Below, one piece after another: positions 1-64,000 of a stretch of DNA of 64,000 nucleotides. Where the stretch lies: assembly GCF_009914755.1 (NCBI RefSeq), contig NC_060931.1; one strand, written 5' to 3'. The notes beneath the pieces are model-generated. The model did no database searches. It had not been told where the DNA came from and worked only from the letters and a program-made list of their open reading frames with translations. The number at the start of each line of letters is the position of its first letter. The first letter of the stretch is position 1. The translations under genes were made by a program, and so were the position numbers. Source of the stretch: the human T2T-CHM13v2.0 reference genome, Homo sapiens.

Positions 1-101
1 GGCCAGGCTGGTCTCGAACTCCTGACCTCAGGTGGTCTGCCTGCCTCAGCCTCCCAAAGTGCTGGGATTAGAGGCGTGAGCCACTGGGCCTGGCCTACAG
101 G

Positions 102-1578
<1,477 letters not shown>

Positions 1579-1821
1579 TGAGACAGAATCTCGCTCTGTT
1601 GCCCAGGCTGGAGCACAGTGGTGCAGTCTCAGCTCAGTGCAACCTCTGCCTCCGGGTTTAAGTGATTCTCCTGCCTCAGCCTCCTGAGTAGCTGGGATCA
1701 CAGGTGCCTTCCACTATGCCCCGCTAATTTTTTGTATTTTTGGTAGAGACAGGGTTTCACCATGTTGGCCAGGCTGGTCTCTAACTTCTGACCTTGTGAT
1801 CTGCCCACCTCGGCCTCCTAA

Positions 1822-2311
<490 letters not shown>

Positions 2312-2878
2312 TGATTCTCTCACCTGGACCTCCCAAAGTGCTGGGATTACAGGCGTGAGCCACCTCGTCTGGTCCCACCAGTGATTTCTGATTCCTCAGT
2401 GTGACTGCAAGGCCAGTGAGCCCCAGGCCCTGAAGACATCACACAAACTGAAGCCTGGAGGTTTTTATGGCAGCCAAAGCTTGGCAATGGCTGATGGGAC
2501 AAGTGAGGGCCTTCCCTTCCTGATGTCCTGGGACCGCATATATCCAGGTCAGAGTGGGAGCTACAGGAAGGACTGACTGTGAGTTCTCTGCCAGCCTGCT
2601 GAGATGGCAAAGAATGGGAATGAAATTGACTGAAAGAAAATAAACATGGATGCTTGTTGCACGGATGTGGGTGAGGAGAGCCAGCCTGTATGGGGACATG
2701 GGGATGGAGACTGATGCTGGGGGGGTAGTGACACCAACTGGGTGGCAGCTGGCAGGCCCCTGGGCATCCACACTCCCCCTGCTCAGTTGGAGAGAAGCAA
2801 GAAAGCATAAAGGGAGGGAGGGAGGAAGGAAAAGAGGTGGGAGATGAGTGCTGTGGGTGAGCGCTGAAGCACACTTCA

Positions 2879-3251
<373 letters not shown>

Positions 3252-5447
3252 TCACCAGTGTGGCTGCTCCTGGCTCCACCCTGCCTCCTGCTCCCCAGGG
3301 GAGGGGACAGGTCAGAGAGGGGTGTGCCCTTCCAGGGGCCTGAGATGATCCAGACATGGGAGCTGGCAGGGAATGAGGGCTCCGGCAGGGCTGGGTCAGT
3401 AGGTACACCTGGCAATAGGGCAAAGATCTGGCAGCTGGACTTCTTGGGCTCTGAGAAGGCAAGAGATTAGTATCTGTGTGTGACAGGAGAGGGCGTGGCT
3501 GGTGTCCACCCATCCATGCTGGGAGACGTGGGAGAGATGGGGCGGGGACACAGGGCAGGAGAGAGGCCAGGCCTGGGGCCTCTGTGCCGGGAGGGATAAT
3601 ACGATCTCTGAGTCACCCCGAAATGGGGTGAGATGGTGCTGATGATCCCGGATTCCTTGGTTTTGTCCCTGGCTCTGTCACTGCTGACTCATGGGCTGCC
3701 GACCTAGGAGTCTCCTGGTCAGCGTGCGGGTTTCTCTCAGCCTCTTGGTGTGTCACAGAAGCAGACAGCTTCTCTGTAAACCGTCATCCTCAGGGGTGTG
3801 CCCGGCTTCTGGGTTCTGTGTTCTGGCATCCTCCGATATTCCAAGAGGAAGCAGGATAGGACGATCCCAGCTCCTTGCTCTGCCTACTGGTGACAAGACC
3901 TGTCCTGGCCTGGGACCAGGGGGGCTTCTCTGGGAGTCCTGGTTGGTCCTGAGACAGGGACACCCTCCCAGTGAAGCCCTACCTCCTCTGTCCTCCATCA
4001 CCCAGCCCACAGCAAGGCCACCCTCCTGACTCTCCCTCCAATTAACCCAAGCTCCTGGGTTGCGCCCTTGAGGCCCACACCGATGCTCCCAACTTACTTT
4101 CCAGCCCTATTCCCTCACCTGTCTGGCTTCCGACTCCTCAAGTTGAGTTTTCCACAGATACTTCCTCCCCACACACACACCCGTTTTTGTTCCTGCTACT
4201 CTCCTTTTGCGAGAGCTCTCTCCTCTTCATAGGTCTCTAAGCTTTTACTCACCCTTCAGGTCTCCTCTCCACCTGCCACCTCCTCCAGGAATCCTGCCTG
4301 GTGTGCCCCAGGTAGAGTTGATTTTTCACTCTCCAGTGCTCACACAGAGCTTGTTTTCCCTGCGTGGGAGCTGTTTATTTAAATTCAGGCTGGCCTGATT
4401 ACACCCTGATGAGCTCCATGCCAGCCCTGGGCCTGGCCCAGTGCGCTCAGCATGTCCTTCCAGAAAGAATGAAGGAATAAAAAAAGACGAAGAGTAATAA
4501 ATAGGAGAGTAGGGGTAGAGGATGAGCCCCAGAATCAGACATTAGGCAGGGTGTGGATACCAGTCTTGCCATTATTCTGGTGGCCCTGGAATGTCACATC
4601 AGTTCCCAGAGCCTTAGTTTTCTCATCTCTAAGATGGGAATGGGCTAGGCATGGTCACACCTGCAATCCCAGCACTTTGGAAGGCTGAGGCAGGAGGATC
4701 ACTTCTTGAGGCCAGGAGTTCGAGACCAGCCTGGGCATCATCGGGAGAACCTGTCTCTACAAAAAAATAAGAAGTTAGCTGGGTGTGGTGGTGCACACCT
4801 GTAGTCCCAGCTACACCAGAGGCTGAAGGTGGAGGTTTTCTTGAGCCCAGGAGTTTGAGGCTTCAGTGAGCTACGACTGTGCCACTGCATTGTAGCCTGG
4901 GTGACAGAGCGAGACTTCATGTCTTAAAAACAAAAACAAGAGAACAACAATGATGCCCCTGCACTGTTTTGCAGTGAGATAAAATGATTTCCTGTTATTC
5001 AATGTTATCCGAAGGCATTTAGGTTAGTGCCTGGCCCCGAAGCAGGTGCTCAAAACATGGTTTACTGGCTGGCTTGCTCCCTGAGAGGCCAGGGCAGAGG
5101 TGCCTGGCAGGAGGAGGCTGCCCTGAATGGGGAGAGGGAGGGGTGGGGCTGGAGAGGATTGACTCCTCCATCAGATTAGAGGGTCTTCAGGAATTCCACC
5201 GCCCTTAGGTCCTCTTCCTCCCTCGCCTCTGGGAAATTGGAGTAAAATCCAGTAGAGACAGGACTGCCCTGAAGTGAGGAGGCGGGAGCCGGAGGGAGTC
5301 GGGGAGGTGGGTGGGAAGGAGGGTTTATGGACCTCCCTGTGAAGTGGGGGAATGGCCTGTGAAGGGCTGGACAGCTGGGTAGGATGGTGGGAATGCTGAA
5401 GGTCACGGTAAATACGGGCTTGCTAATTATTTATTTATTAGAGATGA

Positions 5448-5784
<337 letters not shown>

Positions 5785-6203
5785 TAATTTAACAACGGTC
5801 CTCTAAGTCCTGTCCCCTGTGTAAGCCTCCTCCCCTTCACACAGTCATCTCTTCTGAGTCTCTCTAACTAAGCTCTCTCACCGAGTCCCCTCCCTTTGCT
5901 CAGCCCCTCTCCCCATCCTTGCCACCAGAAGTGCCAGACCCTGGGACTCCAGCCAGGAGGCATCAGTATGGTCTTTCTTCTCTTCCTTAGAAGAAACCCC
6001 AGAGGTGGCCACCGCCCCCACCCACGGCCCACGTGGTGCCCAACCTGGGGGCAGCACCCGCTCAGCCAGTCTCGCCAGACTGGTCAGCCAGGCCTGCCAT
6101 CACCCAGCACCAGGCCGAGGGGGTGGATGGTCCGCTGGTGTGGGCGGTCAGGCTGAGGGCCAGGGACTCTCCTGTTTAGCCTGGTGCCAGGACTCCAATC
6201 TGA

Positions 6204-6471
<268 letters not shown>

Positions 6472-6505
6472 TAGCCAGGATGGTCTCAATCTCCTGACCT
6501 CGTGA

Positions 6506-6739
<234 letters not shown>

Positions 6740-7088
6740 TAGTATAGACGGGGTTTCACCATGTTGGCCAGGCTGGTCTAGAACTCTTGGCCCAAGTGAT
6801 CCTTCCACCTCAGCTTCCTAAAGTGCTGGGATTACAGGTGTGAGCCACTGTGTCTGCCCTAGGAATCAATTTAATATACACTGGCTTCCCTGGCTTTAGT
6901 CTTCCTGTTCCCAGAAGACGTGGAGTACGGGCTCTGGGAGCTAGACTGCTCAGCTCACAGAGATCTTTTTGGCTGCAGGACAGTGGTCCATCACTGGCCC
7001 TGGGGCTCAGATGCCAGCGGGAGCTTGGGGTTAGAAGGGAGACTTTGTTTTTGCCCCTTTGCTAGGGACTCCCAGGGAGCTGAACTCA

Positions 7089-7376
<288 letters not shown>

Positions 7377-10300
7377 CTATAGCCTGGGTGACAGCGACAT
7401 TCCGTCTCAAAAAAAGAGAACAAAACAAAACAAAACAAAACAACTGGGGACTTGGCCAAGCCCCTGGAACTCTGGGGACAGGGGTCTGAAAAGTCCTAGC
7501 TCCCACCTGTTATGATCAGGATCCGAACTGCGCAGCAGCTGCTTTGCGTCCAGAACTTTGCTCCCTCCTCTTGTTATTAAACTTTTTGGCTCACAAAGCA
7601 TTTTTACTTCCTTCTCTCATTTCATGTGTATCTCAGACTGGGGAGTGGGCCCCAGTGTTCTCATTGTACAAAGGAGGAAGTTGGGGCTCAGAGATGGAAT
7701 TGGCTTCTCCAAGGTCACAGGGCTGGTAGGATGGCTTATGGATACACAGCTTCCCAGCTTTTGTCCTGAGCTTTTTGGCTCATGAAGCATTTTCACATCC
7801 CCATCTCATTTCACGTCTGTTTTTGTTTTTGATCCTGGAGGGGGTGCAACATCCTCATTTTTACAAAGGAGGAAGCTGTGGCTCAGAGATGGTTCCTGGG
7901 CTGGAAAGATGGTTTATGGGGTGGGCAGAGATGGGTGAGCTGATTTGGTGGTTTTTATCCTTGATAGAAACCAGCAGGTGTGGCCAGGCGCAGTGGCTCA
8001 CGCCTGCAATCCCAGCACTTTGGGAGGCCGAGGCGGGCAGATCATCTGAGGCTGGAAGTTTGAGACCAGCCTGGCCAACATGCTGAAACCCTGTCTCTAC
8101 TAAAACTACAAAAATTAGCTGGGCGTAGTGGTGTGCGCCTGTACTCCCAGCTACTCGGGAGGTTAAGCCATGAGAATTGCTTGAACCCGGGAAGTGGAGA
8201 CTGCAGTGAGCAGAGATCGTGTTGTCTCAAAACAAAAAACAAACAACAAAAACAACAAAAAACAACAACAAAAAACAAAAAAAAGCACGTGATCCAATTC
8301 TGTCAGCACAAAATCACACAGTGCATGTTATAAAGAAGAAAAAGAAAATAAATGAGTGCCAACCCTGTACTCTCTGACCCCAAAACCAAGGTGATGAATG
8401 GCAGATGTCTTATAAGGTGTTCCTGTAAAAGATCTTCGGGCTTTGGGAAGAGGGCCAGATGCAGGCCTAGAGGTAAATTTCCTTGTTTTCCTCTGCCTTA
8501 GGGCTATGGGAGCTGGAGCGGAGAGGAGAGAAGCACCTTGCCTTTGCTGGTGTTTTTCCCGCAGCAGGTGGGTGGGACTGAGCCAACGGTCTCTTGGCAT
8601 CAACAAAGCATCAACAAATCTCTCTCCAGCTCCACTTGTGCTGAGCTACTGGCTGATCCCCAAGGACATCCTTCTGGCCTCTCCTTCACACCTGGGTCCC
8701 CTAGCCCTGCGTGAGCTCTGTGCTTCTTCCCCTGCCCTGTGTCTGCTCTATGCCTGGAGCCTCTGTACCTGCCCTCTCCTCAACCCCCAACCCCTCCCTG
8801 CTCTCAGCTCCCGATACGCGTGGCTATGCCTGGCAGGGAAGGACAGCTTCTTAGTCACTTCTGTAGGGCCACAGGTGGACTGTTGTAGGGCTTGCATGCT
8901 CCCCTCCCCCATGCCTGCTTCTCCAAGTGGCACTTGGCTGTGTCCCAGGAAAGCAAGGGCAGGAAGTGGCAGGGCGGGGGCCGGGGGGGCAGGAGGCGGG
9001 CGGGGGGTTGGGGGGGGCAGGTTCTGGCCATCTGGCCAAGTCACGTGTCTACTCAGAAAGCTTGTTAAAGGCTACCTGGCTGGGACCACAGGTAAGAGGC
9101 ACCTGGGGAAGGAGGCACCCATGCTGGAGTGCCCACCCGTCCTGGGCAAGGCCCTGGCCTTCTCTGGGCTTCAGTGTACTCCTTTGAGCCAAGGCAATAA
9201 AAGTCCCTGCCCTGCTGACTGGCAGGAGGCTGTGATGAGGTCATCTCCAGGAAAGCACTTATCGCCAATCATGATGTTACTTATCTCTGGTGTTATTCAG
9301 CCCATAGGCTCTGTGTGTAGAGGGAGCCTTGTAAAGAAAGCCCCAGGGAGGCGTGGTCTGGGCAGAAACCATCTCTGTTTGCTTTGGTGTGTGTGCCTAT
9401 GATGGGGGTCAAGGTATAGGAGTGTGATTTGAAACTGGAGAATGCTTCGTTCTTTCCATCATCAAACATGTCTTTTTTTTTTCTTTTTTTTTAGATGGAG
9501 TCTCGCTCTATCACCCAGGCTGGAGTGCAATGGCGCGATCTCGGCTCACCGCAACCTCCATCTCCCAGGTTAAAGCGATTCTCCTGCCTCAGTCTCCTGA
9601 GTAGCTGTGATTACAGGCGTGCGCCATCACACCCAGCTAATTTTTGTATTTTTTAGTAGAGATGGGGTTTCACCATGTTGGCCTAACTCCTGACCTCGTG
9701 ATCCGCCCATCTTGGCCTCCGAAAGTACTGGGATTACAGGTGTGAGCCACTGCACCCGGCCCAAACATTTCTTTTTCTTTTCTTTTGAGACAGAGTCTTG
9801 CTCTGTTGCCCGTGGCTGGAGTGAAATGGTGCGATTATAGTTCACTGCAGCCTCAAACTCCTGGCCTTAAGCGATCCTCCCATCCTGGCCTCCCAAAGTG
9901 CTGGGATTATAGGCATGAGCCGCAGCAACCACTCCTCACATTTCTTGAGCATCTGTGATGTATCAAGCCAGATGCTGGGCACTGAGGTTGCAGAAGGCAT
10001 TGTTCCTGTCTTCTAGGAGCCCCAGGCTAGCAGGGAAGACGGATGTGTATAGAGTTAACCACAATACCAGGCCTCAACTTCCCGTCTGTAACACAGGTGG
10101 ACCATGCTAGATTGTCCCAGCCTGCCCTGTGCTTCATTAGCCGGTCAACAGATCCATCTCAAATACCTCCCATGGGTACTCACTGATTGCTTTAACCCAA
10201 ACCATGGCACTCTTGAAGACTTTCCCTCAGGAAGCTCAAGGACTATGCATCCTTCTGGGTCAGAACTGGACACACAGCCACCAGTGCTGGACAATGGCGG

Positions 10301-11719
10301 CGGCTCAGGGACACACTGGAGCCCTGGCCCCTGCAGAGCTCCCAGCATGGGTGGGAAGAGAGATGCAAAATGACCACACGGCGGGTGAGGAGGAGCTCCC
10401 TCGGTGCGGCTGGGATGAGCCCTAGACACTCTCAATCACCCCCACGATGACCCCTTCCCAGAGGTCCCCTCAGTCATCTGCCCTGAACCAAGCTCTTCCT
10501 GATCCTAGACCCTCCACCCTCCCTCTATCTTCCAGGGCTTGGTGACATTCCAGGCAGAAATTTCTGACCCTTTTACTTTGGTCCCTCCCTCCCCAGCCCA
10601 GTCTCTGGTCAAACTGGATTCCTGGCTGTTCCCAGAACGAGCTGCCTTTCCCCACCTTGCCACCTCTGCCCTTGTTCTCTCTGCCTGAATGTCCTCCTTC
10701 ACTAGCCTCGCTGCCTTGCACATCTCTCCTGAGGGCTGTCATCCCAGAATGAGCTGCATTTGTCCAGCCTGGCCCACCATCTACCAGAACGTCCTCCTTC
10801 AGCCTGTCCCACTGCCTTGCAAAACTTTTCTGGGGGACCTGTTCACAATGCCTTCTGTAGCATACTCCAAGAATCCGGCGCCCCCTGGAGTTGTGCCACA
10901 CAGCACCCCTTTGCAGTCAAGCTCCCTCAGCACCACCACCTCCACCCTGGAAGAGTTCCCCTTCCCTTTGAAATCTCATGGGACTTTGCACCCACTCTGG
11001 CTTTATTGGAAGGCTTTGTATGTCTCCACAGGGTAAACACCCATTTACTGGGGTGATGATGTCTCCAGGATCTAGTTCATGTTTGTCGTTGGTGACTGGC
11101 CCCACCCAGTTCTGGGCAAGCAGGCTGGATCCCGGCAGGAACAGAGCCCACCAGCCTAAACTTCCATGGAGGTGGAGAGGGGACAGGCTTCTGTCTCTTT
11201 TTGGCTGAAGGTGCATCATGTCCAAGGCCCCTCTTCTAGCCAAGCAGAGAAGCTGGGTGATAAGGATGGGTGAGAGTGGGTGATGTACCCCGGAGTCCTG
11301 GCCTCCCGGCTCCTCACTCCCCTACGCGTAACTTTATCCGGCCAATGCCGCAAAGACTGCTGGTGAGGCCAGATGCATGAGTGATCATACTCACAACAGT
11401 CGTGAAACTGCCAGTGATGAAACTGGTAAGGACAAGAAATGACAATAATCAAGGTGGGGTTTCTCGTGGACGTTTCCAAGACTTCATTCTCAAATTCTCT
11501 CCCTCAGGGTCCCCACCCTGTCCTCCCACCTAAGCCTGGAATGAGGGGGCACTGGCCTGTGGGGACCCTGGTCTTCAGGCTCCCAAACCTGGCTGGGTCT
11601 GGTTGCCCCCTGGCCTTAACCTGTGAACATCCAGCTGTCCCTGGGCTGTGATTCAGTGTCTGTCTCCTGGGTGACCTCAGCATGGGCTTTGAGGAAGGGG
11701 AGAGAGTAGTTTCTTCTGA

Positions 11720-11985
11720 GACTGGATAGTGACTCAGGGACCCAGGGCTGGGGCCTCAAAAGTGCCTTTGTTGGCCTGGGCTCAGGAATCCAGAGAAACT
11801 GGTCAGGAGGAGGCCCCAGTGACAAAAACCCCTCCCTCTGCCCCCGCCCCTCTGCCAGAGCCATATAACTGCTCAACCTGTCCCCGAGAGAGAGTGCCCT
11901 GGCAGCTGTCGGCTGGAAGGAACTGGTCTGCTCACACTTGCTGGCTTGCGCATCAGGACTGGCTTTATCTCCTGACTCACGGTGC
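11720..11985 (+). promoter_or_regulatory. CLDN4: CLDN4 core promoter (TSS inferred near 11890)
   Basis: GC box CCCCCGCCCC 11841-11850, TATA-like TATAA 11864-11868, AP-1 TGACTCA 11730-11736 and 11973-11979, GRHL-like AAACTGGTC 11796-11804, all just upstream of the CDS. Confidence 0.8.
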
Positions 11986-12096
11986 AAAGGTGCACTCTGC
12001 GAACGTTAAGTCCGTCCCCAGCGCTTGGAATCCTACGGCCCCCACAGCCGGATCCCCTCAGCCTTCCAGGTCCTCAACTCCCGCGGACGCTGAACA

Positions 12097-12726
12097 ATGG
12101 CCTCCATGGGGCTACAGGTAATGGGCATCGCGCTGGCCGTCCTGGGCTGGCTGGCCGTCATGCTGTGCTGCGCGCTGCCCATGTGGCGCGTGACGGCCTT
12201 CATCGGCAGCAACATTGTCACCTCGCAGACCATCTGGGAGGGCCTATGGATGAACTGCGTGGTGCAGAGCACCGGCCAGATGCAGTGCAAGGTGTACGAC
12301 TCGCTGCTGGCACTGCCGCAGGACCTGCAGGCGGCCCGCGCCCTCGTCATCATCAGCATCATCGTGGCTGCTCTGGGCGTGCTGCTGTCCGTGGTGGGGG
12401 GCAAGTGTACCAACTGCCTGGAGGATGAAAGCGCCAAGGCCAAGACCATGATCGTGGCGGGCGTGGTGTTCCTGTTGGCCGGCCTTATGGTGATAGTGCC
12501 GGTGTCCTGGACGGCCCACAACATCATCCAAGACTTCTACAATCCGCTGGTGGCCTCCGGGCAGAAGCGGGAGATGGGTGCCTCGCTCTACGTCGGCTGG
12601 GCCGCCTCCGGCCTGCTGCTCCTTGGCGGGGGGCTGCTTTGCTGCAACTGTCCACCCCGCACAGACAAGCCTTACTCCGCCAAGTATTCTGCTGCCCGCT
12701 CTGCTGCTGCCAGCAACTACGTGTAA
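12097..12726 (+). CDS. CLDN4: Claudin-4, single-exon CDS, 209 aa
   Basis: [13 protein letters not shown]...AASNYV with four hydrophobic segments, claudin W-GLW-C-C signature ([18 protein letters not shown]), ECL2 NPLVA motif and C-terminal YV PDZ-binding motif; good Kozak context (acaATGG). Confidence 0.99.
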
Positions 12727-13556
12727 GGTGCCACGGCTCCACTCTGTTCCTCTCTGCTTTGTTCTTCCCTGGACTGAGCTCAGCGCAGGCTGTGACCCCA
12801 GGAGGGCCCTGCCACGGGCCACTGGCTGCTGGGGACTGGGGACTGGGCAGAGACTGAGCCAGGCAGGAAGGCAGCAGCCTTCAGCCTCTCTGGCCCACTC
12901 GGACAACTTCCCAAGGCCGCCTCCTGCTAGCAAGAACAGAGTCCACCCTCCTCTGGATATTGGGGAGGGACGGAAGTGACAGGGTGTGGTGGTGGAGTGG
13001 GGAGCTGGCTTCTGCTGGCCAGGATGGCTTAACCCTGACTTTGGGATCTGCCTGCATCGGTGTTGGCCACTGTCCCCATTTACATTTTCCCCACTCTGTC
13101 TGCCTGCATCTCCTCTGTTGCGGGTAGGCCTTGATATCACCTCTGGGACTGTGCCTTGCTCACCGAAACCCGCGCCCAGGAGTATGGCTGAGGCCTTGCC
13201 CACCCACCTGCCTGGGAAGTGCAGAGTGGATGGACGGGTTTAGAGGGGAGGGGCGAAGGTGCTGTAAACAGGTTTGGGCAGTGGTGGGGGAGGGGGCCAG
13301 AGAGGCGGCTCAGGTTGCCCAGCTCTGTGGCCTCAGGACTCTCTGCCTCACCCGCTTCAGCCCAGGGCCCCTGGAGACTGATCCCCTCTGAGTCCTCTGC
13401 CCCTTCCAAGGACACTAATGAGCCTGGGAGGGTGGCAGGGAGGAGGGGACAGCTTCACCCTTGGAAGTCCTGGGGTTTTTCCTCTTCCTTCTTTGTGGTT
13501 TCTGTTTTGTAATTTAAGAAGAGCTATTCATCACTGTAATTATTATTATTTTCTAC

Positions 13557-13562
13557 AATAAA
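13557..13562 (+). terminator. CLDN4: CLDN4 poly(A) signal AATAAA
   Basis: AATAAA about 830 nt after the stop, with an AU-rich stretch upstream and a U/GU-rich element (ttttattgtctct) downstream. Confidence 0.85.
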
Positions 13563-13871
13563 TGGGACCTGTGCACAGGAGGAAATTTTATTGTCTCTGA
13601 TTTCAACTGTGGAGGTGGGTGGGGAAGGGCTGGAGGCCTGGGTGCGGGGGTGGGGGGGGTCAGTCAGGGGCAGGACCACTGTGTTTTGGCCGGGACATAA
13701 ACACTTAAAAAAAAAAAAAAAAACGAGATCCAGGGAATTGTGAAAAATTGGAGCTGGGCCGGGTGCGATAGTGAGCACCTGCAATCCCAGCACTTTAAAA
13801 GGTCGAGGTGGGAGGATCGCTCGAGGCAGGAGTTTGAGACCAGCCTGGGGAACATAGTGGCACCATCTCTA

Positions 13872-14036
<165 letters not shown>

Positions 14037-14794
14037 TTAACGAAAAAAAAAAAAATCGAAACGGGCCTCCAAGGTATCACCTTAAAAAAGAAATTAAATG
14101 GGCCCCCAAGGTATCACCTTGTCCACTGTATATGGGTTGGAGGGTAAACCCATATACAGAAAACAGCGTATGCCCGGGACCCCGGTGAAGGGTTGGGGAC
14201 CCCAGGAGGGACGTCCCCACGTGGGCTCCCAGCTCCGAGGTATGGGCCACCTGCCACCCCCACCCCGCTGTTGTTGCAGCTTTGTCTGGGCAGCCAGGCT
14301 GGTCTGTTCCTCTTTGCTGAGTCACCCTACAGGTCCCCCTTCCCAGCCTTTGCACAGCCGGTCCCTGCTTCCAGCCTGGAATGTCCCTTTTCCCTTCTCC
14401 ACCCTTCTGGATCCTGCTCGTCCTGAAAGCCCAGCTCCCAGCCTCCTCCCCCATGAAGTCTTCCCATTCTCTTGGATGGAGAAATTATTATCAGCCCTGT
14501 TCACATCCCTGAGGTGCTGAGGGTCACCAAATGCCTTTCACCTGGAGGGCAGCCTTCAAGCCACGCCCAGAGCTCGGCATTCTGATCCCTTGATCGATGA
14601 GGAAACCAAGTGTGGCCCAGGCCCAGACCTACAGCTTGGGATTTTGGACTCCAAATTTGGGTGGGGGAGCTGTCCAGGACAGGACTTGGGCCTCAGCAAC
14701 CACTTGGGCTTGGCCTTGGCCTTGAGTCTCTGCCCTGCTACTGTTGTGCAAAGCATGTTCCAAGCTTGCTCAGGCTTCATTTTCTTGTCAGTAA

Positions 14795-15274
<480 letters not shown>

Positions 15275-15332
15275 TGATCCTCCCGCCTCGGCCTCCCAAA
15301 GTGTTAATTTTTACAATTTTTCTTTAAGATAG

Positions 15333-15587
<255 letters not shown>

Positions 15588-15634
15588 TAAGGCCACATGG
15601 AGTCAGGGGCCAGCTGGGGGCTGGGGGCTGGATC

Positions 15635-15894
15635 TCACTTCCTCAACCTGGGTCGCCTTCCACTTTCGGTACAGGTAGACAATGCCGGAGATGAAGCCAT
15701 CCTTGGCAGAGATGCCGGATACCACCACCAGCTCGGAGGTAGCCAGCTCCCAGCGGTCCACAGGCGGTCCACAGGCCAGGCCACCAGGCCTTCCCACATC
15801 CCAGCCTGCTCCAGCCTGTCCAGGGTGGCCTCCAGAGCCTCCTTGTATTGAAGGTTGGACCAGTTGGTCCTGGTGGTCAGACACACCAGCCCAC
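15635..15894 (-). CDS. METTL27: METTL27 last coding exon (GGLVCLTTRT...GRRPRLRK*)
   Basis: ccccag|GT acceptor at 15894, motif III KPGGLVCL across the junction; spliced exons total 245 aa. Confidence 0.95.
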
Positions 15895-16009
15895 CTGGGG
15901 GAGAGGGGTAGGTGAGGTGGGGGAGGGGCAGGAGCCACAGTCCTGGGCCATCTCTGCTGGGGATGGTTGTCCCTTCAAGGCAAGAAATTCGACTTAAAAG
16001 ATTGGGGAC

Positions 16010-18179
16010 GCTCTCTCCCTCTCCCTCTCCCTCTCCCTCCTCTCCCTCCTCTCCCTCCTCTCCCTCCTCTCCCTCCTCTCCCTCCTCTCCCTCCTCTCCC
16101 TCTCCCTCTCCCCACGGTCTCCCTCTCCCTCTCTTTCCACGGTCTCCCTCTCATGCTGAGCCGAAGCTGGACTGTACTGCTGCCATCTCGGCTCACTGCA
16201 ACCTCCCTGCCTGACTCTCCTGACTCAGCCTGCCGAGTGCCTGCGATTGCAGACTCGCGCCGCCACGCCTGACTGGTTTTGGTGGAGACGGGGTTTCGCT
16301 GTGTTGGCCAGGCCGGTCTCCAGCCCCTAACCGCACGTGATCCACCAGCCTCGGCCTCCTGAGGTGCCGGGATTGCAGATGGAGTCTCGTTCACTCAGTG
16401 CTCAATGGTGCCCAGGCTGGAGTGCAGTAGCGTGATCTTGGCTCGCTACAACCTCCACCTCCCAGCCGCCTGCCTTGGCCTCCCAAAGTGCCGAGATTGC
16501 AGCCTCTGCCCGGCCGCCACCCCGTCTGGGAAGTGAGGAGCATCTCTGCCTGGCCGCCCATCATCTGGGATGTGAGGAGCCCCTCTGCCTGGCTGCCCAG
16601 TCTGGAAAGTGAGGAGCGTCTCCGCCCGGCCGCCATCCCACCTAGGAAGTGAGGAGCACCTCTGCCCGGCCGCCATCACATCTAGGAAGTGAGGAGCGTC
16701 TCTGCCCGGCCGCCCATCGTCTGAGATGTGGGGAGCGCCTCTGCCCCGCCGCCCCGTCTGGGATGTGAGGAGCACCTCTGCCCGGCCGCAACCCCGTCTG
16801 GGAGGTGAGGAGCATCTCTGCCCGGCCGCCCCGTCTGAGAAGTGAGGAGCCCCTCCGCCTGGCAGCCGCCCCGTCTGGGAAGTGAGGAGCCCCTCCGCCC
16901 GGCAGCCGCCCCGTCTGGGAAGTGAGGAGCGTCTCCGCCCGGCAGCCACCCCATCCGGGAGGGAGGTGGGGGGGTCAGCCCCCCGCCCCACCAGCCGCCC
17001 CATCCGGGAGGGAGGTGGGGGGGTCAGCCCCCTGCCCGGCCAGCCGCCCATCCGGGAGGGAGGTAGGGGGGTCAGCCCCCCGCCCGGCCAGCCGCCCCGT
17101 CCGGGAGGGAGGTGGGGGGGTCAGCCCCCCGCCCGGCCAGCTGCCCCGTCCAGTAGGTGAGGGGCGCCTCTGCCCGGCTGCCCCTACTGGGAAGTGAGGA
17201 GCCCCTCTGCCCGGCCAGCCGCCCAGTCCGGGAGGGAGGTGGGGGGGTCAGCCCCCCGCCCGGCCAGCCGCCCCGTCCGGGAGGTGAGGGGCGCCTCTGC
17301 CCGGCCACCCCTACTGGGAAGTGAGGAGCCCCTCTGCCCGGCCAGCCGCCCCATCCGGGAGGGAGGTGGGGGGGTCAGCCCCCCGCCCGGCCAGCCGCCC
17401 CGTCCGGGAGGTGAGGGGCGCCTCTGCCCGGCCACCCCTACTGGGAAGTGAGGAGCCCCTCTGCCCGGCCAGCCGCCCAGTCCGGGAGGGAGGTGGGGGG
17501 GTCAGCCCCCCGCCCGGCCAGCCCCCCCATCCGGGAAGTGAGGGGCGCCTCTGCCCGGCCGCCCCTACTGGGAAGTGAGGAGCCCCTCTGCCCGGCCACC
17601 ACCCCGTCTGGGAGGTGTGCCCAACAGCTCATTGAGAACGGGCCAGGATGACAATGGCGGCTTTGTGGAATAGAAAGGCAGGAAAGGTGGGGAAAAGATT
17701 GAGAAATCGGATGGTTGCCGTGTCTGTGTAGAAAGAAGTAGACATGGGAGACTTTTCATTTTGTTCTGTACTAAGAAAAATTCTTCTGCCTTGGGATCCT
17801 GTTGATCTATGACCTTACCCCCAACCCTGTGCTCTCTGAAACATGTGCTGTGTCCACTCAGGGTTGAATGGATTAAGGGCAGTGCAAGATGTGCTTTGTT
17901 AAACAGATGCTTGAAGGCAGCATGCTCGTTAAGAGTCATCACCACTCCCTAATCTCAAGTACCCAGGGACACAAACACTGCGGAAGGCCGCAGGGTCCTC
18001 TGCCTAGGAAAACCAGAGACCTTTGTTCACTTGTTTAGCTGCTGACCTTCCCTCCACTATTGTCCTATGACCCTGCCAAATCCCCCTCTGTGAGAAACAC
18101 CCAAGAATTATCAATAAAAAATAAATAAATAAATAAATAAATTAAAAAAAAATAAAAAAAAAATAAAAAGTCAATCAAT

Positions 18180-18218
<39 letters not shown>
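16010..18218 (+). mobile_element. Full-length SVA retrotransposon, young subfamily (SVA_F/E-like), antisense in the last METTL27 intron
   Basis: CCCTCT hexamer head ~16011-16112, Alu-like domain to ~16500, GC-rich VNTR to ~17615, SINE-R to AATAAA 18113-18118, (TAAA)n tail; TSD AAAAGATTGGGGAC at 15996-16009 and 18219-18232. Subfamily judged from remembered diagnostic motifs. Confidence 0.95.
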
Positions 18219-18220
<2 letters not shown>

Positions 18221-18813
18221 AAGATTGGGGACAAATAAACACTGTAACCTAATCCCATACATGTTACTGTGGAAACAAAAAGTGAAAATAAAACCTAATT
18301 AATGTTCCAATAAAAAAAAAAAAAAAAAAGAAAAAGAAATTCTTCCAGCTTCCTTCCCAGGGCAGTCTTTCTGTGTCTTTTACATTGGGAATTCCTTTTT
18401 CTTTCTTTCTTTTTTTTTGAGACCCAGTCTTGCTCTGTCACCCAGGCTGGAGTGCAATGGCATGCTCTTGGCTCACTTCAGCCTCCGCCTCCTGGGTTCA
18501 AGTGATTCTCCTGTCTCAGCCTCCCTTGCAGCTGGGATTACAGGCACGTGCCACCACGCCCGGCTATTTTGTATTTTTTGTAGAGATGGGGTTTTGCCAT
18601 GTTGGCCAGGCTGGTCTCGAACTTTTGACCTCAGGTGATCTGCCCGCTGGGGATTATAAGCGTGAGCCACTGTGCCTGCCCACCCCCCCTTTTTTTTCTT
18701 TCTTGAGATAGGATCTCACCCTATTTCCTAGGCTGGAGTGCAGCAGAGCAATCATAGCTGACTGTAGCCTCCAACTCACGAGCTCAAGCAATCCTCCCAC
18801 CTCAGCCTCCTGA

Positions 18814-19017
<204 letters not shown>

Positions 19018-19872
19018 TGAGGAGACACCCTCCTCACCACTCACCACTCACCCACGCCTCTGCTGGAGGATGTGACTGTGTCTGAATGGACAGGAAGAAA
19101 GTTCCCATGTGGGCTTTGGATCTTGGGCTATCCCTTCACCTCTCTGGGCCTCAGTTTCCCAGCTGGCACAGAGAGGATGATTATCTAACATCACAGGAAG
19201 GCTGGTATGTGTGTTTGAAGTGCCCTACAGTAAGTGCCGGCTGAATGGCCTTGTCACCTCAGGTCCAGGCACCTATAGTGTGCGTGCCCAGGGTGGCCCC
19301 AAGTGCACTGAGAAGGAGAGATGGGGAAGCCCAAGTGACTGGTCTGGGAAGGTTTCCTGGAGGAGGGGGTAAGGAGAAGCAGGGTGTTGCTGATAGAAGG
19401 GAGCGCGGTGAGAGGAGAGGCTCCGGAGCAGGGGAGACTGTCACCCATGGGCAGCCTGATGGGGCTGAAGGGCTTAGCAAGCACAGATTGGGCTAGGAAG
19501 TCCGATCCTGGCTGCTTCACCCAGTAGAAAGTTCCTGTCTTCTTGGGCCCAACTTCGACCTTTCCAGCTGACCCCATCCGTGTCCCTGCATTTGTCAGCC
19601 TTCAGGACTCCCCGGATGCCTGCCCAGACCTGCCCAGGCTTAGCCACAGGCTCTGCTGGGCCTGGCAAGGGGTGCAGAGACGGGAGGGAGAGGAAGCATT
19701 TTTACCTCTATGATTTCCTGTCCTGCAGCCAGCCAGCGCCTCCTCGTTCTCATGCTCAACCCCTCTCCTTTCTGCCTTAGGGTGCGCCCCATGTGGATTC
19801 CTCACCTGGTCTTGGAAATGCCTCTCTTCTCTACATTCATGGAGCAGGACCAGGCACAGTGGCTCATGCCTA

Positions 19873-20370
<498 letters not shown>

Positions 20371-20876
20371 TCACAGCTCTCATCTCCCCTGAGCAGCCCC
20401 ATTTCCCAGATGAGAAGACTGAGACCAGGAAAGAGAAAGAGATGCTCCAAAGGCAGTCTATGAATGAGTGAGGAAGCAGTGAGAGGAAGGAACAGAACTG
20501 AGCCCTCACTGTGGGTCAGGACCAAAGCAAAAACCTTAGAGACAGGATTTCACCTGATTCTCACTGCAGTCCTACGGGGACTGGATTGTAGCATTTATAC
20601 CACCTGACTCCCAGACTGGGAAAAGGAGGCTGCAGAGGAGGGTGGAGTTGCTCCTGGTTGTCCATGGATAAGAGCCGAGCTGGCCACCTGTCTGCCCGGC
20701 CTGTTTGCCTGGGTCTGCTGTTGGTGGCTGGGATGTTAGGCTAGGCTGTGTGTGACGCTGGGCAGGACGCTGCCCCTCGCTTAGCCTGAGGGGCTCTGGG
20801 GCCTGTGTCTGCACTATGCACAGGGGAAGGTATATGGTGACGGGGGTTGGGGGTGGTTGGCTGGGCTGCTCCTCAC

Positions 20877-20966
20877 CTGGCTTGGTGACATGTAGCTCAG
20901 GTATCGCATTGCAGGGCACCTGGCCGTCACTGAGGGCACCGACTATCAGCACCGCGTCGAAGGTCC
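20877..20966 (-). CDS. METTL27: METTL27 fourth coding exon (GTFDAVLIVGALSDGQVPCNAIPELHVTKP)
   Basis: 90 nt, acag|GG to CCAG|gtgagg, phase 1-1; motif II-like TFDAV. Confidence 0.94.
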
Positions 20967-21260
20967 CTGTGTGTGTGTGGGGGGGGGGTGGGGACATGGT
21001 GTGATGCTTGGAAGGTACTTTGTCTATGGTGTGGCCTCAGACCACCCTAGGGGTGGGACGAGGCTACTACCCGCATCTGCAGGACCCAGGTCCCCTAGAG
21101 GATAAGGTAAGTATGGCCCAGTTCTGGGCTGCAGTCAGATCGTGGGGTGCAGGGTTGAGTGAGGGACTGGGAGCTTAGTGTGGGAGAGGGATGGAGGATC
21201 AGCAAGGGAAAGGGCTTCATGAGGGTGGGCCTCGGGGTGTGGAGGTGGGAGAGAAAGTAC

Positions 21261-21773
<513 letters not shown>

Positions 21774-21916
21774 TGAGCCACAGTATGCCTGGTCCTGTCT
21801 CATGCATTTGAAACAGTGAGTCTGAGGTGTGGGGCAGGGTTCTGGGGCCAGGGGCAGTAGGAGATTTGAGGAAGTGCGGGGCTAAGGAGTAGGCAGGGGA
21901 TCTGGAAGAGCCTCAC

Positions 21917-22045
21917 CTCGGCAGCCACTAGGCCTGTGCCACAGGCCACGTCCAGGATCAGGGCACTGTGGGGCGGGCCTGGAAGGGCTTGTGTGAGGCA
22001 GTCCACTGCGAGGCGGGGCGCACGGTACAGCAGGGTGGCCACATC
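21917..22045 (-). CDS. METTL27: METTL27 second coding exon (DVATLLY...LDVACGTGLVAAE), SAM-binding motif I
   Basis: 129 nt, cccag|GAT to GAG|gtgagg, phase 0-0; contains class I methyltransferase motif ILDVACGTG. Confidence 0.96.
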
Positions 22046-22317
22046 CTGGGGAAAGAGTGCCGGGCCTACAACACCGGTGCCCCAGTGTTTGGGGGATCTC
22101 CCTTATGGGGTGGTCTCAGAGTCTGCCAGGCTAAGCTGTGTGTGTTGGGGATCAAGCCTGGCTCGGGCTAGCGTGAGGGGACGCCCAGGCATGAGGTGCT
22201 TCCCATTGCTAAAGGGCCAGGACTGGAGAGTTAGCCCCCAGCCCACTGTACAGTAGACTCAGCCCTCCAGGGACCTTCTCTCCTGGCCAAGCGGCTCTCT
22301 CTGCTGAGTCCACATGA

Positions 22318-22488
<171 letters not shown>

Positions 22489-22864
22489 TAATTTTTGTAT
22501 TTTTAGTAGAGTCAGGGTTGCACCATGCTGGCCAGGCTGGTCTCGAACTCCTGACCTCAGGTGATCCGCCCGCCTCGGCCTCCCAAAGGGCTTAGGATTA
22601 CGGCTTGTGAGCCACCGCGCCCGGCCCCACAGTGACTTCTCAATAGCACCTCCTCCAGGCAGCCCCCCTCAGGAGGTCATGGCCCCTGATGGGGCTGCCA
22701 ATCCAGAGCTGTGGGGCGGGTTCTGGAAGGGGCAGGACTGTAGGGTTCTTAGCCAGGCCTCACTTCGTCCTCACAGCCGCCCCCGGGTGCAAGGCTGATT
22801 CCCCACTTTACAGGTAGAAAAATGGAGGCTGGTCTAGTGGAGGCAAGGCCCCAAATGAGTTTAC

Positions 22865-22987
22865 CTGGTCGTAGTCCGGAGCCCAGCGGTCATAGAAATG
22901 GAGCTTTTGGGCCAGGTCGGGGATGCCATGCGCGGCCCTGACCCGCGCCCGCACCTCGGGCAGGCTCCCACCCTCCTCCTGGGCCAT
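22865..22987 (-). CDS. METTL27: METTL27 first coding exon (MAQEEGGSLP...PDYDQ, 41 aa)
   Basis: Acceptor ccccacag|GAGCATG (exon starts 22991), ATG at 22987, donor CAG|gtaaac; peptide matches the METTL27/WBSCR27 N-terminus as I recall it. Confidence 0.95.
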
Positions 22988-23336
22988 GCTCCTGTGGGGA
23001 CACCGTTGCCCTGTCTCGAGGTCCACCTCAATCGCCCATCCCCTCCTTTCCCCCTTCCCTCCTCCCCCTTCAGAGGAGGCTGCCAGGCCTCCTGCCAGCG
23101 CGACCCCTATCCCGGCCCCTATCCCAGATGGGGACACTGAGCGCAGAGAGGGCGGGCTTGGATATTTACACTCTGGGGCTGCAGGGCTGGGGGAAGGGCA
23201 AGGTGGGAGAAGGGGGTGCCCCGCGGCTGGAGGAAGGACCTATCTTCCTCTTTTCCGCCCTCCGACTGAGAGAGGGTCGGAGGTGGGCGACATCCGGAGC
23301 GAAACGGTCTCGAAGGAGGCCGGAGTCAGAACTCAC

Positions 23337-23489
23337 CGCCAATCCAGCGCGCCTGGGGCGTGTGGGCAACAGGACTCGGGGCGGGGCCTGTGTTGCGACC
23401 CTGGCCACACCCTCACTGCCTGCCCGCAATGATTGGCTTTCCGCTGAGAGAAAATAGCCAGTCAAAGGAAGGCGCTGGCAGTCCGCCCG

Positions 23490-23524
<35 letters not shown>

Positions 23525-23540
23525 CCAGCCAATGAGCTCA
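23337..23540 (-). promoter_or_regulatory. METTL27: METTL27 CpG-island promoter and non-coding exon 1
   Basis: CpG-rich 22870-23600; donor GCG|gtgagt on - at 23337/23336; GC box GGGGCGGGGC near 23378-23387; CCAAT boxes near 23340, 23432 and 23530; C34 run 23490-23523. Confidence 0.8.
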
Positions 23541-24337
23541 AGGCTTGTGGCCCTTCTCCAGCCTTGGTAGAGCAGGGACTGCGGAGATGTTTTCCTGCTG
23601 TGCGGGTTTAGGGGCTTCTCGGTGGTCTGGCCCCGGCCTCCCCCTCCACCGTCAGGTAGCAGCACCTCCACCATCCCCCTCCAACTGCCCTCCTGCCTCC
23701 TGAAGTCCTTTATGCTTCCTGAAAGCATGAGGTTTGTAGGCACTGGGGAGTCTCTGAATTCTTATGGGCAGGAGAGGGACCTAGGATTAGCTTTCATTTT
23801 TACTTTGTATTTATATTTACTTATTTTGTTTTATTTTTGTTTTGTTTTATGAGACAGGGTCTCACTCTGTCGCCCAGGCTGGAGTGCAGTGGCTTGACCA
23901 TAGCTCACTGCAGCCTTGAACTCAAGCTCAAGCCAGCCTCCTGCCTCAGCCTTCTGAGTAGCTGAGTAGCTGGGACTACAGGTGCATGCCACCTTGCCCG
24001 GCTTTTTAAATTTTTATCTATTTATTTTTATCTTCGTAGTTTTTGTAGAGACAAAAAATGTTGTCCAGGCTGGTCTTAAACTCCTAGTCTCAAGCGATTC
24101 TCCCACCTCTGCCTCCTGGCAAATTTTATTTTAATAATTTTATTTTAAAAAACCGTACTGGCAAATTTTATTTTAATAAGTTAAATAGCCACATGTGGCT
24201 AGTGGCTACTGTATTGGACAGCAGAGAGAGTCTTGCGGCTGGAAGTGTGACCTGAAGATACGCAGCGTCAGCCTCCGTAACATCTTGGTTTCCTCTAGGA
24301 GATGCCCTAGGGAAGCTTGTGAGAAATGCAAAAATTA

Positions 24338-24511
<174 letters not shown>

Positions 24512-24929
24512 TCAGGAGGCTGAGGTGGGAGAATAGCTTGAACTTGGGAGGCACAGATTGCAGTGAGCAGAGACTGCGCCACTGCACTTCAGCCTGGGTG
24601 ACAGAGCAAGACTCCATCTCAAAAAAAAAAAAAAAGTAAAAATTCTCAGTTGACCTGGGACCTTCTGAATGAGAATTAGATTTCTGGGACTGGGGCCCAG
24701 AGTTTCTGTGTTTCTACAAACTCTGCAGGCGATTTCTAGGCAGCTGAAGGTTCAGAAGCGCTGGTCTAGAGGACCTGTGTTGGAATCAAGGGTTTGGGCA
24801 GGCAGAATTTGGCAGGCTGTTGCAGCTGTCCAGGCAGGAGGTGATGGTTGCATGACCTTGGGTAGAGGTCATGACTGCGGAGAGGAGTGGGTGATCTTCA
24901 GAGATGTTTAGGGGGTAGAAGTGTCGAAG

Positions 24930-25445
24930 TGTCAGAGATGTTTGAACCAGAGCAACTCCATCTTGAATAGCGGCTGAGTAAAATAAGACTGAGACCTACT
25001 GGACTGCATTCCCAGATGGTGAAGGCATTCTTTTTTTATGAGATGGGGTCTCGCTCTGTCACCCAGACTGGAGTGCAGTGGCTCAATCTCAGCTCATGCA
25101 ACTTCCACTTCCTGCCTCAGCCTGCTGAGTAGCTGAGATTACAGGGGAAAGGCTTATCAGAAACTCAAAGAATACGACCATTTGTCTTTCACCTTCCTGT
25201 GACCCGGAGCCCCCTCCCTGCTTCGAGTTGTCGCCACCTTTCTAGACAAAACCAATGTACTTCTTACATATATTGATTGATGTCTCATGTCTCCCTAAAA
25301 TGTATAAAACCAAGCTGTGCCCCGACCACCTTGGGCACATGACGTCAGGACCTCCTGAGGCTGTGTCACAGGCGTGCGTCCTCAATCTTGGCAAAATAAA
25401 CTCTCCAAATTAACTGAGACCTGTCTTAGATTTTCTGGTTTTACA
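24930..25445 (+). mobile_element. Composite LTR: MER41-like 5' end, Alu fragment, MER4A-like 3' end
   Basis: tgtcagagatgtttgaaccagagcaactccatcttg (MER41-like start) 24930-25030; antisense Alu piece 25031-25145; MER4A-like 3' portion with TATAAAA and AATAAA ending ...ttaca at 25445. Confidence 0.65.
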
Positions 25446-25449
25446 GGGT

Positions 25450-26090
25450 GATGAGTAGAAGGAACCCTGTAGCGTTGGAGGAGAGTGGGAGATATTAGAG
25501 TAAACTCATGGGTTTTAACATAAATAAATGGAAAGATATGTAAATAGACATACATGTATGTGTGTGTATTTGTGAGTTTCCTAGCTTTGTCTGCCAAAAT
25601 GACCTAAACACAATTAACGCTTCAGTAGTAATCACCACAACGAGCATCCAGATCTGGTTCTAAAAATGCATTCTTGCCAGGTGCAGTGGCTCATGTGTGT
25701 AATTCTAGCACTTTGGGAGGCCGAGGCGGGTGGATCACTTGAGGTCAGGAGTTCAAGACCAGCCTGGCCAACATGGTAAAACCCCGTCTCTACTAAAAAT
25801 ACAAAAATTACCTGGGAGTGGTAGCACACGCACCTGTAATCCAGCTACTCAGGAGGCTGAGGCAGGAGAATCGCTTGAAACTGGGAGGCGGAGGTTGCGG
25901 TGAGCAGAAATTGCACCACTGCACTCCAACCTGGGCAACACAGCGAGACCCCATCTCTTTAAAAAAAAAAAAAAGCGTTATCAACTAAAAGGAACCAGAG
26001 CTCCTTAGAGAAACAGCTGATGAAATGACTGAAACGCTTGGGGCAGGAAAAGTATGAGATGTGCCTGAAACATCTTGAAATACCTCAAAG
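25450..26090 (+). mobile_element. Old L1MC-type fragment interrupted by an Alu
   Basis: Motifs such as aaaaggaaccagagctccttagagaaa and ggggcaggaaaagta resemble L1MC 3' UTR sequence. Confidence 0.45.
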
Positions 26091-26279
26091 CACAAGCCTC
26101 CTCCGGTTTTTCTCCTCCTTGGCCCAGGAGCCTGTTCTAGCCTTGGGGCTGGAAGGCCTTTCTCTGACTCATCAAGTTTTATTTTTTTTGCCTCTAATCC
26201 TTTACTCCCCTCAAGTCTTAAGTTTTTGGAGCCTCAAAGCCTTTTCTGTGTCTTTTGCTGAAAATGACCCTCTCACTCC

Positions 26280-27226
26280 TGTGGGCGGAGGATTACCTAG
26301 GTGCCGAGGCAAGAGACTGAAGGCACAAACTGTTTCAGTATAATAAAGAAAATGGAATAAGAATAGTCATAATACAAATTAGATGTAGAGATGATCATGG
26401 ACAATTATCAATCATTATTATAAACATTATTAATCATTAGCTTTTAATTACTAATATAACCTAGGAATAACCGGCAGGTATAGGGTCAGGTGCTCAAGAG
26501 ACATTGTGAGAAGTGACCTAGAAGGCAAGAGGTAGCCTTCTGTCACGCCCACATAAGGGCTACTTGAGGGCTCCTTGGTCAAGCGGTAACGCCAGTGTCT
26601 GGGAAGGCACCCGTTACTTAGCAGACCACGAAAGGGAGTCTCCTTTCCTTGGAGGAGTCAGGGAACACTCTGCTCCAGCAGCTTCTTGTGGAAGGCTGGA
26701 TATTACCCAGGCCTGCCCGCAGTCATCCGGAGGCCTAAACCCCTCCCTGTGGGGCTGTGCTTCAATAGTCATGCTCCCTGTTCACTTTCATGTTCCTCCT
26801 CTACTCCTGGTTCCTCTTTGAAGTTCGTAGTAGACAGCGATAGAAGAAATACTGAAAGTCTTAAAGTATTTGGTCTTTCTTATGAATGCATAGAAGAAAA
26901 CGCTGACGTATGCTGCCTTCTCTCTCTCTGTTTCGGCTACCTAAGAGGGAAGGGCCCCCTGTCCTACGATCATGTGACTTGCTTCACCTTGTCAATCACT
27001 TAGAAGATTCACCCTCCTTACCCTGCCCCCTTGTCTCCTATGCAATAAATATCAGCACTTCCAGCCGGTTCAGGGCCACTACCGGTCTCTGCATCTTGAT
27101 GGTAGTGGTCCCCCGGGCCCAACTGTTTTCTCTTTATCTCTTTGTCTTGTGTCTTTATTTATTACTATCTCTCATCTCCGCACACGGGGAGAACACCCGC
27201 TAAGCCTCATAGGGCTGGACCCTACA
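26280..27226 (+). mobile_element. Solo LTR, LTR13-like (ERVK)
   Basis: TG...CA termini (tgtgggcggaggattacc ... gctggaccctaca), 947 bp, internal AATAAA near 27044, degenerate 6-bp TSD cactcc/tactac. Confidence 0.75.
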
Positions 27227-27270
27227 TACTACGGGCCGTGGATATCAAGCTTCCCCTCCCACCAAGTCTA

Positions 27271-27489
<219 letters not shown>

Positions 27490-27780
27490 TTACCTGGGTG
27501 TGGTGGTACGTGCCTGTGGTCCCAACTGCTCAGGAGGCTGAGGTGGATCGCTTGAACCCAGGAGGTTGAGGCTGCAGTGAGCTAGGACTGTGCCACTGCA
27601 CTGTAGCCTGAGCAACAGAGCAGACACTGTCTCAAAAAAACAAAAAAAAAAAAAACAAAAAAAAAACACGACAAAAACCAACCCCAAGTGGTTTAAATAT
27701 TAGGGGTTTGGTATTTTTCTTACAGCAAGAAGGCCAGTGGTCAGCAGCACAGGGGCCAGGCCAGGGGCCCACTGATCTCA

Positions 27781-28221
<441 letters not shown>

Positions 28222-28336
28222 CTAGGAATGGCAGGAGCTTTTCCTTGTTTCTCCTTCCCTCCCTCCCTCCCTCCCTTCCTCCCTCCCTCTCTCCCTTTTG
28301 TCCTTTATATTTTTAATTTTAATTTTATTTTTTTGA

Positions 28337-28498
<162 letters not shown>

Positions 28499-28753
28499 TA
28501 GAGATGGGGTCTTGCTATGTTGCCTAGGCTGGTCTCCAATTCCTGGGCTCAAGCCATCCTCCCTCCTTGGCATTCAAAATGCTGGGATTACATGTGTGAG
28601 GAACCTACCTGGCCTTTCTCTTTCTTTCTATGGGAGGAGGGTATTTCCAGAAGCCACAGAAGCTGGGAAACTGTGATCTGGCACTTTGAGGCTCAGGTGT
28701 GGGGTGTGAGCTTTCCATCCAGGAAGGAGGGAGGGGAGAATGGCTTGTGGTAC

Positions 28754-29382
28754 TGTTCCCAGACCAAACTGAGGGTCGGGCTGCTACTTCTTGTGGCCCA
28801 ATAACGAGATGCACACAAACTGGGGAGGAAGAGAGTTTTTATTTCTGTAACCGTTTACAGGGAGAAGGCGTGGAAATTATCACCCGACTAACTCAAAGTT
28901 ACAAAGTTTTCCAGAGCTTATACACCTTCTAAGCTATACGTCTATGTGTAAGTGTGCATTCATCTGAAGACATAAGTGATTAATTTCTTTTAATCCATGA
29001 CTAAGGTCTGAGTCCCGAAGCTCTTCCTCTGGAACCTCAGTAAATTTACTTATCTAAATGGGTCCAGGTGCTGGGGTGATTCCTGTTATCTCCTGCTAAA
29101 TCATGGAGGTTTGAGGAGTTCCTTCAGACCGCCAATAAATTTGTTTGTGGAGGCCTGGGGAGTTTCTTCAGACCCAAAATAAAACTTGCTTAATTCTAAA
29201 TGGTCCTGTTAAGAATTCCTTCATTATTTTGTCGTGATTTAAGGCCCAGGAAAGGCCTGGGCAAAACTCTTGGTGGGCTTTTGTTACATCCCAGCCTTTG
29301 TATAAGGGCACTGGCTTTTAATATTTAAATTAACCACTCAGTCAGTACTGAAACAGTTGTTGGGGAGACCTGGCCTGCCACA
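28754..29382 (-). mobile_element. Solo ERV1-type LTR (LTR15-like)
   Basis: On - reads tgtggcaggccaggtctc ... gggaaca, with TATA-like and AATAAA motifs; 4-bp TSD gtac/gtgc. Family name from memory. Confidence 0.6.
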
Positions 29383-29526
29383 GTGCGGGCTCCTGTGCTG
29401 CTCCTGGGGTGTGAGGGCGTGTGTTCCTTCATGTGCACCTGTGTGATGAGCGGGGAATGTTACAGGTGTCCATTTTGATGTGTGCAGGACCCAGGCCATG
29501 GAGAGCTTGGTCCCCAGGCTATGGAC

Positions 29527-29643
29527 TCCCTCCCTTCCTTCCTTCCTCCCTTCCTCCCTCCCTTTCTCCTTCCTTCCTTCCTTCCCTTCCTTCCTTCCTT
29601 CTTTTCTTTTTCTTTCTTTCTTTTCTTTCCTTCCTTCCTTCCT

Positions 29644-29699
<56 letters not shown>

Positions 29700-29790
29700 T
29701 CCTTTCCTTTCCTTTCCTTTCCTTTCCTTTCCCTCCCTCCCTCCTTTCCTCCCTCCCTTTCTTCCTTCCTTTCTTCCTTCCTTCCTTTCT
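29527..29790 (+). repeat. Polypyrimidine (TTCC/TTTC/CCTTT) tract at an antisense Alu tail
   Basis: C/T-only tract of about 260 bp directly adjoining an Alu. Confidence 0.92.
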
Positions 29791-29793
29791 TGA

Positions 29794-30177
<384 letters not shown>

Positions 30178-30757
30178 TGAACCGCAAGTTCCGAGGCTGT
30201 TGCAGTTACTTGGCAAGAGCTGGAGTGTCAAGAGTCAGGGGCTGCTGAGGAGGGGGTGACCTTGGTGCTGATGGGGTGTGGGGGCTGTTGAGGACCAGAT
30301 GGCAACTTCCCTTCCTTGGAGTTTTCTTCCTACCTCATCTTCTTCACCGCCTCCTCCTTGCTCTTCTCCTACCTCTAAGCTTAGGAGAGGCCCCCGGCTC
30401 TGTCCTGGGTCTTCTTCCTTCTCTGTGTACACCCACTTCCTAGGTGATCTCATCTAGTCCCGTGGTTTTAAATACTGTTTATTTGTGGGTGACTCCCAAA
30501 TTGATGACTTCTAGTCTTGGCTCTCCCCTGAACTCTGGACTTGTTCACCCAGCCATGAAACTGACATCTCCTTGGAGGCCACAGGTCTGGCAACGAGCCC
30601 AGACCCGAGAGTGATTCTTTCCACTCCCAAATCTGCTCCTCTTCAGGGCCCGTCTCTGCAAATGCCCCTGAACCACCTTGCACTCAGGGGCTCAGCTCAA
30701 GCTGTTTTTCTCCCATCTCGCACCCTGTTCATCAGCAAATCCTGTGGACTCAAACTA

Positions 30758-31219
<462 letters not shown>

Positions 31220-31412
31220 CTAAAATCCAGCTTCTTTCCTCTCCTTATCTGTAGCGTCTCTTTTCCTTGATCCGCCACTCTGGCCTCTGCTGTTCCTGGA
31301 CTGTGCCAAGGCTATCACAGGGCCTTTGCACTATTTTCCAGCCGGGAAAATCCCCTCACCTCAGCCTCCCGAGCAGCTGGGACTACAGACGTGCACCACC
31401 ACACCCAGCTAA

Positions 31413-31664
<252 letters not shown>

Positions 31665-32306
31665 TAGTGGAGATGGGATTTCACCAAGTTACCCAGCTGG
31701 TCTCAAACTCCTGACTTCAAGTGGTCTGCCCGCCTTGGCCTCCCAAAGTGCTGGGATGACCAGCATGAGCCCCCATGCCCGGCCATTTATGAGCTCTTTC
31801 TGTGTTGATGCTTGCGGACTGGGTTCGTTTTCACCACCGCTTAGTCATCCCTCAAGCCTCAAGCTGACACACCCAGCTGATACAGCTCCCCTTTCCTGGG
31901 GATAGGAAATAACATTGCCATGCACATGTCTCTTTGTTCACAAGTGGATGTTTCTGGAAGGAATGCTTTAACCCACTGGAGGGTAGTGAAAACAATTCAG
32001 CTGGTTGTGAAATAGAATGAGCAGATATTAGAAGAGCATACTGCATGTAGTAGGAGTAATTATTGTTTTGTTAGGCTCTTGCTTCAGTTTCACATGTGTG
32101 TTTAATGAACAGCTTTGTGCAATACTTTTTTTTCTTTTTTTTTCTTTTTAGAGACAAGATCTCACTCTGTCGCCCAGGCTGGAGTGCAGTGGCACAATCC
32201 TAGCTCACTACAGTCTCAACCTTCTGGGCTCAAGTGATCCACCTGCCTCAGCCTCCTGAGTGGCTGAGTTGACAGGCATGCACTATTATGCTCAGCTAAT
32301 TTTTAA

Positions 32307-32438
<132 letters not shown>

Positions 32439-32918
32439 TAATACAATTCTTACCATGGGTGGCACCCAGAGACTAAAAACCAGAAGGGCACTACTGAATC
32501 AGGGTACAGGCAGTGTCTGAGACTCTGGTTAGCCTACAGAGTCATCAACGCACGTGTGCTGTAGACTTTTTTGTTTTTGCAAATGAGGGTGAGATCATAT
32601 CTCACTGTGGTTTCAATGTGCATTCCTCCCTAATGACTAATGAGGTTGAACCTCTTTCCATCAGTTTATTGGCTCCTGGAGTTTCCTTTTCTGTGAATGG
32701 CTTTTGCTGTTGTATTCCATTGGGTCGTTTGATTTTTTTCCCTTTCCCTATTTTTAACTGACAAGGAACAACCGTATATATTAATGGTGTATGACATGAC
32801 ATTTTGATATAGGGATGTATTGTTGAATGACTAAGCAAGCCCTTTAACATATGCATCACCTCACATACTCATATCATTAGTTTGCAGTGAGAACATTTAA
32901 AATCTACTCTCTTGGCAA

Positions 32919-33230
32919 CCTTCCTTCCTTCCTTCCATCCTTCCTCCCTTCCTTCCTCCCTCCCTGCTTCCCTCCTTCCTTCCTTCCTTCCCCCTTCCTC
33001 CTTCCCTTCCTCTCTCTCTTTCTTTCTTTCTCTCTTTTATCCCTCCCTTCCTTCCTCCCTCCGTCCTTTCCTTCTTTCTTTCTTTCTCTTTCTTTCTTCC
33101 TTTCTTCCTTTCCTTTCCTTTCCCTCTTTCTCTCTCTCTTTTCCCTTCCTTCCTTCCCTCCCTCCCTCCCTTCCCTGCTTCCCTCCTTCCCGCCTTCCCT
33201 CCTTCATTCTTTCCTTCCCTCCCTCCCTCC
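32919..33230 (+). repeat. Polypyrimidine tract at an antisense Alu tail
   Basis: Nearly pure C/T tract of about 310 bp. Confidence 0.9.
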
Positions 33231-33786
33231 TGCCTGGATCTTGTTCTGTTGCTCAGGCTGGAGTGCAGTGGTGCAATCTCCACTCACTGTAACCCCTGCC
33301 TTCTGGGCTTAAGAAATCCTCCTACCTCAGTCTTCCAAGTAGTTGGGACCACAGGTGCGTGCCACCATGCCTGGCTAATTTTTGCGTTTTTTTTTTTAAA
33401 TAGAGACAAGGTCTCAATATGCTTCCCAGGCTGGTCTCCAACTCCTGAGCTCAAGCAATCCACCTGCCTTGGCCTCCCAAAGTGCTGAGCGAGATTACAG
33501 GCTTGAACAACAGTGCCTAGCCAGCAATTTTCAAGTGTACACGAGATTGTTATCAACTATAGTTAGTGTGATGTACAACACATGTCTTGAACTCACTCCT
33601 TCTGGCTAACCAAAATTCCATGTGGGTCATTTAATTTTATCTTACTGATTTGTAAGAGTTCCTTGGATACTTCAGATTGTGGATACTGTTTGCAGCGTTG
33701 CAAACATTTCCCCCAGGCTCTCACAGCTTTTGGCTTTGCTTGGTGACTTGGGCCAGGGCAGTGGCGGTGGCTGGTGGTGGCCGTGA

Positions 33787-34065
<279 letters not shown>

Positions 34066-34985
34066 TGATCCACCTGCCTTGGCCTCCCAAAGTGCTGGGA
34101 TTATAGGTGTGAGCCCCTGTGCCCGACCCACAGTATGGTTTAAACAGAGAGGTGAGGGGGCTTTGAGGAACATTTTATTTTTTCTTATTTTATTTCTAAC
34201 TTTGTGAAACCCTAGGAAATGTCCTGGAAACATTTGCTTTAGGACATGAGACAAAAGAGCAGGTAGATGCCGGGCGTGGTAGCTCACACCTGTAATTCCA
34301 GCACTTTGGGAGGCTGAAGAAGGGGGATTGCTTGAGGCCAGAAGTTGAAGACCAGACTGCGCAACATAGCAAGATCCTGCCTCTACAAAAAAAAAATTTT
34401 TTTTTAAATTAGCCAGCCTTGGTGACATGCATCTGTAGTCTACTCAAGAAGCTGAGGCGAGTCTGGGCGGGGTGGCTCATGCCTGTAATCACAGCATTTT
34501 GGGAGGTCAAGGCAGGTGGATCACCTGAGGTCAGGAGTTCAAGACCAGCCTGACCAACATGGTAAAAATCCCATCTCTACTAAAAATACAAAAAGTAGCC
34601 GGGACTGGTGGTGTGCGCCTGTAGTCCCAGCTACTCGGGAGGCTGAGGTGGGAGAATCGCTTGAACCTGGGAGCAAAGGTTGCAGTGAGCCAAGAATGTT
34701 CCACTGCACTGCAGCCTGGGTGATAGAGTGAGACTGTCTCAAACAAAACAAAACAAAACAAAACAAAAACAAAAATAAAAAGAGCAACTAGAGAAAGAGG
34801 GAGTGGATGAGGATGGGGCAGGGGTGCTGGGAGAATGTCGCAGAGAAAGGTCTAGGTGAGCTGGCAGAAAACAAATGTCTAAAAAGTTTGGTTCTGAACA
34901 AATTGGTTGATAAATGAATTGGTGAATGTTATGAATAATTTCCATTGCTTTTTGTTATATGTTGATTATTTTCAAATTTATTTAG

Positions 34986-35192
<207 letters not shown>

Positions 35193-36140
35193 TAGGGCTG
35201 GCTTTGAACTCCTAGGCTTAAGCGATCCTCCTTCAGCCTCCCAAAATGCTGGGATTACAGGTGTGAGCCACTGTGTCCGGCCTGCATTTATGCTTTTTTG
35301 TCCATTTCTCGGCACTTTATTTTGGGATGAATAATGTTTTTGAACCATGGGATGGTTTGACGACTTTATATCCCTTTTAAAACATTTTTAAAGTATTTCC
35401 ATTCATTTTTATTCAAAAATTTTTGAATTAATTTTAAGGAAGCAAAGATTTTTCTTTACATTTGGCAGTGAGCTTTTTAAAATTCAAATTTCAAAATCAT
35501 GTCGGGTGAATTCCATGTGAATTCCCATGTGAATTTCCATGTCGGGTGAAAATCATGTCCAAGTGAATTGCCTGAAAACTGGTTGCAATAATGATTTCCA
35601 CACATTGGTTTGTGAATTAATAAAATTTTTGCACCCTGAGTGGTTTCTTTTTTACAAGTTTGCACTTATTTGAAAGCAATTTTGTCCCATTTGTAGCTTA
35701 TTTTGTTTTGAAAAATTCTTGAGTTCCTTTTCCTTCACAGATACCGACTTCATTACTTATCAGCTCCCATACGCTGCCCCTCACAGGCTCTATTTCATTG
35801 GTTTCTCCCCGCAACTTTCCCTGCCTGGTTCTAAGTATTTTCCAGTTTTACAGATAATGAAATTTGGGGCAGGAGCTCTTGTAGCAGCTCAGTTCAAACC
35901 CAAGTTTGTCATCTCTGAATCTATTTCTTTAACCAGGATCCGGTCCTTCATACTTTCATTGCTTTTTGATCATTATTTTCGCATGTAATTGGCTTGGGTA
36001 AAACCATCTTCAGAAAGAAAAAATGCAGGCCAGGAGTGGTGGCTCACACCTGTAATTCCAGCACTTTGGGAGGCTGAGGTGAGAGGATCCCTTGAGTTCA
36101 GGAGTTTGAGATCAGCCTGGGCAACTTAGTGAAAACCCAT

Positions 36141-36143
<3 letters not shown>

Positions 36144-36193
<50 letters not shown>
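36144..36193 (+). repeat. (CA)n microsatellite in an Alu linker
   Basis: About 21 uninterrupted CA units. Confidence 0.9.
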
Positions 36194-36519
36194 AATAGCC
36201 GGTTATGGTGGCGCATGCCTGTAGCTTAGCTACTCAGGAGGCTGAGGCAGGAGGACCATTTGAGGCCAAGAGTTCCAGATAACCTGGGCAACATAGCAAG
36301 ATCCCCCTCTCTAAAATATTTAAAAACAAAAACAAAAAACAGAAAGAAGAAACACCAAGCTCCAATAAGTATACAGACATATTTATCCTTTTTGCGTATT
36401 TTTTGGCAAAAAAAAAAAGTGAAGATTTGAAACGAAATGAAGTTTTAACTTAGGAACATGACATAAAAAAAGATTTTGGTCCTGATCATTTCTCCGTGGT
36501 TTTGCCTCCAGCAACCCAG

Positions 36520-36900
36520 GCATGACGAGACCTGCACAGGGCAAACTCCTGGGGATGACGTGACGTTGCTGTTACCGGGAAACCGGCCTCGCAGGGCTTG
36601 GGGACCAAGCGAGTCTTTGGGAACTCTCCACCCACTAGCGCGGGGCGCCCAGGCGCGCCCCGGTGTCTGCTGCCCCCGTGCGGCCGCGCTGCAGTCCTGC
36701 ACCCTCAGGGGGCGCACCTGAGAGCCGATGGGTACCCAGGCTGGCAGACCTCAGAGGTGGGCTTCCTGCTTCTCCTCTCATCCTGGGTCCTGGGGCGGAG
36801 AAGGGCAGAGGCCGGTGAACGGCGCCCCACTCCCCGCGGCGTTGTGCAAGGCAGCGGCTACTGATAACTGGGGTTTCCCGCCTGGTCCTCCCTGCTGCCC
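36520..36900. promoter_or_regulatory. Orphan CpG-rich promoter-like island
   Basis: Abrupt CpG-rich non-repeat block after AT-rich DNA; TGACGTGACGT and GTTACCGGGAAAC motifs near 36555-36583. Confidence 0.55.
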
Positions 36901-39120
36901 TGCAAAGTGAAACTCCAAAGCCACACAGAGCAATGGTGCATGGATGGCCTTGAACCTGGTGCTGAGTAAGAAAGAGAAGGGCGCGAGCGGGGGGAAGCTT
37001 TGGACTGAGGGTTCAAGGCTCCCAGTTGATTGATCTACGTTGGAGGCTCCTCCCACAGCAGGTCCTGCTACCTTCAGGTGCAACCTGGTAGGTAGGGCCG
37101 TTATTCATTTCTTTCTTTTTTTTGGACAGGATCTTACTTTGTCACCCAGGCTGGAGTGTAGTGGTGCAATCAGGCTTACTGCAGACTCGACCTCATGGGC
37201 TCAAGCGATCCTTCTGCCTCAGCCTACTGAGTAGCTGGGAACACAGGCACATGCCACCATGCCCGGCTAATTTTTGAATTTTTTTGTAGAGATGGGGTCT
37301 TGCTATATTGCCCAGGCTGGTCTCAAACTCCTGGGCTCAAGCAATCCTTCCACCTCTGCCTCCTAAAGCACTGGGATTGCAGGCCTGAGCCACTGCACCC
37401 AGCCGTCATTTTTCTTTTCTTTTCTTTCTTCTTTTTTTTTTTTTTTGAGACAGAGTCTTGCTCTGTCACCCAGGCTGGAGTGCAGTGGCATGATCTTGGC
37501 TCATTGGTTGCAACTTCTGCCTCCCAGGTTCAAGCAATTCTCCTGTCTCAGCCTCCTGAGTAGCTGGGATTACAGGCACGTGCCACCACGTCCGGCTAAT
37601 TTTTTTGTATTTTTAGTAGAGACAGGGTTTCGCCATGTTGGCCAGGCTGGTCTAGAATTCCTGATCTGAGGTGATCCACCAGCCTTGGCCTCCCAAAGTG
37701 CTGGGATTACAGGCATTAGCCACTGTGCCCAGCCAGCTTTCATTTCTTAATTCAACAAATTTACACAGAGCTCCTTCTGTGCCCCTGGCACCGTTCTAGG
37801 CATGGGATGCAGCAGTGAGGCAGGTTCGTGGCCCTTGCCTTCAGAAGTGGCTTGGCAGGAAGGGGAGAAGGCAGGAAGATGAGAAGGTGATCCCGGGGTT
37901 TCTGGCTTGTGGACCTGCGTGGTTGGGACTGCTCTCCCTCAGTTAGCTTAGGGGACATCCTGAGTCGGTTTCACACCCCAGTGGAGGCTCCTGACCTCTG
38001 ACACTAGGTATCCAGGCTTCTGTGGGCACCTGTTCCTGTGGTCTGGGCAGCCACAGAGCCACAAAGAGCCCTGGCTGGAGTCTAGCTTGGGGACTAAGAC
38101 CAGGGCTTTGGTGGGGGCAGGGAAGGGCAGGTGACTAGAGCTGGGACTGAGACATGTGCCTAGCATTCCCATGGGGCTGCCCATAGGGGCTGTGGGACAG
38201 AGTGAGGTCTCTTCTGCTCTAGCTCCCACACTGACCACGGGGAGTGTGGTCAGTATGAGGCTGGAGATATCAGCTCAGCCTCTGTGGCAGTGGAGTTCTG
38301 GGGACAGGGATACCAGGTGATGGTGGTGGCAAACCAAAGAGAGGAGGGAAAACAAACTGCAAATCCCAGTCTCAGCCACCTCTCTTTCTTTTCTTTTCTT
38401 TTCTTTTCTTTTCTCCCTCCCTCCCTCCTTCCTTCCTTCCTTCCTTCCTTCCTTCCTTCCTTCCTTCCTTCCCTTCTTTTTTTTTTTTGAGATGGAGTCT
38501 TGCTCTGTCACCCAGGCTGGAGTGCAGTTGCCTGATCTCGGCTTACTGCAACCTCTGCCTCCCGGGTTCAAGAGATTCTCTTGCCTCAGCCTCCTGAGTA
38601 GCTGGGATTACAGGGATGCACCACTACACCCAGCTAATTTTTATATTTTTGGTAGAGACCAGGTTTCATCATGCTGCCCAGGCTGGTCTTGAACTCCTGG
38701 CCTCAAGTGATCCACCTGCTTTGGCCTCTGAAAGTGCTAGGATTACAGGAGTGAGCCACTGCACCCGGCTCAGCCACCACCTTCTGACCCCCAGCAATCC
38801 CTTTGCCTCTCTCCCCAAACCTACTCCTTCTCTTCCCCGCCCCCACTTGGTGGGCAGCGCTACTTTCTGCCTTTCACTCAAGTCTTCTGGTTGGGGGTAT
38901 CCCTGACCCCTGTCTCGCTTTACTTCTTTTCCTGTTCATTCCTCTGTTGGGATGCCTCTGTCTATGTGTCTTTCACATTTCTGTATGTCTTGTGAGTGAG
39001 GCACTAATGGATTGCCTTTTGCCCTGGACTTTCTTTTCTAGGATATCTGTATATCAGACAACCTTGGAAGACATAATGTCTCCTTCTGGGGCAAAAGGCA
39101 GCCCTGCTTACTGCACATTA

Positions 39121-39829
<709 letters not shown>

Positions 39830-40467
39830 TCATATCACCCTGTGGGATTTGGAGCTCAAGGAATGAATGGAAAATGCTTATAACCTAGTTCACTGCTATT
39901 GCCATGAGTAACATTGTCTTTGATCTCTGACCTGGGAGTCTCATGTCTTCCTGTGGCAGCTGTGGAGCTCTGGTTGGCTAACTTGTTAGCATGCAATTGG
40001 GCAACGTCTCAGATCATCGTGGGTCTTGACATCCTCCAATTCTATCTGTTGTACCTGCTACAGATTTCTGGCATCTGTTGTCTCCATTTCCAGGGCCTCA
40101 GCCCTGGTCAAGGCTCCCATCATCACATGTCTAGGGGTTTATTTGTTCTGGATTCCTTTTTGCTGTCCCTACCCCAGAGTCCTCTGCCTTAGTTTCCATG
40201 CACACTGCTTGAGCCGCCTGCTGCAAGACCCCCACCCGACCATCTGCTGGAGGGCTTTCTCTGGTGTTTGTGCTGGTAAGATTGGAGGTTCAGCGGGAGT
40301 TAATGTCCAACAGGAAGCAGACAGGTCATGGAAGATAAATACCCCAGTATTCATGCTCCTTGGGTGGGGTGACTCTGAGGTGCGTTCTGCACCATTTTCC
40401 AGGGGATTTTGGGGATCAGCCCCGGTTGTCTGAACTCAAACCCTGCTCATGAACTCATCTGTCCTTG

Positions 40468-40666
40468 CCTCTCTTTCTTTTCTTTCTCTTTCTTTTCTTT
40501 CCTTCCTTCCTTTTTCTTTCTTTCTTTCTTTTTCTTTCTTTTCTTTCTCTTTCTTTCTTTCCTTCTTTTTCTTTCTCTTTCTTTCTTTTTCTTTCTTTCT
40601 TCTTTCTTTCTTTCTCTCTCTCTCTCTCTCCCCCTCCCCTCCCCTCCCCTCCCCTTCCCTCTTTTT
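40468..40666 (+). repeat. Polypyrimidine tract at an antisense Alu tail
   Basis: C/T tract (TTTC, TC and CCCCT units). Confidence 0.9.
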
Positions 40667-40878
40667 ATCACAGAGTCTCACTCTCTTGCCCAGGCTGGAG
40701 TACAGTGGCATGATCTCAGCTCACTGCAACCTCTGCCTTCTGGGTTCAAGCAATTCTCCTGCCTCAGCCTCCTGAGCAGCTGAGATTATAGGTGCACGCC
40801 ACCATGCCAGGCCAATTTTTTTTTTTTTTTGTATTTTTAGTAGAGACGGGGTTTCACCATGTTGGTCAGGCTGGTCTC

Positions 40879-40931
40879 TGCTGAGACCAGCTTGGCTGGG
40901 GAGACCCTAACCCAGCAGCACTAGAGGAATT

Positions 40932-40971
<40 letters not shown>

Positions 40972-41437
40972 AAATAAAGAGGTGTGAAGTGGGAAATCAG
41001 GGGTCTCACAGCCTTCAGAGCTGAGAGCCTCAAACGGAGATTTACCCACGTATTTATTAACAGCAAGCCAGTCATTAGCATTGTTTCTATAGATATTAGA
41101 TTAACTATAGATTAGATTAGATTCCCATAGAAGTATCCCTTATGGGAAACAAAGGGATTGGGCCCAAATAAAGGGATGTGTTTGGCTAGTTATCTGCAGC
41201 AGGAGCATGTCCTTAAGGCACAGATCACTCATGCTCTTGTTTGTGGTTTAAGAACGCCTTTAAGCAGTTTTCCGCCCTGGGTGGGCCAGGTGTTCCTTGC
41301 CCTCATTCCGGTAAACCCACAACCTTCCACCGTGGGTGTCATGGCCATCACGAACATGTCACAGTGCTGCAGAGATTTTGTTTATGGCCAGTTTTGGGGC
41401 CAGTTTATGGCCAGATTTTGGGGGCCTGTTCCCAACA
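40879..41437 (-). mobile_element. MER9 (HERV-K HML-3) solo LTR inserted in an Alu
   Basis: On - starts tgttgggaacaggcccccaaaatctggcc; perfect 6-bp TSD GGTCTC at 40873-40878 and 41438-41443; the Alu resumes on both sides. Confidence 0.9.
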
Positions 41438-42034
41438 GGTCTCAAACTCCTGACCTCGTGATCTGCCTGCCTCGGCCTTCCAAAGTGCTGGGATTACAGG
41501 TGTGAGCCACTGTGCCTGGCCCCTTGCCTCACTTTCTGACTTCCTATGGATGCTTGCAGGGCCCACTCCCCAAATAAACTCATCACCCTTCAATTTTTTT
41601 TCTTTGTTTAGAGATAGGGTCTTGCTCTGTCACCCAGGCTTGAGTGATCCTGGCTCACTGCAACTTCTATCTCCTGGGCTCAAGCGATTCTCCCACTTTA
41701 GACTCCTGAGTAGTTGGGACTACAGGTGTGCATGACCAAGGCTGGTTAATTTTTTTCTTTTTTTGTTTTTTTGTAAGACAGGGTCTTGCTATGTTGCCCA
41801 TGCTGGTCTCAAACTCCTGGCCTCAAGCGATCCTCCTACCTTGGCCTCCCAAAGCATTGGGAATCCAGGCATGAACCCCGTTCCTAGGCGGCACTTGATT
41901 CCTGTTCCAAGATCTGGGGAAATCCGACCCGAAGGAAGCTTTGCTCTAAGACCTCCTTGGCCGTGTTGGGCTCAGACGTGGACTGAGGTTTCAGAGGAAG
42001 CAGTGGAGCAGCAGGAGCCAGGTAAAGGCAGTGG

Positions 42035-42098
42035 GTCACTGGCGGCAACCGGGTCCCCATGGTAACTTGGTCCCCACCCTGTGGCATCTGTGAGGTCA
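42035..42098 (+). promoter_or_regulatory. TMEM270: TMEM270 proximal promoter: X-boxes plus CRE-like element
   Basis: GTCACTGGCGGCAAC 42035-42049, GTCCCCATGGTAAC 42053-42066 (RFX X-box), TGAGGTCA 42091-42098. Confidence 0.65.
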
Positions 42099-42138
42099 CC
42101 CTGCTTCTCCCAGCCGGAGTAGGTGGGGGAGGCCAGAC

Positions 42139-42210
42139 ATGGAGGCCCTTCCTCCAGTCAGATCCAGCCTTTTGGGGAACCTGTTGCAGGTTACGAGGCT
42201 CTCAGTGCTG
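42139..42210 (+). CDS. TMEM270: TMEM270 coding exon 1 (MEALPPVRSSLLGNLLQVTRLSVL)
   Basis: gacATGG start, 24 codons, donor CTG|gtgagt; joins exon 2 in frame. Confidence 0.92.
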
Positions 42211-42706
42211 GTGAGTGGGGGCTGGGGGTAAGTGGGGTGGGGACCACACACCAGGCCCTTCACAGAGCCACCTCAGAGCTGCCGGGCCCAAGCCCTGCCT
42301 GTCCCATCCAGTGGAACGAGGTGGCTGCCTGCCTTCCAGAATAATCTGACATCTCCCAGAAGCCCCACTCCAAACTACAGTGTTGACATTTTCTTTTCTT
42401 TTCTTTATTTAGAGACAGGGTCTCGCTCTGTCGCCCAGCCTGGAGCGCAGTGGTGCCGGCTCAGCTCGTTGCAGCCTCCAACTCCCGGTCTCAAGCAATC
42501 CTCCCCCCTCAGCCTCCAAGTAGCCGGGACTATAGGTGTGCACCACCACGCCTGACTAATTTTTGTATTTTGTAGAGATGGTGTCTCACTACGTTGCCCA
42601 GGCGGGTCTCCAACTCTTGGCCTCACATGATCCTCCTACCTCAGCTTCCTGAGGTGCTGGGATTATAGGTGTGAGCCACCGCACCTGGCAGCATTTTCTC
42701 TATTGA

Positions 42707-42977
<271 letters not shown>

Positions 42978-43697
42978 TGATCTGCCCGCCTCAGCTCCCC
43001 AAAGTGCTGGGATTACAGACATAAGCCACTGCGCCTGGCTCATTCATCTCTCTCTCTTTTTTTTTTTTTCAGATGCAGTCTTGCCCTGTCGCGCAGGCTG
43101 CAGTGTAATGGTGCGATCTCGGCTCACTGCAACTTCCACCTCCAGGTTCAAGCAATTCTCCTGCCTCAGCCTTCCAAGTAGCTGGGATTACAGGCGTGCA
43201 CCACCACGCCCAGCTAATTTTTTGTATCTTTAGTAGAGACAGGGTTTCACCGCATTGGCCAGGCTGGTCTCAAACTCCTGACCTCGTAATCCACCCACCT
43301 CGGCCTCCCAAAGTTCTGGGATTACAGGTGTGAGCCACCGCACCTGGCCCATTCATCTCTTTTAAACATACACATGCTTGTGGTCGGGGTCACAACTCAG
43401 TCACACTTAGGAGGCCGAGGTGGGAGTATAGATTGAGCCTGGGAGGCCAAGGCTGCAGTCAGCCAAGATCATATAACAGGGGGCAGTTGAGAAAGACAGA
43501 CACCATTAGATTTGCATCTTGGGACCGGGAGCTGTGGCTCACACCTGTAATCCCAGCACTTTGGGAGGCCGAGGCGGGCAGATCACCTGAGGTCAGGAGT
43601 TCCAGACCAGCCTGACTAACATGAAGAAACCTTGTCTCTACTAAAAATACAAAATTAGCCACGCGTGGTGGTGCATGCCTGTAATCCCAGCTACTCA

Positions 43698-43862
<165 letters not shown>

Positions 43863-44016
43863 TTACCCTCTAGCTGTGTGAATTTGGGCAAATCACTTCA
43901 CCACTCTGAGCCCGTTTCCTCTCCTATAGAAATGATCTTGTGGGATCATGTGGGATATCATAGGTTTCCCTCCTCCCTGGTCTCAGCACCATAACCTGGG
44001 AGGTCCTATTTCCTAG

Positions 44017-44679
<663 letters not shown>

Positions 44680-45546
44680 TAGGTCTGTCGTGAATTATGT
44701 GACCCCTGCCCCATGTCTCTCACGCCTCCCTGCCCCTAATGGCATTGTCCTTTGCCCCAGCAGCCCTCCTGATGCCAGGGGACAACTGGTGCAGAGGCAA
44801 AGCCCAGCTACTTGGAAGAAGACAAGTGACCTGGGTTCAAAGCCCACAGGATTGGGGTGGGGGATCGTAACATGGTAATAATAGCCATGAAACCTCCTTC
44901 AGTCTGGAGTATTGTAAATAATCATTTAAATCCAATGGAGGCCAGGTATAGTGGCTCATGCCTGCAATCCCAGCACTTTGGGAGGCTGAGGCAGGAGGAT
45001 TGCTTGAGGCCAGGAGCTCGAAACCAGCCTGGATAACATAGCAAGACCCCGCCTATACAAAAAAAAAAAAAAAAAAAAAAAATTAGCTGGACTTAGCGAG
45101 ATGCACCTATAGCTCCAGCTACTTGGGAGGCTAATGGGGGGAGGATTGCTTGAGCCTATGAGTTCAAGACCAGCCCAGGCATAATAAGAAGACTCCATTT
45201 CTTAAAAAAAAAAAAAAAAAAATTAGCCAGGCATGGTGGCATGCACTTGTGTGGTCTCAGCTTTTTGGAAGGCTGAGATGGGAGGGTTGTTTAAGTGTGG
45301 GAGGTCAAGGCTGCAGTGAGCTATGATGACACCACTGCACTCCAGTGTGGACAACAGAGTGAGATCCTGTTTCTTAAAAAAAAATATCCAATGGAAAGGA
45401 ACCCAAATACAATATGAAACACCTTCTAATGTTCCCTTCTCAGAAGGGAGTCCTTCAAAGTGGACAGAGTTCATCCTTGCACATGTGGGGAGCTGAGGCC
45501 TTGAGATGGGGATCTGACTCAAGGTGGTCCAGCAGCTTCACCTCTA

Positions 45547-45738
<192 letters not shown>

Positions 45739-45741
45739 TCA

Positions 45742-45846
<105 letters not shown>

Positions 45847-45939
45847 TCAAAAAAAAAAAAAAAAGAAAAAGAAAAAGTGGGGTTCCTGTCCCAGGAGGGT
45901 GATGATGGCTGACGGTTGTCTCTCTCTCTTCTTCTGCAG

Positions 45940-46368
45940 TTGGTTCAGAACCGAGATCACCTCTATAATTTCCTGCTCCTCAAGATCAACCTCTTCAACC
46001 ACTGGGTGTCAGGGCTGGCCCAGGAGGCCCGGGGGTCCTGTAACTGGCAGGCCCACCTACCCCTGGGAGCTGCAGCCTGCCCCCTGGGCCAGGCTCTCCG
46101 GGCTGGGCTGGCTCTGATACAGGTCCCCGTATGGCTGGTGCTACAGGGACCCAGGCTGATGTGGGCTGGCATGTGGGGCAGCACCAAGGGCCTGGGCCTG
46201 GCCTTGCTCAGTGCCTGGGAGCAGCTGGGCCTGTCTGTGGCCATCTGGACAGATCTGTTTTTGTCATGTCTGCACGGCCTGATGTTGGTGGCCTTGCTCT
46301 TGGTGGTAGTGACCTGGAGGGTGTGTCAGAAGTCCCACTGCTTCCGACTGGGCAGGCAGCTCAGTAAG
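45940..46368 (+). CDS. TMEM270: TMEM270 coding exon 2 ([11 protein letters not shown]...GRQLSK)
   Basis: Pyrimidine tract then ctgcag|TTG, 429 nt, AAG|gtgggt; Trp/Leu-rich hydrophobic segments. Confidence 0.95.
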
Positions 46369-46523
46369 GTGGGTGGTCTCGGGGTGAGGCTGGGGTGTGG
46401 AGGGCAAACCTGGGGTACTGGGTGTGGTCAGGGCTGGCTGGGCTTGCAGGGGGGAGCCACAGCCAAGCAGTGTAACCCTATGAGCTCCTAAGGGCCACCT
46501 GCCCATCTGTCTCCCTGTTCCAG

Positions 46524-46820
46524 GCCTTGCAAGTGAACTGCGTGGTAAGGAAGCTCCTGGTACAGCTGAGACGTCTGTATTGGTGGGTGGAGACTATGAC
46601 TGCCCTCACCTCCTGGCACCTGGCCTATCTCATCACTTGGACCACCTGCCTGGCCTCCCACCTGCTGCAGGCTGCCTTTGAGCACACGACCCAGCTGGCC
46701 GAGGCCCAGGAGGTTGAACCCCAGGAGGTCTCAGGGTCTTCCTTGCTGCCCTCACTGTCTGCGTCCTCGGACTCAGAGTCTGGAACAGTTTTGCCAGAGC
46801 AAGAAACTCCCAGAGAATAA
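46524..46820 (+). CDS. TMEM270: TMEM270 coding exon 3 (ALQVNCVV...EQETPRE*)
   Basis: ttccag|GCC acceptor; acidic Ser-rich tail; the three exons total 265 aa. Confidence 0.95.
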   Translation, partial: ALQVNCVVRKLLVQLRRLYWWVETMTALTSWHLAYLITWTTCLASHLLQAAFEHTTQLAEAQEVEPQEVSGSSLLPSLSASSDSESGTVLPEQETPRE

Positions 46821-46821
46821 A
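46816..46821 (+). terminator. TMEM270: TMEM270 poly(A) signal overlapping the stop codon
   Basis: GAA TAA A forms AATAAA at 46816-46821. Confidence 0.7.
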
Positions 46822-47342
46822 TGTATCCCCATCTGCCTCTCCTGGTCTGGCCTAGCCTATGGTCTCACTCCCTCTTCCCTAATGGGCTGGAGAGATGTTG
46901 TGTGAGTGATGTGCATGTGTGTGCCTGCATGTGAGCCCAGGACTGCCTCTGGGAAGGAAATCACTTTCCGTCAGCATCTTCTATGGGCCAGATATCAAAC
47001 ATCTCAGACAATTTACTCATAATTTGGTTTAAATCTCCTAGCAACACAGGCATCAGGTTTGATTAGCACCATTTACAGCTGAGAAAATTGAGCCTCAGAA
47101 GGTTGAACTTTCCCAAGGTCACAGTCTGTCAAGGGCAGAACCAGCACTGGGTCTCTAGATTTTTTGTTTCCCAGAATCCTTAACTTTCTCTAGGTGCGTG
47201 CCCCTGGTTCTCAGAAGTATTGGTGCCCAGGGCTTTAGGGGAGATGGGCAGTTAGAGACTTTGGCCTCTGGGGGGTGCCAGGGCCTCACATTTCAGAGAT
47301 TTAGAAATCTTTGAGAAACAGTTGTGAGCCAGGCTTCAAGGA

Positions 47343-48362
47343 GCCCATTCATTCATGCACTTGGCCATTCATCCATCCACCTATCCACCCACTCACAAAG
47401 CCATCCACAGAACCATCCATCCACCCACCCACCAATCCATTCACCCACTCACCCATTCACCTGCCCATCTACTCACACATCCACCCATCCATCCCTCCAC
47501 CCATCCACCCATCCATCCATCCATCCATCCATCCATCCATCCATCCATCATCACCCAACAACCTATGCATTCATCCATCCATCCATCCACTGATCCATTT
47601 ATCCATCCATCCATCCACCCAACCACCCATCCATTGACCCACCCATCTACCTACCCATTTAATTACCCATTCATCTATGCATTCATCCACCCATTCGTGC
47701 ATCCATCCATCCATCCATCCATCCATCCATCCATCCATCCATCCACACACCCACCTATCCATCCATCTACCCACCCACTGATCAATTTACCCATATATCC
47801 ATCCATCCATCCATCCTCCCAACCACCCATCCATTCACCCACCCATCTGCCTACCCATCCACTCACCCATTCATCTACCCATTCATCCACCCATTCATGC
47901 ATCCATCCATCCATCCGTCTATCCATCCACCCATTCATCTATCCATCCACTGGTCCATTTGCCTATCCATACATCCACCCACCCACCCACCCATCCATTC
48001 ACCCACCCATCTGCCTACCCATCCACTTACCCATTAATCTCCCCATTCATCAACCCATTCATGCATCCATCCATCTATCCACCCACTCATCCACCCATCC
48101 ATCCACCCATCTATCCATCCATTCATCCATTCATCCATCCATCCATCTATCCATCCACTGATCCATTCACCCATCCATCCATCCATCCTCCCAACCACCC
48201 ATCCATTCAGCCACCCATCTGCCTAACCATCCACTCACCCATTCATCTACCCATTCATCCACCCATTCATGCATCCATCTATCCATCCATCCATCCATCC
48301 ATCCATCCACCCACCCACCCACCCATCCATTCATCCACAGAACCAACCACACCCACTCACCC
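47343..48362 (+). repeat. About 1 kb degenerate (CCAT)n/(TCCA)n repeat
   Basis: Continuous ccat/ccac/tcat units; source of the His/Pro-rich and WMDG pseudo-ORFs. Confidence 0.95.
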
Positions 48363-51300
48363 GCTATCTGTTGAAGAGCCATCTGTCTCCCTGGGGAAAG
48401 GGGAAACCTATCCAGTATCTCAGCACTCCCCTAACCTGTGAGTAAGGACACAGGGTCCTGCTGCATGGGTGGCTGATGCTGCTGTGCCAGCTCAGGCTGT
48501 GATGCTTCCAATCCCCAAGACTCAGCCTTCAGGTGAGTGATTCTGCTGAGAGGGGAAGGGATGGTTTCTTGAGTGTTTGCAGTTACCTCTCACCTACTCC
48601 CAAGCCAGAGGGTGGTGGTGTGAGCGTGGCTCTTCTCCACTCAGGTTCCCAGCTCAGTGAGGGCCTCCCTTACAGCTCAGGGTGGATGTGGGTGAACTTC
48701 CAGACCCTTCCTCCAAGTCTAAGCAGCAAGGCTGTCCTGCTCTAGGAGGGACATCTGAGGGGTCCCATCTGGCCAACGAGGTAGAACATGTACCAGGAAG
48801 GACCTATAAGCACCTGGTCAGAGGGGTAACATGACTGGGATTCTAGAACATACACACAGCTTTCAGGGAAGCATGAGTGCAGGAGTAGGTGATGTCAGCT
48901 CTTTGCTGAGGCAGGGACTGGAGGAAAGGAGGAGGCCCCAGAGCAGTTTGGGGCCAAGGTGGGGATGGACAGGAATGTGGCCCAAGCCCCGTGGAGAAGA
49001 TCTGGGCTTGGGGACAGAAGCTTGGATTCTGTGCCTCTGCCTCTGCCTCTGCCCGCCTAGGTCACTGGGTGTGACCTTGGATGAGGCTCTCTTTGCCCAC
49101 TCTGGACTTCGGTTCCCATGTCTGTGCAATGCGGGATGGGTGGGGTGATCCCCGATAAGGGAGTCAGCATTTGGTTTGGTTTTTGTTTTTTTGAGACAGG
49201 GTTTCGCTGTCACTCAGGCTGGAGTGCGGTGGCATGATCTCCGCTCACTGCAGCCTCCACCTCCCAGGTTCAAATAATTCTTGTGCCTCATCTCTTGAGT
49301 AGCTGGGACTACAGGCGAGCGCCACCATGTCTGGCTAATTTTTGTATTTTTAGTAGAGACGGGGTTTCACCATATTGGCCAGGCTGGTCTCAAACTCCTG
49401 ACCTCAGACGAACTGCCCACCTTGGCCTCCCAAAGTGCTGGGATTACAGGTGTGAGCCACTGCGGCTGGCCGAGAGTCAGCATTTGGGGTTCCTTGATGC
49501 CAGGCCTTGTTCCTCAGTGCCCAGGTAAGAGGTGGGGTGGGGCAGGAGAGGAGCAGTCCCCCTGTCTACGCAGCCTGCCAATAAGGCCCTACACTGGCTG
49601 ACTTCTGGCTCCCTGAATCCCCTGTCCTGGAGTTATTGCTGCTTTTGCAAGATCTCTTCTAGGACTTGAATTCTTCCGGCCTTCCAAGGTCTCTGGCATC
49701 CTGGGGGAAAGGGAGAAGGCCAGAATCTCCCCTCGGCTGCCACTCACAATGGTGGGCACAGCAGAGGCCTTGGGGTCAGAGAGCCTTGGGTTTGGATGCT
49801 GGATCCACAACCTCTCAGCTGTGTAACCTTTGGCAATTTACTAAACCCTGAGAGCCTCAGTTTCCCCTCCTGTGATCAGGGTATAATCACAACACCCCAG
49901 ATGTCACAGGGCTGTTGCCTGGTCTGTGCACGTGCGGTCCCCGCTCAGAGCAGGCATGGGAGGCTCTTGGGACCCCACTCCCTGGCTCCCCATCTCCCAG
50001 GCCTGCTGCCTTTCTGGGGGCTGCAGCTTCTGAGGCCCGGGGTGGGAGCAGTCAGTCCGTCTGTCTCAGGCCTGTGAGCATGGAGGGGCCCTGGCCTGCT
50101 GGAAGAAAACAACTGGTGGCCGGTGTCAGGGGGTGGACGGGGCATGGGCAGGGTGGGGGGAGCTGGCTGCAAGGCCAGCCAGCAGCTTCACGCAATCTGT
50201 CTGCTATGCAGTCCTGGGCCTGGCCTGTATTTATTTATGCTGAGCGTGTATTTATATCAGTCCCTTTTTCATTAATAGGGCAGGAAATGGCTGGAATTGT
50301 TACATACCTGGCGGGCCAGGGGTCCCACTTCGCCAAGACACACAGGGCCCTGGCTGCCCCGTTGTGATTGTAAGGGCCCCCCTCCTCAGTCTGCCCGCAG
50401 GCCCCGGCCCGAGTTCCTGGCCCTTCCCTGACCCCCCCGCCTCTTGTTTTGAGACCCTCTCCACCTCCCGGAGCCCTGGAACCCACATTCCCGGGCGAGG
50501 GGTTCATTTGCAGGCCTCTCCCTGTCCCCCGGTTCATCCTGACCTCATCCCAACCCCAGGAAAGGCTGCGGTGTTAGGGGCTGTCAAAGTGCGCACTGAA
50601 GGATGGGGGAGGGGCTGGTGAAGTCCACGCAGAGCAGCGGGAGTTTGGGGGAGAGATCAGGGTCGGGAGGGTTTGGGGATGGGATCCTGGCGCCCAGGAT
50701 GGGGGGACTGGACAGAAAAGGAAATGAGGGGATACATAATAAGAGGGTTCCCCTGAGCAGGGGGGTGGTCCCACCCCCTGGGGCTTCGCTCTCCACCAAG
50801 CCCAGTCCCATCATGTAAGCATGGGTGGCCTCTGTCACTTGGGACCTGCCTAGCCCACCAGAGGGGTCTGTGTGTCTATCACCAGCCCCCCTGCTGCCCC
50901 AGGCCCAGTGGGGGATGGGGGCTCACTTCTGTCCTGCCTTCCTGCTCCCCGGTCTGCACACTGGGTTCAGCACTGAGCCAGCGTCTCTCTCCAGGCCCCA
51001 GCTCTTGGGCTCAGGCCCCAGGTGGGGCTGCCAGAGCTGAGAGGCGCGGCCCCTTCCCCAGAGCGCTCGCCTGACATAACCTATTAGCGCTTCTCGCTTC
51101 AATCCAGCTCCCCCAGCCAGCCTCCCCACCCAGGCCAGACTGTGCCGGTCCTGTTGTCTCTCTCCTGAGCTGCTTTGCCCCGACAGGGTGAGAAGGAGCT
51201 GGCAAGATGCCCGATGGCCCCAAGAGTAGCTGTGCCTGTTCGCCCCTCCCCTGCTAGGCTGCCCTATGGTCAGGTGGACTTGATCATTGACCTTGACCAG

Positions 51301-53567
51301 TGGCCGCTGTGGCCACGATGACTTCCTGTCTCAGAGTCCAGAGCTGGGGCCGCTGGACAGTCGTGGGACTGAAACTTAGAGGACAAGGGGCTTTCCTGAA
51401 GTCCTGCCCTGTGCCTCGGTCCTTGCCTTCTCAGCTGCACTTCTTTTTTTGTTTTGTTTTGGAGACAGTCTTGCTCTGTCCCCCAGGCTGGAGTGCAGGG
51501 GCACGATCTCAGCTCACTGCAACCTCCACCTCCTGGGTCCAAGCAATTCTCCTGCCTCAGCCTCTTGAGTAGCTAGGATTACAGGTGCCCCGCCACCATG
51601 CCCGGCTAATTTTTGTATTTTTAGTAGAGACGGGGTTTCGCCATGTTGGCCAGGCTGGTCTCGGACTCCTGACCTCAGGTGACCCGCCCATCTCAGCCTC
51701 CCAAAGTGCTGGGATTACAGGCATGAGCCACCGCGCCCGGACTCTCGGCTGCACTTCTAGGGGCTGATGGAGGGTGCTGGGGAGAGGCAGCTGACCTTGG
51801 GCAGCTGTTGGTATTGAGAAGGGGGCTGCTGGGAGACTTGGGGTTATTATCTAGGATGGAGGCCCTCTGGGTGGCAGGAGGGGGAGGCTGCAGGGTCTCA
51901 GGACCATGCTGGGGGCTAATGCAGGGGTCTCTGGGCTTCCCCAGCTGCCCCCCATATCTGTGCTAGATGGGTGAGGATGGCCGGGCACCTGGGAAGCCGT
52001 CGTGTCTGGGATCCCTCGGGAGGCTTTCTCCAGCCCCCTCCATCCAGCGCTTGCTTAGCAGTGGTAGTGCCTTCTCTTCTTTCACCCCTCTTCGCCTTTG
52101 ACCCACCTTGGCTTGGGGTTGGGGGCTTGAGATCCCAAAAGTGCCTGGGATTGGGGGGTTAGCGGTCAGCCCCAAGTCCTCCACCTAGCAGGGCTCTTGC
52201 ACTTCCTGGGTTGAGCAGGAGGAGGCTGAGGGGTGGGGCCCCCAGGGAAGGCTGGATTCTTTGAGATCCACCTGGGGCAGGACTGTGTCCCCTGATAATT
52301 CTCCTCCACAGTGAATGCAGCACCTCCTCCCACTGGTTGGCCAGGGCTGTCCAGATTACTTAATTGTGTGTGTCTGAGAGTGTCTGTGTGGGTTAGGGAG
52401 AGGAAGGCATTTCCCCAAGCCCCTCACCTGCAGCGGCCTGTGGCTGGAGGGACCCCAGACTCTCTACTCCTGTTGGGGGTCCTGCCTGTCCCTGGCTTGT
52501 GTGGCACTGGGCAGGTCCCTGGGCTCTGTCCCTGTTCCCGCCATGAGGGTGCCTGTGGGCTCTGCTAACTTCTGAGCCTGAGTGAACCTTGACCCCCTCT
52601 TGGACCAGGGCCCCGCAGGCGTGGATTGAGGCGCTGGAGAAGGCATGATCTGGAAGGCCCTGGGCCTGGGTGCTGCAGCTGGGCCCTACGGCTTCGCCTG
52701 CATATAGTGCACGCATCTGGATCTGTGTCCCGCCCCTCACCCCAGGCTCACATCTGGAGACCAAAACCAGCTAGCCGGCTAAACACAGAGCATCTGGGCC
52801 CCAAAGAGCCTGTTCCCAGGTTAACGTGGCCCATCTGGGCCCCTCGCGGCAGCTCCGCCCCGTCTCCACGGCAGAATGCTGGCTGCACATCTGGACAGCT
52901 GGAGCCCTGTGGTCACCCCGCCTCTCCCCGTGCCTAGCTGGGTCTGGAGTCGGTGCTGCCTGGGTTCCCTGTCCTGAGGCAGGGTCCTGTGTGCAGAGGG
53001 CTCATGGGGCTTCTCCTGGGTGCTGCCTGGGGAATAGATTAGTTTAGACATAATCTGGAAACAAGTCCCTTGCCAGGGGTGGTGACAGCAGCCACTCTGC
53101 ACCAACACACCCGGCAGCCCCTTGGTAGCGCTTGAAAAAGCCTCTGAGGCCCCCTGGATCGCCTGGCTGCCCACGTCCTCCTGGGATGCCTCGGGCACAG
53201 CAGGGGGTGCCACCAACTGTTGGGGGGTGGGGCGCTGCACTGGGGTCCCCATCACGAAACTCACTTCACACAACCAGCCCTGCTGTCCCTTCCCAGGAAT
53301 CCTCTCTTCTCCCTCCTTCCCTGCCAACACCCGTGCTTGGCACGGTAGAGGCTGGATGTCTCCCCAGGGGCCCCAGACTCAGAGAAGAAAGCCTGAGGAC
53401 GAGGTCAGCCAAGGGCATCTGGAAGAAATGACCATCTCAGGCACAAAAGGCTGCCTGGGCAAAGACACTCCATGGGAACTGCCTGGTGGTGGCCTGGACA
53501 GGTTCCTTTTCGGTGGGGTTGTAGGCCCCTCTGACTTCACTAGGGACATGTGATCCTAATGAGCTAA

Positions 53568-54243
<676 letters not shown>

Positions 54244-54999
54244 TGATCTCAAACTCCTGACCTCAGGTGATCTGCCTGCCTCGACCTCCCAAAGTGCTGG
54301 GATTACAGGCATGAGCCACCGAACCCAGCCGGCAGAGGTTATTCTTGCAAGGAGTCTGAGGCTGTGTGAGGCAACCTCCTAGCACTATGCTAAAGCCTTG
54401 TAACTCCAAGATTCAAGGATTCTGCGATGCTGCCTTCCCAGATTCTCAGTCTTCTAGGATAGGGGATGTGAATAGCCTTGGGGTGGAGGCCGGAGATTTG
54501 GCGTGCAGGGTTGGGGTGAGTGGGGGGTGAGGAGGGAAGCAGGGGATGGCCACAGCCCGTGGCCTGGAACTGGGGACCTTGCTGCCTGCCTGCCCGGAAC
54601 AGTCTTAGCTCTGGTGCTGGCCCAGCCTCCGAGGCCTGGGTTGTGTTTGCAGAGCCTGGCGATCCTGCATCCTGTGGTCAAGCTTTATCGAAGCATCATT
54701 GGCCCAGATTGAAAGAAGTGCTTTATTGTAGCCTGCAGCCCGGAGGCCTGGAGCAACAGGCAATTCAAACCACAGAGCCCCATGCCTTCTCCCGCACCTC
54801 CTTACCCAAGGAAAATTTGAGTCAGCAAACATGCAGGATGAAGACACAAATAAAAAATAACGAGGGCTAGCATTTATTAAATATTCGCTATGGGCCAGAT
54901 ACTGTTCTGAGGGCTTTGCTTGTATTAACTCATTCCAGTCTCCCTGGGAGGGAGGCACTGTTGTTACCATTTAACCCATTTTACAGATGGGGAACCTGA

Positions 55000-55260
<261 letters not shown>

Positions 55261-55476
55261 TAAAATACATATTTATATTTTTTAGAGTTGGAGTCTCATG
55301 GCTGGGTGTGGTGGCTTATGCCTGTAATCCTAGCACTTTGGGAGGCTGAGGCGGGCAGATTGCTTGAGCTCAGGAGTTCAAGACCAGCCTGGGCAACATG
55401 GTGCAACTCCTAAAGATACAAAAATTAGCTGGGCATGGTGGCATGCACCTGTAGTGACAGCTACTGAGGAGGCTTA

Positions 55477-56004
<528 letters not shown>

Positions 56005-56007
56005 TGA

Positions 56008-56259
<252 letters not shown>

Positions 56260-56503
56260 TAGCCAGGATGGTCTCGATCTCCTGACCTCGTGATCCACCT
56301 GCCTCGGCCTCCCAAAGTGCTGGGATTACAGGCGTGAGCCACCGTGCCCGGCCTCCCCTGGCTCTTTTAAAGGGTGGGAATTTGGGGCTGCGGAGGGCCA
56401 AGAGGTCAACCTTGGAGGACCCACCCACTGTGGCCTAGTCTCCTGGGGGAGCACCTGACCCTGAGGTGAGGGTGCTGCCTGGGATTCAAACCAGAGGGTC
56501 TGA

Positions 56504-56987
<484 letters not shown>

Positions 56988-57605
56988 TGACCAGCTAATT
57001 TTTTAATTTTTATAGAGATTGGGTCTTGCTATGTTGCCCAGGGCTAGTCTCAAACCCCTGGGCTCAAGTGATCCTCTCATCTCAGTCTCCTGAGTACCTG
57101 GGGGTGAAGGTATGTGCCACTTCGCCTGGCTAATTGTTTTTATGATCACCAGGGCTTCCAAGGCTGGGGCTGGGGGTCTCCCCTTGGGTGTGTGAGGGGG
57201 GCTTCCCTCTGTGTCTGCAGCTGTCTGACCTGCTAGAGGACCTACAGAGACAGAATGAGCAGAAAGCACCCTGGGGCCGTTGGCATCATCCTTGGACCAT
57301 CCTGATGGACCTTCCCATCTCATCCCATCCGCAGGTATGCTCTAGCAACTTCTCTTGTCACCCAGAGTCCCCACCCCTCTCTAGGAAGCATGAGAGGTGC
57401 TCTTCACCGGGCCCTTCCTTCGTGCCAGGCACACAGAGAGGACTTCTCCGTGATGTGATATCCCACATACTCCCCACAACACCTTTGGCTGGAAGGTCCC
57501 AGTGTCATCCCCATTTTACGGATGAGGAAACTAAGGCTCGGAGAGGCAAAGTCATGTATCTACATAGCTGAGAAGCGGCAGAGCTGGGACTTCAGTGCAG
57601 GTGAC

Positions 57606-57944
57606 TTCATCACCTCAGGGCTGTGTTGAGGTTGGCAAAGGGATGTCCCATTAGAGGGGATGGGAAGGGCTGCTGGGAGAGGACCCCAGGAGACATTGGA
57701 GTCTTTATCGGACATGGGGACAGGATCTCTGGTTTTGCAAACTATGCACTGATCCTCTAGTTTCCATGGTGGGGCGGCCACACGGCTGCAGGTGCATTTG
57801 GTGACGGGCCCCCTAGCCCATCCCAGCCATATGTGTGCCAATCTCCCGAGCCTTTAGTTTAGCCAAGGTTGGCATTTCCCAGGGGGAGTTTCAGCTGGGG
57901 ACCAAGCAGAGCCGCCTGCCCTCCGATTCCATTGGTGTGTCTCT
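57606..57944 (+). repeat. Copy 1 of a ~340-bp local direct duplication
   Basis: About 90% identical by eye to 61680-62017. Confidence 0.9.
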
Positions 57945-59540
57945 GTGGAGCTGCCTCATCGAGCCCCTAATTCGCACCTCGGCCAAGAGGGCCGAGAAGA
58001 AACTTCCCGCATTCCCCAAACTCCGGGTGTGGGACCAGGCTTCCCAGAGCCTTGGCGTGATGTCCCTGTGCCCCAGTTGGGCTCAGCCTGGCCTGTGGGG
58101 GCTGGCCCAGGGCCGAGGGCAGTGGAGAGGGCCAGCGGTACTGGGAGAACAATGGAGTGGAGGGAACAGAAACTCTCTGGGTAGCAAGAGCAGGGAAGGA
58201 GGCCAGGCCAGCAGGGGTTTCCAGACAGGCTGGGTCCTGGGGTCCCTGGGGCAGGGGGCAGAGGCAGGGAGAAAGGGGTCGCCCCGGCCATGCTTCCTGT
58301 GTGCTTTTGAGGTGCTCTGGCCCGGCCCTGCATGGGGAGACTGAGGCAGGAAGGACTAACATGGGCCCTGTCTTGAGGTCCTAGGGGCCTGGCTCTCCCT
58401 GGGGAGCTGTGGCCTGAAGGGGACAGAGGAGGAAGTTTCTTTCTTTTTCTTTTCTCTCTTTTTTTTGAGACAGAGTCTTGCTCTGTCGCTCAGGCTGGAG
58501 TTCAGTGGCACGATCTTGGCTCACTGCAACCTCCACCTCCCAGGTTTAAGTGATTCTCATGCCTCAGCTCCCCGAGTAGCTGGGATTACAGGCATGCACC
58601 ACCACACTCAGCTAATTTTTGTATTTTTATTAGAGATGGGGTTTCACCAGGTTGGCCAGGCTGGTCTCGAACTCCTGACCTCAGGGGATCTGCCCACCTC
58701 GGCCTCCCAAATTGCTGGGATTACAGGTGTGAGCCACCGTGCCCGACCTCTTTCTTTTTCTTTTTTTTGAAACAGGGTCTTATTCTGTCACCCAGGCTGG
58801 AGTGCAATGGCATGATCATAGTTCACTGCAGCTTCCAACTCCCGGGCTCTAGTGATCCTCCGGCCTCAGCCTCCTGAGTAGCTAGTACTACAGGTACATA
58901 CCGCCACGTCCAGCTAATTTTTTTTTTTTTTTTGTAGAGATGTAGTCTTGCTATGTTGCCCAGGCTGGTCTTGAACTCTTGGCCTCAAGCGATCCTCCCA
59001 CCTTGGCCTCCCAAAGTGCTGTGATTCTGGTAAGGCTAAGATTAACTTGACTTTACACTGTTGAACTTGGTATTAGGAGGAAGCTGCTGGTTCAGCCCCT
59101 GGGCAGGGAATTGTGATGGGTTCAGCGCCCCTGCCTGGGGCTGGACAGAAGGCTCTGATTTTACCCCCAGCCACTCTGGCTACCCCTACAGTCTCTCAAG
59201 GTGGCCCTTCCTGGTCCCTCGCCCCACCCCAAGGGCCTGAGTACAGATGGGCACCCCGGGTCAGTCTGAGTCACCCTTCATGTCCCTTGCTATGGTCCTA
59301 AAGCACATGTCCAGCAGTGTTTAAGAGCCACCTGCCCTGTGTCCACCCCTGGTCCCCAGGACCGGGTCTCTCTGGACCTCGGTGCTCTGGTCGGTCACCC
59401 GGGTCCTGCCTGAGTCCCGCGAGATGGGAGACTAGTTCTCAAAGCGGCCTTGAACACCTGTGTCCCTGCAGCCTCGTTCCCTTGGGGATTGTCACACATG
59501 ATCCCAACAGACAAGATGGCAAGACCCAGCATTGTTCTAG

Positions 59541-59798
<258 letters not shown>

Positions 59799-59914
59799 TA
59801 GCCAGGATGGTCTCTATCTCCTGAACTTGGGATCTGCCCACTTCAGCCTCCCAAAGTGCTGGGATTACAGGCGTGAGCCACCCCACCCGGCCTTTTTTTT
59901 TTTTTTTTTTTTAA

Positions 59915-60058
<144 letters not shown>

Positions 60059-61679
60059 TAATTTTTCATATTTTTGGTAGAGACGGTTTTGCCATGTTGG
60101 CCAAGCTGGCCTCGAAATCCTGGCCTCAGGGGATCTGCCCACCTTGGCCTCCCAAAATGCTGGGATTACAGGCGTGAGCCACTGTGCCCAGCCTGGATGA
60201 TGTGACTTTCGACTGTCAAATCAATGGCCCTGTTACCCCAAGCTCGCTCCCCGTCCCAGCAGCCCCTGGCCTCACAGCATGTGCATCTCTTTCCCTCTGG
60301 GAGCTGCCGCCCTGTGGGTCCTGCTGCCACCAGCCTGCAAGGGCACGATTAGGGTCACCTCCCCTCATCCCAACCCAGGGAGGTGGCTACCACCATTCAC
60401 ATATGGGGAAGGAGGGAAGGAGATGATGTATGACAGAAGCTCAGGGAGGTGGGGCCTGTCCACCTTCCGGGTGTGCCCTGGGGTGGGGGTTTCAGGCAGC
60501 CCTGCCTTCCTTTCCTTCCTGGGCTCAGCTGAGAGGGACTGGGGCAAAGGGCTTTTGTCATTTTCTCAACCCACAAACACTTCCGGATGCCTCCTCCATG
60601 CTGTTAACAGACTCCAGTGCCTGGGATCACTCACACCCTGCCTCTGCCTCAGTTTCCCCCTCTGAAGGGTGGAGCTGGCTTTGAGAGGGTGATAGACCTT
60701 TCAGCTTTTGCTTGAGTGAAGCCCACCTCTTGCCCCAGTGCCCATGACCCACCCACATCCCCAAAGCTGCAGGGCTTCCCGAGCTGGTCTTGGTCCCAAG
60801 CCGTGACCATGTCACTCTTACCCCGCCTGGGGCCAGCAAGCCCAGCTCTGGCCCCTCCCTGACGCCCCAAGGAGACTTGTGACAAACAGTAAGAGAGGGT
60901 CTCCTGGCTTCACCCTCTCTTCCAGAGGGAGCAAATTCTCCCAGACAAACCCAGCCCATCAACAAACCAGCGACCAAAACAAAGAGGCAGATTACGAAAC
61001 CCAGATCGAGGGAAAGAGGCCACTCCGAGCTTTTCTCCAGGACAGGGGTTGGCGAAATTGGGCCAGGCCTGTGGGTCACAGCCTGCCTGGCCTGGACTAT
61101 TTTTGTACCGTCTGGGGGGTGGGGGCTGATGAAATCCCAGCTGCATTTCACCAAAACACTTTCCCCTTAAGCCCGGGCTCCATGTGGTTCAAATTCATTG
61201 TCACTTAACTCATCACTCAAGGCTCTGAGCCGCATCCCTCCCCCTCCAAGAAAAAGACGAAAACACACAGTCTCTGGCATGCGGGCGAGGTGGGCGTGAG
61301 GGGCCATGACAAACAGACTGACTGTCTTGACCTTAGCCGCCCCTGGCCTCCTGCTCTCCATCTTCCTGGCCCCTTCCACCCCGTGCTTGATGTCCCCAAA
61401 GGCTAAGACAGGATGAGTTGCTGTCCAAGCTCCACTAGGGTTGAGTTGGGAGCCTGGACAGGGGAGGCAGTCACTGGATCACTGGTTCTCCCTCCCCTCC
61501 ACAGCCCGCTGCTGGAAATGGGAAGCTGACATGTCCCAAAGGTCGATGCACTGGAATGCCCGGAGGTCATCCTCTGGGAGTGTCCACATATTTGTGAATG
61601 TGTTTGTGCCCATGAGCCAGGAGAAGCCGATCTTCTCTTGCCCCGTGTTGCTTTTCTCAATGTTGGCTCACAGCTGATG

Positions 61680-62017
61680 TTCATCACCTCAGGGCTGTGT
61701 TGAGGTTGGCAAAGGGACTTCCCATCGGAGAGGAAGGGAAGGGCTGCCGGGAGGGGACCCTGGAGGGCATTGGAGTCTTTATCGAATATGAGGACAGGAC
61801 GTCCGGTTTTGAAACTATGCACTGATCCTATAGTTTCCATGGTAGGGCGGCCAGATGGCTGCAGGTGCATTTAGTGACAGGCCCCCTAACCTGTCCCAGC
61901 TATGTGTGTGCCAATCTCCTGAGCCTTTAGTTTAGCCAAGGTTGGCATTTCCCAGGGGGAACTTCAGCTGGGGACCAAGCAGAGCCGCCTGCCCTCCGAT
62001 TCCATTTGTGTGTCTCT
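61680..62017 (+). repeat. Copy 2 of a ~340-bp local direct duplication
   Basis: About 90% identical by eye to 57606-57944. Confidence 0.9.
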
Positions 62018-63436
62018 CTCCCCCATTAGACCGTGGGTCTCTCCGGGGCAGCGTTTAGCTGATCCACACTGGATCTCCAGTGCCCAACGCTAGGCTTGGC
62101 ACAGAACCCAAGCGCAGCAAATGCTTGTGGAATGAATTAATACATTTTTCAAATCAAGTCAAAGTGCTGTTTTCATTATCTTTAGACCAGATTAAATTCA
62201 GAGCCACAGCTCTCCAGAAAAATACTGGCAATCTGGCTTTTGCATATTTCACTGTCAAGGAGAGAACTCCTTTTCTGAATTAGCCAGGAAGGCAAGCCCG
62301 GGTCCCTAGAGAGAGGCGACCCCTGAGCTCTCCCCTCTTGCCCACCTTGGGACACCTGTGACCCCTTTGGCTCTGATAACCCCTTGCTGGGCTGCCCCTC
62401 CAGCTTTGATCCCTGGTTTGCAGACCGAGGGAGCAAAAGGGTGGAGCTCTAGGAGTTTACTTTCCTGGGCAGGGTCAAGCAGTTCCTGATGCAGCAAAGT
62501 TGTTTGGGCGCAAACATTTCCCTGTATTGTCTGGCTTCAGAAGGCAGCCAAGAGTCTACGCAGGTGGGAGGGAGCTGAGGCAGGAGTTTTTTCTCTCTCC
62601 TCCACTCCAAAGAAGACAGGAGCCTCCAAGCCCCAAGGTGGGGGGTTAGGAGGTCATCTCACACCCTAGGCAGATGCAGAAGACCTAGGAGAGGACAGAA
62701 TCAGGGGAGGGGGGTGGGGGACAGATGTCATATGTCCTACTGTGCAGAGTTGGGGAGTCAGGTGTAGACAGACATGAGCTGGTCTGAGAATTCAAGTCCA
62801 ACCAGAGGACCAGGCTGTACCTTCCCCAGGGCATGCTGGGAGATGCCTCTCATTCCCTTGCTGGCTGGGCGCACCAGCCTACCTGAGGCTGTCTCTTAGA
62901 CAGCTAAGGAATCTTTCCCCTCCTCTGAGGTTTCTGCTCAATGACACCTTTTCTGGGGACAGTGGCTCTGGAGATGGGGGATCCTGGAGGTTGAGAGAGG
63001 CTGAGCCTTCGTGGATCTCCAGTATCCCCTGCCTTCTATGCCTCTTTAGCAAGATGCTTCTCCAACTCCTGTTTTTCCTTCTCGGAACTCTGGAAGGATG
63101 CCCTATGCATTTTGGATGTGTTTCCCAAGTGATGCTCCATTGACTATTACTTTGGGAGGGGGAAAAGCTTCTGGATCCAAGAAGCCTAGGAAACACAAAG
63201 TCAGACAGGCTATTATCTTGCAGGACTTATCAGAGCCTTGAATTTTTTTAATTTTTAATTTTTATTTATTTTTTAGAGACAGGGTCTTACTCTGTCACCC
63301 AGGCTGGACTGAATGGTGGAATTATAACTCACTGCAGCCTGGAATTCCTGGGCTCAAGCGATCCTCCTGTCTCAGCCTTCAGAGTAGCTGGGACTACAGG
63401 TGCATGCCACCAGGCCTGGCTATCTTGAATTGTTCA

Positions 63437-63775
<339 letters not shown>

Positions 63776-64000
63776 TTACTGGACCTGAAATGTCAAATAA
63801 CCCTGCAGAGGTGACAGCTGTGAGTGAAGATGCTTCTCTTTTTATGTTGAGTGAAACCCCTTTCAATATGGGCTGGAGCTGGCCACATGAGGTTTCCTGG
63901 TGTCGTGCAAGCGTGGAGATCCGGCCACACTCTTTCGTCTTCTCTTCCTTGGCCCTGAAGGGAGATGAGCCGGCAGGTGGACAAAATAAGGGGGTTGAGG

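What the first reader, a model, noticed from the sequence alone, without database searches (positions are those of the whole stretch)
15982..18342. SVA inside two nested TSD pairs: an insertion that appears to carry its donor locus on both sides
Seen: an inner TSD AAAAGATTGGGGAC (15996-16009 and 18219-18232, at a TT/AAAA L1-endonuclease site) brackets the SVA. After the right copy come ~75 bp of non-SVA AT-rich sequence (18233-18308) with its own AATAAA (18287-18292), then a second poly(A) tail (~18309-18333). An outer TSD AAGAAATTC (15982-15990 and 18334-18342) brackets the whole unit, and 5 extra bases (GACTT) lie between the two left TSDs. Established: SVAs mobilise 5' and 3' flanking DNA. 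Inference: the transcript began upstream of a parent SVA elsewhere and read through its poly(A) signals, so the inner TSDs belong to the parent and both flanks barcode the source element. A short non-A insert in the first tail (gtcaatcaatt, 18170-18180) could be a still earlier transduction. Alternative: a ~100-nt retroposed fragment arrived first and the SVA later landed in it.
Basis: partly seen in the sequence, partly recalled or inferred. Interest (0 to 1): 0.8.

Follow-up and report, generated by a model that had tools for sequence, protein, structure and literature searches.

The report
SVA copy carrying its lost parent's flanks
This jumping-gene copy (an SVA) in a METTL27 intron carries small pieces of chromosome 14 on both sides, which shows it was copied from a parent SVA that once sat beside a chromosome 14 promoter and is missing from this genome; the mechanism is well known, but the traced family is a neat example.

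Summary
Both nested repeat pairs sit exactly where stated.

Searches of the window's own genome show that the bases between the outer and inner repeats are one continuous native stretch of about 100 nt on chr14 (17438619-17438719, minus strand). That stretch holds a single copy of AAAAGATTGGGGAC at a TT/AAAA site, so it is the empty site of the parent SVA. CpG-rich, GC-box DNA lies directly upstream of it, and an AATAAA lies 19-22 nt before the point where the offspring poly(A) begins.

Two siblings exist. The chr16 copy has both chr14 flanks and the same odd inner tail. The chr4 copy has the 5' flank only. Each sibling has its own target-site duplication (TSD). All three copies start with G+ACTT where chr14 reads C+ACTT, which fits a reverse-transcribed cap at one fixed start site. 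Their sequence differences form a star tree.

The "gtcaatcaatt" tail insert was inherited from the parent and looks like a duplicated SVA end, not a proven earlier transduction. Ape genomes could not be checked.

This is a new member of a known kind, of moderate interest.

The parts
15982..15990 (+). Outer (chr7) target-site duplication, left copy: AAGAAATTC
   Evidence: Exact 9-nt repeat of 18334-18342 (D17). It abuts the first base of the insert.
15991..15991 (+). Untemplated G, probably the reverse-transcribed 5' cap
   Evidence: chr14 has C at this position. All three copies (chr7, chr16, chr4) have G between their own TSD and ACTT. Raiz et al. report the same feature in de novo SVA insertions and attribute it to the cap (PMC3287187, passages).
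15992..15995 (+). 5' transduced chr14 bases ACTT, the start of the parent's transcript
   Evidence: Identical to the 4 bases before the TSD sequence at the chr14 empty site.
15996..16009 (+). Parent's TSD, left copy: AAAAGATTGGGGAC (part of the 5' transduction)
   Evidence: Exact repeat of 18219-18232 (D12). It is single-copy at the chr14 empty site, after TT.
16010..18118 (+). SVA body: CCCTCT-type repeats (about 16010-16152), Alu-like part (about 16153-16502), VNTR (16503-17617), SINE-R (about 17618-18118), ending in its own AATAAA at 18113-18118
   Evidence: Tandem-repeat periods. For the SINE-R part, all 40 scored genome matches (40 scored of 2,075 candidates) had 98-100% identity. For the Alu-like part, all 40 scored matches (40 scored of 4,884 candidates) had 96-100% identity.
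18119..18218 (+). Inner tail, copied from the parent's genomic tail by read-through; contains gtcaatcaatt at 18170-18180
   Evidence: chr16 shares the same tail with the same insert (95% identity over 115 nt). The chr4 copy ends before the insert.
18219..18232 (+). Parent's TSD, right copy (start of the 3' transduction)
18233..18314 (+). 3' transduced chr14 sequence with AATAAA at 18287-18292; donor identity ends between 18311 and 18314
   Evidence: 99% identity to chr14:17438619-17438715 over query bases 1-96, and 98% identity to chr16 over 115 nt. The alignment shows one 1-nt G indel against chr14, shared by chr7 and chr16.
18315..18333 (+). Second (outer) poly(A) tail, added to the read-through transcript
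   Evidence: A-run with a single G at 18330. chr14 continues with CGATGAG instead.
18334..18342 (+). Outer (chr7) target-site duplication, right copy: AAGAAATTC
   Evidence: D17.

Best explanation
An SVA once inserted by L1 machinery on chr14, on the minus strand at the TT/AAAA site now at 17438702-17438715, duplicating AAAAGATTGGGGAC. The spot lies 4 nt downstream of a transcription start and about 80 nt upstream of a poly(A) cleavage site. Together these form a roughly 100-nt transcription unit that runs away from a small CpG-rich, GC-box promoter.

Transcripts of that allele began at the A of ACTT and ran through the left TSD and the whole SVA. They either ended in the SVA's own tail, giving the chr4 copy, or read through the weak SVA poly(A) signals, the parent's genomic tail, the right TSD and about 80 nt of chr14 flank. 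In that second case they used the chr14 AATAAA, giving the chr7 and chr16 copies.

L1 then reverse-transcribed these capped, full-length RNAs at three new sites. Each new copy gained its own TSD and an untemplated cap G. The chr7 copy in the METTL27 intron is one of these offspring, so its inner repeats are the parent's TSD and its outer repeats are its own.

The parent allele is absent from this assembly. It was most likely never fixed and has been lost or is rare.

Shown: the anatomy, the empty site, the siblings, the shared 5' end and the star-like relationship.
Inferred: promoter activity, the cap origin of the G, and the fate of the parent.
For: 1. One search (115-nt query covering right inner TSD, flank and tail) gave 3 genome hits: chr7 itself, chr16 (98% over 115 nt) and chr14 (99% over 96 nt).

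2. One search (exact 18-mer, ACTT plus the TSD) gave 5 hits against 0 for the reversed control.
   - Three hits (chr7, chr16, chr4) are followed by the SVA hexamer.
   - The chr14 hit is followed directly by AAATAAACAC..., so it is the empty site.
   - The chr3 hit is unrelated.

3. Searches show that identity with chr14 starts exactly at ACTT and ends at CCAAT(AAA). Outside their own TSDs the four loci are unrelated.

4. Each sibling has its own TSD.
   - chr16: AAGA(10)TA on the left and AAGA(9)TA on the right.
   - chr4: AAAACAGTGACTTT on both sides.

5. All three copies (3 of 3) have G between their TSD and ACTT, where chr14 has C. Untemplated G at full-length SVA 5' ends is documented (PMC3287187, passages).

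6. Identical 5' ends in three independent insertions argue for one fixed RNA 5' end rather than random 5' truncation.

7. Upstream of ACTT on chr14 the 200-nt window at 17438800-17438999 has GC 0.66 and 16 CpG. GGGCGGGG boxes lie about 99 and 160 nt upstream (read).

8. AATAAA lies 19-22 nt before the poly(A) start, and TTGTGGT lies about 25 nt downstream on chr14.

9. Derived changes were polarised against 27 other SVAs for SINE-R and 7 for the Alu-like part.
   - Private derived changes: chr7 has 2, chr16 has 5, chr4 has 6-7.
   - None is shared by only two of the three copies.
   - One SINE-R state is shared by all three and by 0 of 27 other SVAs.

10. The tail with gtcaatcaatt is found only in chr7 and chr16, as expected if read-through copied the parent's genomic tail.
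Against: - The parent SVA itself was not seen. CHM13 chr14 is empty.
- The supplement of a study of non-reference SVAs in 35 people holds no occurrence of the TSD string (cells there are cut at 400 characters).
- A parent that left three copies with about 0.2-0.8% private divergence, yet is absent today, needs either a short burst from a polymorphic allele or a later loss. My chi-square on the counts 2, 5 and 6.5 gives p of about 0.3, so a single burst is allowed but not shown.
- Promoter and poly(A) use on chr14 are read from sequence only; no RNA data were available.
- The G could instead be a C/G variant on the parent's haplotype.
- The own-genome searches score only the best candidates and skip simple repeats, so further siblings may have been missed.
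- No ape or other human assemblies could be searched.
Confidence: 0.85

Rival explanations
1. Relay or master copy. A short capped chr14 RNA of about 100 nt was first retrocopied to chr16 (or chr7). An SVA then landed in that retrocopy at the TT/AAAA site. This composite, not a chr14 allele, then fathered the other copies.
For: - No SVA is present at chr14 in this assembly.
- The TT/AAAA site would be equally present in a retrocopy.
- The mutation counts are small, so the order of births is weakly resolved.
Against: - All three copies begin at the very same G+ACTT and carry none of the supposed master's flank or TSD. The master would also lack the chr14 promoter.
- No SVA-free retrocopy of the chr14 unit exists among the 3 hits.
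- No derived change is shared by only two copies.
- A target of about 110 bp is a very small one for an SVA to hit (my estimate).
Confidence: 0.07
2. Two independent events at chr7. A small retroposed fragment arrived in the METTL27 intron first, and an unrelated SVA inserted into it later.
For: The nested TSD layout of the chr7 locus alone is compatible with this order.
Against: - The identical composite sits at chr16 within a different TSD, including the same inner tail with gtcaatcaatt.
- A 5'-flank-only version sits at chr4.
- Three independent SVA hits at the same base of the same fragment are not credible.
Confidence: 0.01
3. Same parent on chr14, but the parent was fixed and later removed precisely by recombination between its two 14-nt TSDs. 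A variant of this reading is that the parent still segregates and CHM13 happens to carry the empty allele.
For: - The empty site is seamless, with one TSD copy.
- The spread of private changes (2 versus 6-7) could mean the parent was active over a long time.
- Precise removal via short repeats has been described in primates (recalled, not checked here).
Against: - Such deletions are rare.
- The counts do not differ significantly (my test).
- No non-reference SVA with this TSD is in the one supplement I could search.
Confidence: 0.15

Closest known systems
SVA 5' and 3' transduction groups (Damert et al. 2009 and Hancks et al. 2009, recalled and not held here; PMC12593883 and PMC10681720, passages read)
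   Same: - Flanking donor DNA is carried on an SVA RNA and inserted by L1.
- The donor's TSD lies inside the transduced sequence, which PMC12593883 uses to confirm source elements.
- Siblings share the same flank.
- An upstream promoter is borrowed.
   Different: - Here both sides are transduced at once. In PMC12593883 only the chr10-derived SVA_F1 group had shared sequence at both ends.
- The 5' piece is only 18 templated nt.
- The whole donor transcription unit is only about 100 nt.
- The source element is absent from the assembly.
L1 3' transduction and source tracing, including sources missing from the reference (recalled general knowledge; cited in PMC10681720 and PMC12593883)
   Same: - A weak element poly(A) signal is bypassed and a downstream genomic AATAAA is used.
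- There is a second poly(A) tail.
- The unique flank acts as a barcode of the parent.
   Different: The carrier is a non-autonomous SVA, and the 5' flank is also present, which L1 transductions rarely show.
Short promoter-upstream antisense transcripts ended by early poly(A) sites (Almada 2013 and Ntini 2013, recalled, not checked here)
   Same: A start next to a CpG-rich promoter, followed within about 100 nt by AATAAA and a GU-rich element, as read on chr14.
   Different: No RNA evidence was available, so that chr14 makes such a transcript is inferred only from the three retrocopies. Direction relative to the neighbouring RING-finger gene rests on one exon match.
Full-length retrocopies with an untemplated 5' G (PMC3287187, passages)
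   Same: A single extra G sits between the 5' TSD and the first templated base, in 3 of 3 family members.
   Different: None in kind. Here the feature serves to fix the start site of the parent transcript.

Membership tests
SVA retrotransposon | 5' CCCTCT-type hexamer repeats | tested here: met
   Arrays of CTCTCC-type units at 16013-16152.
SVA retrotransposon | Alu-like region followed by a GC-rich VNTR with units of 35-50 nt | tested here: met
   VNTR at 16503-17617 with periods of 37, 40 and 49 nt and their multiples, and GC of 0.66-0.81. All 40 scored genome matches of the Alu-like part had 96-100% identity (40 scored of 4,884 candidates).
SVA retrotransposon | SINE-R part ending in AATAAA plus an A-rich tail | tested here: met
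   All 40 scored genome matches had 98-100% identity over 519 nt (40 scored of 2,075 candidates). AATAAA lies at 18113-18118, followed by the tail.
SVA retrotransposon | Named subfamily (A-F, F1) | not tested
   No labelled subfamily references were available. The closest non-family copies are chr1:212393408-212396309 and chr17:1579158-1579543.
L1-mediated (TPRT) insertion | TSD flanking the whole insert, a poly(A) at the 3' end, and an A-rich target | tested here: met
   - chr7: AAGAAATTC on both sides.
- chr16: AAGA(9-10)TA on both sides.
- chr4: AAAACAGTGACTTT on both sides.
- chr14 parent site: TT/AAAAGATT.

3' transduction | Unique non-repeat DNA between the element's tail and a second poly(A), mapping to one other locus, with a poly(A) signal before the second tail | tested here: met
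   One search gives a single native locus on chr14. AATAAA at 18287-18292 lies 19-22 nt before the tail.
5' transduction | Donor DNA between the 5' TSD and the SVA start, contiguous at the donor with the 3' flank | tested here: met
   ACTT plus the TSD are contiguous with the 3' flank at chr14.
Transduction group with an identified source element | An SVA present at the donor locus | tested here: not met
   chr14:17438619-17438719 is an empty site in this assembly. Other assemblies are not available.
Transduction group with an identified source element | Two or more offspring sharing the same flank | tested here: met
   chr7 and chr16 share both flanks. chr4 shares the 5' flank.
Promoter-upstream antisense transcription unit | Measured transcription start and poly(A) use on chr14 | not testable with these tools
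   Only sequence features are available: CpG-rich DNA, GC boxes, an initiator-like CTCACTT (motif recalled), and AATAAA.

The most novel reading that the evidence does not exclude
A roughly 100-nt promoter-side transcription unit on chr14 swallowed an SVA and became a complete launch pad for it. The unit provides a start site, an early poly(A) site, and a neighbouring RING-finger gene that I recall as the meiotic gene RNF212B, so the promoter is possibly germline-active. The host promoter supplied the start and the host poly(A) site supplied the end, and the allele seeded at least three lasting copies before vanishing. If this is general, nested TSDs would let 'ghost' source elements be mapped. 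Short promoter-antisense units of germline genes would then be favoured cradles for hot SVA sources.
Probability: 0.4. Interest if true: 0.55.

Novelty: new member of a known kind. Interest (0 to 1): 0.4.

Why it matters
The locus is a clean worked example in which a retrotransposon copy records the exact address, target-site duplication, transcription start and poly(A) site of a parent that no longer exists in the reference genome.

It defines a small family barcode: G-ACTT-AAAAGATTGGGGAC at the 5' end and an 80-nt chr14 tag at the 3' end. That barcode can be used to search pangenomes and ape genomes for the missing source and for polymorphic siblings.

It also suggests, without proving, that a promoter next to a meiotic gene drove the parent. 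That would explain how a short-lived allele reached the germline three times.

For METTL27 itself, the insert lies antisense in the last intron, 97 nt from the last exon, in the Williams-syndrome region. No effect on the gene was tested.

Tried and rejected
- **Chance.** Rejected for the inner pair by length. Rejected for the outer pair by position and by the siblings.
- **One-mismatch variants of the 18-mer.** The four additional hits at exactly one mismatch (on chr4, chr7, chr22 and chrX) are not followed by an SVA. In total there were 9 hits at up to one mismatch, against 11 for the reversed control, so the extra hits are chance. The exact chr3 hit lies in unrelated DNA.
- **More siblings through the odd tail.** Only chr7 and chr16 were found. 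The search skips simple repeats, so this is a lower bound.
- **gtcaatcaatt as an earlier transduction.** The 3' flanks of the closest other SVAs, 8 examined, do not contain it. Its origin stays open, and a repeat of the SVA's own end fits better (D3).
- **Literature.**
  - SVA with METTL27: 4 papers, all about supravalvular aortic stenosis or unrelated topics (listing only).
  - RNF212B with SVA: 0 papers.
  - The TSD string in full texts: 0 papers.
  - The TSD string in the supplement of PMC12593883: 0 occurrences.
  - PMC9311842 main text: no mention of these loci.
  - Damert 2009 and Hancks 2009 are not held, so I cannot say whether this group is listed there.
  - The supplements of PMC10681720 could not be opened. 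They may list the chr7, chr16 and chr4 copies with subfamily and transduction calls.
- **Earlier findings of this scan.** These were closed.
- **Naming the chr14 gene.**
  - One exon 2.6 kb away on the plus strand matches Pfam zf-RING_5 (31 bits against a cut-off of 27.9).
  - The name RNF212B comes from my recall of its N-terminal sequence, not from a tool.
  - No amino-acid-transporter exon was seen in the 10 kb below the site (by eye only).
- **Ape orthologues.** No assemblies are held, so this was not done.
Full report
**What is in the window**

In order, it reads:
- AAGAAATTC at 15982-15990
- G at 15991
- ACTT at 15992-15995
- AAAAGATTGGGGAC at 15996-16009
- a full-length SVA at 16010-18118
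- an A-rich tail at 18119-18218 that contains gtcaatcaatt (18170-18180)
- AAAAGATTGGGGAC again at 18219-18232
- about 80 nt of non-repeat sequence with AATAAA at 18287-18292
- a second poly(A) up to 18333
- AAGAAATTC again at 18334-18342

The SVA parts were checked as follows. CCCTCT-type repeats, a VNTR at 16503-17617 and an (AATA)n tail come. For the SINE-R part, all 40 scored genome matches had 98-100% identity (40 scored of 2,075 candidates). For the Alu-like part, all 40 scored matches had 96-100% identity (40 scored of 4,884 candidates).

The 9-nt outer repeat would not be significant on length alone. One search lists four exact two-copy 9-10-mers in the same 2.5 kb. Its position and the comparisons below make it real.

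**Where the flanks come from**

The window's own genome could be searched.
- A 115-nt query covering the right inner repeat, the flank and the tail gave 3 hits: chr7 itself, chr16:24383992-24384106 (98% identity over all 115 nt) and chr14:17438619-17438715 (99% over the first 96 nt).
- The exact 18-mer of ACTT plus the inner repeat gave 5 hits, against 0 for the reversed control.
- Reading those hits shows that on chr14 the 18-mer is followed directly by AAATAAACACTG...TTCCAATAAA. The 5' piece, one copy of the repeat and the 3' piece are therefore one continuous native stretch, with TT immediately before AAAA. This is exactly the empty site expected for a parent SVA.
- On chr16 and chr4 the 18-mer is followed by the SVA hexamer repeats.
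- The chr3 hit lies in unrelated DNA.
- At up to one mismatch there were 9 hits against 11 for the control, and the 4 additional hits lack an SVA.

**The siblings**

- chr16 carries the full composite: G, ACTT, the repeat, an SVA, a tail with the same gtcaatcaatt, the repeat, the chr14 flank and a poly(A). It sits inside its own duplication, AAGA(10)TA on the left and AAGA(9)TA on the right, within an Alu tail.
- chr4 carries G, ACTT, the repeat and an SVA that ends in its own (AAAT)n tail. It sits inside its own duplication, AAAACAGTGACTTT.
- The alignments of the junctions show that similarity among the four loci begins at ACTT and ends at CCAAT(AAA). Outside those points the loci are unrelated, so segmental duplication is excluded.
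- chr7 and chr16 share a 1-nt G deletion relative to CHM13 chr14.
- The odd tail was found only in chr7 and chr16.

**The shared 5' end**

All three copies have a G between their own duplication and ACTT, where chr14 has C. [quoted passage not shown]

Three independent insertions with the same first templated base argue for one fixed RNA 5' end, that is, a transcription start at the A of CACTT on chr14. Several sequence features fit a start-to-end unit of about 100 nt:
- Directly upstream there is CpG-rich DNA: the 200-nt window at 17438800-17438999 has GC 0.66 and 16 CpG.
- GGGCGGGG boxes lie about 99 and 160 nt upstream (read).
- CTCACTT resembles the initiator motif (recalled).
- The chr14 AATAAA lies 19-22 nt before the point where the offspring poly(A) begins.
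- TTGTGGT follows about 25 nt downstream.

About 2.6 kb away on the opposite strand an exon matches Pfam zf-RING_5 (31 bits, cut-off 27.9). I recall its peptide as the N-terminus of RNF212B, a meiotic RING ligase (PMC11194559, listing and abstract only). That name is recall, not a tool result. Transcription on chr14 was not measured.

**Relationship of the copies**

Changes were polarised with other SVAs, without building any consensus sequence. For SINE-R, 519 nt were compared against 27 other copies. For the Alu-like part, about 367 usable columns were compared against 7 other copies; the ends of that alignment were offset by my extraction and were ignored.
- chr7 has 2 private derived changes, both CpG transitions.
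- chr16 has 5.
- chr4 has 6, plus one unpolarised change seen.
- No derived state is shared by only two of the three copies.
- One SINE-R state is shared by all three and by 0 of the 27 other copies.

This is a star tree, as expected for independent offspring of one parent. The counts do not differ significantly (my chi-square, p about 0.3), so the order of births is not resolved. In the SINE-R search the three copies are each other's best matches.

**Mechanism**

1. A parent SVA inserted on chr14 between a start site and an early poly(A) site.
2. Its RNAs began in chr14 DNA.
3. Those RNAs either stopped in the SVA tail (giving chr4) or read through to the chr14 AATAAA (giving chr7 and chr16).
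4. L1 then inserted them elsewhere.

The inner tail of chr7 is therefore a copy of the parent's genomic tail. This explains why it is patterned and carries an insert, while the outer tail is a plain A-run.

**Results against this reading**

- The parent is not in CHM13.
- The only supplement I could search (non-reference SVAs in 35 people) lacks the repeat string (cells there are cut at 400 characters).
- A parent that left three lasting copies yet vanished needs a short burst or a later loss.
- A relay through chr16 or chr7 cannot be fully excluded. It would, however, require transcription to restart at the same base without the promoter, and it predicts shared derived changes that are not seen.

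**The tail insert**

gtcaatcaatt was inherited from the parent, since it is shared with chr16. The stretch beginning at its ATCAAT is 88% identical over 49 nt to the SVA's own end, ATCAATAAAAAATAAAT... (D3). A local duplication of the SVA end therefore fits better than a foreign transduction. The flanks of the eight closest other SVAs I read do not contain it. Its origin stays open.

**Comparison with what is known**

SVA 5' and 3' transductions, borrowed promoters and donor TSDs inside transduced DNA are established (PMC10681720 and PMC12593883, passages). In PMC12593883 only one group had shared sequence at both ends, so the double-flank layout is uncommon but not new.

I found no printed mention of this family: 0 papers for RNF212B with SVA, 0 papers for the repeat string, and nothing relevant for SVA with METTL27. 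However, the two 2009 catalogues of SVA transduction groups are not held, and the supplements of PMC10681720 could not be opened.

**Verdict**

This is a new member of a known kind, of moderate interest.

**Limits**

- No ape or other human assemblies were available.
- No RNA data were available.
- No subfamily labels were available.
- The genome searches score only the best candidates and skip simple repeats.

Noticed in passing
L004 (G000:C3:147663346-147663363, +): The exact 18-mer ACTTAAAAGATTGGGGAC also occurs on chr3. There it sits after an Alu tail and before sequence that looks to me like the 3' part of an old L1 (recall). No SVA or chr14 flank follows. It is probably chance, although an exact 18-mer is unexpected.
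   Followed up: partly
L012 about 6560-8400 (G000:C14:17432560-17434400, +): Another SVA lies about 4.3 kb from the chr14 empty site, in the opposite orientation to the lost parent (blastn). It is not at the parent's site and has no evident link to this family.
   Followed up: partly
window 18110-18222: The inner tail consists of two similar blocks, each starting with ATCAAT followed by (AAAT)n (88% identity, D3). The second block begins inside gtcaatcaatt.
   Followed up: partly
window 15894-15991: The SVA is antisense to METTL27. It starts 97 nt from the boundary of the last coding exon (15894) and 19 nt from the end of an alternative exon (15972, hub annotation). Any effect on splicing was not examined.
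   Followed up: no
L023 / L050 (G000:C1:212393408-212396309, -) and L051 (G000:C17:1579158-1579543, -): These two SVAs are the closest non-family relatives. They share 5 of 5 Alu-like states that separate the family from five other SVAs, so they are candidates for the lineage that produced the chr14 parent.
   Followed up: partly
L020-L030, 3' ends: Ten of the 11 SVA copies read continue after AATAAA with AAA(A)TAAAT-type units before the plain A-run. Part of the (AAAT)n 'tail' therefore seems to be templated SVA sequence in this lineage rather than decayed poly(A).
   Followed up: no
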